A stretch of DNA of 64,000 bases. It comes from Candidatus Latescibacterota bacterium. Its GTDB lineage: Bacteria > Latescibacterota > UBA2968 > UBA8231. Numbering within the stretch: position 1 is the first letter of the stretch; each line of letters begins with the position of its first letter. The notes beneath the pieces are model-generated. The model was given only the letters and a program-made list of their open reading frames with translations, did not search any database and was not told where the DNA came from. Location of the stretch: assembly GCA_965204725.1 (NCBI GenBank), contig OZ242005.1:1568001-1632000 (forward strand), in the 5' to 3' direction. Below are positions 1-64,000 of this stretch, in pieces. The position numbers and the translations under genes are program-made.

Positions 1-1
1 C

Positions 2-379
2 TTGGCGACTACGGAAAGCTGGAATGACCGCAATACAGGGGAACGCCAAGAGCGAACCGAGTGGCATCGGCTCGTGCTCTGGCGTCGGCAGGCCGAGGTG
101 GCCCAGCAGTATCTCAAAAAGGGCAGCAAGATCTATGTCGAAGGCAAGTTGCAAACCCGCTCGTGGGACGACCAGAGCGGCCAGAAGCGCTATACGACCG
201 AGATCGTAGTCTTTGACATGCAGATGCTCGATTCCCGAGGCGAGGGCGGCGGTGGCAGTGGTGGCGGCGGCGGCGGCCGAGACGCTGGCTACAATGCCGG
301 AGGGCAAAACGCCGGCCCGGCCGCCCAGTCCGACGCGCCCCCGCCGCCGGGGGGCGACGACGACGACCTGCCGTTTTAA
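2..379 (+). CDS. ssb: Single-stranded DNA-binding protein (5' end outside window)
   Basis: [28 protein letters not shown]-fold motifs, Gly-rich linker, C-terminal DDDLPF tail. Confidence 0.97.
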
Positions 380-381
380 GT

Positions 382-1228
382 TTGGCCGGCAGCTTCTTCC
401 ACTTGTGGCTGGCCGAGCGGGCTTTTCCCCTAGTGTTTGGCGACCGTGCGGGCGAAGGGGAACTCGCGGCGGCCTTTGCCGCGGGTTCGGTCGGCCCGGA
501 TATTGGTTTTTTCCCCGGCGGCCCGGCGGCCTTATCGCATCGGGTGCATCTGGAGCGGTGCGGCGACTTTTTGCGCGCCCTGACCCAAAGGGCCGCCAGC
601 CCTAACGAGCAGGCGTTTGCCGCGGGTTGGGGGCTGCACGTCTATGCGGATATGGCCGTGCATCCTTGGGTTGAGGCCCGGGTGGCCGCCTTGCTCCGCG
701 AGGGCACCCGGCCGGCCGCGCCCGATTTGTGGCACCTGCGCTTGGAATGGGGGGTTGATTGCCGCTTGCTCGCGGGCGCGGAGATGGACGGGCTGTGGAA
801 CGCGCGCTTGTACTTTCCCCGCCGCGCAGATGGCCGCAGCTTGCTGGGGGAAGTGGGGGCGGCTTTCTACGGCCGCGATGCCGACGAGAGCCTGCTGCAA
901 CGAGGGGAAGAGGCCACCGCCCGGTGGTTGCAGCGCATTCCCAAAATTCTCTGGTGGGGAGGGCACATCCGCCGGGCCGGACGCCGCCCCAATCCCCTGT
1001 TGACATTGGCGTTTGCCCACTTGGGGCGCAAGGCCCTCGGGGATTGGCTCCAGCACTGGGCGCGCTTTAAGGATGGCGCGGCCTTGGCCCGTCCTCTGTT
1101 GCCCTCAGACCAAGCCTACGAGCAGGTAGTCGGGTTGGGCGAATCGGCTGTGGAAAGGTTTTGCCCAGCGCTGGACGAGGGTTTTGCCCAGTTGGGCAAT
1201 CCCGATTTATATACGGGCGAAGTACGCG

Positions 1229-1236
<8 letters not shown>
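382..1236 (+). CDS. Zinc-dependent phospholipase C family protein
   Basis: N-terminal His, GSVGPD, HRVH, GWGLHVYADMAVH and HLRLE metal-ligand pattern; TTG start. Confidence 0.7.
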
Positions 1237-3745
<2,509 letters not shown>

Positions 3746-3774
3746 CTAAACAGTTAATCAACAAGCCCTTGGGA

Positions 3775-5472
3775 ATGCTGTCAACGCAGGTTCTACTGGG
3801 CTTGTTGATCCCGTTGAGCACCGGCGTCGCACGGGCGGATTCGTCGGTTTACGTGCCTTTGGAGCACTGGGTGTACCGCTTTGTCGAGCGGCTCGAAGCG
3901 CACGGGCGAGCCGACGGCGGTGCCGATGGCATTAAACCATACAGCCGCAATAAAATAGTAGAGCTACTTGACGCTGTTGATAAGAAATATCGCCCCGAGC
4001 TGTCGCCGATCGAACGAGGCGAACTGGACTTGTTGCGCCGCGAGTTTACACGCGAGCATGCCTTGATTCACTATCGCGCCCGCGGCGGGGCCGTTTTCGC
4101 CGACGTTCTCGCCCGCCAACAAACCGATCGCTTTAGCGGCTGGGGCCGGTCGGCGGCCGAAGTGGTGTACCGCCATCGCGGCGGCGGCATCGTCCGCGGG
4201 CGCCTAGGCCGCAAAGTGGGCTTTCGCTTGGCTTTTGAACAGGTTCGCGAGCAAGGCTCGCGCCAGTACGTCTATCGCCACGACCTGTACGAGCGGCGGA
4301 TCGACCTGCCCCAGCTAAAGGGCCACGCGGCCGATTTTCACGAGGGCACCGCGTACGTCAAGTTCGCGGTGGGGCCGGTAGAAGTGCAGTTGGGCAAAGA
4401 CGAGGCGCTATGGGGGCCGGCCCCCGCGCAAAATTTGGGGTTGGGCAACAACGCGCCGTCGTTTAACATGATCCGCTTGCAATCGCAGTTTGGGGCCGTC
4501 AAGTTGGTCAGCATCTCGGCCGAGTTGCGTCCGTGTCCCAACCGGACCGACTCGCCGCTGTGCGCGGGGACGGCCGATTCCGTGGCGACCTATTCAGTCA
4601 ACGGCATGGTGCGCCTGTTGGACCGCCAAAAGTACTTGGCAGCCCACCGCTTAGAGATCGCGCTGACCCCGTGGCTCGACTTGGGTTTTCAGGAGTTGGT
4701 AGTGTACGGCGATCGGGGACTAGAGCCTAGCTATGTGAACCCACTGATGTTCTACTGGGCCGCCCAGAGCCACCTAGGCGACAAGGACAACCTCCTGATG
4801 GGCATAGACTTGGACATTCATCCGGGGCGCGGGCGGCGCTATTATCTGGCCTATTTGGTGGATGACCTGAAGAAGGCCCGCATCTTTTCCAATGATTTTG
4901 CCAACAAGTTTTCCTTGCAGGCCGGAATGCTCTGGGTCGATCCGCTGGGGTTGGCCGATTCCGAATTGCGGGCCGAATACGTGCGCCTCGAACCGTGGCT
5001 GTACTCCCATCGGTTTCCCATTAACACCTTTCGCCACTTCGACTCGCCGCTGGGGCACGCCTTGGCACCCAACAGCGACCAATGGCAATTGGGCCTGACG
5101 AAGCGGGCGGTCCGCGACGTAGAGTTCGCGGTACGTATCACGCGCAGCCGCCACGGCGACAACGAGTTAGGGGAGGACAACACCATTCGCAATGTCGGCG
5201 GCGATATGCACTATGGCTGGCGGCCGGGGGACGAGCGTGCGACCAAGCAATTCCTCGACGGGCATCGAGTGCAGCGGACCGTGCTGACCGCTGGCCTGAA
5301 CTGGCGGATTTTTCCCGATCTCCGGCTAGAGGCTCAATACGCGCAGGAGTGGGGCCGAGGCGTACCGCTGCCTCCAGCTTGGGGCCCGGCCGTACCGCTC
5401 ACGTGGCGCTCTGGTTACGGAGAGGGCCGCCAGCAGCACCTGCGCTTCGACTTGCGCTTGCACTATTTCTGA
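3775..5472 (+). CDS. Capsule assembly Wzi-family outer-membrane beta-barrel protein
   Basis: Signal-peptide-like N-terminus ending VARA, YVPLEHWVY..ERL, GKDEALWGP, AAHRLEI, PLGH motifs, C-terminal aromatic YF; start uncertain (3727-3775). Confidence 0.7.
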   Translation: MLSTQVLLGLLIPLSTGVARADSSVYVPLEHWVYRFVERLEAHGRADGGADGIKPYSRNKIVELLDAVDKKYRPELSPIERGELDLLRREFTREHALIHYRARGGAVFADVLARQQTDRFSGWGRSAAEVVYRHRGGGIVRGRLGRKVGFRLAFEQVREQGSRQYVYRHDLYERRIDLPQLKGHAADFHEGTAYVKFAVGPVEVQLGKDEALWGPAPAQNLGLGNNAPSFNMIRLQSQFGAVKLVSISAELRPCPNRTDSPLCAGTADSVATYSVNGMVRLLDRQKYLAAHRLEIALTPWLDLGFQELVVYGDRGLEPSYVNPLMFYWAAQSHLGDKDNLLMGIDLDIHPGRGRRYYLAYLVDDLKKARIFSNDFANKFSLQAGMLWVDPLGLADSELRAEYVRLEPWLYSHRFPINTFRHFDSPLGHALAPNSDQWQLGLTKRAVRDVEFAVRITRSRHGDNELGEDNTIRNVGGDMHYGWRPGDERATKQFLDGHRVQRTVLTAGLNWRIFPDLRLEAQYAQEWGRGVPLPPAWGPAVPLTWRSGYGEGRQQHLRFDLRLHYF

Positions 5473-5481
5473 GGCCGCCTT

Positions 5482-6594
5482 ATGGAGCTTATGGATCTGC
5501 AAAAGGCGGGTTTGCTCTTGAGCGGCGCGATTTACGTGGGCAGTGTCCTCTGGCTGTGGCGCGGCTTGAGCCGGCCGCGCTGTGGCCCAGCCCTAGTCGG
5601 CGATCGGCCCTCGGTCAGCGCCATCGTGGCCGCGCGCAACGAAGAGGCGACCTTGCCGCACTGCTTAGACGCCCTCGCCCGTCAGGACTATCCGGGAGCG
5701 TTTGAAGTGATCGTCGTAGATGACCGCTCGGGTGACCGCACTGGGGACCTCATTGCCGCCAAGGCGGCGACTTGGCCGGCCCTCAAGGGCGTACAGGCCG
5801 CGCCCGACGGGTGGTTTAAGTGCCCTAAGAAAAGCGCGTTAGCCCAAGGGATTGCCGCGAGCACTGGGGAGATTTTGCTCTTTACCGATGCCGATTGCCG
5901 CCCGCCCGCCGACTGGGTTCGCTCGATGGTGGCACACTTTGCCCCGGGGGTTGGCTTAGTCGCCGGGTACGCGCGGCCCGATCCGGTCGCTGGGGTGCTC
6001 GCCAAGGTCTTGGCCTTAGACAATATCGGGGTCGGGGCGCTGGGGGCAGGCAGCTTTGGCATGGGCCATCCGCTGTCGTGTACGGGCCGCAATTTGGCCT
6101 ACCGCCGCCAAGTGTATGACGAGCTGGGCGGTTTCGCGCCGATCGGGCATCTGATCGGGGGCGACGATGTGTACTTCATGCGCTTGCTGAGTGCCCAAGG
6201 CTTATGGGCTATGGCGTTTAATCGCCGGGCCGTCGTCCGCTCGCAGCCGCCGCCGGCTAAGCTCGCGGCCGCAGTGCAGCAAAAGCTGCGGCACGCGGCC
6301 AAAGGAGGGCACTACAAGGGCCGCGCATTTTATTTGGCCGCCGGGGTCTATTTGTTCCACGGCTTTCTCGCTTGGGGACTGGTGCAGATGCTCTGGAGCC
6401 AAAGCTGGGATGGCTGGGTAGCGGGGGTCTGGTTTGCGCGCTGGGCCGTTGACTTTTTGCTGCTCAAGCGAATGGCCGCGCCCGAAGAGCGCGCCCTCCT
6501 GTGCTATTTGCCGCTAGTGGAAGTTTTGTATATTCCCTATGTGCTGATTTTTACGATTGTCGGCCGTTGGGGCTGGTTCCGCTGGAAAACCTAA
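5482..6594 (+). CDS. Membrane glycosyltransferase family 2
   Basis: VSAIVAARNEE, VVDDRSGD, FTDADC, GGDD, C-terminal TM helices and FRWK. Confidence 0.9.
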   Translation: MELMDLQKAGLLLSGAIYVGSVLWLWRGLSRPRCGPALVGDRPSVSAIVAARNEEATLPHCLDALARQDYPGAFEVIVVDDRSGDRTGDLIAAKAATWPALKGVQAAPDGWFKCPKKSALAQGIAASTGEILLFTDADCRPPADWVRSMVAHFAPGVGLVAGYARPDPVAGVLAKVLALDNIGVGALGAGSFGMGHPLSCTGRNLAYRRQVYDELGGFAPIGHLIGGDDVYFMRLLSAQGLWAMAFNRRAVVRSQPPPAKLAAAVQQKLRHAAKGGHYKGRAFYLAAGVYLFHGFLAWGLVQMLWSQSWDGWVAGVWFARWAVDFLLLKRMAAPEERALLCYLPLVEVLYIPYVLIFTIVGRWGWFRWKT

Positions 6595-6608
6595 ACGAAG
6601 GAGTTGGT

Positions 6609-7676
6609 TTGGCTTACCTGATCGCGCCCAAAGCACTGCCGCGCTACGCTCGGCGCTACGCCCGCGTATTTTCTTGGCAGCGGCTGGTTAATTTTTTCGC
6701 CGTTTTGGCCTCTATGGGGCTGTCGTGGATGACCCGTCGGCCCATCGTGTGGGGGCGGCCTTTTATGCTCATGGTCGAGCCGACCAACTTCTGCAACCTC
6801 AAGTGCCCCTTGTGCCCTTCGGGCAACGGTCAGATGCGCCGCCCGAGGGGCAATATGGGCTTGGAGGACTTTAAGAAGCTGGTTGACCAACTCGGCGGCG
6901 AAGTCTTTATGATGATGCTGTGGAACCAAGGCGAGCCGTATATCAACAAGTGCTTCAACCAGATGGTGCGCTACGCCAGCGACCGCGGCATCTTCACGTT
7001 CACGAGCACCAACGGCCACTTCGTCCGCGCCCCAGAGCAGGCGCGGGCCATCGTCGAGTCTGGGCTGGACGAGATGATCGTCTCGCTGGACGGGGTCGAT
7101 CAAGCTACGTACGAGCGGTACCGGGTCGGCGGCCAGATCGAACGCGTCTTTTCCGGGGTCCGGCTGCTGGTCGCGGCCAAAGAGGCGCTGGGGTCGCAGA
7201 CGCCGCTCATCAACCTGCAATTTATCGTTATGAAGCACAACGAGCGCGATCTGGCCACGGCCGAAGCGCTGGCCAAGGACCTGCGCGTTGATAAGTTCTT
7301 GGTCAAGACCGCTCAGGTGTACACCGCGGCCGAGGCCGAGGCGTTCTTGCCCGAGGACGAACAGTACAGCCGCTACGAGTTGGCGGAGGACGAATTGGCG
7401 GTCAAAGGGCAGCCCACGCGGGGTTGCAAGGTGCTGTGGTACAGTTCGATGGTCAATTGGGATGGATCGGTCGCGCCCTGCTGTTTTGACAAAGACGTCG
7501 ATTTTGGCATGGGGCAGGCCTTCAACGGCCGTTCTTTTGACGCGATCTGGCGCAGCCGGGCCTATATGGACTTTCGCCGTCAGGTCCTCGCCGACCGCAA
7601 TACCTTCGATATGTGCCGCAACTGTTCCGAAGGCTATCGCGGCATGTTCTCCCTGATCAAGGAAATCAAGGGCTGA
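6609..7676 (+). CDS. Radical SAM/SPASM (twitch) domain protein
   Basis: CNLKCPLC CX3CX2C motif, GEP, C-terminal C..GSVAPCC..CRNC; TTG start after AAGGAG. Confidence 0.9.
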   Translation: MAYLIAPKALPRYARRYARVFSWQRLVNFFAVLASMGLSWMTRRPIVWGRPFMLMVEPTNFCNLKCPLCPSGNGQMRRPRGNMGLEDFKKLVDQLGGEVFMMMLWNQGEPYINKCFNQMVRYASDRGIFTFTSTNGHFVRAPEQARAIVESGLDEMIVSLDGVDQATYERYRVGGQIERVFSGVRLLVAAKEALGSQTPLINLQFIVMKHNERDLATAEALAKDLRVDKFLVKTAQVYTAAEAEAFLPEDEQYSRYELAEDELAVKGQPTRGCKVLWYSSMVNWDGSVAPCCFDKDVDFGMGQAFNGRSFDAIWRSRAYMDFRRQVLADRNTFDMCRNCSEGYRGMFSLIKEIKG

Positions 7677-8835
7677 TGCCCGAGTACCTCTTGGCGTCCT
7701 GTGCGCTGGCCTATTTGCTCGGGGCTTGTTGGTTCGTCGCCGGGATGCGTGGCCGCCCCGGGCCGGCCGAGCGCGTCGAGTTGGTCTCAGTAGTAGTCGC
7801 CGCGCGCAACGAAGCCGCCCACATCGCCTCCTGCCTGCGCGCCCTGCTGGCGCAGGATTACCCCCAAGAACACTACGAAATCATCGTCGTTGACGACGGC
7901 TCCACCGATGGCACGGGCCACATCGTGCGCGAGTTCAGCGGGGGGAGTGCGTCCGCGCCCGTGCGCTTGCTGCGAACCGAAGGGTCGGGTTCCAAGAAAG
8001 CCGCGCTCAGCTTGGGGATCGCCGAAGCGCGGGGGGAGGTGATTTGCACCACGGATGCCGATTGCGAGGTCGCGCCGGGATGGATCCGCGGCATGTTGTC
8101 GCACTTTGCCGACGGAGTAGGCATGGTCATCGGCTTTTCGCAAATCGGCTCGGCCGCCAAAATTAAGGGGTGGCGTCAGGGCTACGAGGCCGTTGATTTC
8201 ACCTGCTTGATGGCTTGCATCTGGGGCAGTGCCGGGTGGGGCCATCCCATGGCGGCCTCCGGCCAGAATTTGGCCTTTTTGCGGGAGGCGTTTTTCGACG
8301 TGGGCGGCTATAAAAAGATCATGCACCGGGCTTCTGGCGACGATGTGCTGCTCATGCAGGCCATGCGCCGTTCGGGCCGGTGGGCCATTGTTTTTGCCAA
8401 CCAGCCAGCGACCTTTGTGCGGCATCCGGTGGCCGCGTCTTGGGGTGCGTTATTCGGCCAGCGCAGCCGCTGGGCCTCCAATGCCCCGGTCCTCGCACGC
8501 CTAGATCCGCTCTTTTTTGGCTATATGCTGCTCACCTACGCTTTGAGCTGGGCGACGATCATGGCCCCGCTGCTGTGCTTGGCCGGCTGGCTGAATCCCC
8601 TGTGGCCTTGGGCGTGGTGGGGGCGAAAGTGGGGAGTGAGTGGGGGGTGTTTAACGGCGGCGTATCGCTCTCGGGCCGGCGCGAGTTGCGCCGCTATTTT
8701 CCCCTGTGGGCCTTATTGCAACCGCTGCACGTAGTTTTGGTCGGCAGCGTTGGCTGCTTGGGGATTTTTCGCTGGAAGGGCCGCATCCACCTGTGGGGCC
8801 GGCGCGTCGAGCTATCGCCGCCGTCGCGGCGCTGA
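7676..8835 (+). pseudogene. Glycosyltransferase family 2 with a single-base frameshift near 8605 (pseudogene or sequencing error)
   Basis: VSVVVAARNE, DDGSTD, TTDADC, SGDD, QRSRW in frame 7613; C-terminal TM helices and FRWKGR continue in the 8380..8835 frame. Confidence 0.75.
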
Positions 8836-8855
8836 AGAAGGAAGTAGGAAGCCCA

Positions 8856-9506
8856 GTGGGAAAGCGCGAAGGCGACCGCGCCCAGATCGTCTGTAGAGCA
8901 TTGAAGAAAACCATTCCCGAAGCGAGAGTGGAGCTCAACTACGGCAATGCCTTGGAGCTGATGGTGGCGACCATGCTCGCGGCGCAGAGCACGGATGTCA
9001 AGGTCAACGAAGTCACGGCCGTGCTATTCAAAAAATATCAGTGCGCGGCCGACTACGCGGCCGTGGCGGTTGAGGAACTGGAGGAGGATATCCGTCCAAC
9101 CGGCTTCTACCGGCAAAAGGCCAAAAACATCCGCGCGGCCATGGAGATGCTCCTCGCCGAGCACGGAGGCCAAGTCCCCGGGCAGATGGACGCCTTGCTC
9201 CGCTTGCCCGGCATTGGCCGCAAGAGTGCCAACGTCATCCTCGGCAATGTGTATGGCGTGCCCGGCATCGTGGTTGATACGCATGTTGGGCGGGTGAGTC
9301 GGCGCTTGGGGCTGACCTCAGAAACGGACCCCGTCAAGGTCGAAATGGCCTTGGCCCAGCGGCTGCCGCCCCAAGAGTGGACGGCGTTTGGGCAGCGCGT
9401 GGTTTTGCACGGTCGCTATGTGTGCAAGGCGCGCAAGCCCTGGTGCGACGAGTGCGTTCTCATGCCGCATTGCGATTATTTTGCCAGCCAAACGGCGGGC
9501 GTTTAG
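8856..9506 (+). CDS. nth: Endonuclease III
   Basis: LAAQSTD, HhH LPGIGRKSAN, VDTHV, C-terminal CX6CX2CX5C Fe-S motif; GTG start. Confidence 0.96.
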   Translation: MGKREGDRAQIVCRALKKTIPEARVELNYGNALELMVATMLAAQSTDVKVNEVTAVLFKKYQCAADYAAVAVEELEEDIRPTGFYRQKAKNIRAAMEMLLAEHGGQVPGQMDALLRLPGIGRKSANVILGNVYGVPGIVVDTHVGRVSRRLGLTSETDPVKVEMALAQRLPPQEWTAFGQRVVLHGRYVCKARKPWCDECVLMPHCDYFASQTAGV

Positions 9507-10783
9507 GGACGCCGTTGCGGCAGACGCTTGAGGACGGCGGTTATTTCGGCGGGCGTTTGCGAGGCGAGCATATCGCGGTGGGCCGCGTCCGTGTGCATCA
9601 AGGTTGCAATCTGCGCTAGGATGGGGATGTAGCTGCGGTAGTTTTGCTCTGGAGTCAGCAGCAAGAAGATGAAGTGAACTGGCTCGTTGCTCGGGCTTTC
9701 AAAATCAATGCCTTGGGGGCAAATCCCCAGACAGCCGATGATGCCGGGCAGGTCTGGGATGGGCGCGTGGGGAATCGCGGTGCCGTGCCCGAGCGCGGTC
9801 GAGCTTTTGCGCTCGCGTTCGAGTGCGGCCTCGAGCACGGTCTGGCGTTCGCTGACGGGGATTTGTTTCTCTTCGATGAGGGCATCAACCATCTGGGCGA
9901 TGGCGTCCCATTTGTCTTTGGGGGTGAGGTCTAAGCGGATGGTGTGCTCCCAGAAAATGCGGCTTAGCTGCAAGTCGTTGGCCGCGGCCGAGCGGACCAT
10001 GAGCACCGAACAGGGCACCTGATCGGCGATTTCGTCCGGGATGGAGCCGGCGAGATGTTCCTCTTGGTGCCAGTCGTTTGAGGCACCGAGTACGAGCAAA
10101 TCGTGGTTTTGCGCCCGCGCGACGATGGCCGGGACGACGTGGATGGCCGGGACCACCGTTAAGGGGGCGTCGATCTCTAGCAACTCTAGCTGCAAACGCG
10201 TGTCGGCCGCTAGCTGCGAACAGTAGCGCTGGAGGATCGGGTTGGAAGGGTCGCGGCGGTCGCGCACGATGCGGAGAATTTCCAGTTCAGCGCCCCAAGT
10301 TCGGGCCAGATCGTAGGCGATTTGCACGCCTACCAGCGCGTGATTGCCGCCGCCGAAGGGCACGAGAATCCGGCGCACCGGCCCGCTCTTTTTTTCCTTA
10401 AAAATCAAGGTGTCAACGTCAATGGCCTTGGCCAAGGCGCGATTGGGGGCGGATAGGATGGCGTCGCGCTCGACCTTGGCATTCCAAGCCATGAGCATCA
10501 TGTTGCAGCTCCAGCGGCGGACCGCTCGCTGAATTCCGCTGGTCACGTCCTCGTCTTTTTCTACATGGGCGATCGCACCGACGTCGTGGGCCATGGCCCG
10601 GTCGGCCGAAACTTGGAGGGCCTGTTTTATGTCGGGCCGAGGCTTTGCGCCGGGCGTCAGGATGTGGGTTAAGTGCAGCTCGCCCCAAGGCGAAAGGGCG
10701 AGGGTCGCAGCCAAGTCAACGAGATTGTGTTCTTGGTGCGGGTTTTCGAGCGGGACCAGAATGCGAAGTTGAGCAGGCGACAT
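9503..10783 (-). CDS. Tandem universal-stress (USP) domains fused to a PTS EIIA type-2 (Fru/Ntr-like) domain
   Basis: RILVP and RRILVPFGGG, LLVLGA..GSI..VPCSVLMVR USP motifs; ERERKSSTALGHGTAIPHA EIIA motif with His. Confidence 0.85.
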   Translation of the reverse strand: MSPAQLRILVPLENPHQEHNLVDLAATLALSPWGELHLTHILTPGAKPRPDIKQALQVSADRAMAHDVGAIAHVEKDEDVTSGIQRAVRRWSCNMMLMAWNAKVERDAILSAPNRALAKAIDVDTLIFKEKKSGPVRRILVPFGGGNHALVGVQIAYDLARTWGAELEILRIVRDRRDPSNPILQRYCSQLAADTRLQLELLEIDAPLTVVPAIHVVPAIVARAQNHDLLVLGASNDWHQEEHLAGSIPDEIADQVPCSVLMVRSAAANDLQLSRIFWEHTIRLDLTPKDKWDAIAQMVDALIEEKQIPVSERQTVLEAALERERKSSTALGHGTAIPHAPIPDLPGIIGCLGICPQGIDFESPSNEPVHFIFLLLTPEQNYRSYIPILAQIATLMHTDAAHRDMLASQTPAEITAVLKRLPQRRP

Positions 10784-10956
10784 CTTAGGTGTAAGGCATC
10801 AAGCCGAGGAGGAACCTAGGCAATACTCAGTACTCAGTAGCATGTAATTAAATATAAAACAGACCGCCATCTTTTCCACCTCCTTTGTCGCCGCAGTGGG
10901 GTTGCCAGCGGTCGCGTGGAGCGGTTTGTTGTAAGCAATTCAATCGGGAGGTTTGC

Positions 10957-11934
10957 GTGAGGATATTGATTACTGGCATTACCGGCCGCATCGGCGCCAA
11001 CTTGGCCAAACAGCTCGTCGAGCGCGGCCATCGCCTCCGGGGGTTGGTCTGGCCGCGCGACCCGCGCGTGGAAAATCTCAAGAAGATGCAGGTCGAACTC
11101 GTCGAGGGGAGTTTGACCGAGCCGACGGCCGTTGCGCGCGCGGTTGAGGGCGTTGAGGCCGTCTATCACTTGGGGGCGGCCTTTCAGGGCGGTGGCCCCT
11201 TTACAGACGAGGAGTTTTTTGAGATTAACGTGCGCGGCACCTTCAACATGCTGGAGGCCGTGCGCCGAGCGAAGGGGATCGGCCAGTTCCTATTCGCCAG
11301 CACCGACGCGGTTTACGACAAGTACATCCCCGGTGGCATGAGCGCGCCCATTGACGAACAGACGCCGCGCCGGCCCAAGGGCGCGTATGCCTTGACCAAG
11401 GCACTCGGCGAGGAGTTGTGTACCGGCTATTGGCAGAGCTACCAAGTGCCGACGACGATTTTGCGTTTCGCCTTGGTGCGGGCGGCCGACGAAATTTTGC
11501 AATTTCCGCAGTTCTACCTGAGCAAGATGAAAGCGGTACACCCGGAACTGGCCGCCTTGTGGCAGGGCCAAGAGTGCGCGGTGCTCCTAAAAGACCAGCG
11601 CGACCGGCCCTTCAAAAAGCACATCGCCGACGTGCGCGACATCGCGCATGGCTGCCTCTGCGCCTTGGGCAAAGAAAGGGCCTTGGGCGAGACCTTCCAG
11701 CTCGCGGGGCCGCGCCCGTTCACGTGGGACGAGGTGAGTTACCGGCTCGCCGAATTGCGCAACATGCCCCACGTCGAAGCGGCGGTACAGGCCACTCCGA
11801 CCTTCTACGAATTCAACCTGCGCAAGGCCGAGGATTATTTGGGATTTAGCCCTAGGTACGACGTCGTGCGGATGATCGTCGATGCGCTCAGCTATCAGCG
11901 CGGCGAGGACCTCGGGGTGTTGCCGCACGGCTGA
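10957..11934 (+). CDS. NAD-dependent epimerase/dehydratase (extended SDR)
   Basis: ILITGITGRIG, YALTK (YxxxK); GTG start after GGGAGG. Confidence 0.9.
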   Translation: MRILITGITGRIGANLAKQLVERGHRLRGLVWPRDPRVENLKKMQVELVEGSLTEPTAVARAVEGVEAVYHLGAAFQGGGPFTDEEFFEINVRGTFNMLEAVRRAKGIGQFLFASTDAVYDKYIPGGMSAPIDEQTPRRPKGAYALTKALGEELCTGYWQSYQVPTTILRFALVRAADEILQFPQFYLSKMKAVHPELAALWQGQECAVLLKDQRDRPFKKHIADVRDIAHGCLCALGKERALGETFQLAGPRPFTWDEVSYRLAELRNMPHVEAAVQATPTFYEFNLRKAEDYLGFSPRYDVVRMIVDALSYQRGEDLGVLPHG

Positions 11935-11937
11935 GGA

Positions 11938-12294
11938 TTAGGTCTCGTGCGGCACCAATTCTGCGGCGATGGCGGCGAGGACGTCCTCGGTGCGAAAGGG
12001 CTTGTAAAAAACCGGGCACCCCTTGAGGGCTTGCAGCACCTCCTGCGAGTGCCTTTGGCGCGAGAGGAAGGCGATGAGCTTGGTATTGTCGAGCAAGCGA
12101 CTGGCCGAGAGAAAAGGAGTGGGGTCGTCAACCTCGACGCCGAGGAGGACTAAGTCTGGGGCGTTGAGCCGGTAGTGGTCGAGCCCGTCGGCTAGCTGGT
12201 TGGCGACTTCGACCTGATAGCCGGAGCGCTTGAGCAATCCGGCGAGGGTCGCGCTAAATATGGGATTGCGGTCGATGATTAGGATTTTGTACAA
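11938..12294 (-). CDS. Stand-alone atypical receiver-domain protein
   Basis: KILIID, PDLVLLG, YKPF CheY-like pattern; phosphoacceptor Asp position is Gly. Confidence 0.75.
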   Translation of the reverse strand: MYKILIIDRNPIFSATLAGLLKRSGYQVEVANQLADGLDHYRLNAPDLVLLGVEVDDPTPFLSASRLLDNTKLIAFLSRQRHSQEVLQALKGCPVFYKPFRTEDVLAAIAAELVPHET

Positions 12295-12387
12295 TGCTTT
12301 GACTCTGGGCGAATTGGGGGCCGGACAGCAGGCTTACGGCCTAAAAAATTAAGAGGTGGGCTAAACCTGTGCAAGGCGGGGAATTGT

Positions 12388-12416
12388 TTGACAACCCGCA
12401 GGACGTCGGCTATACT
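12388..12416 (+). promoter_or_regulatory. Sigma70-type promoter
   Basis: TTGACA-17 bp-TATACT upstream of the amidohydrolase ATG at 12442. Confidence 0.8.
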
Positions 12417-12441
12417 GGCCGACCTAAAAAGACGGAAATTT

Positions 12442-13797
12442 ATGCGGAGTAAAGAAGAATTAAAGGCGGCGGTTTGCGCGGCCATCGAGCGGCAAAGCGA
12501 GCGGATCATCGGGCTGGGAGAAGCCATTATGGACCAACCCGAATTGGGCTTTAAGGAGGAGCAGACGGCTCACCGCGTCTGCGAGCGTTTTGCCAACCTC
12601 GGCTTGCAGTACGAGCGGGAACTGGCGCTGACCGGTGTGAAGGCCCGGCTCAAGGGACGCCCAGCCGGGCCGACGGTGGCGCTGATGGGCGAACTCGACG
12701 CGCTCATCGTACCCGATCACCCGCGCGCCGACCCGGCAACCGGAGCGGCCCACGCCTGTGGGCACAACGCCCAGATCGCCGGGATGGTCGGGGCCGCTTA
12801 TGGGCTGGTCGGGGCCGGTGCCAGCGAGGAACTAGCCGGGGAAATCGCGTTTTTCGCCGTGCCGGCCGAAGAGTACGTCGAGATAGGCTATCGCTTGGGG
12901 CTGGTCGAGGAAGGCAAAATCGCGTTTCTCGGGGGCAAGCCCGAGCTGGTCGAATTGGGTCATTTCGACGACGTAGATATGGCCGTGATGATTCACACCA
13001 GCAGCTCGGCCCAAAGCGAGGGGGCGGTCGGAATCGCCCGCTCGTCCAATGGCTTTTTGGCCAAGAACGTGCGGTTCATCGGCCGAGCCGCCCACGCTGG
13101 CGGCGCGCCCGAAAAGGGCGTCAACGCGCTCAGTGCGGCCACGCTCGCCCTCAGCGCGATTGACGCGCAGCGCGCAACCTTCCGCGACCAAGACTGCGTG
13201 CGGGTGCATCCGATCATTACCAAGGGGGGCGATCTGGTCAATATCATCCCGGCCGAGGTGCGGCTAGAAACCTACGTCCGCGCCCGCACTTCTGAGGCCA
13301 TGCTCGATGCGTCTCATAAGGTCGATCGGGCGCTGCGGGGGGCGGCGGTCGCCCTCGGCTGTGCGGTCGAAATCGAAACCGTGCCCGGCTACCTGCCGCT
13401 GCACAACGACCCCGACTTAGGGCAGCTTTTCAGGGCCAACGCCGCGCACATTTTCGGCTCGGATCAGTACCGGGATTACCCCCACGGCGGCGGCTCCACC
13501 GACGCGGGCGACCTCAGTCAGATCATGCCCGTGCTACACCCGGCCATGACCGGGGCCAGCGGCGTGGTCCACGGCCCCGATTGGCGCATCGCCGACCCAG
13601 CGGCTGGGTATCTCGCTCCGGCCAAGGTCTTGGCCATGATGGCCATCGACCTGCTGTACGGCGATGCGGCTGCGGCAAAGAGCATCCTGCAAAACTACGT
13701 GCCCAACATGAGTAAGGGCGAGTATCTCCAACAGCAAAAAGCACTCTTTCACCGGGAGCATTTCGCCGGTGATCAAACCGGGAGGAATGCAACGTGA
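12442..13797 (+). CDS. M20-family amidohydrolase
   Basis: PELGFKE, GELDAL, HACGHN, PAEE, GGSTD motifs. Confidence 0.9.
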   Translation: MRSKEELKAAVCAAIERQSERIIGLGEAIMDQPELGFKEEQTAHRVCERFANLGLQYERELALTGVKARLKGRPAGPTVALMGELDALIVPDHPRADPATGAAHACGHNAQIAGMVGAAYGLVGAGASEELAGEIAFFAVPAEEYVEIGYRLGLVEEGKIAFLGGKPELVELGHFDDVDMAVMIHTSSSAQSEGAVGIARSSNGFLAKNVRFIGRAAHAGGAPEKGVNALSAATLALSAIDAQRATFRDQDCVRVHPIITKGGDLVNIIPAEVRLETYVRARTSEAMLDASHKVDRALRGAAVALGCAVEIETVPGYLPLHNDPDLGQLFRANAAHIFGSDQYRDYPHGGGSTDAGDLSQIMPVLHPAMTGASGVVHGPDWRIADPAAGYLAPAKVLAMMAIDLLYGDAAAAKSILQNYVPNMSKGEYLQQQKALFHREHFAGDQTGRNAT

Positions 13798-14558
13798 AGC
13801 TCGGCATGGTGACCTACAACTTGGGCCGCGATTGGGATTTAGAGACCCTGATTGCCCATTGCGAAGAGGCTGATTTTTCTGGCGTTGAGCTGCGGACTAC
13901 GCATGCCCACGGCGTTGAAACGTCGCTCAGTGTAGCCGAGCGGGGCGAGGTCAAGCGGCGCTTTGCCGACTCGGTGGTTGAGCTGGTGGGGTTGGGCAGT
14001 GCCTTTGAATACGACGCGGTCGATCCGCAGGTGCTTCGCAGCCACATCGACGGGACCAAAGAATACGCGCGCTTGGCCCACGATCTCGGCGTCGGCGGCG
14101 TCAAAGTGCGCCCCAACAACGTCCACGTCGATGAGGGGATCCCCCTTGAGCAGACCCTAGAGCAGATCGGCGTCAGCCTGCGAGAGTGCGGCGAATTCGC
14201 TCGCGACTTAGGGGTGCAGATCCGCTTGGAGGTCCACGGTCGCACGACCTCGGATCCGGCCAACATCCGCGCGATCCTCGACTACGCCGATCACGACAAT
14301 GTCTTCGTCTGCTGGAATTCCAATGCGACGGACCTAGTCGACGGCTCCATCGACGGCAGTTTCGCCTCCTTGCAGGACGCGATTGCCTTGGTCCACATTA
14401 CCGAGTTGTGGAGCGATTACCCGTGGGAGCGGCTCTTCGCGCTGCTGCGGCAGAGCGGCTACACCGGGTATTGTCTCGCCGAAATCCCCGAAAGCCCACA
14501 ACCGCTGCGTCTGATGCGCTACTATCGAGCCTTGTGGCAGGCCCTCGCCAAAGGCTAG
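13794..14558 (+). CDS. Sugar phosphate isomerase/epimerase (xylose isomerase-like TIM barrel)
   Basis: GVELR, RLEVHG, LVHI, LAE motifs; GTGA overlap with upstream gene. Confidence 0.8.
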   Translation: MKLGMVTYNLGRDWDLETLIAHCEEADFSGVELRTTHAHGVETSLSVAERGEVKRRFADSVVELVGLGSAFEYDAVDPQVLRSHIDGTKEYARLAHDLGVGGVKVRPNNVHVDEGIPLEQTLEQIGVSLRECGEFARDLGVQIRLEVHGRTTSDPANIRAILDYADHDNVFVCWNSNATDLVDGSIDGSFASLQDAIALVHITELWSDYPWERLFALLRQSGYTGYCLAEIPESPQPLRLMRYYRALWQALAKG

Positions 14559-14567
14559 CGCGGGGCA

Positions 14568-15419
14568 ATGCCTGAGATTGCCTATGTCAATGGCCGCTTC
14601 GGTCCATTGGCCGAAGCCGTGGTATCGGTCGAGGACCGGGGCTATCAGTTCGCCGATGGCGTCTATGAGGTGGTTGCTACCTACGGTGGGTGCCCGTTCG
14701 CCTTAGAGCCGCATTTGACGCGCCTCCAGAGCAACTTAGAGGCCCTGCACTTGCCGTTGGATCTCCGTGCGTATGGCCTTAGAGCCAAGTTGATGGAGGG
14801 CCTTGAGCGGAGCGGTTTTAGTGAGACGTTGGTCTATATCCAAGTTACGCGCGGAGTCGCTCCTAGGCAGCACCAATTTCCCCCTGTCCCAGTCGCGCCC
14901 ACCGTCGTAATGACGTTTAAGAAGCTGCATGGCCGGCCGCCGGCCCTGTACGACCGCGGCGTCGAGGTCATTAGCACCGCAGACTTGCGCTGGAAGCGCT
15001 GCGATATTAAGAGCATCGCCTTACTGCCCAACATCTTGGCCAAACAGGCCGCGGCGCAGGTGGGGGCCTTTGAGGCCCTGCTGGTCGATGCGGTCGGCCG
15101 GGTCACTGAAGGGGCTTCAACCAGTGCCTTCTGCGTCCGGGCCGGCCGCTTGTGTACCGCGCCTGTTGGTCCCCACATCCTACCGAGTATCACCCGAGGG
15201 ATTCTGCTCGACTTGGCCCGCCAGCTCGGCATCCCCATTGAAGAAGAGTTTTGTACGCTGGACCAATTTAAGGCCGCCGATGAGGTCTTTATTGCCGGCA
15301 CGACCCTTGAGGCGATGCCGGTGGTGCGAATTGACGATGCCGTTATCGGCGAGGGTTCGCCGGGGCCAATAACTCAGCAGATCCGCGCCGCGTTTCTAGA
15401 TTCGCTGAATTTGACCTGA
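14568..15419 (+). CDS. dat: D-amino-acid transaminase (class IV PLP aminotransferase)
   Basis: DRGYQFADGVYE, YIQVTRG, RWKRCDIKS, TEG, ILPSITR. Confidence 0.85.
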   Translation: MPEIAYVNGRFGPLAEAVVSVEDRGYQFADGVYEVVATYGGCPFALEPHLTRLQSNLEALHLPLDLRAYGLRAKLMEGLERSGFSETLVYIQVTRGVAPRQHQFPPVPVAPTVVMTFKKLHGRPPALYDRGVEVISTADLRWKRCDIKSIALLPNILAKQAAAQVGAFEALLVDAVGRVTEGASTSAFCVRAGRLCTAPVGPHILPSITRGILLDLARQLGIPIEEEFCTLDQFKAADEVFIAGTTLEAMPVVRIDDAVIGEGSPGPITQQIRAAFLDSLNLT

Positions 15420-15438
15420 AAGGGTCGGGTTACAAAAT

Positions 15439-15479
15439 AAAAAGGGGGGAACGCTCAGTCGGCACTTCCCTCCTTTTTT
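15439..15479. terminator. Probable bidirectional intrinsic terminator
   Basis: AAAAAGGGGGGAA..TTCCCTCCTTTTTT inverted repeat with A and T tails between convergent genes. Confidence 0.65.
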
Positions 15480-15497
15480 GTGGACCGCTGAGCGGTT

Positions 15498-16907
15498 TTA
15501 ATGGATGACGACCATCTTGGTTTCGGTCATTTCCTCTACCGCGTACCGAGGCCCTTCTTTGCCCATGCCGCTTTCCTTGAGGCCGCCATAAGGCATCAGG
15601 TCGGCGCGCCACTGAGTGCCCCAGTTGATGTGGATGTTGCCCGATTCCACCTGCTGGGCAAATTGGAGTGCCCAGTTGAGGTTCTCGGTGAAAATTGCCG
15701 CGCTAAGGCCATAGTTGGTGTCGTTGGCCATGGCGATGGCTTGGTCGATATCGTCGATCCGGCTGATGCCGAGGGCCGGGCCGAAAATCTCGTCGCAGGA
15801 GACCTTCATCTCCGGGGCTACATCGGCTAGGACGGTCGGGGCGAACATCGTGCCCTCGCGGGTGCCGCCGGTGACGATGCTGGCCCCCGCGCCAACGGCA
15901 TCTTGTACCCAAGACTCGACGCGCTCAGCGTCTTGGACGCGGATCATAGGCCCCATTTTGACGTCGCTGTCGAGGGGATTGCCGGTCGTCAGGGCTTCGA
16001 CTGCGGGTTTGAGGGCGTCGATAAAATCCCCGTACACCTCGCTGCTGGCGAACACCCGCTGCGTTGAGATGCAGACTTGGCCGGCGTTGGCAAAGCCGGT
16101 ATTGGCGGTGGCGGCCGCGACCTTTTCGAGATCGGCGTCCGCCATGACGATCAGCGGGGAATTGGAACCGAGCTCCATGGTCACTTTCTTCAGGCCAGCG
16201 ACCTGACAGATGCGTTCGCCGACATCGCGGCTGCCCGTAAAGCTGATCTTGCGGACCTTGGGATTGGCACTGATCGCGTCGCCAATGACGCTGCCCGCCC
16301 CGGTGACGCATTGAATGGCTTCCTCCGGCAGGCCGGCCTCGAGGAAAATCTCGGTTAGTTTGAGGGCCGAAAGCGGGGTGTCGCTGGCCGGCTTGATGAG
16401 GATTGCGTTGCCGGCGGCCAGCGCCGGGCCGACTTTGTGGCAGACGAGGTTGAGCGGGAAGTTAAAGGGCGTAATGGCCGCTACGACGCCACAGGGGACC
16501 CGCAGCGTAAAGCCAAATTTGCCCGCCCCATTAGAGGCCCCGCTCAGGTCGAGTGTTTCGCCCGTCAGACGCTTGGCTTCCTCGGCAGACAGGACGATGG
16601 TCTCTTGGGCACGGGCCGCCTCGCCCATTCCCTCGAAGAGGATCTTGCCCTCTTCAAGGGTAATCGTGCGCCCTAGGTCGTCGAGCCGCTCTAGCATGAG
16701 ATCGGCCGCTTTGTGGATGACTTGGTAGCGCTCATGGGCGCTCATGGCGGCCATGACTTTGGCCCCGCGCTCGGCCGAGTCAATGGCGCGGTTGATATCT
16801 GCGGCGTCGCCCCTGGGGACGGTGTCGATGATCGAGCCATCATAGGGGTTGACGACGTCCATGGTTTCGGCTTTGTCAACCCATTCTCCGGCAATGTACA
16901 TCTTCAT
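15498..16907 (-). CDS. Aldehyde dehydrogenase
   Basis: ITPFNFP, SFTGS, MELG, AGQVC catalytic Cys, EIFGP, PYGGLKESG. Confidence 0.95.
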   Translation of the reverse strand: MKMYIAGEWVDKAETMDVVNPYDGSIIDTVPRGDAADINRAIDSAERGAKVMAAMSAHERYQVIHKAADLMLERLDDLGRTITLEEGKILFEGMGEAARAQETIVLSAEEAKRLTGETLDLSGASNGAGKFGFTLRVPCGVVAAITPFNFPLNLVCHKVGPALAAGNAILIKPASDTPLSALKLTEIFLEAGLPEEAIQCVTGAGSVIGDAISANPKVRKISFTGSRDVGERICQVAGLKKVTMELGSNSPLIVMADADLEKVAAATANTGFANAGQVCISTQRVFASSEVYGDFIDALKPAVEALTTGNPLDSDVKMGPMIRVQDAERVESWVQDAVGAGASIVTGGTREGTMFAPTVLADVAPEMKVSCDEIFGPALGISRIDDIDQAIAMANDTNYGLSAAIFTENLNWALQFAQQVESGNIHINWGTQWRADLMPYGGLKESGMGKEGPRYAVEEMTETKMVVIH

Positions 16908-16978
16908 GATCCAATTCCTTTTCGACTTTTCGAGGTGGGTGGTAAGTAGGAGACAAGTTAAGGGCGAGCTTTGACCTG

Positions 16979-18421
16979 TCAAATGCCCAAGCGGTTTTTA
17001 TAAGGCAAAGGGCGGCCCTCCGCATCGAGTAAGGGCTGCGGCGGCGCCTTCTTTTGGGTTCGCAAGCTGACGATTACTAAGGCGAGGGCCGAAAAAGGCA
17101 CGGCCAAAAGGTCGGCCGGCAAATTCGCTGGGATCCTCTCCAGCACCTGCCAAGCACACAGGCCGACCGCTATGGAAGCTAAGGCCCCAGGGCCGTTGCT
17201 CTTGGGCCACCACAAACCAGCGGTTAGCGGGACGAACAGCGAGGCGAGGAGCACGGACCAAGAATTGACCATCAAGTCGTACACCGAAGCGGTGCGGAGG
17301 GCCAACAGTAAAGATGCCGCGCCCAACAGGAGGACGGACCAGCGCGTCAGGCGCAGCGACGACCGTTCCTCGGCATTGGGTTTGAAGTAGCGCAGGACAT
17401 CCCAGCCAATGACACTCGCTGGAGCGAGGAGGGCGCTGTCGGCGCTGGACAGGAGGGCCGAGACGAGGGCCCCCATAAAGAGGACCAAGGCTAGATCCGG
17501 GAGGTACTCTAGTGCGAGGGCCATCATAACCAGATCGGGATCGGCCAAATCTGGCAGGACGACCGCACCCGCCATACCGAGAAAAACGGGCAATAGCCCG
17601 ACCGTTATATAAAGCAGCCCAGCGAGGTACGCGCTGCGGTACGCCACCGTTTCGTCGCGGCTGGACAGACTGCGCTGGATTAGGTCTTGACCCGCTAGGT
17701 TGCCGAGGCCAATGACCAGCCAGTCGCGCGCATATACCAACCAACTGGCCGCGTCGCCGCGCGGGTAGAAATCGAAGCGGGAGGCCGGGATTGAGGTGAC
17801 GAGGGCCTCCCAGCCCCCCATGTCGCTGAGGAGGATCGGCGTCAAAATAAACAATCCCAGTACGAGGATGGTCACTTGAATGAAGTCGGTTAGCGTGACG
17901 GCCCACATGCCACCGGCCCAAGTGTAGATCAGTACAATGACTGCGGCGGCGCAGATGCCGAAGGCGGGATCGATGCCGGTCAGGCTCTGTAGAATCCGCC
18001 CAAAGGCGACCAACAGCGAGCCAACCCAGCCGATATAGGCGGGAATGGTGCAGAGGCTGGCCAGCAGGCCCGCCCGCGGGCCGAAGCGGCGGCTAAAAAA
18101 GGACGCTATTGTCATCAAGCCCATGCGCCGCATCATGCGGACGTACAAGAGACCGGCGATGAATAGGCACAAAGCCGCGCCAAAAGGGTCGGCAATGACC
18201 GCGAGGATGCCGCCTTTGTAGGCAGCACTCGCCGCGCCAATGCAGATGCCACCGCCAAACCACGTCGCAGCGAGCGTTGCAGTGCAGAGCAACAGGGGCA
18301 GGCGTTGGCCAGCGACGATGAAGTCCGTCGAGTTGTGGACTCGGCGACCAGCGTATAAGCCAACGCCAAGCATCACCGCCAGATAGACAACCAAGCCGGT
18401 CAAGACCAAGGGATTCGCCAT
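16979..18421 (-). CDS. Sodium:solute symporter (SSS family)
   Basis: DFIVAG, LAATWFGG, YTWAGGMWAVTLTD, QDLIQR, SALLSSADS; about 13 TM segments. Confidence 0.92.
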   Translation of the reverse strand: MANPLVLTGLVVYLAVMLGVGLYAGRRVHNSTDFIVAGQRLPLLLCTATLAATWFGGGICIGAASAAYKGGILAVIADPFGAALCLFIAGLLYVRMMRRMGLMTIASFFSRRFGPRAGLLASLCTIPAYIGWVGSLLVAFGRILQSLTGIDPAFGICAAAVIVLIYTWAGGMWAVTLTDFIQVTILVLGLFILTPILLSDMGGWEALVTSIPASRFDFYPRGDAASWLVYARDWLVIGLGNLAGQDLIQRSLSSRDETVAYRSAYLAGLLYITVGLLPVFLGMAGAVVLPDLADPDLVMMALALEYLPDLALVLFMGALVSALLSSADSALLAPASVIGWDVLRYFKPNAEERSSLRLTRWSVLLLGAASLLLALRTASVYDLMVNSWSVLLASLFVPLTAGLWWPKSNGPGALASIAVGLCAWQVLERIPANLPADLLAVPFSALALVIVSLRTQKKAPPQPLLDAEGRPLPYKNRLGI

Positions 18422-18447
18422 GGCAAGATCCTTTTTGAAAATTTGTT

Positions 18448-18476
18448 ATAATAACCAACAGCGTGAAACTGGCCAA
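18448..18476 (-). promoter_or_regulatory. Candidate sigma70 promoter of the SSS gene, overlapping enhancer site I
   Basis: Minus strand TTGGCC (18476-18471)-17 bp-TATTAT (18453-18448). Confidence 0.5.
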
Positions 18477-18505
18477 TGACGCCAACCCAGTGGCGAATCT
18501 GGCCA
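18470..18505. promoter_or_regulatory. Tandem PspF-type upstream activating sequences
   Basis: TGGCCAATGACGCCA (18470-18484) and TGGCGAATCTGGCCA (18491-18505), both TGGC-N7-GCCA palindromes, 21 bp apart, about 110-130 bp upstream of the predicted start site. Confidence 0.65.
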
Positions 18506-18582
18506 TTATTAAGCGATAATTCGATCTATGTTTTTCCTATAATACGATGGGCTGTAACAAATTATGGATACGATAGCACTTT

Positions 18583-18598
18583 TGGCACAGTCCTTGCA
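18583..18598 (+). promoter_or_regulatory. Sigma54 (-24/-12) promoter of the pspA operon
   Basis: TGGCACAGTCCTTGCA, GG-N10-GC spacing exact. Confidence 0.85.
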
Positions 18599-18649
18599 AG
18601 TTAGAAACAACACGCGATAAGCTCCACTCAAATCCAAGGGAGGCATGCG

Positions 18650-19324
18650 ATGGCTAAAGGAGCCTTAGCGAGGATAAGCGATATCCTCAAGTCCAATATC
18701 AACGAGATGCTCGACCGAGCGGAAGAGCCAGACAAGATGATCCGCCAGATGGTGCGGGACATGGAAGAGGCGGTCGGCAAGGCCACGGCCTCGGTAGGGA
18801 CCGCTGTGGCCAACCACAAGCGGCTCGAGCGCCAGTTCAACGACAAGCAAAGCCAGATCGCCGAGTGGCAGCGCAAGGCCGAACGGGCGGTGGCAGCGGG
18901 CGAGGACGCGCTGGCGCGCCGGGCGCTGGAGCGCAAGGCGGTGTTGGCCAAAGCGGCCGAGGATTTGGCGCCGGCCTTGGAGGAGAGTCGGCAGACGGCC
19001 GAGCAGTTGCGCGAGCAGTTGCGCGAACTAAAGACCAAGCTCGAAGAAGCGCGGACCCGACAGGGCACGTTGGTCGCCCGCCACCAAGCGGCTCAGGCCC
19101 GCAAGCGTCTGGCCCAGAGCATTTCTGGATTGGGTCAGGATGCCTTTTCCAGCTTTGAACGCTTTGAGCAGAAAGTCGCAGAGAGCGAGGCCGAGGCGGC
19201 CGCGCACGTAGAGGTTTCGGGCGAGATGGAAGACGTTGAGAAAGAAATCCGCCAAATCGAGGTTGATCACAGCGTTGACGATGAATTGAAAGCGCTAAAG
19301 GACAAGATGAAAAAGGATAAGTAA
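18650..19324 (+). CDS. pspA: Phage shock protein A (PspA/IM30 family)
   Basis: RISDILKSNINEMLDRAEEP, AVAAGEDALARRAL, FSSFERFE, VDDELKALK; coiled coil; GGGAGG SD. Confidence 0.93.
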   Translation: MAKGALARISDILKSNINEMLDRAEEPDKMIRQMVRDMEEAVGKATASVGTAVANHKRLERQFNDKQSQIAEWQRKAERAVAAGEDALARRALERKAVLAKAAEDLAPALEESRQTAEQLREQLRELKTKLEEARTRQGTLVARHQAAQARKRLAQSISGLGQDAFSSFERFEQKVAESEAEAAAHVEVSGEMEDVEKEIRQIEVDHSVDDELKALKDKMKKDK

Positions 19325-19370
19325 TCCTTTGGTCTGCAACGCATTATGCGATATTTCTAGCAGGTGAGCT

Positions 19371-19886
19371 ATGAAATTCATCGACGAAGCCAACCTCAAG
19401 GTAAGCAGTGCTGTAGAGAGCGGGTGCAAGCGTTTAGGCGCTCTGTTTCTCAAGGTGCTGGCCGTACCGATTGTGCCAATAGGGCTGGGGCTTATGCTCT
19501 ACGGGCTTTTTCAGATGCTTAGGCCCTCCGCTTCAGACCACCCCTCTTTCGAACTCTTCGCCGTTGGCGTCACGCAGGTCATCTTCGGCAGCTTGCTCTG
19601 GCTATTGGCCAAAAAACTCGATGCGGCCGCGCACCTGCTACGCTACCGGCGGCAGCAAAACCGCGTCGTGCGTTTGGCTAGGCAGCGCGGTGGCCGCCTG
19701 ACGGCGACCGAAACGGCGGCCGATACCGGGCTGACGGTTGAGGAAGCCGCGGAGATTCTCAAGCGTTTGGCCGACGGAGGGTTTGTCGAGGTCGAAATAA
19801 CCGATTCGGGCCTTATTGTCTATCGCTTTCCAGAAGTGCTTTTCGCGCACGAAAAACGCTGGAGCCGGGGCGTCGAAAGCGCCTGA
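19371..19886 (+). CDS. Two-TM membrane protein with C-terminal winged-helix-like domain
   Basis: Two hydrophobic helices then GGRLTATETAADTGLTVEEAAEILKRLADGGFVEVEITDSGLIVYRF helix-turn-helix plus beta-hairpin pattern. Confidence 0.75.
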   Translation: MKFIDEANLKVSSAVESGCKRLGALFLKVLAVPIVPIGLGLMLYGLFQMLRPSASDHPSFELFAVGVTQVIFGSLLWLLAKKLDAAAHLLRYRRQQNRVVRLARQRGGRLTATETAADTGLTVEEAAEILKRLADGGFVEVEITDSGLIVYRFPEVLFAHEKRWSRGVESA

Positions 19887-19924
19887 GTCCGTGCCATCCG
19901 CGCTCACGGCTGGCGCGGACTCAG
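19883..19924 (+). other. Intra-operon stem-loop without U tail
   Basis: CTGAGTCCGTGCCA..TGGCGCGGACTCAG 14-bp stem (one G-U). Confidence 0.6.
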
Positions 19925-19959
19925 ATCGACCGGATTGAGGCGAGGGAAAGGAGCTAATC

Positions 19960-20334
19960 ATGGATAAGAATAAGGGGATCATCTTTGGGGTCTTTATTGG
20001 TATCGCGTTGTGCGTACTTTTTTACGTTGCGTTTGCCAGCTATCCTGTTGGTCGTCTGATGGGGCCTGTCATTCTGACGCTGTCCTTAGGGGCTGTGGCT
20101 ATTTTTCTCTTGTTGGCGGTCGTAGCTATTTTTGCTATCGCCAAAAAGGCAACCGTATCCGAGGATAAGGGTATTGAGCGAGACGAACTGCGAGAGCGAT
20201 TGGTCGCAGTTGAGCAGCGGCTGACGGAGGTGCAGGACGTGATGATCGTCCTTAGCGAAAAGATCGACCGGATGGAGGGAGCCGGAGCTGAGCCGTGGAG
20301 TGCCAAGAACGACGAGATCAAGGCTAGCCCGTGA
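19960..20334 (+). CDS. Two-TM membrane protein with cytoplasmic coiled coil (PspB-like topology)
   Basis: Two hydrophobic helices, then ELRERLVAVEQRLTEVQDVMIVLSEKIDRM heptads; AAGGAG SD. Confidence 0.75.
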   Translation: MDKNKGIIFGVFIGIALCVLFYVAFASYPVGRLMGPVILTLSLGAVAIFLLLAVVAIFAIAKKATVSEDKGIERDELRERLVAVEQRLTEVQDVMIVLSEKIDRMEGAGAEPWSAKNDEIKASP

Positions 20335-21686
20335 ATTGGCGCGACCACGCTGTACAGGCTTGTGAAGATGCGCGTTGGGCCGAGGCGTTGGAGTGGTGCG
20401 AGCGCGGCCTAGCCGAGGTGCCCGACGACTTGGAGCTTTGGCACTGCAAAGGGCGTTGTCTCTTGGAACTGGGGGACGAGCAAGCGGCCGTCGCCGCGCT
20501 GGAAGCGGCTGCGGCGGGCGGACATCTAGCAAGCCATTACCAACTCGGCTTACTCGCAATGCGCCAAGGGCGGCGGAATGCCCGGTTCCGCGAGCGGTCC
20601 CTGACGCACTTTGAGGCCATTGTGTGCGCGGCCGAAAAAGGGCGCGAATACCCCGACCTCGACCGCGTCTTTTTCGCGCTCGGCAGCCAGTACGGCGAAG
20701 ATCCGCAGCGGCGCGGAGAAGCCATCCGAGCGTACCGCCAAGGATTGGCACTCAACCCGCTCTCCGCTGTTGGCCACAACAGCTTGGGCCAGCTCTTGCT
20801 GCAAAGCGGTCAGGTGCTGGGGGCGATGGGGGAGTTCAAGGTCGCCATCCAACTCGACCCCAAGCTCAGTCAGCCATACGCAAATTTGTCCCGTTTGTTT
20901 TTTTCCCACGTAAAACTCTCTGAATTAGAACAAGAATACCAGCATATCTGCGAGGAATTCGCGCAAAGTGCTCCGCAAGTTCTCGCGCGTTTGTCGCTGG
21001 CAATGGTTGAGTTGGGCAAAGAGCAGGTGTACGAAGGGTTTTACACCAAGGGACATCGCATCAAAAACCTGATGGGGATCATCGGCAGCCGCTTGCGGGG
21101 ACTGGGACGCAAGGCCGCAGGCGAGCAGCAGGGGGAGTTGAATCGCTTAGGAGGCGAATACGAGGCCCTGTACGACGAATGGGTGGGGTTCTTAGAAGCG
21201 ATGAAAACGGATAAAATTTTCCCGGCGGTGACCGATCTCGGGCGCTTGGTGCGCCGGGTGGCGGCCGGATTGGACCGCCAAACGTGGAAATCCGCGATTC
21301 AGACGCGGGTCCAAGCGGGCTTGCCGCGCGTGGAAGCCGACGAGCGGATGTTGCGCGAGGCTATTACGAACCTCTGCCTCAACGCGCTGGAAACTCTCGA
21401 AGAAGGACCGGGCGGCCGGGTGGTGCTGGGCACTGGCTACGACGAGGAGCAGTCGCTGGCCTTTATAGAGGTCGAGGACGACGGGCCGGGCATTGAGGAA
21501 GAGCATTTGGAATTGATATTCGAGCCTGGATTTACCACCAGAGAGCGGGGCAATGGCTATGGCTTGAGCATTGCGCGCCGCATCGCCCAAGCCCATCAAG
21601 GCATATTGCGCGTCAAGAGCAGAAAGGGACATGGAACCGTTTTTCGGCTCGATCTGCCGCTCAATTTCGCGGGCGGTGCGCCCTAG
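20331..21686 (+). CDS. Soluble TPR-repeat sensor histidine kinase
   Basis: N-terminal TPRs (AVGHNSLGQLL..AIQLDPK), H-box GHRIKNL, N-box NLCLNALE, G1 EDDGPGI, F IFEPGFTT, G2 GNGYGLSI; no TM. Confidence 0.9.
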   Translation: MNWRDHAVQACEDARWAEALEWCERGLAEVPDDLELWHCKGRCLLELGDEQAAVAALEAAAAGGHLASHYQLGLLAMRQGRRNARFRERSLTHFEAIVCAAEKGREYPDLDRVFFALGSQYGEDPQRRGEAIRAYRQGLALNPLSAVGHNSLGQLLLQSGQVLGAMGEFKVAIQLDPKLSQPYANLSRLFFSHVKLSELEQEYQHICEEFAQSAPQVLARLSLAMVELGKEQVYEGFYTKGHRIKNLMGIIGSRLRGLGRKAAGEQQGELNRLGGEYEALYDEWVGFLEAMKTDKIFPAVTDLGRLVRRVAAGLDRQTWKSAIQTRVQAGLPRVEADERMLREAITNLCLNALETLEEGPGGRVVLGTGYDEEQSLAFIEVEDDGPGIEEEHLELIFEPGFTTRERGNGYGLSIARRIAQAHQGILRVKSRKGHGTVFRLDLPLNFAGGAP

Positions 21687-21721
21687 CCTTTCAGGGGTCA
21701 GGGGTTAAATGGAGGACGGGC

Positions 21722-23140
21722 ATGAAAAGTAAAAAACAGAAGTCGGTCTTAATCGCCGATGACCAGCGGGAATTGCGCGATATGTTGGGGGAGAAACTGC
21801 GCAGCTTGGGCAAGGAAGTCATCTCGTTTTCCAACGGCCAGCGGTTGCTCGGGCATTTAGCAGCTAGGCCAACGGATGTCGAGCTTGTGGTGCTCGATTT
21901 GGACTTTGGCGTTGGCCAGCCCAATGGCCTCGAAGTGCTGAAAGAGATCAAAAAGCACTGGGCCGAGTTGCCCGTTATTATTCTCACCGGCAAGGGAAGC
22001 ATTGACTTGGCGGTCGAAGCCGTGCAGGCCGGGGCGGCCGACTTTATCGAGAAGGACTTGTACGTTGAAGACAAGCTCGAAGTGGAAATGGAAAAGGTCG
22101 AGCGGATGCTGGTGGTATTGCGCGAAAATGCCCGTCTCAAGGCCGAGAACGAGGCCCTAGACCGCGATAACACCTTTTATCGGACCCAGCTAGGCCAGCG
22201 CTATCAGATCGTCAGTTCCAGTCCCCTGATTCAGAACCTACTAGAGCAAGTTGAACAGATCGCCTCCATACCGAGGCCGGTGTTGATCCGCGGCGAGCGC
22301 GGCACTGGCAAGGAGTTGATCGCCGCGGCCTTGCACTACGGGAGCAATCGCCGCGCACGGGCCTTTGTCAAGACCAACTGCGCGGCGCTGTCGGATACCC
22401 TACTCGAAAGCGAGCTGTTTGGCCACGAAAAGGGGGCCTTTACGGGCGCGAACCAAATGCGCCACGGTCGCTTTGAAGCGGCCGATGGCGGGACGCTTTT
22501 TCTCGACGAGATCGGCAACACGTCACTGGAATTCCAAAAAAATGTATTGCGCGTCATAGAATACCAAGAATTTGAACGCATCGGCGGGAGCCAGACGATC
22601 CGCGTTGACGTGCGCGTCGTGGCAGCGACCAACGCGGATCTGGAGGGGGAAATAGCCAGCGGGCAATTCCGCGCCGACCTCTACGACCGCCTGCGGTTTA
22701 GCGTCCTCCAACTGCCCCCCTTGCGGGAGCGGCCCGAGGACATCCGGCCCTTGGTGGCGTACTTTACTCAGCAGCTATGCGACGAAGTTCCGGCGATTGA
22801 ACGACGCTCGTTCGCCAAAGACGTTTTGGCCAAGCTAGAGACCTACGCTTGGCCGGGGAATGTGCGCGAGCTCAAATTCGCGGTCGAGCGCGCCCTCTGC
22901 GTGGCGCAAGGGAGCGAAGTGGTCGTGGAGGACTTGCCCCCGGAAGTGCGCGGCGGCCGGGGCGTCGTCCTTTCTGAAGGAGGCCGTTTCGACGAGCAAG
23001 TCGCGCACGTTGAGCGAGGATTGCTCGATGGCGCACTGGCGCAGGCGGGCGGGCGGCAGAAAGACGCGGCCCAGCAATTGGGCTTGACCTACGACCGCTT
23101 TCGGCACTTGCTCCGCAAATACCAAATCACGACCAAATGA
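21722..23140 (+). CDS. Sigma54-dependent response regulator: receiver + PspF-clade AAA+ + HTH
   Basis: ADD / VVLD / ILT / IEK receiver residues; GERGTGKE, GAFTGA, LRVIEY, RADLYDRL, LGLTYDRFRHLLRKYQI resemble PspF. Confidence 0.92.
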   Translation: MKSKKQKSVLIADDQRELRDMLGEKLRSLGKEVISFSNGQRLLGHLAARPTDVELVVLDLDFGVGQPNGLEVLKEIKKHWAELPVIILTGKGSIDLAVEAVQAGAADFIEKDLYVEDKLEVEMEKVERMLVVLRENARLKAENEALDRDNTFYRTQLGQRYQIVSSSPLIQNLLEQVEQIASIPRPVLIRGERGTGKELIAAALHYGSNRRARAFVKTNCAALSDTLLESELFGHEKGAFTGANQMRHGRFEAADGGTLFLDEIGNTSLEFQKNVLRVIEYQEFERIGGSQTIRVDVRVVAATNADLEGEIASGQFRADLYDRLRFSVLQLPPLRERPEDIRPLVAYFTQQLCDEVPAIERRSFAKDVLAKLETYAWPGNVRELKFAVERALCVAQGSEVVVEDLPPEVRGGRGVVLSEGGRFDEQVAHVERGLLDGALAQAGGRQKDAAQQLGLTYDRFRHLLRKYQITTK

Positions 23141-23168
23141 CCTGCCGCGTCCTCTGGGCCGAGCCTTA

Positions 23169-23196
23169 TTGACAGTGGGAACGCGCCGGGTATATT
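23169..23196 (+). promoter_or_regulatory. Sigma70-type promoter
   Basis: TTGACA-16 bp-TATATT upstream of 23233. Confidence 0.6.
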
Positions 23197-23232
23197 AACC
23201 GCAGGCGCAGGCTCCCACCCGGGCGAGAGGGC

Positions 23233-23556
23233 ATGGAAAAAGTTTACAAAGTCGAAACCACACTTTCTCACAGCTTGGCCGAACTCTATGCTAGCCTCGA
23301 AGAAGAGTTCGCCAAGAAGAGCAGCATCCCCCTCTCGGACATGAACCGCACGTTGTTGCAAACGGGCTTAATCCACCATCTGACGATGATGAGCGGGTTG
23401 GGGCTGATCGAGCCGGAGAAGGCCGCTAGGCTGCATGCGTTGATCGACCAAGTAGCCAAGGATACCATACTCTATGACCTCTTGCAGATGGTGCGGACCT
23501 ACTGGCGGGATTGCGGTTCGGGTGGTCCGGGCGGCTCCGGCGGCCTCAACGCTTGA
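23233..23556 (+). CDS. Hypothetical protein (107 aa)
   Basis: ATG with GAGAGG SD, own promoter, protein-like composition. Confidence 0.7.
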   Translation: MEKVYKVETTLSHSLAELYASLEEEFAKKSSIPLSDMNRTLLQTGLIHHLTMMSGLGLIEPEKAARLHALIDQVAKDTILYDLLQMVRTYWRDCGSGGPGGSGGLNA

Positions 23557-23606
23557 TGTGATACTTATAACTCGTTGTACAGATTGTAGTTCAGGGGGAT
23601 ATGCGG

Positions 23607-23635
23607 TTGACAACCCTTGGGGCCACAAGTATTAT
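23607..23635 (+). promoter_or_regulatory. Sigma70-type promoter
   Basis: TTGACA-17 bp-TATTAT upstream of the IscU-like gene. Confidence 0.7.
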
Positions 23636-23680
23636 ACAAACCACTTTTCAGCCCTCTTTAATAGCTGTTGAAGCGAGCAG

Positions 23681-24058
23681 ATGACCTCCTTGAGCGGAGC
23701 GGTTTTCGACCACTACCGGCATCCCCGCAACGCGGGGCAAATCGACGATGCCAATGCCTCGGGGTACGCGGACAATCCGGCCTGCGGCGATGCGATGCAA
23801 CTCTTTGCGCGCGTCGAAGACGGCCGCATCGTCCGCGCTAGCTGCAAGACCTTTGGCTGCGCGCCTGCGGTCGCGGCAGGCTCCGTGCTCACCGAGTTGC
23901 TGGCCGATTTGCTCTTGGCGGACGCAGCCCAGCTAGGACCGGCAGCTATTGAGGAGGCCCTAGGGGGGCTGCCGCCCATGAAGCGCCATGCCGCCCAACT
24001 GGCCGCTGACGCGACTCAGGCCCTAGTGAAAAACTACGAGGCCAGTACGGCCTCCTAA
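23681..24058 (+). CDS. IscU/NifU-N-like Fe-S scaffold protein (third Cys absent)
   Basis: [31 protein letters not shown] (family usually K.HC). Confidence 0.85.
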
Positions 24059-24104
24059 CGCATTCTCGCCTTGCGTTTTAACCTCAAGCCGAAAGGATTG
24101 CACC

Positions 24105-24725
24105 ATGGCTCACTCTCTTCCCGATCTCCCCTATGCCTATGACGCGCTGGAGCCCGTCATCGACGCCCGCACCATGGAGATTCACCACACCAAGCATCAC
24201 AATACCTATGTGACTAGCCTCAATGCCGCGCTCGAAGGGCACGACGACTTGGCCGCCAAAAGCGTCGAAGACCTCATCAGCGATCTCGACGCCGTCCCCG
24301 AGGGCATCCGCACGGCGGTTCGCAACCACGGCGGCGGTCATGCCAACCACAGCCTCTTTTGGCAGGTCATGGCCCCAGCAGGGGAGCGCGGCGAGCCTTC
24401 GGCCGAATTCGTCGCCGCGGTCGAAGCCGCATTCGGCAGCGAGGACGAAGGCCACCAAACCTTCGTGCAAGCCGCAACCACTCGGTTCGGCAGCGGCTGG
24501 GCGTGGCTCGTGGTCAAGGATGGCAAGCTAGACATCCTCAGCACCGCTAATCAGGACAATCCTCTAATGACCGGCGATGGCGTTCCCATCCTCGGCCTTG
24601 ATGTCTGGGAACACGCCTATTATCTCAACTATCAAAACCGCCGGCCCGACTACATCGCAGCTTGGAGCGACATCATCAACTGGGCCGAAGTCAATCGCCG
24701 CTTTGCCGCGGCGACGGGGAGTTAG
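24105..24725 (+). CDS. sodA: Superoxide dismutase, Mn-type
   Basis: [16 protein letters not shown] (Mn-type Gly motif), [11 protein letters not shown]. Confidence 0.95.
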
Positions 24726-24728
24726 CAG

Positions 24729-25196
24729 ATGGCGATCCAAGTAGGAGACCAAGCGCCGGCATTCACGCTCAAGAATGCGGCTATGGAGGACGTCAGTCTC
24801 GAGGATTTTGGCGGCCAAAACGTCCTCCTGCTCTTTGTGCCGTTGGCCTTTACAGGCGTCTGCACCGAGGAGGTCTGTCAGATGTCCGCCGAAGTGAATG
24901 TCTATGCGGAGCTCGGGGCTCGCGTCATGGCGATCAGCGTCGATAGTCCGTTCAGCCTCAAGGCATGGGCCGAGAAGGAGGGCATTGCGATTCCGCTGCT
25001 CAGCGATTTCAACAAGGAGGTATCGGCCGCCTATGGTGCCCAATTTGACGATCTGCTAGGGTTCAAACGCGTGGCTAAACGCTCGGCCTTCGTCGTTGAT
25101 GGCCGAGGCATCGTGCGCTACGCTTGGGTGTCCGACGATCCCAAGGTCCTGCCGGACTTTGCGGCGATTAAGGCGTGTTTGCAATCGCTCAACTGA
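24729..25196 (+). CDS. Peroxiredoxin (AhpE/BCP-like)
   Basis: PLAFTGVC PxxxTxxC peroxidatic motif, ISVDS, LLSD, KRSAFVVD. Confidence 0.92.
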   Translation: MAIQVGDQAPAFTLKNAAMEDVSLEDFGGQNVLLLFVPLAFTGVCTEEVCQMSAEVNVYAELGARVMAISVDSPFSLKAWAEKEGIAIPLLSDFNKEVSAAYGAQFDDLLGFKRVAKRSAFVVDGRGIVRYAWVSDDPKVLPDFAAIKACLQSLN

Positions 25197-25289
25197 AGCA
25201 CTTCGTTTTCTCGAGTAGAGTGGGCAAGGCACACCGAGCTTTGCCCCTCTTTTATCTATCGCGATAGCGCTGGCAAAGGAAAGCGCACA

Positions 25290-25910
25290 ATGGAAGATGC
25301 GACGAAAGGGCCGCTTAGCGAGCGAGATGCCCCAAGCTGGCTCCGGGGCCAAAACAAGGCCAAGGCCGCCGAAATAGCCGGCCACTTCGCCCAGATCATG
25401 CAGGTTTTGGGGCTCGATTTAAGCGACCCGCACTTGCGGGGTACGCCGGACCGCGTCGGGCGGATGTACATGGAGATATTTCGCGAGTTGGGCGATCAGG
25501 GCGAACCGGCGATTACCTGCTTTCCCAATAGCGATAGCTACGGCAACATGGTGCTCGTCAAGGACATCGAGTTTTTTTCGGTTTGTTCCCACCATCTGAT
25601 CCCGTTCTTCGGCAAGGCGCACGTCGCCTACATCCCTGGGGACGCGATCGTCGGCTTGAGTAAGATCGTGCGCATCGTCGAATTCTACGCCCGTCGGCCC
25701 CAACTGCAAGAGCGTCTCACCAAGCAAATTGTGGACTTCCTCGAAGCCAAGTTGGCCCCCAAAGGATCCATCGTCGTCTTGGAAGCCCGGCATCTGTGCA
25801 TGGAGATGCGGGGGGTGGAAAGGCCCGGAGCGGTGACGACCACTTCGGCGCTTAGGGGCCGTTTTACCGAGCCGGTAGTGCGCGAGGAATTTTTTAATTT
25901 AATCAAATAA
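25290..25910 (+). CDS. folE: GTP cyclohydrolase I
   Basis: TPDRV, CSHHLIPF, GLSK, RPQLQERLT, HLCMEMRGV. Confidence 0.96.
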   Translation: MEDATKGPLSERDAPSWLRGQNKAKAAEIAGHFAQIMQVLGLDLSDPHLRGTPDRVGRMYMEIFRELGDQGEPAITCFPNSDSYGNMVLVKDIEFFSVCSHHLIPFFGKAHVAYIPGDAIVGLSKIVRIVEFYARRPQLQERLTKQIVDFLEAKLAPKGSIVVLEARHLCMEMRGVERPGAVTTTSALRGRFTEPVVREEFFNLIK

Positions 25911-25936
25911 ATAAAATTGAAGCAGCACGGGAGAAC

Positions 25937-27292
25937 ATGTCTGAGATCCAAGAGCAGGTGCTGACGGCACCTGCCAGCGCGATACCCGATACCTCGCACC
26001 GGGACCTGCGCGACGACGAGTATTGGCGCGCCATTCCCGCCTATGCCGATTTGCGTGCAGATGAGTTCCACGAGCACCGCTTTCAGAGCCGCAATAGCGT
26101 GACGAGCCTGAAGAAGCTGCGGGAGGTTATCGGCGGCCTCGTTTCAGAGGCGTTTTATCGAGATGTCGAGCAAGGGCTTTTGCGCTCGCCGATGAGCCTG
26201 CGGATTTCCCCGTACCTACTGAGCTTAATCGACTGGTCGGACCCAGCCGAAGATCCGCTGCGCATTCAGTTTTTGCCCATGGGGTCGCGGATGCGGCCCG
26301 ATCACCCAGAACTCGCCCTAGATTCGCTGCACGAGCAAGTGGATTCCCCCGTGCCGGGCTTGACGCATCGCTACGCCGACCGGGCCCTGTTTCTGGCGCT
26401 CGACACCTGTCCGGTGTACTGTCGCTTCTGCACGCGATCCTATGCGGTGGGGTTGGATACCGAGGATGTGGAGAAAGTGCATTTTGGGGCCGTCGTCCAG
26501 CGGTGGGAGCAGGTCTTTGCCTACATCGCCTCGCGGCCCGAGTTGGAAGACATCGTCATCAGCGGCGGCGACGTGGCCAACCTCAAGGCGGAACACCTCG
26601 AATACATCGGCACTCGCTTGCTCGGCATTGAGCACGTGCGGCGGATGCGCTACGCGACAAAAGCACCGGCGATTATGCCGCAGAAACTCATCACCGATCG
26701 CGAGTGGGTTGATGCCCTTGCGCGGGTTGTCGCAGCGGGACGCCAGGTCCACAAGGAAGTCGCGCTGCACACGCATTTCAACCACCCGGACGAAATCACC
26801 GCCATTAGCGGCCGCGCACTCGACGAATTGATGGAGCGCGGGATCTGCGTGCGCAACCAAACCGTCTTACAAAGAGGGGTCAACGACGACGTCGATACCA
26901 TGCAGCAGCTCGTGCGGCGGCTCAGCTATCTCAACGTGCATCCGTATTACACCTTTGTCCACGATATGGTGCGCGGGGTTGAGGAGTTGCGCACGACCTT
27001 GGCCGCGGCGATTGCCCTAGAGAAGGCGGTTCGAGGGCGGACCGCCGGGTTTAATACGCCGGCCTTTGTGCTCGACACCATGGGGGGCGGCGGAAAGCGC
27101 GATGTCCACTCCTACGAACACTACGATCGCCAGACGGGCATCGCCGTATTTACCAGCCCAGCCGTGCGGCCCGGTGAATTCTTCTTTTACTTTGATCCCC
27201 TAGATGCGCTCGACCCGCTAATCGTCCAGCGCTGGAGCGATCCGGCCGAGCGCACAGCCATGCGACAAGCGGCGCTAGAGGCCAGCCTCTAG
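25937..27292 (+). CDS. KamA-family radical SAM 2,3-aminomutase
   Basis: HRY, CPVYCRFCTR, ISGGD, THFNHP, NQTVLQRGVND, GGGGK PLP lysine. Confidence 0.9.
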   Translation: MSEIQEQVLTAPASAIPDTSHRDLRDDEYWRAIPAYADLRADEFHEHRFQSRNSVTSLKKLREVIGGLVSEAFYRDVEQGLLRSPMSLRISPYLLSLIDWSDPAEDPLRIQFLPMGSRMRPDHPELALDSLHEQVDSPVPGLTHRYADRALFLALDTCPVYCRFCTRSYAVGLDTEDVEKVHFGAVVQRWEQVFAYIASRPELEDIVISGGDVANLKAEHLEYIGTRLLGIEHVRRMRYATKAPAIMPQKLITDREWVDALARVVAAGRQVHKEVALHTHFNHPDEITAISGRALDELMERGICVRNQTVLQRGVNDDVDTMQQLVRRLSYLNVHPYYTFVHDMVRGVEELRTTLAAAIALEKAVRGRTAGFNTPAFVLDTMGGGGKRDVHSYEHYDRQTGIAVFTSPAVRPGEFFFYFDPLDALDPLIVQRWSDPAERTAMRQAALEASL

Positions 27293-27384
27293 CGTAGCGA
27301 GTGGAGGCCGCAAGCGCTGATTTGCCCTATCTATCTATTAGCAGCTAGCAGCAATTAACCGCAAGACGATCAAGGCGTACAGCA

Positions 27385-29019
27385 ATGGAATATCCAGATA
27401 TGATCCAAGCATTAGTGGGCTTGGGCCTGCTCGCTTTGGGCGGCGGTCTGGGTTTTCTGCTGAGTTATCAATTAAAAAAGGGCGTCCTGCCCCAAGTAGA
27501 GCGAGAGGCAGAAGACCGAGTGCGGCAGCAGTTGGCCGAAGAAGGGCGGACGGTGCGGCTGAGCTTGCTCGAGGAGCGAGACGAGTGGTATAAAACCAAA
27601 GCCCGCCAAGAGGCCGAGTTGGAAGATCAGTTGGCCGATCTAAACCGCCGCGATAAGAGCTTGGCCCAGCTCGTGCGCGACCTCAATAGCCAGAAAGAGG
27701 AGCAGACCCGGGCGTGGAACCGCCTCAAAAACCAAGAGCGGCGGATTGGCCAGCGCGAGCAGACCTGCAAAAAAGAAGAAGAGGAATTGGACCAGATGCG
27801 CGCCGAGTACCAACAACGTCTAGAGTTGGCCAGTGGCTTGCCGGCAGACGAGGCGCGCGAACAGATGATGGAGCATCTGGCCAGCGAGGTCCGCGGGCGG
27901 GCCGCGGCCATGATCCGCAGCGAGCGCACCAAGGCCAAGGAAGAGTCGGACCGAGAAGCCAAAAAAATCATTGCCCAAGCCATTCAACGCTGCGCTGTTG
28001 AAGAGACCGTCCACTTGGTCACCTCGACCGTGCCCTTGCCCAACGAGGGAATCAAAAGCCGCATCATTGGCAAGGAAGGGCGCAATGTGCGCGCATTTGA
28101 GACGGCGACCGGCGTCAAAGTTGTGGTCGATGATACGCCGGATGCCGTGTTGCTTTCGTCGTACGATCCAGCGAGACGCGAAGTGGCTAGCCGGGCGATG
28201 CATCAGCTAATCGGCGGTGGCGGCTTCACGCCGACCAAGATCGAGGAAGTGGTAGAGGAATGCCGCAAGGACCTACACAAAGACATGGTCGAGGTCGGCA
28301 AGAGTGCGCTCCGCGAGATTAGGGCCAGCCAATATCACCCCGATCTGCCCTATTACGTGGGCATGCTCAAATATCGCGCTAGTTTTGGTCAAAACCTCCT
28401 ACAACACTGCCTAGAAGTCGCCCATTTGTCCGGGGGAATGGCCGCCGAAGTTGGGTTGGATGTGCCGTTGGCCAAGCGGGCCGGCCTCTTGCACGATATT
28501 GGCAAGACCGTCAGCAAGGAGATGGAAGGAGGCCACGTCGAATTGGGCATTCAGTTGGGCGAGCGATTCGACGAGCACCCAATCGTCAGGGAAGTCATCG
28601 CCGAGCACCACGAGGATGACGAGCGCCTTTCGCCGATCTGCTTCTTGGTTAAGGCGGCCGATACCATATCGTCCATTCGGCCTGGGGGGCGACGCGAAGA
28701 CTTTGAGGGCTATACCCGCCGCATCACGCGCTTAGAAGAAATCGCGACCGCGTTTGCCGGCGTCAAAGACGTGTACGCTATCAACGCCGGCCGCGAAATC
28801 CGCGTCATGGTCTGCGGCGAGCAGATCGGCGATGAAGACGCTGAGATGCTCGCGTTCGACATAGCCAAGCGCGTCAAAACCGAATTGACCTTTGCCGGCC
28901 AAGTCAAGGTCGTGGTCATGCGCCAGACGCAGATCGTGCGCCATACCGAGCGGAGCCGCGGCGACGGGCGCAACGGGGGCCGCCGGGGGAGCGACAACGG
29001 CGCAATTCGCCCCAGTTGA
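27385..29019 (+). CDS. rny: Ribonuclease Y
   Basis: N-terminal TM, coiled coil, KH RIIGKEGRN, HD AGLLHDIGK, RPGGR, AGREIRV. Confidence 0.96.
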   Translation: MEYPDMIQALVGLGLLALGGGLGFLLSYQLKKGVLPQVEREAEDRVRQQLAEEGRTVRLSLLEERDEWYKTKARQEAELEDQLADLNRRDKSLAQLVRDLNSQKEEQTRAWNRLKNQERRIGQREQTCKKEEEELDQMRAEYQQRLELASGLPADEAREQMMEHLASEVRGRAAAMIRSERTKAKEESDREAKKIIAQAIQRCAVEETVHLVTSTVPLPNEGIKSRIIGKEGRNVRAFETATGVKVVVDDTPDAVLLSSYDPARREVASRAMHQLIGGGGFTPTKIEEVVEECRKDLHKDMVEVGKSALREIRASQYHPDLPYYVGMLKYRASFGQNLLQHCLEVAHLSGGMAAEVGLDVPLAKRAGLLHDIGKTVSKEMEGGHVELGIQLGERFDEHPIVREVIAEHHEDDERLSPICFLVKAADTISSIRPGGRREDFEGYTRRITRLEEIATAFAGVKDVYAINAGREIRVMVCGEQIGDEDAEMLAFDIAKRVKTELTFAGQVKVVVMRQTQIVRHTERSRGDGRNGGRRGSDNGAIRPS

Positions 29020-29020
29020 A

Positions 29021-30190
29021 ATGGCTGATCAGGACAAAAAAATCGTCGTGCTCGGCTGCACCGGGTCCATTGGCGACACGTGTTTTAAGGTCCTCGAAAA
29101 CTTGGGAGACGGGTACGAGATCGTGGGCTTGGGAGGGGGTTCCAAGGTCGAAAAGCTGATCGGCCTCGCCCGCCGCTGGCAGCCGCAAAAAATTTGCGTC
29201 CTAGACGCCCAGGCCAGAAAACAGGTGCAGAGCGCCGTGCCCCGGGCCGAGGTCGTTTGCGGCGCGGAGGGGTTGTGCGAGTTGGCGACCATGCCGGAGG
29301 CCGGTCTAGTGCTCAATGGGCTCGTCGGGGCCGTCGGCCTCGGTCCGACGCTGGCGGCGTTGGCCCAAGGCAAAATTGTGGCCATGGCCAATAAGGAGCC
29401 CTTGGTCATGGCCGGTGGGCTGATTTTGCAGCAGGCCCAGCGCGGTGGGGGGACCGTGCTGCCGTTGGACAGCGAGCCTAATGCCATTTGGCAATGTCTC
29501 AAGGGCGAAAACCGCAACAGCGTGCAGCGGATCATCCTCACGGCCTCTGGGGGGCCGTTCTTTGGGTGGCACCGCGAGCAGATGCGCGGCATCACCCCAG
29601 AGCAGGCCATCGATCATCCCACTTGGAAAATGGGTCCCAAGATCAGCGTGGATTCGGCAACCCTGATGAACAAGGGCTTTGAAGTCATCGAGGCTACTTG
29701 GCTGTTTGGCGTAGCGGTCGACCAAGTAGAGGTGGTCGTCCACCGCCAGTCGGTCGTGCATGCGCTGGTTGAGTTTGCCGATGGCTCGCTGTTGGCTCAC
29801 CTCGGCAAGACCGATATGATGCTGCCGATTCAATACGCGCTGACCCACCCGCAGCGGCGGCGGGTGCCGCTCGACAACCTCGACCTAGAGCAAGTGGGCC
29901 AACTAAATTTCGCCGCTCCAGACCGAGTGAATTTTCCCGGGCTGGAGCTGTGCTACGAAGCGGGCCGGCGCGGTGGGACCACGCCAGCCGCCCTCAACGC
30001 GGCCAACGAGGAGGCGGTGGGAGCTTTTTTAGCGCGGCACATCGGGTTTCTCGACATCGCCGACCTGAACCGCGACGTGCTCGTACGCTGCGGCGCAGAG
30101 GAGGCGGTTTCCCTCGAATCCATCCTAGATGCCGACCGCTATGCACGGCGGCTGGCTCGCGAGTGGGTCGCTGGGCGGAGTGATATATGA
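29021..30190 (+). CDS. dxr: 1-deoxy-D-xylulose-5-phosphate reductoisomerase
   Basis: LGCTGSIG, ANKE, PLDSE, LTASGGPF, HPTWKMG, DSATLMNKG. Confidence 0.96.
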   Translation: MADQDKKIVVLGCTGSIGDTCFKVLENLGDGYEIVGLGGGSKVEKLIGLARRWQPQKICVLDAQARKQVQSAVPRAEVVCGAEGLCELATMPEAGLVLNGLVGAVGLGPTLAALAQGKIVAMANKEPLVMAGGLILQQAQRGGGTVLPLDSEPNAIWQCLKGENRNSVQRIILTASGGPFFGWHREQMRGITPEQAIDHPTWKMGPKISVDSATLMNKGFEVIEATWLFGVAVDQVEVVVHRQSVVHALVEFADGSLLAHLGKTDMMLPIQYALTHPQRRRVPLDNLDLEQVGQLNFAAPDRVNFPGLELCYEAGRRGGTTPAALNAANEEAVGAFLARHIGFLDIADLNRDVLVRCGAEEAVSLESILDADRYARRLAREWVAGRSDI

Positions 30191-30453
30191 AGGAAGACAC
30201 CTACGCAGCACGGCAAAAAAAACTGGCCCTATGCCAGACGATGAGCCGCATCCACGTCGGGGTCATGCTCGCGGCTTTCGCGCTCATCGTCCTCCTTACC
30301 ACCGTCTCGACCGCAGAGTGGGTGCGGGCGACCGGCAAGGGGCTCTACTACGTCATCGTCTCGCAGGCCCTCGCGTCGGCCGGGACTTGGTTCTACCGCA
30401 CTCGCTTGGAGAAAGCACGAGTCGAGGAAGCTAGCGCGCATGGAGACCATTAA
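30187..30453 (+). CDS. Small two-TM membrane protein
   Basis: Two hydrophobic segments, overlapping dxr stop and queD start. Confidence 0.6.
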   Translation: MKEDTYAARQKKLALCQTMSRIHVGVMLAAFALIVLLTTVSTAEWVRATGKGLYYVIVSQALASAGTWFYRTRLEKARVEEASAHGDH

Positions 30454-30880
30454 GGCCCAAGGCAAATTCCACGCCGCTCATCGGCAGCTAGACTACGACG
30501 GCAAATGCGCCTATGTCCACGGACATACTTGGCGCGGCGTGTTCGTCGTCCGCGCCGAGCGCTTTCCGCGGCTCGCAAAATTGGACATGGCCGTTGACTT
30601 CGGCGCGCTCAAGGACATCTTCAAATCCTTGGATCACAAGATGCTAGTTGCCGCTCGGGACGCGACCTTTCTCGACGCCGAGCTCTTTGACCCGCAGGGG
30701 GTCGTGGTCATGCCGGGCGAAAACCCGAGTGTGGAAAACGTGGCTGAGTACTGCCTCGACCAAGCGGTTGAGGTATTGCAGGGGCTGTTTCCGCGCCGGG
30801 GCTATCAGTACCACATCGAGGTTTCCATCCAAGAGACCGACAACAATTTCTTTGTTGCCGAGCGCTTTCTGCGTTGCTGA
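30440..30880 (+). CDS. queD: 6-carboxytetrahydropterin / 6-pyruvoyl-tetrahydropterin synthase
   Basis: FHAAH, CAYVHGH, VDFG, LDH, PSVEN, ET motifs. Confidence 0.85.
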   Translation: METIKAQGKFHAAHRQLDYDGKCAYVHGHTWRGVFVVRAERFPRLAKLDMAVDFGALKDIFKSLDHKMLVAARDATFLDAELFDPQGVVVMPGENPSVENVAEYCLDQAVEVLQGLFPRRGYQYHIEVSIQETDNNFFVAERFLRC

Positions 30881-30912
30881 GCGCTTTTCTCTCTTCCCAA
30901 CCGGATGGGAAA

Positions 30913-33186
30913 ATGGCCAATAAAAAAGTGAAAAACGTGGTGGTGCTCGGTGCCGGGGTCATGGGCGGGCAAATCGCGGCGCTACTCGCCGGCGCGGGCC
31001 ATCGGGTGCGTCTGCTCGACTTGCCGCTGGCTGGCGATGATGCGGGCCGCGCCCGTCAGGGGCTGGATAGGACCCGTGCGCTCCGCCCTCCCGCTTTCTA
31101 TCTAGCGGAGATGGCCCGGCGCGTCGAGTTGGGGAGCATGGAGGATCTAGCGTGCGTTGGGGAGGCCGATTGGGTTATTGAAGCCGTACTAGAAGAGATC
31201 GCGCCCAAGCGGGCCTTGCTGGCCCGGCTAGAGCCGTACCTGCACGACGGATTGGTCATCAGCAGCAATACCTCGGGGCTATCTATTGCCGAGTTGGCCC
31301 GCGGCCGATCGCCAGAATTTTGCCGACGCTTTCTCGGGGTGCATTTCTTTAATCCACCGCGCTACATGAAGTTGGTCGAAGTCATACCCGGGCCTACCAC
31401 GGAGGCGTCCATCGTCCAGCAGGTGGTGGATTTCCTCACGGCGGAGTTGGGCAAGGGAGTGGTCTGCGGCCGCGACACCCCCAACTTCATCGGCAATCGC
31501 CTGTGGATTTTTGCCGTCTGCGACATGCTGCAAAGGATGGAGCGGGACGGGCTAGGCGTGGCCGAGGTCGATGCGCTGACCGGACCGCTGATGGGACGGC
31601 CCCCCAGCGCGACTTTGCGCGTTTGCGACCTCGTGGGGCTGGACACGGTCGCCCACGTGGCCGAGACCAGCTATGAAGGAGTCTCGACCGATCCGTGGCG
31701 GTCGCTTTTTGTTCTGCCAGTATTTTATCGACGAATGTTGGAGGAGAACTTGCTCGGGGCCAAGGTCAATGCCGGGTTTTACCGCAAAGGCGAGGCGGGC
31801 ATTGAGGTCCTCGACTTGGATACCTTCGCGTACCAACCCCTGCAAAAGGTAGAGCCCTTGGAAGCGGCGTTGCGCGAGCGTTCCTCAGCGCGCCGCCTCC
31901 GCGCCTTGTGGAACGATTCGGGCCGGTGGGGAACGCTCGGGCGGGCGCATCTGCTGGCCGTGCTGGCCTACGCCGCTGAGCATGCCGGCGCGATAGCCGG
32001 CGCGATTGGCCCGATCGATCAGGCGATGCGCTGGGGATTTAACTGGGCGCTAGGGCCTTTTGAGTTGTGGGATCTCTTCGGCGTCGAAGAGGTAGTCGAG
32101 TCTCTGGCCGCGAACCAACAGCGCGTACCCGACCTCGCCACCCAATTGCTCGCCGCCGGTGAAACGCACTTTTACCAAGGGCAGAGTGCATTCTCGCCGA
32201 CCCGGTTGCAGCGCGAGAGCTGGCAACAGCCCGCCGACGATTGGGCTAGGCTCGCGGCCGAGCGCGCCGTCTGGTCCAATGCCGGGGCCTACTTGGTCGA
32301 GCTGGACGAGGGACTGGGGGCGTTGGTTTTCAGCGGCAAGATGAACGCCTTGGGACCGGCGGCGTTAGAAGCGGTCCACCACGCGGTGGATACGGCCCCC
32401 TTTGCGGGCTTGGTGCTCGCTGGCGCGGGGACCTTGTTCTCGGTCGGTGCCGACTTGAAGCACGTGGCCAAGCTCGCCGACGAGGGCGACTGGCCGGGGC
32501 TGGAAGCGTTTGTCGCGGCCTTTCAAGAGGCCGTGCAAGCGCTGCGCTACGCGCCTTTTCCGGTCGTCGCGGCCCTCCGCGGCTTGGCGCTCGGAGGCGG
32601 GTGCGAGTTCGCCTTGGGTGCCGCTGGGTGCGTGGCGGCGGCGGAACTAGGCATGGGCTTGGTGGAGACCAAGGTTGGCCTGATCCCCGGCAGCGGCGGC
32701 TGCATGGAGATGGCGCGCCGGCGGGCGAGCGATATAGCATCCGCGTTTGAGACGATTTTTATCGGGGACTTCAGCGACAACGCTTTTCAGGCCCGAGCGT
32801 GGGGGCTCCTCCGGGCAGAGGACGAAATTGCCTTGGCCGAGGGTCAGCTCTTAAAACGGGCCGCCGCCAAACTGCGTACCTTGATCGCCGCCGGCTACTG
32901 CGCTGGCGCACCAAGTGGGATAGAGGTTGCTGGCGACGAGGGGCTCGCGCTTTTGCACGAGCGCATAGATAAAGGCCGGGCCGCCGGGCAACTCAGCGAG
33001 CACGACGGGGTCGTCGGGCGCGGTCTAGCGCGGGTGCTTACAGGCGCTGGCGGGCCGCGCCGAAGAGTAGAAGAGCGCCACTTACTCGATTTGGAACGCG
33101 AAGTCTTTCTGCATCTATGTGGCACTGAGCGGACGCGACAGCGCATAGCGCATATACTACACACGGGTAAACCACTGAGAAATTGA
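30913..33186 (+). CDS. 3-hydroxyacyl-CoA dehydrogenase / enoyl-CoA hydratase fusion (FadN-like)
   Basis: LGAGVMG, SSNTSGL, HFFNPPRYM, FSVGADL, ALGGGCE, GLVE, TGKPLRN. Confidence 0.92.
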   Translation: MANKKVKNVVVLGAGVMGGQIAALLAGAGHRVRLLDLPLAGDDAGRARQGLDRTRALRPPAFYLAEMARRVELGSMEDLACVGEADWVIEAVLEEIAPKRALLARLEPYLHDGLVISSNTSGLSIAELARGRSPEFCRRFLGVHFFNPPRYMKLVEVIPGPTTEASIVQQVVDFLTAELGKGVVCGRDTPNFIGNRLWIFAVCDMLQRMERDGLGVAEVDALTGPLMGRPPSATLRVCDLVGLDTVAHVAETSYEGVSTDPWRSLFVLPVFYRRMLEENLLGAKVNAGFYRKGEAGIEVLDLDTFAYQPLQKVEPLEAALRERSSARRLRALWNDSGRWGTLGRAHLLAVLAYAAEHAGAIAGAIGPIDQAMRWGFNWALGPFELWDLFGVEEVVESLAANQQRVPDLATQLLAAGETHFYQGQSAFSPTRLQRESWQQPADDWARLAAERAVWSNAGAYLVELDEGLGALVFSGKMNALGPAALEAVHHAVDTAPFAGLVLAGAGTLFSVGADLKHVAKLADEGDWPGLEAFVAAFQEAVQALRYAPFPVVAALRGLALGGGCEFALGAAGCVAAAELGMGLVETKVGLIPGSGGCMEMARRRASDIASAFETIFIGDFSDNAFQARAWGLLRAEDEIALAEGQLLKRAAAKLRTLIAAGYCAGAPSGIEVAGDEGLALLHERIDKGRAAGQLSEHDGVVGRGLARVLTGAGGPRRRVEERHLLDLEREVFLHLCGTERTRQRIAHILHTGKPLRN

Positions 33187-33202
33187 AAGAGGAGGGTCCC
33201 TT

Positions 33203-34645
33203 ATGGGCTTGCGGAGTGCGGCCGAATTTAAGGAGGGCTTGCGCGACGGGCGCGAGGTGTATCATCGGGGAGCTCGGGTCGAAGACGTAACCGTGCATGA
33301 CGACTTGGGGATTGGGGTGGAGCATGTTGCCTTGGACTTTGAGCTGGCCGAGGACAAAGAACACCGCGACCTGATGACTTGGATGGACGGCGAGCTGGGC
33401 GAACCTGTCAGTCGCTACTTTAAGACGCCGACGGATGCCGAAGACTTGCTCAACCGCCGCGAGATGATTGAGCGTTCGACGCGGCTGGGCCACAGCGTGG
33501 TGTTGCTAATCAAGGAAATTGGCTCCGACGCGCTCTTCGCCATCGATTTGATCGCCGACCATTTGGACCAACATGCCGGTGGACGATACCGCGCGCGGGT
33601 GCAAGCCTTTCACCGCGCGTGCAAGCAGCGCGACCTGAGCTTGGCCGTGGCCCAAACCGACGCAAAGGGCGACCGCAGTCTCTTGCCCTCGCAGCAAGCG
33701 CACCCCGACTACTATGTCCACATCGTTGAGGAGCGGGCCGACGGGATCGTGGTGCGCGGGGCCAAGGCCCACACGACATGCGCCCCGTATGTCGATGAAC
33801 TCATCGTCTTGCCGACGCGGGCGCTCAAGGAGGTGGACGCGGCCTATGCTGTTGCCTTTGCCACGCCAGTCAATGCCCCGGGGGTCAAGCTGATCGCCAG
33901 CCCCTTTGGCTCGCCGCCGGTGAGCAAGTTTCACCATCCGGTCAGCTCCGAGCACCGCATGATCGACACCCTGACGATCTTCGACGATGTCTTTGTTCCC
34001 AACGAGCGCGTCTTTCTCAAGGGGGAGTGGCAATACGCCGGGCCGCTGGCCAACGCCTTCGTCGAATTTCACCGCTTTACGGCCGCCTCGTACAAACCGC
34101 CGCTCTGCGACCTCTTTATTGGGGCGGCGGCGCTGCTAGCCCAGTACAACGGAATCGCCCAGGCCGGCCATGTGCGCGAGAAGCTGACCAAGCTCATCAC
34201 CTATGCCGAGACCGTCCGCGGGCTGACCTTGGCCGCGGCCCACGATTGCCGCATCGCTGCAAACGGCACGGCCGTGCCCAATATCGTCTTCGCCAACCTC
34301 GCTAAATTCCACTTTGCCAATAACTATCACCAAGCCGTAGCTTGGGTCCAGGACATCGCCGGCGGGCTGGTGGTCACCGGGCCGTCGGAAGAGGACTTGG
34401 TCAATCCCGCGACGAAGGGCTATATCGAACGCTTCTTAGGCGGTGGGAACGGCGTTGATGCCGAGGCGCGGCTGAGGGCGCTCAACTTGGTGCGCGACCT
34501 GACGGCTTCAACGTTTGGTGGTTACAACGAGTTGCTGGCCATTCACGCCGAAGGCTCGTTAGAAACCCAGAAAATTACCATCCTGCGCGATTACGATGTC
34601 GAGCGCTGTCTCCGGCTGGCCAAAGAAGCCATTGGCATTGATTGA
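33203..34645 (+). CDS. 4-hydroxyphenylacetate 3-hydroxylase / 4-hydroxybutyryl-CoA dehydratase family flavoprotein
   Basis: LRDGREVY..G, AQTDAKGDRS, GIVVRGAKAH, IFDDVFVP.ERVF, QDIAGG, HAEGS. Confidence 0.85.
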   Translation: MGLRSAAEFKEGLRDGREVYHRGARVEDVTVHDDLGIGVEHVALDFELAEDKEHRDLMTWMDGELGEPVSRYFKTPTDAEDLLNRREMIERSTRLGHSVVLLIKEIGSDALFAIDLIADHLDQHAGGRYRARVQAFHRACKQRDLSLAVAQTDAKGDRSLLPSQQAHPDYYVHIVEERADGIVVRGAKAHTTCAPYVDELIVLPTRALKEVDAAYAVAFATPVNAPGVKLIASPFGSPPVSKFHHPVSSEHRMIDTLTIFDDVFVPNERVFLKGEWQYAGPLANAFVEFHRFTAASYKPPLCDLFIGAAALLAQYNGIAQAGHVREKLTKLITYAETVRGLTLAAAHDCRIAANGTAVPNIVFANLAKFHFANNYHQAVAWVQDIAGGLVVTGPSEEDLVNPATKGYIERFLGGGNGVDAEARLRALNLVRDLTASTFGGYNELLAIHAEGSLETQKITILRDYDVERCLRLAKEAIGID

Positions 34646-34696
34646 GCCAAACAAACGGTTGAGAATAGAAAATACAAATAAAGACCGTTGAAACAG

Positions 34697-34725
34697 TTGA
34701 TTATCTCACATTCAGGCTCTATATT
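34697..34725 (+). promoter_or_regulatory. Sigma70-type promoter ahead of a ~155-nt leader
   Basis: TTGATT-17 bp-TATATT. Confidence 0.55.
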
Positions 34726-34887
34726 AGTCAAACCTCCTCTTCTGTTCGGTTTCTCCAAAACCGCATTACTTTCGGCTGCATCCTCCTCCGCATCCGAAAC
34801 TCCCTTCTTACCATATCAGGTACCATCATAGCTTAATGCAGCCACGAGTCCCCATGCTGGCTCATTAGCAACAGGAGGCGTCAAGTT

Positions 34888-35733
34888 ATGACTACCTTTC
34901 AGACCGATTCTATCGTGGATCAGTATTTCCACGAGATCGAGGATTCTGTCGGGTTATCGTCCGAGGATGAAGTAGCCATTGCCCAGCAAATAAAAGAGGG
35001 AGACGAAGAGGCCCTATCCGATCTGGTGAAAGCCAATCTGCGATTTGTCGTCAGCGTGGCGAAGCAATATCAGAATTTGGGGTTGCCCCTTTCGGACCTG
35101 ATCAACGAGGGGAACTTGGGGCTTATTATCGCCGCCAAGCGCTTTGACGGCACGAAGGGCTTCAAGTTCATTTCCTATGCCGTGTGGTGGATCCGCCAGT
35201 CGATCCTGCAAGCATTGGCCAATCAGTCGCGCATCGTGCGGTTGCCACTGAATCGCATCGGCGATTTGACTCGCGTCAACCGGGTGTTCAACAAGCTCGA
35301 ACAGGGACTGGGGCGGCCCCCGGAAGTAGATGAAATAGCCGAAGAGCTAGAGGTCGAACCTAGCGACATGGAGCTTTTGTTGCGGTTGGCCCAAAGGCCG
35401 GTTTCGCTGGAGATGCCCTGCGATGAATCCGAACCGGATCGCTGTTTCGGCGATCTAATTCCCGACCACAGTCAGCCTTCCAGCGACGAGGCCCTCTCCA
35501 GCGACGAGCTCAAAGCGGTGATCCTCAACGCCATGCACTCCTTGACCGAGGGCGAGGCCCGCGTTTTGAAAATGTATTACGGATTGGATGGACACGAGCC
35601 GATGACCTTGGAGAAGATCGGGGCCTATGTCGGGCGCACTCGGGAGCGGGTGCGGCAAATCAAGGAAAAAGCCTTGCAGAAGCTCCGCCATCCCGCTCGC
35701 TGCGACTCCCTCAAGGAGTACTACGCGGATTAA
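34888..35733 (+). CDS. RpoD/SigA-family sigma factor lacking region 1.1
   Basis: ANLRFVVSVAKQY, DLINEGNLGL, FISYAVWWIRQ, TRERVRQI; 281 aa; AGGAGG SD. Confidence 0.95.
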   Translation: MTTFQTDSIVDQYFHEIEDSVGLSSEDEVAIAQQIKEGDEEALSDLVKANLRFVVSVAKQYQNLGLPLSDLINEGNLGLIIAAKRFDGTKGFKFISYAVWWIRQSILQALANQSRIVRLPLNRIGDLTRVNRVFNKLEQGLGRPPEVDEIAEELEVEPSDMELLLRLAQRPVSLEMPCDESEPDRCFGDLIPDHSQPSSDEALSSDELKAVILNAMHSLTEGEARVLKMYYGLDGHEPMTLEKIGAYVGRTRERVRQIKEKALQKLRHPARCDSLKEYYAD

Positions 35734-35794
35734 TCGTCCACGGCTGCGGGGTGAAAAAACGGGAAACGCTAGGCCGCTAGCGTCTGGGCCTTAT

Positions 35795-35823
35795 TTGATT
35801 TTTGCCCGATTTTTCGTTACTAT
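35795..35823 (+). promoter_or_regulatory. Sigma70-type promoter of tRNA-Asn
   Basis: TTGATT-17 bp-TACTAT ending 8 nt before the tRNA 5' end. Confidence 0.6.
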
Positions 35824-35831
35824 TTGTTCAT

Positions 35832-35907
35832 TCCGCGGTAGCTCAGTTGGCAGAGCGGGTGGCTGTTAACCACTTGGTCGTAGGTTCGAATCCTACCCGC
35901 GGAGCCA
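35832..35907 (+). tRNA. tRNA-Asn (GTT)
   Basis: 76-nt cloverleaf: TCCGCGG/CCGCGGA acceptor, AGCTCAGTTGG D arm, CTGTTAA anticodon loop, GGTTCGAATCC T arm, encoded CCA. Confidence 0.98.
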
Positions 35908-35915
35908 GATTGGCA

Positions 35916-35957
35916 AAGGTCGCCGCCGTGCCTAAGACTCAGGCGCGGCGGCGATTT
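35916..35957. terminator. GC-rich hairpin after tRNA, probable terminator
   Basis: TCGCCGCCGTGCCT..AGGCGCGGCGGCGA stem followed by TTTGTC. Confidence 0.6.
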
Positions 35958-36025
35958 GTCGTTTGGGTTCGACCATTATTATTCTGCGTCCAAACCTTCC
36001 TTCTTTCTGCTTTCCCAACGCACTA

Positions 36026-37081
36026 TCATTCAAAGAGGGCCGCGTATTCGCCATAGCCTTCTTGGGCTAAATCCTCAACGGGAATAAAGCGCAGGGCGGC
36101 CGAGTTGATGCAGTAGCGCAGCCCTGTGGGCGGCGGGCCGTCCGCAAAGACGTGCCCAAGATGAGAGTCGGCGTATTTGCTGCGGACCTCGACGCGGGTC
36201 ATAAACAGCGAATTGTCGGTGTGCTCGACGATGTGATTCGGCTCTAGGGGCTGGGTAAAGCTGGGCCAGCCGGTGCCGGATTTGAATTTGTGCTGCGAGC
36301 TAAAGAGGGGTTCGCCGGAAACGATATCGACGTAGATGCCCGCGGCTTTGTTATCCCAGTACAGGTTGTGGAAGGGCCGCTCGGTCGCGTCTTCTTGCGT
36401 GACCCGAAATTGCAAGTCCGTGAGTTTGGCACTCAAGGAGTCGATGGGCGGTTTGGCATATTGGGCACTGGCCGTTGGCGTCGGGCGATCGTTGCCCCAC
36501 GTCTCTTCAATAAAGCGGTCGCGGCCCGAGCCTTGGCGATAGCGTTGGTAGTGCTGGGGGTTTTTTCGGTAGTAATCTTGGTGGTACTCCTCGGCCGGAT
36601 AAAAGGTAGTAGCTGGACGGATGGACGTGACAATGGGCTTGTCAAAGCGGCCCGACTCGTCGAGAGCCTGCTTGCTGGCTTCGGCTAAGGTGCGTTGCTC
36701 TTCGTCGTGGTAAAATATGGCCGAGGTATATTGGTGACCGCGGTCGTAAAAGGACCCCCCGCGATCGGTGGGATCGAATTGACGCCAGTACATGTTGAGG
36801 AGTTGGCTAAAAGAGACAACCTCGGGGTCAAAGGTGACCAAGACGGACTCGATGTGCTTGGTCGCACCGGAACTGACTTGCTTATAAGTTGGGTTTTCGC
36901 GCTCGCCGCCGGTGTAGCCGGAAACGGCTGAGACGACGCCCTCGACCTTGTCAAAGGGTGCTTCAATGCACCAGAAACACCCCCCGGCAAACGTCGCTTG
37001 GGCGTAGTTTTGGGCGCGGCTGGTTTGCGTACTAAAAATCCCCAGCACTGCGCCGAGCAGAATGAGTAGTTTGGCGTCCAT
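36026..37081 (-). CDS. msrAB: Bifunctional methionine sulfoxide reductase A/B with signal peptide
   Basis: [17 protein letters not shown] (MsrA); GTGWPSF, SHLGHVF, RYCINS (MsrB); N-terminal hydrophobic leader ending SRA; AAGGAGG SD. Confidence 0.95.
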
Positions 37082-37310
37082 AGTTCCTCCTTTGGTGTAC
37101 CCTCTTTGGGTTGAATTCCCCGCCGCTTTCGACGTATTCATACCTGTCCCGGTCTCGGGGCGGGGCCGAACTTCATATAGAACACCGCAGCAATCGCCCA
37201 GTTCCGCGCTCGCTTAGAAGCGCAGCGATCGGGACCGACCTGCGTCTCGCCGATGCGTTCGGCCTTTGCGTCCACGCCCTAAAAAATGGGATCGCGAACA
37301 GGGTCGCAAA

Positions 37311-37361
37311 CCGGGATGGAGGACATCGCACCCTCGACGAGGGCAAGATGCCCTCCATCCT
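37311..37361. repeat. REP-like palindromic repeat family A, copy 1
   Basis: GGATGGAGGACATCGCACCCTCG-A-CGAGGGCAAGATGCCCTCCATCC; near-identical to 62684-62734. Confidence 0.8.
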
Positions 37362-37408
37362 TGGAAGTAAGATGCCAACGCGGGGATTCCGGCTATATTA
37401 TTAACGAT

Positions 37409-39355
37409 ATGCGGACTGTAGGTATCGGTATCGGCGCGGTGCGGCTGGGGCGCGAAAAAGCCATCCTCGGGGCGATTTTAACCGCCGCTCTCGGCGTACG
37501 CCTAGCCTATCTCTATCAAGCGGTTGACACGCCGCTCTTCGATGTCCTCCTGATCGACTCCGAGTTCTACGACCGCCGCGCCCGGGCCATTGTCGCGGGC
37601 GATTGGCTCGGCGATCAGCCTTTCTTTATGAATCCGTTGTACCCCTACTTTTTGGCCGCCATTTACGCGCTTTTTGGGGCTGAATACTGGTGGGTTGGCG
37701 TGGTGCAGGCGATGCTGGGAACGGGCAGTTGCTATTTGATCTACGCGCTGGGCCGGAAACTGTGGCGTCCGCAAATTGGCTTGTTGGCCGCGGGCATGGC
37801 GGCATTTTACCAGCCTTATGTGTTCTACGACGGGGCCCTGCTGACCGCCGCGCCGATCACCTTTCTGAATCTCGCCGCTCTGTATTGCTTGGCCCACGCG
37901 CAGGGTGCGGCGCGGTGGTTGTGGGGGGCTGGTTTGCTGTTGGGGCTTTCGGCTACGGCGCGGCCCATGGTCTTGCTGTTTGTCGCGGTGGTCGCGGGCT
38001 GGCTTGTCGCGCAGTGGGGTCGGCGCGGTTGGCGGCAGTGGGGCTGGGTCGTCGTGGGCTGCGGTCTCGTGGTGGGGGTGGTGGCTTGGCGCAACTACTA
38101 CGTCGGCGGGGAGTGGCTGCTGACCACGTCCTCGGCTGGGATGAACTTCTACGTCGGCAACCACCCCGAGGCCAGCGGCATCTACGCGCAGGTCGATTTC
38201 CTGCCCAGTGCCGAGCCAGACTTGGAACGCGCGGCGTTTATCCGCGAGGCCGAGGCGCGCACGGGCCGAGAGTTGACCCCGGCTCAAGCCTCCAGATTCT
38301 GGCTCGCAGCGGGCTTGCGCTTTGTCGCGGAAAATCCCCGCGCGTATCTGGCACTGCAAGGCCGCAAACTCTACATGTTCTGGAACGGAGTTGAGGCGCA
38401 AAACAACTTGAGTCTGTATTTGGCGCGGGACTTTGTGCCCCTGTTGCGCTGGTGCGTTTTGGGCTGGGGGCTGGTGGCCCCGCTGGCGGTCGCTGGCTGG
38501 GCTGCGAGTCGCCGCTCGGTCCTGCTCGACCTGTATCTGGCGAGCTATCTGGCCGCTTGCCTGCTGTTTTTCACGTCCTCGGAATACCGCCTGCCCGTCG
38601 TGCCGGTGGTTCTGCTCTACGCCGCTTGCTGGATGGACCACGTTGCGACTTGGGCGCGGGGTGGGGCGCGTCGGCTGCTGCTGCGATCGGGCCTGTTGGT
38701 GGCCTTAATCGCGCTGCCTATTAACTACCGAGACGCCGGGGCCGAGCGGCTGACCCGCAAGCGCGTTGATTACTACAATTTCGGAACCTTGTATCAACGC
38801 CGGGGGGCTTGGGCGGCGTCCGAGCGCATGTTCCGCGAGGCCCTGCGTATCGACCCGTCGTTTGCGCCGGCCGCCGCTGGCCTAGCGGCCGTATTGGCGC
38901 GACGAGAAGATGGTCGCTCGGACCTCAAGCGCGGATTAGAGCGCTTCGGCGCGGGGGAGTACGAGGCGGCGATTGCGGCCTTTAGCCTCGCCTCGCCCTC
39001 GCCCGGGCGGCACAACAACCTCGGCCTGTGCTATTATCGCCTCGGTCAATGGAGCGACGCCATTGAGCATTTCCATCAGGCCCTCGCCCTCGATGCCGGC
39101 TACGCCCGAGCGCATTTTAATCTCGGCTTGGTGTATGCCAAGCAGGGCGATGACCAAGCCGCGGCCGATGCCTTTGCCGCGGCCCTCGAACTCGACCCCA
39201 ATCACGTCCAAGCGCACTATCGCCGCGGGGAAGTCTTGGTGCGCTCGGGGCGTCCCCGCCAAGCAGAAGTCCACTGGGCGTTTTTGTCGGCGCGAAACCC
39301 CGATGACGTGCGCTTGCGGGCGAAAATCGATTCCATGATGCAGGCGAATCCTTGA
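37409..39355 (+). CDS. GT-C (family 39/PMT-like) membrane glycosyltransferase with C-terminal TPRs
   Basis: DSEFYD loop, PLYPYFLA, many TM helices, NFYVGN, EYRLP, TPR motifs HNNLGLCY and HFNLGLVY. Confidence 0.85.
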   Translation: MRTVGIGIGAVRLGREKAILGAILTAALGVRLAYLYQAVDTPLFDVLLIDSEFYDRRARAIVAGDWLGDQPFFMNPLYPYFLAAIYALFGAEYWWVGVVQAMLGTGSCYLIYALGRKLWRPQIGLLAAGMAAFYQPYVFYDGALLTAAPITFLNLAALYCLAHAQGAARWLWGAGLLLGLSATARPMVLLFVAVVAGWLVAQWGRRGWRQWGWVVVGCGLVVGVVAWRNYYVGGEWLLTTSSAGMNFYVGNHPEASGIYAQVDFLPSAEPDLERAAFIREAEARTGRELTPAQASRFWLAAGLRFVAENPRAYLALQGRKLYMFWNGVEAQNNLSLYLARDFVPLLRWCVLGWGLVAPLAVAGWAASRRSVLLDLYLASYLAACLLFFTSSEYRLPVVPVVLLYAACWMDHVATWARGGARRLLLRSGLLVALIALPINYRDAGAERLTRKRVDYYNFGTLYQRRGAWAASERMFREALRIDPSFAPAAAGLAAVLARREDGRSDLKRGLERFGAGEYEAAIAAFSLASPSPGRHNNLGLCYYRLGQWSDAIEHFHQALALDAGYARAHFNLGLVYAKQGDDQAAADAFAAALELDPNHVQAHYRRGEVLVRSGRPRQAEVHWAFLSARNPDDVRLRAKIDSMMQANP

Positions 39356-41472
39356 AAGCGACCCTCTGTGTGCGCGGTGCCCGGGCGGGCGGTCTGGCCG
39401 ATGTCGATATGGACTTGCCATTGGGCCGGATTATTTGCTTTACCGGCCGCAGCCACAGCGGCCGCCGCGCTATGGCCTTAGAAATCCTCTACGCCGAGAG
39501 CCGCCGGCGCTACATGCAGGCCCTGTCGCCGGCCGAACGCGCGGGCGTCAGCGGAACGGGACGCGCCGATGTAGATGAGATAGCGGGTTTGCCGCCGGCC
39601 ATTTACTTGGGGCCGCCGCGCCGCGGCCGCACGGTTGGGGACTACTTGCAGCTAGAGGGAATTTTGGCGCAGATCATGCTCGAAGACGGACAGCTGCACT
39701 GCCTCGAATGCGGCGGTCGCTGCCGCAGCTATGCGGCCGACGAGGTCGAGCGCGCAGTGGCCCACGCCTACCGAGAAGCCCGCTGTTTGGTCTTGGCCCC
39801 GTTGGCAGTGCAGAGTGCCGGGATGTGGCAACAGCTCGTGCAAGCCGGGTTTACGCGGGTCGCAATTGACGGCCAGATCCAGCGGTTGGAAGGCGATGGA
39901 CCCGCATTGCCGGGCGGCGCAAACGAGGTCCACGTCGTGGTGGACCGCTTGGTGCCCGACCCACACGGCAGCGTGCGCTTTTTGGAAGCCGTGCGGACGA
40001 GCCGCTCCATTTCGTCGGGGCGGACGGTGGTTTGGGTAGATGGAACCAGCGAGACGATGCACTTGAACCAGCCGCCGACCTGCGACCAGTGCGGCCGCCA
40101 GTACGAGCCGCTCGCCGCCGACTTTGGCGCGGACCAGCCCTGGGCCGGGGCGGTGACCCTGCACGGCCGCACCATGGCCGAGCTCATGGACGCCCCCCTC
40201 GGCCTGTTGCGCGATTGGCTGGCAAAGGGAAAGGGGCACGGGTACGCCAAAGTAGAGGCTGCGCTCGCCGAGGCCAGCGGCTTGGGGCTGGGATGCGTAC
40301 CCTTGAGCCGCCGCCTCGAATCGCTGGCAGCGGGCGAGTGGCAGTGCCTGCAACTCGCTTCCTGTCTCAGCAGCGGCCTGACGGGCATCCTCTACATTTT
40401 GGAGGGGTTGGGCAGCCCGTTGTCCGGGGGGATGCTGGACGCGGTCGCGGCGAGTCTCCGGCGATTGGTCGCGGGCGGCAATACCGCGCTGTTGTTGGAG
40501 CACACGCCTGAACTCGTGGCGGTCGCAGACGAAACGTGGGCGTTTGCCCAAGGGCGAGCGCGGATGGCAGCGGCGACCGAGTTGGAGCGGGATGGAGCCG
40601 GTACAAAACGGGTCGCCGCGCCAGCGGACCTTGCGTTGGTCATTCGCGGGGACGGCGTGGTCGGGCCGCTTGCTATTGAGCTGCCGCACGGGCGGTTGAC
40701 CTGCATAGCGGGGCCTTCCGGCAGCGGCAAAACCCGCTTGCTACACGAAGTCTTGCTGCCGCTGTTGAAGGGGCAGCCCGTTGAGTACGCGGCGGCCGGT
40801 GCGCCGAGGAACAGCCGCGTTGCAACGGTGGAAGCCCCGAGCGGCCAGTCCACGGTTTTGGCCGGGTTGGGCCTTTTCGAGCGCGTGGCCGACTTGTACG
40901 CGGCCGCGCCAGTGGCCACGGCGCAGGGCTGGTCGCGGGACGCCTTCTTGTTGGATCGGCCGGGGGGGCGTTGTCCGAGTTGCGAAGGCCGCGGTCAACG
41001 CCATTTCGATTTGGGGTTTTTAGAAGATGTAACGAGCGGGTGCGCCGATTGCGAGGGCCGCCGGTATCGAGACGAAATCTGCGCGGTGACGCTGCGCGGC
41101 GCGAGCATCGCCGAGGTGTTGGGCATGACCTTAGAACAGGCTGGTACCCACTTCGCCCGGCAGGACCCCATTGGCCCGCGCCTAGCCGCGGCCGTCGGCT
41201 GCGGTCTCGGCTACTTGACCTTAGGGCAGGAGGTGCAGGAGCTGGAGCGCGGGGAATGGCTGCGGCTGCGGTTGGCCCTCGAATCAACGCGCGCTTCCCG
41301 GCGCACTTGGCTGATAATTGACGACCCGGCCGGCGGCGATCACCCGCAAGACGTGCAGGCGCTGGTTGCGGCCCTGCGGGGGCTGGTCGATCGGGGCGTC
41401 ACGGTCGTCGTCGCCGACCAGCATCCAGCGGTGAAGGAAGCGGCGGATTGGGTGGTTGATTTGACGCCCTAG
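39352..41472 (+). CDS. Degenerate UvrA-like protein
   Basis: YAESRRRY, GLPPAI, VVVDRL, GLTGILYIL, GPSGSGKT, GGRCPSCEG, GLGYLTLGQ; 706 aa; many ABC motifs altered. Confidence 0.85.
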   Translation: MKATLCVRGARAGGLADVDMDLPLGRIICFTGRSHSGRRAMALEILYAESRRRYMQALSPAERAGVSGTGRADVDEIAGLPPAIYLGPPRRGRTVGDYLQLEGILAQIMLEDGQLHCLECGGRCRSYAADEVERAVAHAYREARCLVLAPLAVQSAGMWQQLVQAGFTRVAIDGQIQRLEGDGPALPGGANEVHVVVDRLVPDPHGSVRFLEAVRTSRSISSGRTVVWVDGTSETMHLNQPPTCDQCGRQYEPLAADFGADQPWAGAVTLHGRTMAELMDAPLGLLRDWLAKGKGHGYAKVEAALAEASGLGLGCVPLSRRLESLAAGEWQCLQLASCLSSGLTGILYILEGLGSPLSGGMLDAVAASLRRLVAGGNTALLLEHTPELVAVADETWAFAQGRARMAAATELERDGAGTKRVAAPADLALVIRGDGVVGPLAIELPHGRLTCIAGPSGSGKTRLLHEVLLPLLKGQPVEYAAAGAPRNSRVATVEAPSGQSTVLAGLGLFERVADLYAAAPVATAQGWSRDAFLLDRPGGRCPSCEGRGQRHFDLGFLEDVTSGCADCEGRRYRDEICAVTLRGASIAEVLGMTLEQAGTHFARQDPIGPRLAAAVGCGLGYLTLGQEVQELERGEWLRLRLALESTRASRRTWLIIDDPAGGDHPQDVQALVAALRGLVDRGVTVVVADQHPAVKEAADWVVDLTP

Positions 41473-41610
41473 ACGCCCTAAAAGTCGCACCGTCGCTGTA
41501 CCATCTTACCTTGCGGGATGTATTGCTCCTATCTATCTTTTTGAAGGTAGATGCTCAAGTAGAATGAGGTGAATAATGCGGTATTTAAGCCCCGAGCAAG
41601 GGGCTTTCTA

Positions 41611-42078
41611 ATGCGGGTCGGACAGAAGTTACAAGAGGAGGTCATCGCCCACTTGGACCTAGACGGGTACGCAGTGTGCGGGCCGCAGGAGTCAATCGCC
41701 GAAGTACTCAAGAAGATGCGCCACCAACACGTCAGTGCCGTGCTGGTGCAAGAGGCCGGCCGCTTGGTGGGGATTTTTACCGAGCGCGACGCGCTCACAA
41801 AGGTGGTCGATCAGCCGGCGACGTGGACGCGGCCGGTGGCCGAGTTGATGACGCGCGATCCGCATAGCTTGGATGCCCAGCAGCCGATCCGCAGCGCCCT
41901 GCGGCTGATGAACGCGGGCGACTACCGCAACGTGCCGATTGTAGATGAAAATGGCCGCATACAGGGCAATTTGCCCCAGCACGAGGTCATCCGCTTTCTC
42001 ACCGATCAGTTTCCCGAAGATATCTACAACCTGCCGCCGGACCCCGAGCGCATAGCCCGCACCAGAGAGGGCGCTTGA
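41611..42078 (+). CDS. CBS-pair domain protein
   Basis: LVGIFTERD, LMTRDP, YRNVPIVD; start 41569 or 41611. Confidence 0.88.
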   Translation: MRVGQKLQEEVIAHLDLDGYAVCGPQESIAEVLKKMRHQHVSAVLVQEAGRLVGIFTERDALTKVVDQPATWTRPVAELMTRDPHSLDAQQPIRSALRLMNAGDYRNVPIVDENGRIQGNLPQHEVIRFLTDQFPEDIYNLPPDPERIARTREGA

Positions 42079-42136
42079 GCATGCGCTGCGAAGCGGGGAT
42101 TTTTTCTTTTTACGGTTAGTTAAGGAGGTCGAGGGC

Positions 42137-44011
42137 ATGGCCGAAATCGGGGCCTTGTTGCCACCTACGGACAAGCGAGAGTACTCGCAAGAAGAGCGCC
42201 AATCTGTAGTCATTGCATTTTCCGGCGATTCGGGCGATGGGATGCAGCTAACCGGCGGGCAGTTTACCAATACTTCGGCCGTGATGGGCAACGATGTGAG
42301 TACATTTCCCGACATTCCGGCCGAAATCCGCGCCCCGGCCGGGACCATCCCCGGGCTGAGCGGCTATCAAGTCAACTTTGCGGCCGACGATCTCTACACG
42401 GCCGGCGACTCGCCCCAAGTACTGGTCGCGATGAACCCGGCCGCGCTCAAAGCCAATTTGCCCGATCTCGAGCCGGGCGGGGCCATCATCGTCAATACCG
42501 ATCCATTCAACCGCAACGGTCTCCGCAAGGCTGGGTACGAGAAAAATCCGCTCGAAGACGGCAGCCTCCGTGGCTACGACGTGCATCCGGTTCCCCTGAC
42601 GACCCTGACCCGCAATGCCCTCGCCGACATCGAGGGCATGAGCAACCAAGCCAAGGACACGTGCAAGAATGCCTTTGTCTTGGGCTTGGTGTTCTGGATG
42701 TTCGACCGCCCGCTCGACTACACGCTCAAGTTTTACCAGACCAAGTTCGCCGGCCGGCCCGAGGTCGTTGAGGCCAATACGAGGGCCTTAAAAGCGGGCT
42801 ACTACTACGGAGAAACGGCCGAGACCTTTCAGACCCAGATCTCGGTGCCCAAGCGGCAGATTATCGAGCAAGGAGTGTACAAGCGGCTCACGGGCAATGA
42901 GGCGCTTGTCTTGGGGCTGGTAACGGCCGCGCAAAAGGCCGGCAAACCGCTCTTTTACGGCTCGTATCCCATCACGCCGGCCAGCACCATTCTGGAGGGC
43001 TTGGCGGGGCTGAAAAACTTCGATGTGCGGACGTTTCAGGCCGAGGACGAAATCGCGGCCATGGGTTCGGTGATTGGCGCGGCCTTTGCCGGCAGTCTCG
43101 CAGCTACCGCCAGCAGCGGCCCGGGGATCGCGCTCAAGAGCGAGGCGATCAACTTGGCCGTAGTTATGGAGCTGCCGCTGGTGGTTATCGATGTCCAGCG
43201 CGGCGGCCCTAGCACCGGCTTGCCCACCAAGACCGAGCAGGCCGACTTGCTGGAGGTGCTCTACGGACGCAACGGCGAAAGCCCGATCCCGGTCGTTGCT
43301 CCGGCCACTCCGGGCGAATGCTTCGCCATGGTCATCGAGGCATTCCGCATTGCCGTGCGCTATATGACGCCGGTCTTTCTCCTATCCGACGGGTACGTGG
43401 CCAACAACTCCGAGCCATGGAAAATACCCGACCCGGATTCCATCGCCGCCATTGATGCCGAGCCGCACGTCGATCCCGACGGCTACCAACCCTACATGCG
43501 CGACCCGCAGACGTTGGCCCGGCCTTGGGTCTTGCCGGGGACGCCGGGCATGGAGCACCGGATCGGCGGCTTGGGCAAGCAGGATGTGACGGGCAATGTA
43601 TCCTACGCGCCCGAAGACCACGAGCGCATCGTCCACGTCCGGGCGGCCAAAGTCCGCGGCATTGCTAATTTCGTGCCCGAGCTGGAAGTGATCGGCCCCG
43701 AGCAAGGGGACCTGCTGGTCTTGGGCTGGGGGGGGACCTACGGCGCCATTCGCGCCGCGGTTGAGCAAGTGCAGGGCGAGGGCCTCGACGTGGCCTACGC
43801 GCACCTGCGCTACTTGAACCCATTTCCCCGCAACCTCGGCAACGTGCTCAGCCGCTACAAGCAAGTGTTGGTGCCCGAGCTAAACTTGGGCCAGTTGGCC
43901 TTGTTGGTCCAGGCGCACTTCCCCGTGCGCGTCGTCAAGCTGAACAAGGTCCAAGGATGCCCCTTCCAAATTCGGGAAGTGGCCGACAAAATTCGCCAGA
44001 TGCTGAGCTAA
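42137..44011 (+). CDS. korA: 2-oxoacid:acceptor oxidoreductase alpha subunit (gamma-fused)
   Basis: GDSGDGMQLTG, EIRAPAG, YPITP, QAEDEIAA, QRGGPSTGLPT, PELNLGQL. Confidence 0.93.
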   Translation: MAEIGALLPPTDKREYSQEERQSVVIAFSGDSGDGMQLTGGQFTNTSAVMGNDVSTFPDIPAEIRAPAGTIPGLSGYQVNFAADDLYTAGDSPQVLVAMNPAALKANLPDLEPGGAIIVNTDPFNRNGLRKAGYEKNPLEDGSLRGYDVHPVPLTTLTRNALADIEGMSNQAKDTCKNAFVLGLVFWMFDRPLDYTLKFYQTKFAGRPEVVEANTRALKAGYYYGETAETFQTQISVPKRQIIEQGVYKRLTGNEALVLGLVTAAQKAGKPLFYGSYPITPASTILEGLAGLKNFDVRTFQAEDEIAAMGSVIGAAFAGSLAATASSGPGIALKSEAINLAVVMELPLVVIDVQRGGPSTGLPTKTEQADLLEVLYGRNGESPIPVVAPATPGECFAMVIEAFRIAVRYMTPVFLLSDGYVANNSEPWKIPDPDSIAAIDAEPHVDPDGYQPYMRDPQTLARPWVLPGTPGMEHRIGGLGKQDVTGNVSYAPEDHERIVHVRAAKVRGIANFVPELEVIGPEQGDLLVLGWGGTYGAIRAAVEQVQGEGLDVAYAHLRYLNPFPRNLGNVLSRYKQVLVPELNLGQLALLVQAHFPVRVVKLNKVQGCPFQIREVADKIRQMLS

Positions 44012-44020
44012 AGCAGGGAG

Positions 44021-45052
44021 ATGGAGACCGAGATGGCCGAAGCCGTTGTACAAACTGGGTTGAGCCGCAAGGATTTTGTTTCCGACCAAGAGGTTCGCTG
44101 GTGCCCCGGGTGCGGCGACTACGCGATTTTGGCCCAAATGCAAAAGATGCTGCCCGAAGTGGGAATTCCCCGCGAAAACATCGTATTCGTCTCCGGGATC
44201 GGCTGCTCTAGCCGCTTTCCTTACTACATGAATACGTACGGCATTCACTCGATCCACGGGCGTGCGCCCACAATCGCCACGGGCATCAAAACGGCCAACC
44301 CAGATTTGAGCGTTTGGGTCATCACTGGCGATGGCGACGGGCTGTCAATCGGGGGCAATCACCTCCTGCACAGCCTCCGGCGCAATGTCGATCTGAAGAT
44401 CATTCTGTTCAACAACCGGATCTACGGGCTTACCAAAGGCCAGTACTCGCCGACCTCGCTGCTCGGGCACCGCACTAGGTCCACCCCCATGGGGTCCATT
44501 GACTATCCACTCAACCCGATCTCTGTGGCGCTGAGTGCCGAAGCGACCTTTGTCGCCCGCACGCAAGACACCAACACCAAGCACCTGAGCTATGTGCTCA
44601 AGCGCGCGGCCGAACACCGAGGAGCGGCCTTTGTCGAGATCTACCAAAACTGCGTCGTGCTCAACCCCACGGCTTGGGAACACACCACGGATTCGGACGT
44701 GCGCGACGACAATATCGTGTTCTTGGAGGAAGGGCAGCCCCTCGTTTTTGGCAAGGATCGGGACCGGGGCATCCGCATGAACGGCACGGAACCCGAGGTC
44801 GTCGCACTCAGCGAGGTGGCCCTCGACGAGTTGGTCGTGCATCGCCAAGGGCGCGAAAACGCCAGCTATGCCTATATGCTCAGCCGGATGGAATACCCGG
44901 CGCTGCCGCTGCCCTTTGGCGTCCTGCGCGCCCTCGACCGGCCGACCTACACCGAGTTGTTGTTCGACCAAATCGCCGCAACTACCCAGCAGCGGGGTGC
45001 GGGCGATCTGGCGGCTCTGTTTAGCGCGGGCGATACTTGGGTCGTCGAATAG
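44021..45052 (+). CDS. korB: 2-oxoacid:ferredoxin oxidoreductase beta subunit
   Basis: WCPGCGD, SGIGCSSR, HGR, GDGD..NN TPP motif, YGLTKGQYSPT. Confidence 0.93.
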   Translation: METEMAEAVVQTGLSRKDFVSDQEVRWCPGCGDYAILAQMQKMLPEVGIPRENIVFVSGIGCSSRFPYYMNTYGIHSIHGRAPTIATGIKTANPDLSVWVITGDGDGLSIGGNHLLHSLRRNVDLKIILFNNRIYGLTKGQYSPTSLLGHRTRSTPMGSIDYPLNPISVALSAEATFVARTQDTNTKHLSYVLKRAAEHRGAAFVEIYQNCVVLNPTAWEHTTDSDVRDDNIVFLEEGQPLVFGKDRDRGIRMNGTEPEVVALSEVALDELVVHRQGRENASYAYMLSRMEYPALPLPFGVLRALDRPTYTELLFDQIAATTQQRGAGDLAALFSAGDTWVVE

Positions 45053-45063
45053 GAGAAGATCGA

Positions 45064-45582
45064 GTGATTTGCTCTTTGTGTTCCCACGACAATATCCCTG
45101 GCGTTGACCTCTGCGAGGGGTGTGGCCAGAGCCTGAGTGAAGCGTACCAAGACTGGGGGAGCGAGGAGTTCAAGGAGGTTTTTACCGAGCCGCTCTCCGC
45201 GCTCAATCCGCAGGAGATGGTCTGCGTGTCGCCAACGACTTCGTTGGCCGAGGTCATCGCCCTGCTCAAGGAGCGGCATGTGGGTTGCGTGTTGGTGACC
45301 GGCGAAGACGGGCAGTTAATCGGCATATTTACCGAGCGCGACATCCTCTACCGGGTGGCGGGCTTGATCCGCAATCTCGAACAGATCGCGGTGGAGAGCC
45401 TGATGACGCCTCGCCCCACCGCGCTCCGAGCCGATGCGGCCGTGCAACACGCCCTGCACTTGATGAGCATTCACGGCTTTCGCCACGTGCCCCTGCTAGA
45501 CGACGCCGACCGCCCGGTTGGCTTGGTCTCGTTTAGGTACATCGTCCGTTTTATCGAAGAGAACTTTTCCTCCGCAGCCTGA
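45064..45582 (+). CDS. Zinc-ribbon + CBS-pair protein
   Basis: CSLC..CEGCG N-terminus; LIGIFTERD, FRHVPLLD; GTG after AGGAG. Confidence 0.85.
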   Translation: MICSLCSHDNIPGVDLCEGCGQSLSEAYQDWGSEEFKEVFTEPLSALNPQEMVCVSPTTSLAEVIALLKERHVGCVLVTGEDGQLIGIFTERDILYRVAGLIRNLEQIAVESLMTPRPTALRADAAVQHALHLMSIHGFRHVPLLDDADRPVGLVSFRYIVRFIEENFSSAA

Positions 45583-45616
45583 GGGCTCGCTCCTGTTTTT
45601 GAAAGGCGGTTGTGCC

Positions 45617-46099
45617 ATGTCATTGAGCCGCACGGCCATACATTCGCTCCTCGCGTTGGTTCTGTTAAGTCCCCTAGAGGGTAAGGCCGAATTGGACTGG
45701 GCCACCCTGAATAGCACACACGAGGTCACCGAAGCCGAGTGGTTGCAGTTGCAGCTATCTGTATTGGGGTTAAAACTGAGCTATCCGGCCTACCGCATTG
45801 ATCTAGAGCTAACCGGCGACTCGGCGATTGAATTTACCTTTGTCGCCAGCAGTGGAATGGCCAAGCATCTCACCGAAGACTTGGGCAAGCGCGAGGCCGA
45901 AGAGGTGATCTCCTACCATGCACAGGGTATCAGCGACCAAATAGAAACCCTGATCCGCGACCAATTCCCAGACTTGTGGTCGGGCTTTGACGCCATTGAA
46001 GATGTTCGCGGCCAGTTTCTCGGCCCGGGCGAGGAGTGGAACGACCCGCCGCGAGAAATCGGCACTTGGCTGGAAAACAAATTCTCTTGGGGGCGCTGA
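45617..46099 (+). CDS. Hypothetical exported protein
   Basis: Signal-peptide-like N-terminus, acidic mature region. Confidence 0.65.
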   Translation: MSLSRTAIHSLLALVLLSPLEGKAELDWATLNSTHEVTEAEWLQLQLSVLGLKLSYPAYRIDLELTGDSAIEFTFVASSGMAKHLTEDLGKREAEEVISYHAQGISDQIETLIRDQFPDLWSGFDAIEDVRGQFLGPGEEWNDPPREIGTWLENKFSWGR

Positions 46100-46111
46100 G
46101 GGCTAGCGCCC

Positions 46112-46348
46112 TCATTCCGGGTCGCGGTGCGGCATGGCCCCTTGGGTTGATTCGTCGAGGGAGATGTCCTTGTCGATGACCGGCTCTTCGGTGGTCACGA
46201 TCCAGCCGCGCACTCGCCGGCCGAAGATGCTAATTTCCTTGCGCTGGGCGTTGATGACCTTAGACGAAGCCGTATGCCGCTCTTTGTTGATACAGAAAAA
46301 GGTGTGCCGCCGCGTCATGCCCTTTTCCTTTCCTTCCATGCGTTCCAT
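46112..46348 (-). CDS. Small hypothetical protein
   Basis: GAGGGG SD just after hemE stop then ATG; fills gap between convergent genes; start uncertain. Confidence 0.55.
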   Translation of the reverse strand: MERMEGKEKGMTRRHTFFCINKERHTASSKVINAQRKEISIFGRRVRGWIVTTEEPVIDKDISLDESTQGAMPHRDPE

Positions 46349-46361
46349 TGGCCGTCCCCTC

Positions 46362-47399
46362 TTAGGTTTGCCCGAACTGGTGGACCGCATCCACTAACAA
46401 TTTGACCTTTTCATAAGGCGTGTCTGGATAGACGCCGTGCCCCAAGTTGAAGATGTGGGGTCGGCCCCGGCCCCAGCCCTGTGCGAGAATGCGCTGGGCG
46501 GCCGCCGCAAGGCTCGCGTCCGAGCCGTAGAGGGCGCAGGGGTCTAGATTGCCCTGTAAAGGCATGGCATCTCCGAACAACCCATAAGCCGCGTCTAGAT
46601 CGATCCGCCAATCGAGGCTTAGGACGTGTGCGCCGACGCGGCCAAAGCAGGATAGGTGTTGCGCCCCGGCCAGCGGAAAGTAAATGATCGGCGCATTCAG
46701 GGGGGCGAGGCGGCGGCAAACGCGCTGGACATAGGGCAGGGCGAATTCCTTGAATTGCGCCGGCGACAACAAGCCAATGGACGTGTCGAAGAGCTGGATG
46801 GCTTGGGCACCGGCCTCGATCTGGGCGCGCAAGAAGCAGCCGACGAGGTCGCTGAGCAGGTCGAGTAGCCGGTGGGCGAGGTCGGGGTCGCTGTGGATCA
46901 TGCGGCGAAAAGCGGGGAAGTCTTTGGCATGGCTTCCTTCCACTAGCCAAGTCGCCAAGGTAAAAGGCCCACCGGCATACCCGAGGAGCGGGACGGCAGG
47001 CGGCAGGGCGTTGTGCGCTAGCCGGGCGGCTTCTAAGACGTAGGCGAGGTCGTCCTCGGGGACGGGGTTGCGGAGGCCGTTGACGTCGGCGGCCGAGCGG
47101 ACCGGGCGGGCAAAGACCGGGCCGGGTGCGTAGGTCAGCTCGCAGCCGAGGGCTTCTAGGGGGGTCACGAGGTCGGTAAAGAGAATGGCCGCATCGACCC
47201 CGAGCAAATCGACCGGCATGAGGGTAATCTCAGCGGCGAGCTCGGGGGTTTTGAAAAGGGTGAGCAGCGAGCCGTGCCGCTGGCGCAGTGCTCGGTAGGG
47301 CTTGAGGATGCGGCCCGCTTGGCGCATGATCCAGATAGGAGGAGTGGCCGGTACTTGGCCCCGACAGGCTTGGAGAAAGGGGGCGGACGGATCGGACAA
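46362..47399 (-). CDS. hemE: Uroporphyrinogen decarboxylase
   Basis: PIWIMRQAGR, DAAILFTD, GGPFTLA, IQLFD, LQGNLDP, FNLGHG. Confidence 0.95.
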   Translation of the reverse strand: MSDPSAPFLQACRGQVPATPPIWIMRQAGRILKPYRALRQRHGSLLTLFKTPELAAEITLMPVDLLGVDAAILFTDLVTPLEALGCELTYAPGPVFARPVRSAADVNGLRNPVPEDDLAYVLEAARLAHNALPPAVPLLGYAGGPFTLATWLVEGSHAKDFPAFRRMIHSDPDLAHRLLDLLSDLVGCFLRAQIEAGAQAIQLFDTSIGLLSPAQFKEFALPYVQRVCRRLAPLNAPIIYFPLAGAQHLSCFGRVGAHVLSLDWRIDLDAAYGLFGDAMPLQGNLDPCALYGSDASLAAAAQRILAQGWGRGRPHIFNLGHGVYPDTPYEKVKLLVDAVHQFGQT

Positions 47400-47403
47400 A
47401 ACG

Positions 47404-49752
47404 CTAGCGGCCCGGTTCGACCATCCACTCAGGCAGCGCGATGCGATAGACGACCACGTCCTCGAGCGGTTTGAAGCAGACGCGGTCCCCTTCCATGTCG
47501 GCTCGGTAGATGTCGGGCTCTTCGTCCTCGGACTTGAAGGCCAACAGGCGCAACCGAGGTAGCTTGCGGTCGGGCCAGTACTGGCCTACGTCGATTACGA
47601 TGTCGGCTTGGCAGCCAAAGGGCACGACGTCAATTTCCCATTTGCGCTCTTTAATGACGACGGCACCGTTGAGCTCCACCGGGCCAAATTGCCCCCGTTG
47701 CCCTCGGGTATCCACGAACAAATAGTCCTCGCAAGCGGCGTAGTCAATGGGACCTGCGCCCGCGTCGGCCGAATAGACCAGCAGCGATGCGTCCTTCCAA
47801 GCGCAAAACGAGCCGGGCGGAAGGTGGTAGGCTCCCTCGCTCCGGTGGACGGTCCAAGGCTGGTCCCAGCCGAGGTTGGCATAGACTTCGAGGCCATTGC
47901 CGTATGTCACCCGCACCTGTCCTTGGACAAACGCGCCGGAAAGCAGCGCGTCGTTGGTCGCCAAAAACTGGTCGTTGTGGTAGTAGTCAATGGAGCGCAC
48001 CGGGACGCGGAGATAGTGCTTTTGCAGTGCGCGCAGCATGTAATAGGCCTTGACCGTAGAAGCGATGCCCCACTCCAGTTGGTCGGGGAGCAGGCAGGCG
48101 TGGCCAAAGGCCGCAGTAGCGGCGAGATAGCGGGCGAGATAGGGGCTGCGGCTGTGTTTCTCGCCTTGGGGGATGTGCCCGGCAAAGTACTGGTCGATAG
48201 TCCCCACACCCGCATCGGTCTCTACGGTATGGAGGTGGTGCAGATCGAAATCTACCAGCGGCGGAATGCGGCTGGGGTTGGTCCCGACCATGCGGGCGAG
48301 GTAGCCGGTCAGGACGCCAGCGTAGAACCAGTGGTTGCCGCCGCTGCCGATGGCCAAGCCGGCTTGCGCTTGGGAGCGGAGGACGCGCTGTTGCAGGGAA
48401 TAGCTGTTTACCAAGTGGCCGGTTGTCGTTGCGTCGCCGCCGAAGTCGTTGAACTCCCAAGGCGGAACCTCGGCGTGTTCGCTTACGTAGAGCGCGTCGC
48501 AGGGGTATTTGGCGGCAATGGTGCGCGCGTGTTCGGGTGCGTGCGCCAGTGCTTCGGACGGCTTGAACAAATACAGCCCCGGGCCGGTCGGGGTTGGGGC
48601 TCCGTTGGCGAGTTGGGCCGCCCATTCGGGCCGCCAGCAGGGGTTGGTCGGGGCGATGTGGCGGTAGCTAACTTGGAGGCTGGTTTTGTAGCCCAAATCG
48701 GACAGGGCTTCGAGGTACTCGCCGAGGGCGTCTTGGCCGCCTTTCGCGGCGGCCCCCTCCACCGCGAGCGTAGCGTTGCCGTCGCCATCGTGCCAAGTCT
48801 CGCTGGGGTGGTTGATCAGCAGGTGATCGACGCCCATCAGCTTGAGCTGGCGCATATTCTCGTATAGCTCGACGTAGCTTTCTTGGGTCGCGTCGATATA
48901 GGGGATGTTGTACCAAGCCCAATCCGCGAGCGTTTCACTTTGCCCGTCCCCGGCCGAGGAAAAAGTCGGGAGAACCTCTTCGTGTTGGGTGGAGACCGTG
49001 ATGAGCCAGTGTTCTTGCAAGTCGCTGCGCTTGCCGCTGCTTGGGCTGGCGTAGGTACAGCCGCCGTTGAGTTGGACTAGGCGCTGAGACTCTGCTTCGG
49101 GCGGGGCGTACAGGCTGGAAGCATGGGAGCCGTGCCAATCGACAAAGCTCGATAAGAAATAGCCGGCCGTGCAGAGGATGCGCGGATAGTGGTCGCCTAA
49201 GTTGAAATAGGGAATGGCGATCAGGCGCGGGTGTAAGGCCCCGGTGACTCGGCCGAGCGAGAGGCCAGTGCCCTTGCCGTGCCCGCCCTCGATTGCCACG
49301 ACGAGGGACTTGCCGCTGATGCGGAACCGATAGAGGAAGTTGGCTTGTTCCTCCCCTAGCTTCCACTGCCAGCGGGCCTCGACGCAATCGCCGACTTGCT
49401 CGCAGGAGATGAGGTGCCGCTCTACTTCCTCGCTATCCGGCGGCCAAACCGATCCGCCCATTTCCACGGCAATCCCGCCGCCTGCGGCCGGTTTGAGCGG
49501 GTTGCCATTGTTGACTTCTAGCTCAATATCGGCGAAGGTTCCATCAATTGGCGTGTAGATGAATTGGACGACGGCCGAGACGGAACGGCTTTCAAATACA
49601 AAGGAAATACCCTCTTTGCGAATGGAGGTTTCGACTTCTTCGTGAAGCGGGGGAAGAATCGAGGGTTGGCTTGGGCTAGCGGATACGGGCTGTTGGGGCT
49701 GTTGGGGCTGTTGCTCGCCCGGAGCCGTCGTCACCCCTGTGAGGTCTGTCAT
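47404..49752 (-). CDS. Large hypothetical protein (782 aa), possible glycoside-hydrolase-like fold
   Basis: Long ORF with host-like codon pattern, Q/P-rich N-terminus, own promoter; fold assignment is inference. Confidence 0.7.
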   Translation of the reverse strand: MTDLTGVTTAPGEQQPQQPQQPVSASPSQPSILPPLHEEVETSIRKEGISFVFESRSVSAVVQFIYTPIDGTFADIELEVNNGNPLKPAAGGGIAVEMGGSVWPPDSEEVERHLISCEQVGDCVEARWQWKLGEEQANFLYRFRISGKSLVVAIEGGHGKGTGLSLGRVTGALHPRLIAIPYFNLGDHYPRILCTAGYFLSSFVDWHGSHASSLYAPPEAESQRLVQLNGGCTYASPSSGKRSDLQEHWLITVSTQHEEVLPTFSSAGDGQSETLADWAWYNIPYIDATQESYVELYENMRQLKLMGVDHLLINHPSETWHDGDGNATLAVEGAAAKGGQDALGEYLEALSDLGYKTSLQVSYRHIAPTNPCWRPEWAAQLANGAPTPTGPGLYLFKPSEALAHAPEHARTIAAKYPCDALYVSEHAEVPPWEFNDFGGDATTTGHLVNSYSLQQRVLRSQAQAGLAIGSGGNHWFYAGVLTGYLARMVGTNPSRIPPLVDFDLHHLHTVETDAGVGTIDQYFAGHIPQGEKHSRSPYLARYLAATAAFGHACLLPDQLEWGIASTVKAYYMLRALQKHYLRVPVRSIDYYHNDQFLATNDALLSGAFVQGQVRVTYGNGLEVYANLGWDQPWTVHRSEGAYHLPPGSFCAWKDASLLVYSADAGAGPIDYAACEDYLFVDTRGQRGQFGPVELNGAVVIKERKWEIDVVPFGCQADIVIDVGQYWPDRKLPRLRLLAFKSEDEEPDIYRADMEGDRVCFKPLEDVVVYRIALPEWMVEPGR

Positions 49753-49797
49753 GGAATGTCCTGACGCAGCGCGTTTTTAATTTTTTCAAAGTAAATC

Positions 49798-49826
49798 AAC
49801 ATAGAGAATAAACGAGGTCATGTCAA
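49798..49826 (-). promoter_or_regulatory. Sigma70-type promoter (divergent pair, leftward)
   Basis: Minus strand TTGACA-17 bp-TATGTT. Confidence 0.6.
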
Positions 49827-49842
49827 GCTGAAGTCCCTCGAT

Positions 49843-49871
49843 TTGACCGGGGAACAAAGCCGTCCTATCTT
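49843..49871 (+). promoter_or_regulatory. Sigma70-type promoter (divergent pair, rightward)
   Basis: TTGACC-17 bp-TATCTT. Confidence 0.6.
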
Positions 49872-49908
49872 GTTGTTTTTATAATAACTTTAGTGATGTG
49901 AAGTCGTC

Positions 49909-51144
49909 TTGAAATCAAGGGATTGCATAGTGGTTGGCGGTGGAGCCGCCGGGATGCTGGCCGCCATTGTCGCGGCCTCGGCAGGCGAGCGGGTGACCCT
50001 GCTCGAAGGCAGCGGAAAATTGGGGCGGAAGATATTGATTTCGGGCAATGGGCGCTGCAACCTGACCAATAGGGCGGCGGACGCCCTCAAGCACTACCAC
50101 GGCACACACCCGCGCTTTGTCCGCAGTGCGCTAGACCAATTCCGCTTAGAAGAGACCTTGGCGTTTTTTGCCGATCTGGGGATCGAGTTCCGCGAAGAAA
50201 AACGGCAGCGGCTCTTTCCGGTGTCGGATCAAGCGCAGGCGGTCGTCGATTTGCTTGCGGACCGCATGCGCTGCCTAGACGTCCGCATCGAAACCGAGGC
50301 CAAGGTGGTCCGCATGCGCTGTGCCCCCGGCGCGCCTCGCTTTGAATTGCGCGACGCCGAGGGGCGGTCCTATACAGCCGCGCGCGTGATATTGGCCAGC
50401 GGCGGCGTCAGCTTGGCCCGCTTGGGGGCGGACCGCTCGGGCTTGGGCTTGGCCGTGGCTATGGGGCACCGGCTCACCGAGCTCAAGCCCGGGTTGGTGC
50501 CGCTAATAAGCCCGGAAAAATACGTCGCTCGCATGCAGGGGCTCAAGGTTCGGGCCGAAGTGCGCGTCGCGCTCAAAGGAGGGGGCGAGGCCGTTGATAC
50601 AGACGACTTGCTCTTTACAAAATACGGGGTCTCTGGTTTTACCATATTAAATCTCAGTGCTCGCTTGGTGCCCGAGTTGGGGGCACAGCCCGCCGTGCTC
50701 CGGGTCAATTTCTTCCCCGGCCGCAGTCCAGAGGCGATCAGCCAATTGCTCAAAGCGCGCTGGCAGCGCCATCCCCATCGCTCGCTCGACCTGAGTTTTG
50801 CCGGCCTGCTTTCTAGCAAATTGGTGCGGCCCCTCTTGGCCCATCTGGGGATTGACGCGGCGCAGCGGGTGGATCGGCTCGGCAAGGGGGTGCGCTGGCA
50901 GCTTGCCCAGCGCCTGACGAGTTGGCCGATCGCGGTCAGCGGCCCGCGCCCTTTTGACTACGCCGAAGTGACGATCGGGGGTGTGCGAACCGAGGACATC
51001 AATCCCGATACGCTCGAATCCTTTTTAGTGCCCGGTCTGTACTTTGCCGGCGAGATGGTTGACGTTCACGCCGACTTGGGGGGATTTAACTTCCAATGGG
51101 CTTGGGCCAGCGGCGTTCTCGCCGGTCGTCGGCTGGGGTCGTGA
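49909..51144 (+). CDS. HI0933/YhiN-family FAD-dependent oxidoreductase
   Basis: VGGGAAG, GRKILISGNGRCNLTN, LLFTKYGVSG, VTIGGV, GLYFAGE, GGFNFQWAWASG. Confidence 0.92.
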   Translation: MKSRDCIVVGGGAAGMLAAIVAASAGERVTLLEGSGKLGRKILISGNGRCNLTNRAADALKHYHGTHPRFVRSALDQFRLEETLAFFADLGIEFREEKRQRLFPVSDQAQAVVDLLADRMRCLDVRIETEAKVVRMRCAPGAPRFELRDAEGRSYTAARVILASGGVSLARLGADRSGLGLAVAMGHRLTELKPGLVPLISPEKYVARMQGLKVRAEVRVALKGGGEAVDTDDLLFTKYGVSGFTILNLSARLVPELGAQPAVLRVNFFPGRSPEAISQLLKARWQRHPHRSLDLSFAGLLSSKLVRPLLAHLGIDAAQRVDRLGKGVRWQLAQRLTSWPIAVSGPRPFDYAEVTIGGVRTEDINPDTLESFLVPGLYFAGEMVDVHADLGGFNFQWAWASGVLAGRRLGS

Positions 51145-51174
51145 GCACTGGCGCGATTCGCCGGTGAATGTAGA

Positions 51175-51789
51175 TTGAGACAGATGCGAGACGATGGAAC
51201 GGGCCGGGTGGCCGGCATCATTTTGGCGGCGGGCATGTCCACCCGCATGGGGCCGCTCAAGCAGTTGTTGCCCTTGGGGGGCCGGGCGACCATTGAATGG
51301 ATTGCCGCGGCGGTGGGGCAGCGGATCAATGAGGTGGTGGTCGTACTCGGCCACCGCGCTGAGGAGGTGGCCCCGGTCTTGGCTGCTCATCCGGTCCGGT
51401 GGGTCGTCAATGCCGATTATCAAACGGGCATGCTCTCTTCGGTGCAGTGCGGGGTGCGGGCGGTGAATAGAGCGGCCGATTACTTGATTTGCCTCGGCGA
51501 TCAACCGCGGCTGAGCAAAGCCGTAGTAGAGCAGGTTTTGCAGCGGAGAAACCAGCGCGACGCCGGGATCATCATACCGACTACCAACGGAAAAAGGGGG
51601 CACCCGGTCTTGATCAACAACGCCTATCGGGCAGAAATTTTGGCCTTGCCGCCGGGCGTGGGGTTGAACGCGGTGACCCGGGGCCATCCCGAGGACACGT
51701 GCGAGCTGCCGGTGGCCGAGCCCGCCATCCTAACCGACATGGACACGCCCGCAGACTACCAGCGCGAGCTAAACCACTGGCCGGAGTAA
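51175..51789 (+). CDS. mocA: Molybdenum cofactor cytidylyltransferase-like nucleotidyltransferase
   Basis: IILAAGMSTRMG..KQLL, GMLSS, LGDQP, GHPVL, DMDTPADY; start may be 51184. Confidence 0.8.
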   Translation: MRQMRDDGTGRVAGIILAAGMSTRMGPLKQLLPLGGRATIEWIAAAVGQRINEVVVVLGHRAEEVAPVLAAHPVRWVVNADYQTGMLSSVQCGVRAVNRAADYLICLGDQPRLSKAVVEQVLQRRNQRDAGIIIPTTNGKRGHPVLINNAYRAEILALPPGVGLNAVTRGHPEDTCELPVAEPAILTDMDTPADYQRELNHWPE

Positions 51790-51799
51790 CCGGAGTACT

Positions 51800-52882
51800 A
51801 TGGACGACATCCTCAGCGAAATTGTCCGGCGCAAGGAGCAGGGCGAGCGCATGGCGTTGGCCTCGCTCGTGTGGAGCACCGGCTCGATTCCCATGAGCGA
51901 GCGGGCCAAAATGATCGTCGCCGAGCAAGGAGACGTGGTCGGGACGATAGGCGGCGGGTGCCTCGAAGCCGAGGTCTTGAGCGCGGGCCGCATCGCGCTA
52001 GAGACCGGAGAGAACCAGCTTTCGCGCTACACCATGACGGAAAAACAAGCCGGGGAGAGCGGCTTAAACTGCGGCGGCAGCGTGCGGATTTACACCGAAG
52101 TTATCGAGCCGGACGAGGCGGCCGACTTCTATGGCCGAGTGCTAGCGGCGCGTCAGGCGCGTCGCGGTTGCGCGCTGGCCACGCTGCTCAAACGCCGGTT
52201 TGACTCGACCGGGGCGGGGCGGCTGTGGCTAGGGGCCGACGGCAGCACCTGCGGTTCGCTGGGCACACCCGAAGCCGATCGCGCGGTGGAGGAGCGCTTG
52301 CCCAACGTGCTCGTGCGCGAGCGCGGCCTTGTTTGCGAGTTGGGCGAGGGCGCGGAAGTATTCATTGAGCCGTTCTTGCCCGAACCTGTGCTCTACGTCT
52401 TTGGCGGCGGCCATGTAGGCGGGCAGATTTGCGCGTTGGCCAAGAACGTGGGCTTCCGCGTCGTCCTCATTGACGACCGCCCGGCGTTTGCCAATTCCGA
52501 CCGCCATCCGCTGGCCGATGAGTGTTTGGTTGCCGGCATGGCGGAGGTATTTGCCGACTTGCCCATTGACGCTCAGTCCTACATCATCGCGGCCACGCGC
52601 GGCCACCAGCACGACGAAGTAGTAGTCGAAGCGGCGATTGAGACGCCGGCGCGCTACATCGGCATGCTGGGCAGCGAGCGCAAGAAGCTCATTTTGTGGC
52701 GGCGGATCGCCGCGCGCGGCGGCAACCCCCAGCGCTTGGACGCTGTCTTCGCGCCGATTGGGGTGAACATCGGGGCGGATACCCCCGCCGAGATCGCGGT
52801 CAGCGTCGTGGCCGAGCTAATTGAGCAGCGGCGCGGAACGCCCAAAGTGTGGAAGACGAAGAGAACAACTTATGAGGAATGA
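51800..52882 (+). CDS. xdhC: XdhC/CoxI-family molybdoenzyme maturation factor
   Basis: GTIGGGCLE, CGG, FGGGHVG, TRGHQHD, YIGMLGS, APIG..IGADTPAEIAVS. Confidence 0.9.
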   Translation: MDDILSEIVRRKEQGERMALASLVWSTGSIPMSERAKMIVAEQGDVVGTIGGGCLEAEVLSAGRIALETGENQLSRYTMTEKQAGESGLNCGGSVRIYTEVIEPDEAADFYGRVLAARQARRGCALATLLKRRFDSTGAGRLWLGADGSTCGSLGTPEADRAVEERLPNVLVRERGLVCELGEGAEVFIEPFLPEPVLYVFGGGHVGGQICALAKNVGFRVVLIDDRPAFANSDRHPLADECLVAGMAEVFADLPIDAQSYIIAATRGHQHDEVVVEAAIETPARYIGMLGSERKKLILWRRIAARGGNPQRLDAVFAPIGVNIGADTPAEIAVSVVAELIEQRRGTPKVWKTKRTTYEE

Positions 52883-53888
52883 ATTGCGCTATGGGGTGGC
52901 CGCCTGTCAGGTGGCCCAACCCAATCCCACCGACCGCGCTGAAATGGCCCGCAACACCGCTCGCATGGTCGAAATGGTCGATATGGCCGTTGAGGGCTAT
53001 GGGCCGTTTATGGACGTCAAGTTGCTGGCCTTTCCCGAATTTGGCCACGCCGCGCCGATTTATCCCACCGCCAAGAGCTTGCTGGCCAAGCTGACCGTTC
53101 CCATTCCCAACGAGCACACGGACCGCTTGGCGGACAAAGCCCGCGAATTGGGCGTGTACATCCAAACGGCTACTTTTCTCGAAGAGGACCCGCAATGGCC
53201 GGGCAAGGTGTTCAACACGACCTGCCTGCTCGGGCCGGAAGGGCTGTGGTACAAGTACCGCAAGGTCAACCCTTGGATCCCTTGGGAAGTCCACGCCAGC
53301 CCCCACGACTTGGCCGACTACGACGACGAGTTGTTCCCGGTGGCCCAGACGCCCATTGGCTGCATTGGCGCGGCCATCTGCTACGACTGGCTCTTCCCCG
53401 AGCCGCTACGCCAGCTCGCGGCCCACGGCGCCGAAATCCTCGTCCGCGTCTCGGCCTATATGGACCCTTGGGGGGCGACGCCGCCCATGGATTGGTGGAC
53501 GACGGTCAATCGCTGTCGGGCGCTGGAAAATACCGCGTATGTGCTCGCTGCCAACCAAGGGGCCGAGTTGGGGCACTATCCTCCCTTTTCTTGGCCGGGC
53601 GGCTCAATGGTCGTCGATTTCGATGGCCGCATCCTCGCCCAAGCCGATCCGGGACCAGGAGAAAAAATCGTCGTTTCCGAAGTCGATATTGGGACCTTGC
53701 GGCACATCCGCAAGCGCCGCGCCGGCCACCACACCTTGGCCCACCTGCGCAGCGAGGCGTACCCTATGTACAAACAGCCGTACTATCCGCAGGGCAGTTT
53801 GTCGGCAGCGGACAATCACACCGTCGCCATGAATGAAGAGCGCATCGCCGCGGTTAAGCAGCGGATAAGGGTCGTTAAGGAAGGATAG
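52872..53888 (+). CDS. Nitrilase-superfamily carbon-nitrogen hydrolase (amidase-like)
   Basis: Catalytic triad FPE, YRK, ICYD; RALEN. Confidence 0.9.
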   Translation: MRNELRYGVAACQVAQPNPTDRAEMARNTARMVEMVDMAVEGYGPFMDVKLLAFPEFGHAAPIYPTAKSLLAKLTVPIPNEHTDRLADKARELGVYIQTATFLEEDPQWPGKVFNTTCLLGPEGLWYKYRKVNPWIPWEVHASPHDLADYDDELFPVAQTPIGCIGAAICYDWLFPEPLRQLAAHGAEILVRVSAYMDPWGATPPMDWWTTVNRCRALENTAYVLAANQGAELGHYPPFSWPGGSMVVDFDGRILAQADPGPGEKIVVSEVDIGTLRHIRKRRAGHHTLAHLRSEAYPMYKQPYYPQGSLSAADNHTVAMNEERIAAVKQRIRVVKEG

Positions 53889-53898
53889 ACCGGCCGCC

Positions 53899-54615
53899 GT
53901 GAAGTGCTATGGCGACCGACAGATTCGTCGCACCCTGAGCAAGTACGACACTCGGCAGGTGAGCTGCACTTTGGCAACCGGCTGCGAGTTGCAGATGACG
54001 GCCGTCGGCGATGTAGATGCTTTGGTGGATCGCATGATCGAGCGCGAGGGGCGGCTCCAGCGGGTGGATCGCTTTCCCTATTGGGCCGAGTTGTGGCCGA
54101 CGGCGTGGGCTATGGCCCAGTGGTTTTGCCGCGCCGAGGAGCCGATTCCCAAAGGTTGGACCGGCGAATTAGGTTGCGGTTTGGGGTTGGTCGGCATTGC
54201 CTTGGCCAAGTTAGGTTGGCGCGTCGAAGCGACTGACTTCGTGGAGGATGCGCTCATTTTCGCCGCCCACAATGCCCGGATCAACCGGGTCGGGCACAAC
54301 CATCGGGTGGCCTATTTGGACTGGCGAAATCCCGTGGGGGAGCCGCACGAGTGCTTGGTGGGGTCGGACATTATCTACGAGAAGAAGAACCACCGCTATC
54401 TAGAGCGCGTCCTGCACGAGTTGCTGCTGCCCGGCGGCCGATTTTATCTGGGGGATCCGCAGCGGAAGGACGCCGCTGCCTTCGTCGCCCGGCTCGTCGC
54501 CCAAGGCTATAGTCAGCGGCGAGAAACGTGCGTTGAGACGTGGAATTCGGTCGAGTACCAAGTCACTATCTACGTATTTACCAAGCCTCAAGCCGACAGC
54601 AGGGCGCGTAGGTGA
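53899..54615 (+). CDS. SAM-dependent methyltransferase (METTL21/Methyltransf_16-like)
   Basis: PYWAELWP, ELGCGLGL motif I, ATD, LDW, GSDIIY. Confidence 0.85.
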   Translation: MKCYGDRQIRRTLSKYDTRQVSCTLATGCELQMTAVGDVDALVDRMIEREGRLQRVDRFPYWAELWPTAWAMAQWFCRAEEPIPKGWTGELGCGLGLVGIALAKLGWRVEATDFVEDALIFAAHNARINRVGHNHRVAYLDWRNPVGEPHECLVGSDIIYEKKNHRYLERVLHELLLPGGRFYLGDPQRKDAAAFVARLVAQGYSQRRETCVETWNSVEYQVTIYVFTKPQADSRARR

Positions 54616-55532
54616 GCCGCCGCAGAAGCCGCGGTCGCCTCCAAGTCGTAGCCGCCCTCTAGCAGGGAGACGAGGCGGCCCTCGCAGTGGCGGGTGGCGA
54701 GTTGGAGCACCAGCTTGGTTAGCTCGCCATAGCCCTCTGCACTGAGCAGGATTTGCCCGAGGGGATCGTTGCGATGGGCGTCAAAACCGGCCGACAGGAG
54801 GATGAAATCGGGTTGGAACTGGTCTATGGCTGGAATGATGGTGTCGGTAAAGTGGCGGATGTAATCGGCATCCGTGCTGCCAGCCGGGACGGGGATATTC
54901 AAGGTTTGGCCGCGGCCCGCTCCCTGCCCGCGCTCGTCGGCCGCACCCGTGCCCGGATAGAGGGGCGATTGGTGGATGCTGCAAAAAAACACCGAGCCGT
55001 CGGCCTCAAAGATGTGCTGCGTGCCATTGCCGTGATGGACGTCCCAGTCGATGATCGCCACTTTGTCGCAGCCGCATTCGGCCCGCAGATAGTGAGCGGC
55101 GACCGCCGCGTTGTTGAAGAAGCAAAAGCCCATGATTTGCTCGACTTCGGCGTGATGGCCTGGGGGGCGCATGCAGCAGAAGGCATGGTCGGCGCGGTCC
55201 GCGAGCAGGGCGTCGATGGCGGTCAAGGGAGCACCCGCCGCGAGCAGGGCAGCGCGGTGTGTGCTGGAAGAGCCGGCGGTGTCTTGGCATACATAGGTGG
55301 GCCGCTCGACTTGGGCGAGGGCTGCTACTCGGTCTAAGTGGGCGGGTGAGTGGGCTCTGAGCAAGGCGCGACGCGGTGCCAACTGCGGCTGTAGGTGCAA
55401 AACCTCGTCCCAAAGCAACTGGTCTTTTAGGTGTTGGACCATGGATTCCAACCGCGCGCGGTGCTCTGGGTGACCCGCGCCCGTGTCGTGCAACAAGGCG
55501 TCCGGGTGGTAGATCAAGGCCGTCCTAGCCAC
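54588..55532 (-). CDS. Histone-deacetylase-family protein
   Basis: GHPE, RPPGHHA, GFCFFNN, DWDVHHGNGTQ, SAGFDAH..DPL, LEGGY. Confidence 0.95.
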   Translation of the reverse strand: MARTALIYHPDALLHDTGAGHPEHRARLESMVQHLKDQLLWDEVLHLQPQLAPRRALLRAHSPAHLDRVAALAQVERPTYVCQDTAGSSSTHRAALLAAGAPLTAIDALLADRADHAFCCMRPPGHHAEVEQIMGFCFFNNAAVAAHYLRAECGCDKVAIIDWDVHHGNGTQHIFEADGSVFFCSIHQSPLYPGTGAADERGQGAGRGQTLNIPVPAGSTDADYIRHFTDTIIPAIDQFQPDFILLSAGFDAHRNDPLGQILLSAEGYGELTKLVLQLATRHCEGRLVSLLEGGYDLEATAASAAAHLRALLSA

Positions 55533-55986
55533 AGCTTATCACTTCTCCTGCGTCTATGGATGCAATGGCGCGGCGTCCGAGGATGCGGATGTCCTCGGCG
55601 ATGGCCGCATTGCCCAAGGCGGCGTGGTCGCACCAGCGCAGTTGGGTGGATTCGCGGGGATTGATGCGGGCGTGTCCGCTTACTACGCGGCTAAAGTAAA
55701 TCAGGTCTATGTGCTGGTGGCCCGGTTCAATATCCTCTAGGAGGATACACGCGGGGCGGTGCAGGACGGCGACCTGCCCCCACTGCTTTGGCTGGCCCAA
55801 CAACTCAACGGTCAGCCCGGTTTCTTCGCGCACTTCGCGGAGGGCGGCTTCTTCGGGCAGTTCGCCCGGGTCGATGTGGCCGCCCGGGGGTAGCCAAGCC
55901 TGCATTTTCTTGTGCCACAACAACAGGGTCGTGCCCTCGTGGACGACAAAGGTCGTCGCCGTAAAGTCGCGGGTAATGGCCGCCAA
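55525..55986 (-). CDS. NUDIX hydrolase
   Basis: PGGHIDPGELPEEAALREVREETGL Nudix box; HQHIDL; TTG start inferred. Confidence 0.9.
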   Translation of the reverse strand: MAAITRDFTATTFVVHEGTTLLLWHKKMQAWLPPGGHIDPGELPEEAALREVREETGLTVELLGQPKQWGQVAVLHRPACILLEDIEPGHQHIDLIYFSRVVSGHARINPRESTQLRWCDHAALGNAAIAEDIRILGRRAIASIDAGEVISCG

Positions 55987-56111
55987 GGTCCGCTCGTAGT
56001 ATGTGTGATGGAGGAGGAAGCGAGAAAAGGTCAATATAGCCGGTCGCTTGGTGAAACGAAAGCCTGCGACCGCCGCGCTGCATTGACCAAGTTTTCTCGC
56101 CAACTATTTTA

Positions 56112-56242
56112 CAAGCTGTCTGAAAATTCTGGTGGTCGCCCCTTGCGTCTAAACGATCCCGGCTGGATTCCCGCCCCGTGTCGGGGCACGGGGTGACGTT
56201 CTTTCACGGGAATGACGGAGGCGGGGGTTTTCAGACCGCTTC
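56112..56242. mobile_element. Putative MITE (131 bp)
   Basis: Terminal inverted repeats AAGCTGTCTGAAAA / TTTTCAGACCGCTT (13/14), TTA on both flanks, internal palindromic repeat. Confidence 0.6.
56163..56217. repeat. REP-like palindromic repeat family B, copy 1
   Basis: CTGGATTCCCGCCCCGTGTCGGGGCACGGGGTGACGTTCTTTCACGGGAATGACG; near-identical to 59647-59701. Confidence 0.85.
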
Positions 56243-56281
56243 TTACAAACATCCTTTTAGACTGATTAGACTGAGAGAGAT

Positions 56282-57511
56282 ATGGCTACTGAGATCGTCA
56301 TGCCCAAGTTGGGATTGACCATGGAAAGCGGCGCGATAAGCGCGTGGTTGGTAGAAGAGGGTCAAGAAGTGCAAAAGGGCCAAGCCCTGTTGGAGATCGC
56401 CACCGACAAAGTGACGATGGAAGTTGAGGCGCAGGCCGATGGGATCTTGCGCAAAATTCTGGTGCCGCCCGGGGAGGAAGTGCCGGTCTCGACGACGATC
56501 GGCGTCATCGCCGCGGCGGACGAGGACATCGGCTCGTACAGCGCCGCCGCTCCGAGCGACCCGCCGCCGGCTGCTGCTTCGTCGTCAACTCCGACCGCGC
56601 CGGCACCGGCTGCCGCTTCGTCGCCAACCCCGACCGCGCCGCCGGCCCCCTCCGCTGATTCCGAGGGCCGTCGGCCGCATAAGACTTCGCCCAAAGCGCG
56701 AAAAATAGCGGCCGAGCACGGCCTCGACCTGTCGGGCATTAGCGGCAGTGGCCCCGCCGGCCGGATCGTCAGTGCCGATGTGCTGGCTTTGGTCGAGCGC
56801 GTTCAGCCAGCCCCAGCCGCCGCTCCAGTTCCGGCCGCCGAGGGGCGCGTTGAGCTGAGCCGCGCCGAGCAAGTGGCCGGAGAGCGGCTGACGGCCAGTT
56901 ACCAACAAATTCCCCACATCCACCTCAGCATGGACGTATCGGCCGTATGGTTGCAGCAATTTCGCACCGGCTACGAGCTAGAGGGCAAAAAAATCTCCTT
57001 CAACGATCTGATCGTCAAAGCTACGGCCCGCACCCTCAGCGAATTCCCCCGCGTCAACAGCTTGGAAGAAGGGGGGCACTTCCGCTACGCCTCCGAAATC
57101 AACGTCGGCATTGCCGTGGCCGCCGAGCAGGGCTTGGTGGTTCCGGTCCTTCGCGCCGCTGCTGAAAAGACCATCGAGGAAATCGCCTTAGAAGGGACGC
57201 GCCTGATCGATGCCGCACGCCGCGGCCAGTTGCGTCCCGACGACATGCTGGGCGGCACCTTTACCATCTCGAATTTGGGGATGTTCGGCGTCTCCCGCTT
57301 TACCGCGATCATCAACCCGCCCCAAGTGGCGATCTTGGCCGTCGGGGCCATTGAAAACAGGGTGGTCGCTTCTGGGGCCGACGCCTTTGCCGTGCGCCCG
57401 CAGCTAACCTTGACGCTGGCCGCGGATCACCGCGTCGTAGATGGCGCGTTGGCCGCCCGATTCCTCGCGCGGCTCAAGGAAGTGCTAGAGACGCCCGGCT
57501 TGCTCGGCTAG
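56282..57511 (+). CDS. Dihydrolipoamide acyltransferase (E2)
   Basis: Lipoyl domain EIATDKV, Ala/Pro linker, SPKARK..GSGPAGRI binding domain, GGTFTISNLG, DHRVVDG. Confidence 0.95.
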   Translation: MATEIVMPKLGLTMESGAISAWLVEEGQEVQKGQALLEIATDKVTMEVEAQADGILRKILVPPGEEVPVSTTIGVIAAADEDIGSYSAAAPSDPPPAAASSSTPTAPAPAAASSPTPTAPPAPSADSEGRRPHKTSPKARKIAAEHGLDLSGISGSGPAGRIVSADVLALVERVQPAPAAAPVPAAEGRVELSRAEQVAGERLTASYQQIPHIHLSMDVSAVWLQQFRTGYELEGKKISFNDLIVKATARTLSEFPRVNSLEEGGHFRYASEINVGIAVAAEQGLVVPVLRAAAEKTIEEIALEGTRLIDAARRGQLRPDDMLGGTFTISNLGMFGVSRFTAIINPPQVAILAVGAIENRVVASGADAFAVRPQLTLTLAADHRVVDGALAARFLARLKEVLETPGLLG

Positions 57512-57523
57512 CCGCCCCTCACC

Positions 57524-57552
57524 TTGACCGCATCTAGGCCGCCGGTTATCTT
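57524..57552 (+). promoter_or_regulatory. Sigma70-type promoter of ftsH
   Basis: TTGACC-17 bp-TATCTT. Confidence 0.55.
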
Positions 57553-57630
57553 CAAAACCGCAAAAATTAGGCCCTTTTACCCTTGTGTACCGGGGGTGGA
57601 AGAGCGCGTCCCAGCATTGGCAACCAACGC

Positions 57631-59538
57631 ATGAAACTCGAGAAAAAGACCCAGCTTTCCATTGCGTACGCCGTCCTTACGCTGCTCCTGATCCTGAGTT
57701 TACAAAACTATTTCGACAACCAAGTTGAAACGCTCCCGTACAGCCAGTTCCGGGAGTGGATCAAAAGCGGGCAGGTTATTGAGTGTACCTTTAGCGGCGA
57801 GTACATCCACGGTCGCGCCCAAGTCAATGACCAAGAGATCAGCTTCCGCACGGCCTTTATAGACGATCCCGAGCTCATCGGCCTGCTCGAAGAACACCAA
57901 GTCGAGTTCACCCGTCGGCCCAGCAACAATTGGTTCACCCAGCTTTTGTCGTGGATTCTGCCCGCGCTGATCTTCGTGGGGATCTGGCTGTTTATCGCCC
58001 GGCGCCTGAGCGGCGGGGCCGGTGGCCTGATGTCCATTGGCAAGAGCAAGGCCAAGGTGTACATGGAGAGGGGGACGGGCATTACCTTCGACGACGTTGC
58101 GGGCATTGACGAGGCCAAAGAAGAGTTGCTGGAGATCGTCGAGTTTTTGCGTACCCCCGAGCGGTTTCAGGCCCTCGGCGGCCGGATTCCGCGCGGGGTC
58201 TTACTCGTGGGTTCCCCGGGCACGGGCAAGACCCTGTTGGCCAAGGCCGTGGCCGGCGAGGCGAGCGTGCCCTTTTTCTCGCTCAGCGGCTCGGATTTTG
58301 TCGAGATGTTCGTCGGGGTAGGGGCCGCCCGGGTGCGCGATCTGTTTGATCAGGCCAAAAAACACGCCCCAGCCATAATTTTCATCGACGAGCTCGACGC
58401 CTTGGGCAAGGCCCGGGGGGGTGGCTCTTTGGGCGGTCACGACGAGCGCGAGCAGACGCTCAACCAACTCCTCACCGAACTCGACGGCTTTGACACCAAC
58501 GCCGGCGTGATCATCATGGCGGCGACCAACCGGCCGGAAATCCTCGACCCGGCCTTGCTGCGCCCCGGCCGCTTCGACCGCACCGTGGCCGTGGACCGGC
58601 CCGATGTCAAGGGGCGCACCGCCATCCTCCAGATCCACGCCAAGGAAGTCAAGCTGGCCCCGGACGTAGATTTGCACAAACTAGCCGTGCGCACTCCGGG
58701 TTTTGCCGGCGCGGACTTGGCCAATGTCGTCAACGAAGCGGCCCTGTTGGCAGCGCGGAGAGATAAAAACTCCATCACCATGTCCGAGTTGGAAGAGGCC
58801 GTTGAGCGCTCGGTGGCCGGGCTGGAGCGCAAAAGCCGGGTGCTCAACGAGAAGGAGCGCCGGATCGTCGCGTACCACGAAGCGGGGCACGCCATCGTCG
58901 GCGAGGTGTTGCCCGAAGCCAATCCGGTGCAGAAAATCTCCATCGTATCGCGGGGTATCGCCGCCTTGGGCTACACCCTGAATATGCCGCTGGAGGATCG
59001 CTATCTAATGACCAAGGAAGAGTTAGAGGATTCCTTGGCGGCGATTTTGGGCGGTCGGGCGGCCGAGGAAATCGTCTTTGGCGAAATATCGACCGGCGCG
59101 GCCAACGACTTGCAGCAAGCTACGCAAATGGCCGAGCGGATGGTCAAAGAGTTCGGCATGAGCCAGCGAATTGGCTTGGTCGCGCACCGTGCGGACCGCT
59201 CGCAACAGATGCTGGGCATGATCCCGGCCGACCGCGCGTACAGCGACGAGACGGCCAAGCTCATTGACGAAGAAATCAAGGGCATCATCGGCGCGGGATA
59301 CGTGCGGGCCAAGGCCCTGCTCACCGAGCATCGCCAAGCCCTAGAGGATGTCGTCGAGATACTCTTTGAGAACGAGGTGATGGACGGCGACCAACTGCGT
59401 AACTTGCTCGAAAAGAATGGGATAGAGCTACCCTCTAAACCCAATCAAGAGGCGTCGCCCGGCCGTTCCACCGCCGATCCCCAAGCCAACGGCAACGTCC
59501 CGCAGCCGGAAGAGCGCGAGGCCCCCGAGGCCCCCTAG
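57631..59538 (+). CDS. ftsH: ATP-dependent zinc metalloprotease FtsH
   Basis: Two [38 protein letters not shown]. Confidence 0.97.
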
Positions 59539-59568
59539 CCTACGGCGGCGATGGCTTCCAACTCGACG

Positions 59569-59637
59569 GCTGCCGGTTGGTTGAGGCGGAGGGGGAAGTT
59601 GTAGGTTTAGCTCGCTTCGTTTTTCCTCCACAGACAT
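59569..59637 (-). pseudogene. Possible N-terminal remnant of a RidA/YjgF-family gene
   Basis: MSVEEKRSELNLQLPPPPQPTGS resembles Rid1-type N-termini; similarity then stops. Confidence 0.35.
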
Positions 59638-59646
59638 GATTCAAGA

Positions 59647-59701
59647 CTGGATTCCCGCCCCGTGTCGGGGCACGGGGTGACGTTCTTTCGCGGGAACGAC
59701 G
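59647..59701. repeat. REP-like palindromic repeat family B, copy 2
   Basis: Matches 56163-56217 with two substitutions. Confidence 0.85.
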
Positions 59702-59733
59702 ATAGCGCGTCTTCACCAAGTCGATGCGCCCTG

Positions 59734-59760
59734 CTGGATTCCCGCGTTCGCGGGATGACG
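59734..59760. repeat. REP-like family B, short core copy
   Basis: CTGGATTCCCGCGTTCGCGGGATGACG, lacks the internal insert. Confidence 0.75.
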
Positions 59761-59801
59761 CCTCATATAGGACGCCCAATAATGACTCCGGCAAGAGAGC
59801 G

Positions 59802-61028
59802 ATGCGCAGCGTAAGGCTCGTCAAAGGGAGCGTTCTCGAACCTTTGGCCAATGGCGATTTTGTGCGTCTGTGGTTGGCCAACGGCCTGTGGTGGCAGGCC
59901 ATGTGGATGGAAATGCTGGCGCTGGGGTGGCTGGCTTTGGAGTTGACTAATTCCCCGTGGTGGGTCCAAGTCATCGGCTTTTACCGAGCGATCCCCCTGC
60001 TGGTTATGGGTTTGTTCGGCGCGGTGATTACCGATCGCTTTAAGCGGCGTTACATCGTTTGGACCTTGCAGTTAGTCAATGTGCTGGGGACGGGGCTGTT
60101 GGCGTTGTTGCTCTTTTTGGATCGGCTCGAATTGTGGCATTTGTCCGTGGTGTCGCTGGCATTGGGCGTCTCTTGGGCGTTGGATTGGCCCACTCGGCGC
60201 AGCATGGTGCCCGATCTAGTCGGCAAGGCCCGCACGGTCGATGCCATGGTGCTGGAGAACGTCATTCAGGGGTTTACGCGCATTTCTGGCCCCTTAGCGG
60301 CGGGCTATGTCACAGCGGCTTATGGCAGCTTGGGGGCGCTGTTGGTGTTGGTTGGGCTAGGCATTGTGGCGTTGTTTTTGTTGGCGGGCCTCAAGACCGA
60401 TTCCAAGGCCCCTGGTGCGGGTGCATGGGCGGCGGGCTGGGCCGGGCGGCAGGGCTGGGCCAGTATGCGGGCCTCTGCGCCGATATTCGGAGTCTTTCTC
60501 GTCACGATCTTTATGAACGTCTGGGCTTTTCCGTATATGAACCTACTACCGGTTTTTGCGCGGGACATATTCGGGCGCGGCCCGGAAGCCATGGGGTGGT
60601 TGGGCGCGGCTAGTGGGGGGGGCGCGATTGTGGGCTTGGCCGCGGTCCAACTAAGCCGCAGGAAGCTGAGCAACGAATGGCTCTTTGTCACTGGCTCGTT
60701 GCTTTCGTGCATGGGCGTCGTTGCCTTTGCCTTGAGCGGAACCTTTGGCCTCGCCTTGCTGATGCTGTTTTGCTCTGGGTTGGGGCAGGCGGGCTTTAGC
60801 ATTATGCAGAGCAGCATCATCTTGGTGGAATCGTCGGACGAGATGCGGAGCCGAGCCATGAGCACCTTGGTCGTGGCTATTGGCGTCGGCCCTTTTGGCC
60901 GCTTGCAGAGTGGGGCGATGGCCGAGGCGTGGGGAGTACAGGGGGCTGCGGGCGTCATGGCGGGGCTGGCGGGGCTAGGGACTGTGGGGACGGCGGTTTT
61001 GGTGCGGGGGTTTTTGGGCAAGAAGTAG
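59802..61028 (+). CDS. MFS transporter
   Basis: DFVRLW, ITDRFKRR motif A, PTRRSMVPDLV, EMRSRAM; 12 TM segments. Confidence 0.92.
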   Translation: MRSVRLVKGSVLEPLANGDFVRLWLANGLWWQAMWMEMLALGWLALELTNSPWWVQVIGFYRAIPLLVMGLFGAVITDRFKRRYIVWTLQLVNVLGTGLLALLLFLDRLELWHLSVVSLALGVSWALDWPTRRSMVPDLVGKARTVDAMVLENVIQGFTRISGPLAAGYVTAAYGSLGALLVLVGLGIVALFLLAGLKTDSKAPGAGAWAAGWAGRQGWASMRASAPIFGVFLVTIFMNVWAFPYMNLLPVFARDIFGRGPEAMGWLGAASGGGAIVGLAAVQLSRRKLSNEWLFVTGSLLSCMGVVAFALSGTFGLALLMLFCSGLGQAGFSIMQSSIILVESSDEMRSRAMSTLVVAIGVGPFGRLQSGAMAEAWGVQGAAGVMAGLAGLGTVGTAVLVRGFLGKK

Positions 61029-61136
61029 GGAGGAGTTTGGAGAGGGAAAAGGAAAACCTATATTTCGGCGGCACTTTAAGCATTAGGCCAAGTCGGGGAT
61101 CGAATAGACCATGCAGGACAGATTGAGGGATAGACC

Positions 61137-61340
61137 ATGAAAAAATTATCGCGGATTACACTCGACCCCGCTGTCATGGGTGGCAAGGCATGCATTCGCG
61201 GGTTACGAGTGACGGTCGGAACCGTTGTAGGACTCTTGGCAGTGGGTCGGTCTCCCGAGGAAATTTTGCAAGCGTACCCTTACCTCGAACCAGAAGATAT
61301 CGATGAAGCTCTGGCCTACGCAGCATCGATACGAATCTAA
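61137..61340 (+). CDS. DUF433-family antitoxin-like protein, no partner toxin
   Basis: RITLDPAVMGGKACIRGLRVTV, EEILQAYPYLE.EDI..AL.YAA. Confidence 0.88.
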   Translation: MKKLSRITLDPAVMGGKACIRGLRVTVGTVVGLLAVGRSPEEILQAYPYLEPEDIDEALAYAASIRI

Positions 61341-61351
61341 AGGAGAATGAT

Positions 61352-62647
61352 ATGGTCCAGTCTTTGTTTAGCGATGCCAGCCAGCGGCTGGATGAAGCGC
61401 TTGAGTATGCGTCTATTTCTGAGGACGCCATTGAGCGGCTCAAGTTGCCCAAGTCGAGTTTGAAAGTCTCTATCCCGGTGCGCATGGACAACGGGGAATT
61501 GCGCATTTTCTCGGGCTACCGAGTGCGTTACGACGACACCCGAGGCCCGACCAAAGGCGGCATTCGCTACCACCCAGACGTGTCCATCGACGAAGTTCAG
61601 TCCTTGGCTTTTTGGATGACCTTCAAATGCGCGTTGGCCAATTTGCCCTTTGGCGGCGGCAAAGGCGGCATCACGGTCAATCCCAAGCAACTGTCCCATT
61701 TTGAGCTGGAACGACTCAGCCGGGGCTATATCGACGCCATGGCCGACTTCATCGGCCCGGACATCGACATCCCGGCCCCGGATGTCTATACCAATCAGAT
61801 GATCATGGGTTGGATGGTGGATGAGTATAGCATTATCAAGCGGCAGATCACGCCCGCGGTCATCACCGGCAAGCCCTTGACTATGGGGGGGAGCCTAGGG
61901 CGCGATACAGCGACCGCGATGGGGGCCTTTTTCACCATTGAGGCCACTTGGCCCAAGCTCGGCTTTAGTGGGTCGCCGGGCACTACGACTGTGGCCGTGC
62001 AAGGTTTTGGCAATGCCGGGGCCATCGTCGCTGAATTGCTCTTCAATGCGGGGTATAAGGTCGTCGCCGTAAGCGATTCCAAGGGCGGCATTTACCGGCG
62101 CGAAGGGCTCGACATCCCCAGCGTGCGTCAGTTCAAGGATTCGACCCGCACCCTCAAGGCGGTGTACTGCGAGGATACGGTATGCAGCATCGTCGAGCAC
62201 GAGACCATCACCAACGAGGAATTGCTCGCGCTCGACGTGGATATTTTGGCACCAGCGGCCTTGGAAAACCAGATCACCGAGGGCAACGCCGGCGACATTC
62301 AGGCCAAGGCGGTGTACGAACTGGCCAACGGCCCCACGACCCCGGGAGCCGACGCGATCCTCCGTCAGCGGGACGTGGTGGTATTTCCCGACATCTTGGT
62401 CAACGCCGGCGGCGTGACCGTGAGCTATTTCGAGTGGGTGCAGAATCGCCAAGGGCTGTACTGGACTTTGGACGAAGTGAACCAGCGGCTCAAGCAGAAA
62501 ATGGTTGAGGAGTCCGAGCGCATTTGGGCCATTGCCCAACAGCAGGGGATCGCGCCGCGCACCGCCGCGTACGTCCACGCCTTGAACCGGATCGGCGATG
62601 CTGTCCAAGCCAAGGGGACTAAAGAGTACTTCACCGATGGGGCGTGA
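61352..62647 (+). CDS. gdhA: Glutamate dehydrogenase
   Basis: GPTKGGIRY, LPFGGGKGG, DIPAPD, VQGFGNAG, ANGP, NAGGVTVSYFEW. Confidence 0.95.
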   Translation: MVQSLFSDASQRLDEALEYASISEDAIERLKLPKSSLKVSIPVRMDNGELRIFSGYRVRYDDTRGPTKGGIRYHPDVSIDEVQSLAFWMTFKCALANLPFGGGKGGITVNPKQLSHFELERLSRGYIDAMADFIGPDIDIPAPDVYTNQMIMGWMVDEYSIIKRQITPAVITGKPLTMGGSLGRDTATAMGAFFTIEATWPKLGFSGSPGTTTVAVQGFGNAGAIVAELLFNAGYKVVAVSDSKGGIYRREGLDIPSVRQFKDSTRTLKAVYCEDTVCSIVEHETITNEELLALDVDILAPAALENQITEGNAGDIQAKAVYELANGPTTPGADAILRQRDVVVFPDILVNAGGVTVSYFEWVQNRQGLYWTLDEVNQRLKQKMVEESERIWAIAQQQGIAPRTAAYVHALNRIGDAVQAKGTKEYFTDGA

Positions 62648-62683
62648 CGCCGTCCGACCTTAGTACGCGACACTCCGTTGCGT

Positions 62684-62734
62684 CCGGGATCGAGGGCGTC
62701 CCGCCCTCGACGAGGGCAAGATGCCCTCGATCCT
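62684..62734. repeat. REP-like palindromic repeat family A, copy 2
   Basis: GGATCGAGGGCGTCCCGCCCTCG-A-CGAGGGCAAGATGCCCTCGATCC. Confidence 0.8.
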
Positions 62735-62743
62735 CTGGCTGAA

Positions 62744-62772
62744 TTGACGCTAGGAGGGACGGCGGCTATATT
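62744..62772 (+). promoter_or_regulatory. Sigma70-type promoter
   Basis: TTGACG-17 bp-TATATT upstream of 62811. Confidence 0.65.
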
Positions 62773-62810
62773 GCGCGAGGTTTAGCATTCAGCAAGATAC
62801 AGGAGACCCG

Positions 62811-63575
62811 ATGCCTACTTCAGTGATTGGCGCCCAGTTGTTTACGGTGCGCGACTATGCCAAAACTCCAGAGGACATTCGTCAGACCTTCGCCAAGGTG
62901 CGAGCGCTTGGCTACGAGGCGGTGCAAGCGTCGGCCCTAGGGGCTATTGCGCCGGCCGAACTCGCCGCGATAAGCGAGGCCGAGGGGGTGCAGATCGCGG
63001 CTACGCATACCAGCTACCAGCGCATCTGCGACGAACCGCAAGCCGTCGTGGAGGAGCACCAGATGTGGGGCTGCCGCCATGTGGCTATCGGCGGCTTGCC
63101 GCAAGAAAACCGGCACCACGAGGGCTTTGTGCGCTTTGCGGCCGAGGCTTCGGAGGCTGCGCGGCCCCTCATCGACGCGGGCCTGACCTTTAGCTACCAC
63201 AACCACAGCTTTGAGCTGGAGCGCTTTGCAGGGCGCACGGGGCTGGACATCCTCCGCGAGGAGAGCGACCCGGCCGTCTTTTCCTTTGAAATGGACACCT
63301 ATTGGATCCAACACGGCGGCGGCAACCCGGCCTCGTGGTTGGACAAGTTCCGCGACCGCATGCACCTCGTCCATCTCAAGGACCTGAGCATGGATGGCGC
63401 TAGGCAATGCTTCGCCGAAGTTGGGGAGGGGAACTTGGAGTGGGGGCCTATTCTCACGGCCTGTAAAAGGGCGCAAATCGAATGGTACTTGGTCGAACAG
63501 GACATCTGCCCCGGCGACCCCTTTGCCAGCTTGGGTCTGAGCCTGCGCAACCTGCGGGCCATGGGGTTGGACTAG
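62811..63575 (+). CDS. Sugar phosphate isomerase/epimerase (IolE-like TIM barrel)
   Basis: AQLFTVRD, YHNHSFE, EMDTYW, VHLKD, EVGEG, VEQD. Confidence 0.9.
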   Translation: MPTSVIGAQLFTVRDYAKTPEDIRQTFAKVRALGYEAVQASALGAIAPAELAAISEAEGVQIAATHTSYQRICDEPQAVVEEHQMWGCRHVAIGGLPQENRHHEGFVRFAAEASEAARPLIDAGLTFSYHNHSFELERFAGRTGLDILREESDPAVFSFEMDTYWIQHGGGNPASWLDKFRDRMHLVHLKDLSMDGARQCFAEVGEGNLEWGPILTACKRAQIEWYLVEQDICPGDPFASLGLSLRNLRAMGLD

Positions 63576-63584
63576 GAGGAAATC

Positions 63585-64000
63585 ATGCAGGAAGTGCTCG
63601 TTCCTTGGGCCGCTTGGTACGGCGAGGCCCCGTTCAAAATGGAATTTCCCGACCATTGGGACGTGGCGGTTCACCGGATGCGCGGCGGGCCGGACATTGG
63701 CGACGCCGGCATCCGTCGGGTGCTGCAAGAGGCCATTGGTGCTCCGCCGTTGCGCGAATTCGCCCGCGGCCGGTCTTCAGCCGCCATCTTGGTTGACGAC
63801 CTGTCGCGCCCCACGCCGGCTTTTCGGCTGTTGCCTTATGTGCTCGAAGAGTTGGCCGCGGCCGGGATTGGGGCCGATGCCGTAAAAATTATCTGTGCGC
63901 TGGCGGCCCACCGCCCGATGACCCGCGACGATTTGGTCAAGAAGGTCGGGTTGGACATCGTCGATACCATGCAGGTTCTCAACCACAATGCCTACGAGAA
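63585..64000 (+). CDS. LarA-family (lactate racemase domain) protein, 3' end outside window
   Basis: Not in the ORF track; read manually from ATG 63585 after AGGAGG: ..AILVDDLSRPTP..IICALAAHRPMT..KKVG..NHN. Confidence 0.8.
   Translation, partial: MQEVLVPWAAWYGEAPFKMEFPDHWDVAVHRMRGGPDIGDAGIRRVLQEAIGAPPLREFARGRSSAAILVDDLSRPTPAFRLLPYVLEELAAAGIGADAVKIICALAAHRPMTRDDLVKKVGLDIVDTMQVLNHNAYE

What the first reader, a model, noticed from the sequence alone, without database searches (positions are those of the whole stretch)
18470..23140. Psp envelope-stress system apparently rewired to a two-component circuit
Seen: sigma54 promoter and paired palindromes, then five same-strand genes: pspA, two membrane genes, a TPR histidine kinase and a sigma54 activator. 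The activator carries PspF-type signatures (GERGTGKE, LRVIEY, ATNADL, DRL, LGLTY..FR.LL.K.QI) but has an N-terminal receiver with intact DD, phosphoacceptor D, T and K. Established: enterobacterial PspF has no regulatory domain, is encoded divergently from pspA and is inhibited in trans by PspA after PspBC sensing; Firmicute LiaH uses LiaRS with sigmaA. Inference: this is a hybrid architecture (PspA, kinase-controlled PspF, sigma54) with positive autoregulation, which I do not recognise as described.
Basis: partly seen in the sequence, partly recalled or inferred. Interest (0 to 1): 0.85.

Follow-up and report, generated by a model that had tools for sequence, protein, structure and literature searches.

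The report
Kinase-switched PspA membrane-stress operon
A membrane-repair (PspA) gene cluster of an uncultured bacterium appears to be switched on through its own soluble sensor kinase and a phosphorylation-controlled relative of the classic activator PspF, a wiring of this well-studied stress response that the surveys I read do not describe.

Summary
At 18470-23140 lie two 15-bp palindromes, a perfect sigma-54 promoter and five tightly packed same-strand genes: pspA, two unnamed membrane proteins, a soluble TPR histidine kinase and a REC-AAA+-HTH activator.

The activator's AAA+ domain falls in one clade with E. coli PspF (support 100/100). No other E. coli activator and none of its 14 paralogs in this genome falls there. 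It keeps the receiver residues but lacks W56, the tryptophan through which PspA inhibits E. coli PspF.

The layout is kept in 20 of 20 examined loci of three families of its class. The kinase-activator-pspA core recurs in a myxobacteria-like order and in one Armatimonadota genome.

The enhancer motif also picks out the two E. coli psp enhancer sites. In this genome it pairs with a sigma-54 box at only one other place, in front of another pspA paralog.

A complex model places the PspA hairpin on the most conserved face of the kinase's TPR domain (0.61; best control 0.00).

My reading is that PspA feedback enters at the kinase rather than at the activator. This is a new variant of a known kind and rests on computation only. 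The scan noted the same layout before on other DNA (e1-4952496).

The parts
18470..18484 (.). Enhancer (UAS) site 1, TGGCCAATGACGCCA. It has one mismatch to TGG[CT]G-N5-C[GA]CCA and starts 114 nt upstream of the -24 GG.
   Evidence: A site of this motif lies 93-150 nt upstream of the -24 GG in 17 of 17 orthologous promoters.
18491..18505 (.). Enhancer (UAS) site 2, TGGCGAATCTGGCCA. It has one mismatch and starts 93 nt upstream of the -24 GG, 21 bp from site 1.
   Evidence: a pair spaced 19-24 nt occurs in 11 of 17 promoters, against a shuffle mean of 0.05 and a maximum of 1 in 500; the same motif finds two sites in the E. coli psp control region.
18506..18582 (.). A+T-rich spacer between enhancer and promoter (31% G+C; the window has 61%). 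It may be a bending or IHF-type region, which was not tested.
   Evidence: composition. The role is an inference from E. coli, where IHF assists PspF (PMC3709507 passages).
18583..18598 (+). Sigma-54 promoter, -24/-12 elements TGGCAC-N5-TTGCA.
   Evidence: 1 perfect match against 0.03 expected; a GG-N10-GC box 64-111 nt before the pspA start in 17 of 17 promoters; rpoN is present in the genome.
18636..18643 (+). Ribosome-binding site AAGGGAGG, 6 nt before the pspA ATG.
   Evidence: Read from the sequence.
18650..19324 (+). pspA, a PspA/IM30 (bacterial ESCRT-III) effector of 224 aa.
   Evidence: PF04012, 158 bits. TIGR02977, 155 bits, below its cutoff of 243; 72 of 224 residues identical to E. 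coli PspA.
19371..19886 (+). TM1: two membrane helices followed by a conserved C-terminal winged-helix domain of about 70 aa, predicted to be cytoplasmic (topology inferred). No named family.
   Evidence: Present in 20 of 20 loci.
19960..20334 (+). TM2: hydrophobic N-terminal part followed by an invariant helix motif (RL..IE.RLTDVQDVMIALSEK.DR), predicted to be cytoplasmic. No named family, and no detectable homology to PspB.
   Evidence: (hhalign probability 3%). tblastn finds it in 14 of 20 loci.
20331..21686 (+). Soluble TPR histidine kinase of 451 aa: TPR sensor about 1-215, H-box with His242, and N, G1, F and G2 boxes.
   Evidence: His242 and its H-box are kept in 23 of 23 aligned kinases.
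21722..23140 (+). REC-AAA+-HTH sigma-54 activator of the PspF clade (472 aa). The likely phospho-acceptor is D61, GAFTGA is present, and R stands where E. coli PspF has W56.
23169..23196 (+). Sigma-70-like promoter (TTGACA-16-TATATT, 11 of 12) after the activator's stop codon. It marks the likely 3' boundary of the operon.
   Evidence: a consensus match only.

Best explanation
This is a PspA-centred membrane-stress operon whose transcription depends on sigma-54 and on an activator of the PspF clade. Unlike enterobacterial PspF, this activator carries a working receiver domain and has a cognate soluble TPR histidine kinase encoded directly upstream of it.

Proposed mechanism, with what is shown in sequence and what is inferred:
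1. The kinase autophosphorylates on His242 and transfers the phosphate to Asp61 of the activator. This is inferred from intact motifs.
2. The phosphorylated activator assembles on the two 15-bp palindromes about 95-115 bp upstream of the -24 element and opens the sigma-54 promoter at 18583. The sites are shown to be conserved; binding is inferred.
3. This transcribes pspA, TM1, TM2 and the kinase and activator genes themselves, which gives positive autoregulation. It also transcribes a second operon elsewhere in the genome (small HTH protein, PspA paralog, membrane protein) that carries the same enhancer pair and sigma-54 box.
4. PspA feedback does not act on the activator's AAA+ domain, because the W56 docking residue is missing. 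It acts on the kinase instead: the PspA alpha1/alpha2 hairpin is predicted to bind the conserved concave face of the TPR sensor.
5. By analogy with E. coli, free PspA would hold the kinase off. Recruitment of PspA to stressed membrane, possibly through TM1 and TM2, would release it. The sign of this control is a guess.
For: Anatomy.

PspF kinship:
- In the careful IQ-TREE tree of 94 AAA+ domains, a 40-row clade (UFBoot 100, SH-aLRT 100) joins E. coli PspF and 11 REC-less forms with the window, 8 orthologs and 19 other rows, 15 of REC-bearing length and 4 short.
- Ten other E. coli activators and 14 paralogs of this genome lie outside it. FastTree on 171 rows and the quick tree agree.
- The best NCBIfam model is PspF.
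- The GERGTGK arginine is present in 45 of 52 clade rows and 0 of 119 others.

Rewiring: W56 is present in 12 of 12 REC-less clade rows, 0 of 40 REC-clade rows (19 others, the window and its 20 orthologs) and 0 of 119 other activators. W56A abolishes PspA binding in E. coli (PMC3709507 passages).

Conserved linkage:
- 88 of 151 genomes of the phylum have the activator.
- In 20 chosen loci, pspA, TM1, kinase and activator lie on one strand in 20 of 20.
- In a second lineage, 28 loci show the kinase in 26 and pspA downstream in 24.
- One Armatimonadota locus carries the same three genes.

Promoter and enhancer:
- A sigma-54 box and at least one motif site occur in 17 of 17 promoters.
- The motif finds two sites at -101 and -81 in the E. 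coli psp region; 0.6% of shuffles do as well.
- Genome-wide, 2 of 385 sigma-54-like boxes carry a pair of sites with at most one mismatch 40-200 nt upstream. Both precede pspA paralogs.
- The second promoter is conserved in 7 of 7 relatives.

PspA-kinase contact:
- The complex model scores 0.61 (runs 0.58-0.63), best of 3 controls 0.00, runs share at least 69% of contacts, partner pLDDT at least 71. In the tool's calibration 58 of 80 solved complexes and 2 of 110 mismatched pairs reach this mark.
- Interface residues are enriched in invariant columns: kinase 11 of 29 against 24 of 225 (p 2e-5); PspA 15 of 26 against 76 of 224 (p 0.007).
- The co-regulated paralog keeps 17 of 26 interface residues. 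The unlinked paralog and E. coli PspA each keep 4 of 26.
- PDB sequence relatives of the TPR part are OGT, other TPR proteins and designed repeat proteins; no entry title names PspA.
Against: - No experiment and no expression data exist for this locus.
- The activator scores below the curated PspF cutoff (367 against 443.55 bits), and the AtoC (362) and NtrC (356) models are close behind.
- The tree's unnamed rows were the best hits to the query, which is biased sampling, and the root is not inferred.
- In the two loci from other phyla (L102, L103) I found no convincing sigma-54 box or enhancer pair. The sigma-54 link to pspA is therefore shown only within this class.
Only 3 of its 80 loci had pspA nearby, so the range of the module is poorly sampled.
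- The PspA-TPR contact is a model made with my own shallow alignments, and coiled coils can dock spuriously. TM1 and TM2 were not tested as partners.
- An operon that depends wholly on its own activator needs basal expression, and no sigma-70-like promoter was found on the strand.
- The genome is 94% complete with 10% contamination, so the absence of PspB and PspC is not proven.
Confidence: 0.65

Rival explanations
1. Lia-like logic. PspA is only the output. The TPR kinase senses something else, for example the conserved cytoplasmic helix of TM2, the winged-helix domain of TM1 or a soluble ligand, and PspA gives no feedback to the kinase.
For: TM1 and TM2 are conserved next to pspA across the class: TM1 in 20 of 20 loci and TM2 in 14 of 20 by tblastn. 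Both carry highly conserved cytoplasmic parts. TPR domains often bind short helices. In B. subtilis a membrane protein (LiaF) controls the kinase (PMC11237479 passages).
Against: TM1 and TM2 were not found by tblastn in the Myxococcota-like and Armatimonadota loci that keep kinase, activator and pspA. PspA is thus the only partner shared everywhere. The PspA-TPR model passes its controls, and its interface coincides with invariant residues.
Confidence: 0.2
2. Dual control. PspA still inhibits the activator directly at a surface other than the W56 loop, as in E. coli, and the kinase adds a second, independent input.
For: The AAA+ domain is of PspF type. A paper abstract reports evidence for a second PspA-binding site on E. 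coli PspF (PMC6003685, abstract seen in the listing).
Against: W56 is absent in all 40 REC-clade rows and present in all 12 REC-less rows, which fits replacement rather than addition. No test of PspA against the activator was run.
Confidence: 0.1
3. Coincidence. The activator is an ordinary NtrC-family response regulator with other targets. Its PspF likeness and its place beside pspA carry no regulatory meaning, or its receiver is a phosphorylation-independent pseudo-receiver.
For: NtrC and AtoC models score nearly as well as PspF. Sister clades of the REC-bearing group have degenerate acidic pockets.
Against: Synteny is conserved over three families and recurs in another phylum-level lineage. 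The sigma-54 box and enhancer sit before pspA in 17 of 17 promoters. Only two sites in the genome carry the pair, and both precede pspA genes. The receiver residues are invariant in 20 of 20 orthologs, and the adjacent kinase has an intact H-box.
Confidence: 0.05

Closest known systems
Enterobacterial Psp system (pspF divergent from pspABCDE, plus pspG)
   Same: The PspA effector sits behind a sigma-54 promoter. The activator's AAA+ domain and Fis-type HTH belong to the same clade. There are two enhancer sites of the same half-site type at a similar distance: -101 and -81 in E. coli, -114 and -93 here. A second target promoter lies elsewhere in the genome (pspG in E. coli, PMC3709507 passages).
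   Different: The activator has an intact receiver and a cognate kinase and lacks W56. It is co-transcribed downstream of pspA rather than divergent. No PspB or PspC was found in the genome. Two unrelated membrane proteins stand in their place. PspA is predicted to contact the kinase, not the activator.
Bacillus subtilis LiaIH-LiaGFSR (PspA homolog LiaH under a two-component system)
   Same: A PspA-family effector and small membrane proteins lie in one operon with an autoregulated two-component system (PMC11237479 and PMC9239133 passages).
   Different: LiaS is a membrane kinase and LiaR a REC-wHTH regulator. Here the kinase is soluble with a TPR sensor and the regulator is a sigma-54 AAA+ activator. 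No LiaF, LiaI or Toastrack family was detected on TM1 or TM2.
NtrC-type two-component sigma-54 activators (NtrBC, ZraSR, AtoSC; Aquifex NtrC1)
   Same: The domain order REC-AAA+-HTH_8 is the same, the kinase is adjacent, and the H-box is of the H-x-x-K-N type. The best PDB matches over REC plus AAA+ are two 'Transcriptional regulator (NtrC family)' entries, 4l4u and 1ny5; that 1ny5 is Aquifex NtrC1 is my recall.
   Different: The AAA+ domain is not in the NtrC, ZraR or AtoC clades. The kinase sensor is a TPR domain. The target is pspA.
   Same: The gene set and the reading are the same, and the layout is reported as conserved in 13 related genomes. This is an AI note that I did not check.
   Different: It concerns other DNA (6 of 180 short words shared).

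Membership tests
PspF (phage shock operon activator, TIGR02974 equivalog) | The AAA+ sigma-54 interaction domain groups with E. coli PspF to the exclusion of other activator families. | tested here: met
   A 40-row clade with support 100/100. Ten other E. coli activators and 14 paralogs of this genome lie outside it.
PspF (phage shock operon activator, TIGR02974 equivalog) | The score exceeds the curated family cutoff. | tested here: not met
   367.2 bits against a cutoff of 443.55. The match covers only residues 165-404.
PspF (phage shock operon activator, TIGR02974 equivalog) | There is no N-terminal regulatory domain. | tested here: not met
   Response_reg at residues 9-114. The conserved receiver residues are intact.
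PspF (phage shock operon activator, TIGR02974 equivalog) | W56, the surface residue through which PspA inhibits the activator in trans. | tested here: not met
   R stands at this position in the window. W occurs in 12 of 12 REC-less clade rows and 0 of 40 REC-clade rows. The role of W56 is from PMC3709507 passages.
PspF (phage shock operon activator, TIGR02974 equivalog) | The activator binds enhancer sites upstream of a sigma-54 pspA promoter. | tested here: inconclusive
   Conserved palindromes of the same half-site type as in E. coli lie at the matching distance. Binding itself cannot be tested with these tools.
NtrC-family two-component response regulator (REC-AAA+-HTH) | A receiver with an acidic pocket, phospho-acceptor Asp, Thr and Lys. 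| tested here: met
   D13, D14, D61 (aligned with NtrC D54), T89 and K111 are invariant in 20 of 20 orthologs.
NtrC-family two-component response regulator (REC-AAA+-HTH) | A cognate histidine kinase with an H-box and ATP-binding boxes is encoded adjacently. | tested here: met
   The kinase gene ends 35 nt upstream of the activator gene. His242, N, G1, F and G2 boxes are conserved in 23 of 23 aligned kinases. Phosphotransfer was not tested.
NtrC-family two-component response regulator (REC-AAA+-HTH) | GAFTGA loop, Walker A and B motifs and a Fis-type HTH. | tested here: met
   Sigma54_activat 220 bits, AAA_lid_14 and HTH_8. GAFTGA is seen in the translation.
Psp system in the enterobacterial sense (PspA with PspB/PspC sensors) | A PspA/IM30 effector. 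| tested here: met
   PF04012, 158 bits. The score is below the equivalog cutoffs of TIGR02977 and NF007974.
Psp system in the enterobacterial sense (PspA with PspB/PspC sensors) | PspB and PspC membrane sensors. | tested here: not met
   No PF06667 or PF04024 match in the genome, which is 94% complete. TM2 against E. coli PspB gives an hhalign probability of 3%.
Lia-type system (LiaH with LiaFSR) | A membrane-bound LiaS-type kinase, a REC-wHTH regulator, and LiaF or LiaI partners. | tested here: not met
   The kinase has no hydrophobic segment. The regulator is an AAA+ activator. TM1 and TM2 match no family.

The most novel reading that the evidence does not exclude
The kinase-controlled form may be the older mode of Psp regulation. 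In it, PspA, the bacterial ESCRT-III, reports its own free pool to a TPR sensor kinase, which sets the phosphorylation of a REC-PspF. Enterobacterial PspF would then be a derived short-cut that lost the receiver and evolved W56, so that PspA could clamp the AAA+ ring directly.

What supports this: in the tree the REC-less, W56-bearing clade is sister to the mostly REC-bearing clade, and their outgroups mostly carry N-terminal domains.

A bolder rider: TM1's membrane-anchored winged helix may act as an ESCRT-II-like docking site for PspA. This rests only on a weak fold hit (3cuq_A).
Probability: 0.3. Interest if true: 0.8.

Novelty: new variant of a known kind. Interest (0 to 1): 0.6.

Why it matters
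The Psp response is a textbook model of how a cell senses damage to its inner membrane, and of how an AAA+ activator can be held off in trans by its own product. Almost all mechanistic knowledge comes from enterobacteria.

This locus shows a second, conserved wiring of the same core parts (PspA, a PspF-clade activator, sigma-54, the same type of enhancer). The negative-feedback contact appears to have moved from the activator to a dedicated soluble kinase.

- It gives a concrete, cheap test: does PspA bind and regulate a TPR histidine kinase?
- It offers a natural experiment on how PspF lost or gained its regulatory domain. W56 tracks exactly with the absence of the receiver.
- It adds two unnamed membrane-protein families and a small HTH protein as candidate Psp partners.
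- It shows that automatic annotation labels such as "NtrC family response regulator" hide a coherent PspF subfamily.

Tried and rejected
- TM2 as a PspB homolog. The architecture is similar, but hhalign gives a probability of 3% and there is no Pfam hit even at E 10. Rejected as homology.
- TM1 and TM2 family assignment. Pfam and NCBIfam gave nothing. The ESM Atlas gave only unnamed clusters: TM1 0.97, 0.94 and 0.93 (Latescibacterota, Actinomycetota, Myxococcota), TM2 at most 0.84.
- The TM1 fold search gave only weak winged-helix matches, best E 2e-3.
- Expression. No RNA holder was listed for 18400-23200. Read laying was not used, because the holders are contigs only.
- Sigma-54 box and enhancer in L102 and L103. 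There was no convincing site. One box with two mismatches lies 79 nt before a pspA in L103, with one near-motif about 45 nt upstream. I left this as inconclusive.
- Literature. Five searches and passages of PMC11237479, PMC9239133, PMC3041696 and PMC4641369 gave no description of a REC-bearing PspF or a TPR kinase in a Psp context.
- Coordinate slips were corrected.

Full report
WHAT IS THERE

The intergenic region 18422-18649 lies between a divergent sodium:solute symporter gene (16979-18421, minus strand; PF00474) and pspA. It holds three elements:
- two imperfect 15-bp palindromes, TGGCCAATGACGCCA (18470-18484) and TGGCGAATCTGGCCA (18491-18505);
- a 77-bp A+T-rich spacer (31% G+C against 61% for the window);
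- a perfect sigma-54 -24/-12 element, TGGCACagtccTTGCA (18583-18598).

The sigma-54 element is the only perfect match in the window. Shuffles expect 0.03, and 3 of 100 reach one match. With one mismatch allowed the count is not above chance.

Five genes follow on the plus strand, separated by 46, 73, -4 and 35 nt:
- pspA (PF04012, 158 bits);
- TM1 and TM2, with no Pfam or NCBIfam family;
- a 451-aa kinase with TPR repeats and HATPase_c;
- a 472-aa activator with Response_reg, Sigma54_activat, AAA_lid_14 and HTH_8.

The simple scan finds no sigma-70-like promoter on this strand between 18300 and 23140. A good one lies at 23169-23196, just after the activator's stop codon. I therefore take the operon to be these five genes. 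The genome has one rpoN, three PspA paralogs, about 15 sigma-54 activators and no PspB or PspC match. It is 94% complete with 10% contamination.

THE ACTIVATOR BELONGS TO THE PspF CLADE BUT IS NOT A CANONICAL PspF

The best NCBIfam model is PspF, at 367 bits over residues 165-404. That is below the model's cutoff of 443.55, and AtoC (362) and NtrC (356) are close behind.

I built trees of the AAA+ domain from these rows:
- the window's activator;
- orthologs from its class;
- the genome's 14 other activators;
- single-domain representatives among the 150 best hits of a search of 1.84 billion proteins.

All three trees agree: FastTree on 171 rows, quick IQ-TREE on 95 rows and careful IQ-TREE on 94 rows under LG+C20 PMSF (the bootstrap had not fully settled).

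In the careful tree one clade of 40 rows has support 100/100. It consists of two sister groups:
- 12 REC-less proteins of about 256-363 aa, including E. coli PspF (support 100/99);
- 28 rows: the window and its 8 orthologs, 15 representatives of 450-492 aa and 4 short forms (283-344 aa).

AtoC, ZraR, NtrC, GlrR, NorR, FhlA, PrpR, TyrR, two further E. coli activators and all 14 paralogs of this genome lie outside. I dropped the loci I had labelled rtcR and dhaR as long branches. rtcR lay outside the clade, and both lay outside it.

Two signatures follow the tree:
- The arginine of GERGTGK is in 45 of 52 clade rows (7 have P) and in 0 of 119 others.
- The tryptophan at E. coli PspF position 56 is in 12 of 12 REC-less rows, 0 of 19 other REC-clade rows, 0 of 21 rows of the window and its orthologs, and 0 of 119 other activators.

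W56 is the residue whose change to alanine abolishes PspA binding and negative control in E. coli (PMC3709507, passages; the abstract of PMC6003685 in the listing speaks of the W56 loop).

The receiver is intact. D13, D14, D59, D61, T89 and K111 are invariant in 20 of 20 orthologs, and D61 aligns with D54 of NtrC. In several sister lineages the acidic pocket is degenerate.

THE KINASE

The kinase has no hydrophobic segment. Its invariant H-box, Y..GH(R/Q)(I/L)KN, places the phospho-histidine at His242. The N, G1, F and G2 boxes are kept in 23 of 23 aligned sequences, including those of the two distant loci. Pfam's HisKA model does not match, and the H-box was read from the alignment. The most conserved part of the sensor is TPR residues 136-177 together with 202-210.

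CONSERVATION

The activator has a match at E 1e-100 or better in 88 of 151 sampled genomes of the phylum: families f1 43 of 64, f2 27 of 30, f3 17 of 18, and 0 of 38 in the other eleven families. Public names of close homologs point to Latescibacterota and Gemmatimonadota metagenome bins.

I fetched 20 of these loci. They were chosen for long contigs and for spread over 13 genera, so they are not a random sample. tblastn results:
- pspA, TM1, kinase and activator lie on one strand in this order in 20 of 20 loci;
- TM2 is found in 14 of 20.

In families f2 and f3, 3-5 kb are inserted between the membrane genes and the kinase. In the locus examined (L060) the insert encodes an ECF sigma factor, an unnamed protein and a Band 7/SPFH protein. 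L057 also has the ECF sigma factor, plus an ISL3 transposase.

Outside the class, the capped genome scan returned 80 loci, of which 3 have pspA nearby:
- L102, titled as an uncultured delta proteobacterium. The activator cluster it resembles is named Kofleriaceae in public records. Its order is kinase, activator, pspA, a 139-aa protein, a protein that reads as an ECF sigma factor and a one-pass membrane protein. Pfam confirmed HATPase_c and PspA_IM30; the last two labels are from reading the translations only.
- L103, a Candidatus Zipacnadia bin of the Armatimonadota, with TPR kinase, activator and two pspA genes 3 kb away on the other strand.
- L177, with a REC-less PspF followed by pspA.

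In the order around L102's genome, 47 of 61 genomes have an ortholog of at least 64% identity, or 46 of 60 without one unpublished genome. In 28 loci with 1.5-kb flanks, leaving out the unpublished one, the kinase is upstream in 26 and pspA directly downstream in 24.

The kinase-activator-pspA trio is therefore the conserved core. TM1 and TM2 are specific to the window's class.

PROMOTER, ENHANCER AND REGULON

I compared 17 pspA upstream regions: the window and 16 loci. L056, L059 and L063 were dropped because their upstream DNA was not in the fetched stretch. L065 was not included.

All 17 show a GG-N10-GC sigma-54 box 64-111 nt before the start codon. Nine match a strict pattern and eight were read from the printout. 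A looser pattern places 16 of the 17.

All 17 have at least one site with at most two mismatches to TGG[CT]G-N5-C[GA]CCA, 93-150 nt upstream of the -24 GG. In 11 of 17 there is a pair spaced 19-24 nt. Shuffles give a mean of 0.05 and a maximum of 1 in 500.

The same motif finds two sites in the E. coli pspF-pspA control region, at -101 and -81 from the -24 GG; 0.6% of shuffles find two. The E. coli pspA promoter is reported to have two enhancer sites and pspG one (PMC3709507 passages). This fits the near-identical recognition part of the HTH (LGLTY..FR.LL.K).

Across the genome, 385 sigma-54-like boxes were found. Only 2 have a pair of sites with at most one mismatch 40-200 nt upstream: this promoter and one at C1:2587596. 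The second one precedes a 64-aa ORF, the third PspA paralog and a membrane protein (L003). A box with motif sites upstream of this paralog is kept in 7 of 7 relatives that have it.

HOW PspA MAY FEED BACK

PspA is the only partner shared by all lineages, and the activator lacks W56. I therefore spent the single complex job on the kinase's TPR part (residues 1-225, 17-row alignment) against PspA (17-row alignment).

The result supports binding:
- score 0.61 (runs 0.58, 0.61, 0.63), best of 3 controls 0.00;
- the runs share at least 69% of their contacts;
- partner pLDDT is at least 71;
- in the tool's calibration 58 of 80 solved complexes and 2 of 110 mismatched pairs reach this mark. Those counts hold only roughly, because my own alignments were used.

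The interface is kinase residues 108-177 and 205-213 against PspA residues 9-14, 41-62 and 108-123, which is the alpha1/alpha2 hairpin.

Further observations bear on it:
- 11 of 29 kinase interface residues are invariant, against 24 of 225 overall (p 2e-5).
- 15 of 26 PspA interface residues are invariant, against 76 of 224 overall (p 0.007).
- The co-regulated paralog shares 17 of 26 interface residues with PspA (85 of 224 overall).
- The unlinked paralog shares 4 of 26 (63 of 224 overall), and E. coli PspA shares 4 of 26 (72 of 224 overall).

Sequence relatives of the TPR part in the PDB are OGT, other TPR proteins and designed TPR proteins; no entry title names PspA. The pass is thus unlikely to be a memory of a solved complex of that kind. 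This remains a model, not a measurement.

THE MEMBRANE PROTEINS

TM1 has two long hydrophobic helices and a conserved C-terminal winged helix. The AlphaFold2 model has a mean pLDDT of 77.6. Fold matches are weak, with a best E of 2e-3 to ArsR/MarR-type domains.

TM2 has one or two membrane helices and an invariant helix motif, probably cytoplasmic. It resembles PspB in layout but not detectably in sequence. Their roles, whether PspA anchors or sensors, are open.

COMPARISON AND NOVELTY

The system works like a Psp system: a PspA effector, sigma-54, a PspF-clade activator, two enhancer sites and a second target promoter. Its control logic looks like that of a two-component system.

It is not a canonical PspF system. 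Four defining features fail: there is a regulatory domain, W56 is absent, PspB and PspC are not found, and the score is below the family cutoff. It is not Lia-like either, because the kinase is soluble and the regulator is an AAA+ activator.

The passages I read in the surveys of Ravi et al. 2024, Popp et al. 2022 and Huvet et al. 2011 describe PspF variants with ACT and PAS domains and two-component systems of the REC-HTH kind, but not this one. Five literature searches found nothing closer. Supplements were closed.

This scan noted the same layout earlier on other DNA (e1-4952496) and a kinase-wired PspA-like module in Planctomycetota (e1-5046885). Both are unchecked AI notes.

I file the finding as a new variant of a known kind, well supported by comparative evidence and wholly untested at the bench.

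Noticed in passing
L003:1113-2534 (genome C1:2587483-2588904, outside the window): A second operon carries the same control region: two perfect enhancer sites (1113-1127, 1132-1146), a sigma-54 box (1226-1239), a 64-aa ORF (1284-1478), the third PspA paralog (1489-2154) and a 149-aa ORF I read as a membrane protein (2085-2534). The helix-turn-helix of the small ORF resembles the activator's DNA-binding end (11 of 24 residues identical). The small ORF is conserved in 5 of 7 relatives and could compete for the enhancer.
   Followed up: partly
L060:3806-6643 and L057:6080-10068: In two sister families an ECF sigma factor sits between the psp membrane genes and the kinase. In L060 an unnamed protein and a Band 7/SPFH protein follow it. 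In L057 an ISL3 transposase is inserted in the cluster. The Myxococcota-like locus L102 also has what reads as an ECF sigma factor and an anti-sigma-like membrane protein after pspA (translations only).
   Followed up: partly
Alignment A1 (proteins P0147, P0145, P0152, P0142, P0158, P0169, P0128, P0134): Several lineages of the REC-bearing PspF clade have lost the acidic pocket or the phospho-acceptor context of the receiver. These look like pseudo-receivers, which suggests phosphorylation-independent control there.
   Followed up: no
window:19371-19886: The C-terminal winged helix of TM1 gives a weak fold match to a winged-helix domain of human ESCRT-II (3cuq_A: rank 30, E 0.015, rmsd 1.7 A over 60 residues), among many ArsR/MarR-type hits. 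This is curious because PspA is an ESCRT-III relative, but the match is far too weak to lean on.
   Followed up: no
L049, L050, L052-L055 and L065, between TM2 and the kinase: A strongly hydrophobic mini-protein of about 50 aa, ending in GGWRLL or a close variant, is conserved in several relatives but absent from the window. Some relatives carry two copies of TM2.
   Followed up: no
L002:741-3688 (genome about C1:1644834-1647781): The second PspA paralog, which has no sigma-54 box with the motif pair, sits after a CesT_Tir_1/YbjN-type protein (PF22550) and a small protein with an HPD J-domain-like motif (read from the translation). A large ORF follows that looks like an FAD oxidoreductase, which I did not verify.
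   Followed up: partly
window:23233-23556: A 107-aa ORF with no family lies behind its own sigma-70-like promoter. tblastn finds it downstream of the activator in 9 of the 20 loci examined, all in the window's own family. The next genes look like a NifU/IscU-type protein and a superoxide dismutase; those labels come from reading the translations only.
   Followed up: no
window:4250-4265 (minus strand): A second sigma-54-like box with one mismatch, TGGCGCgagccTTGCT. I did not examine it further.
   Followed up: no
window:18400-23200: Public runs that hold at least half of this stretch's sampled words are labelled sponge or marine metagenomes, or bear coded organism names. All are kept as contigs and none is on record as RNA.
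   Followed up: no
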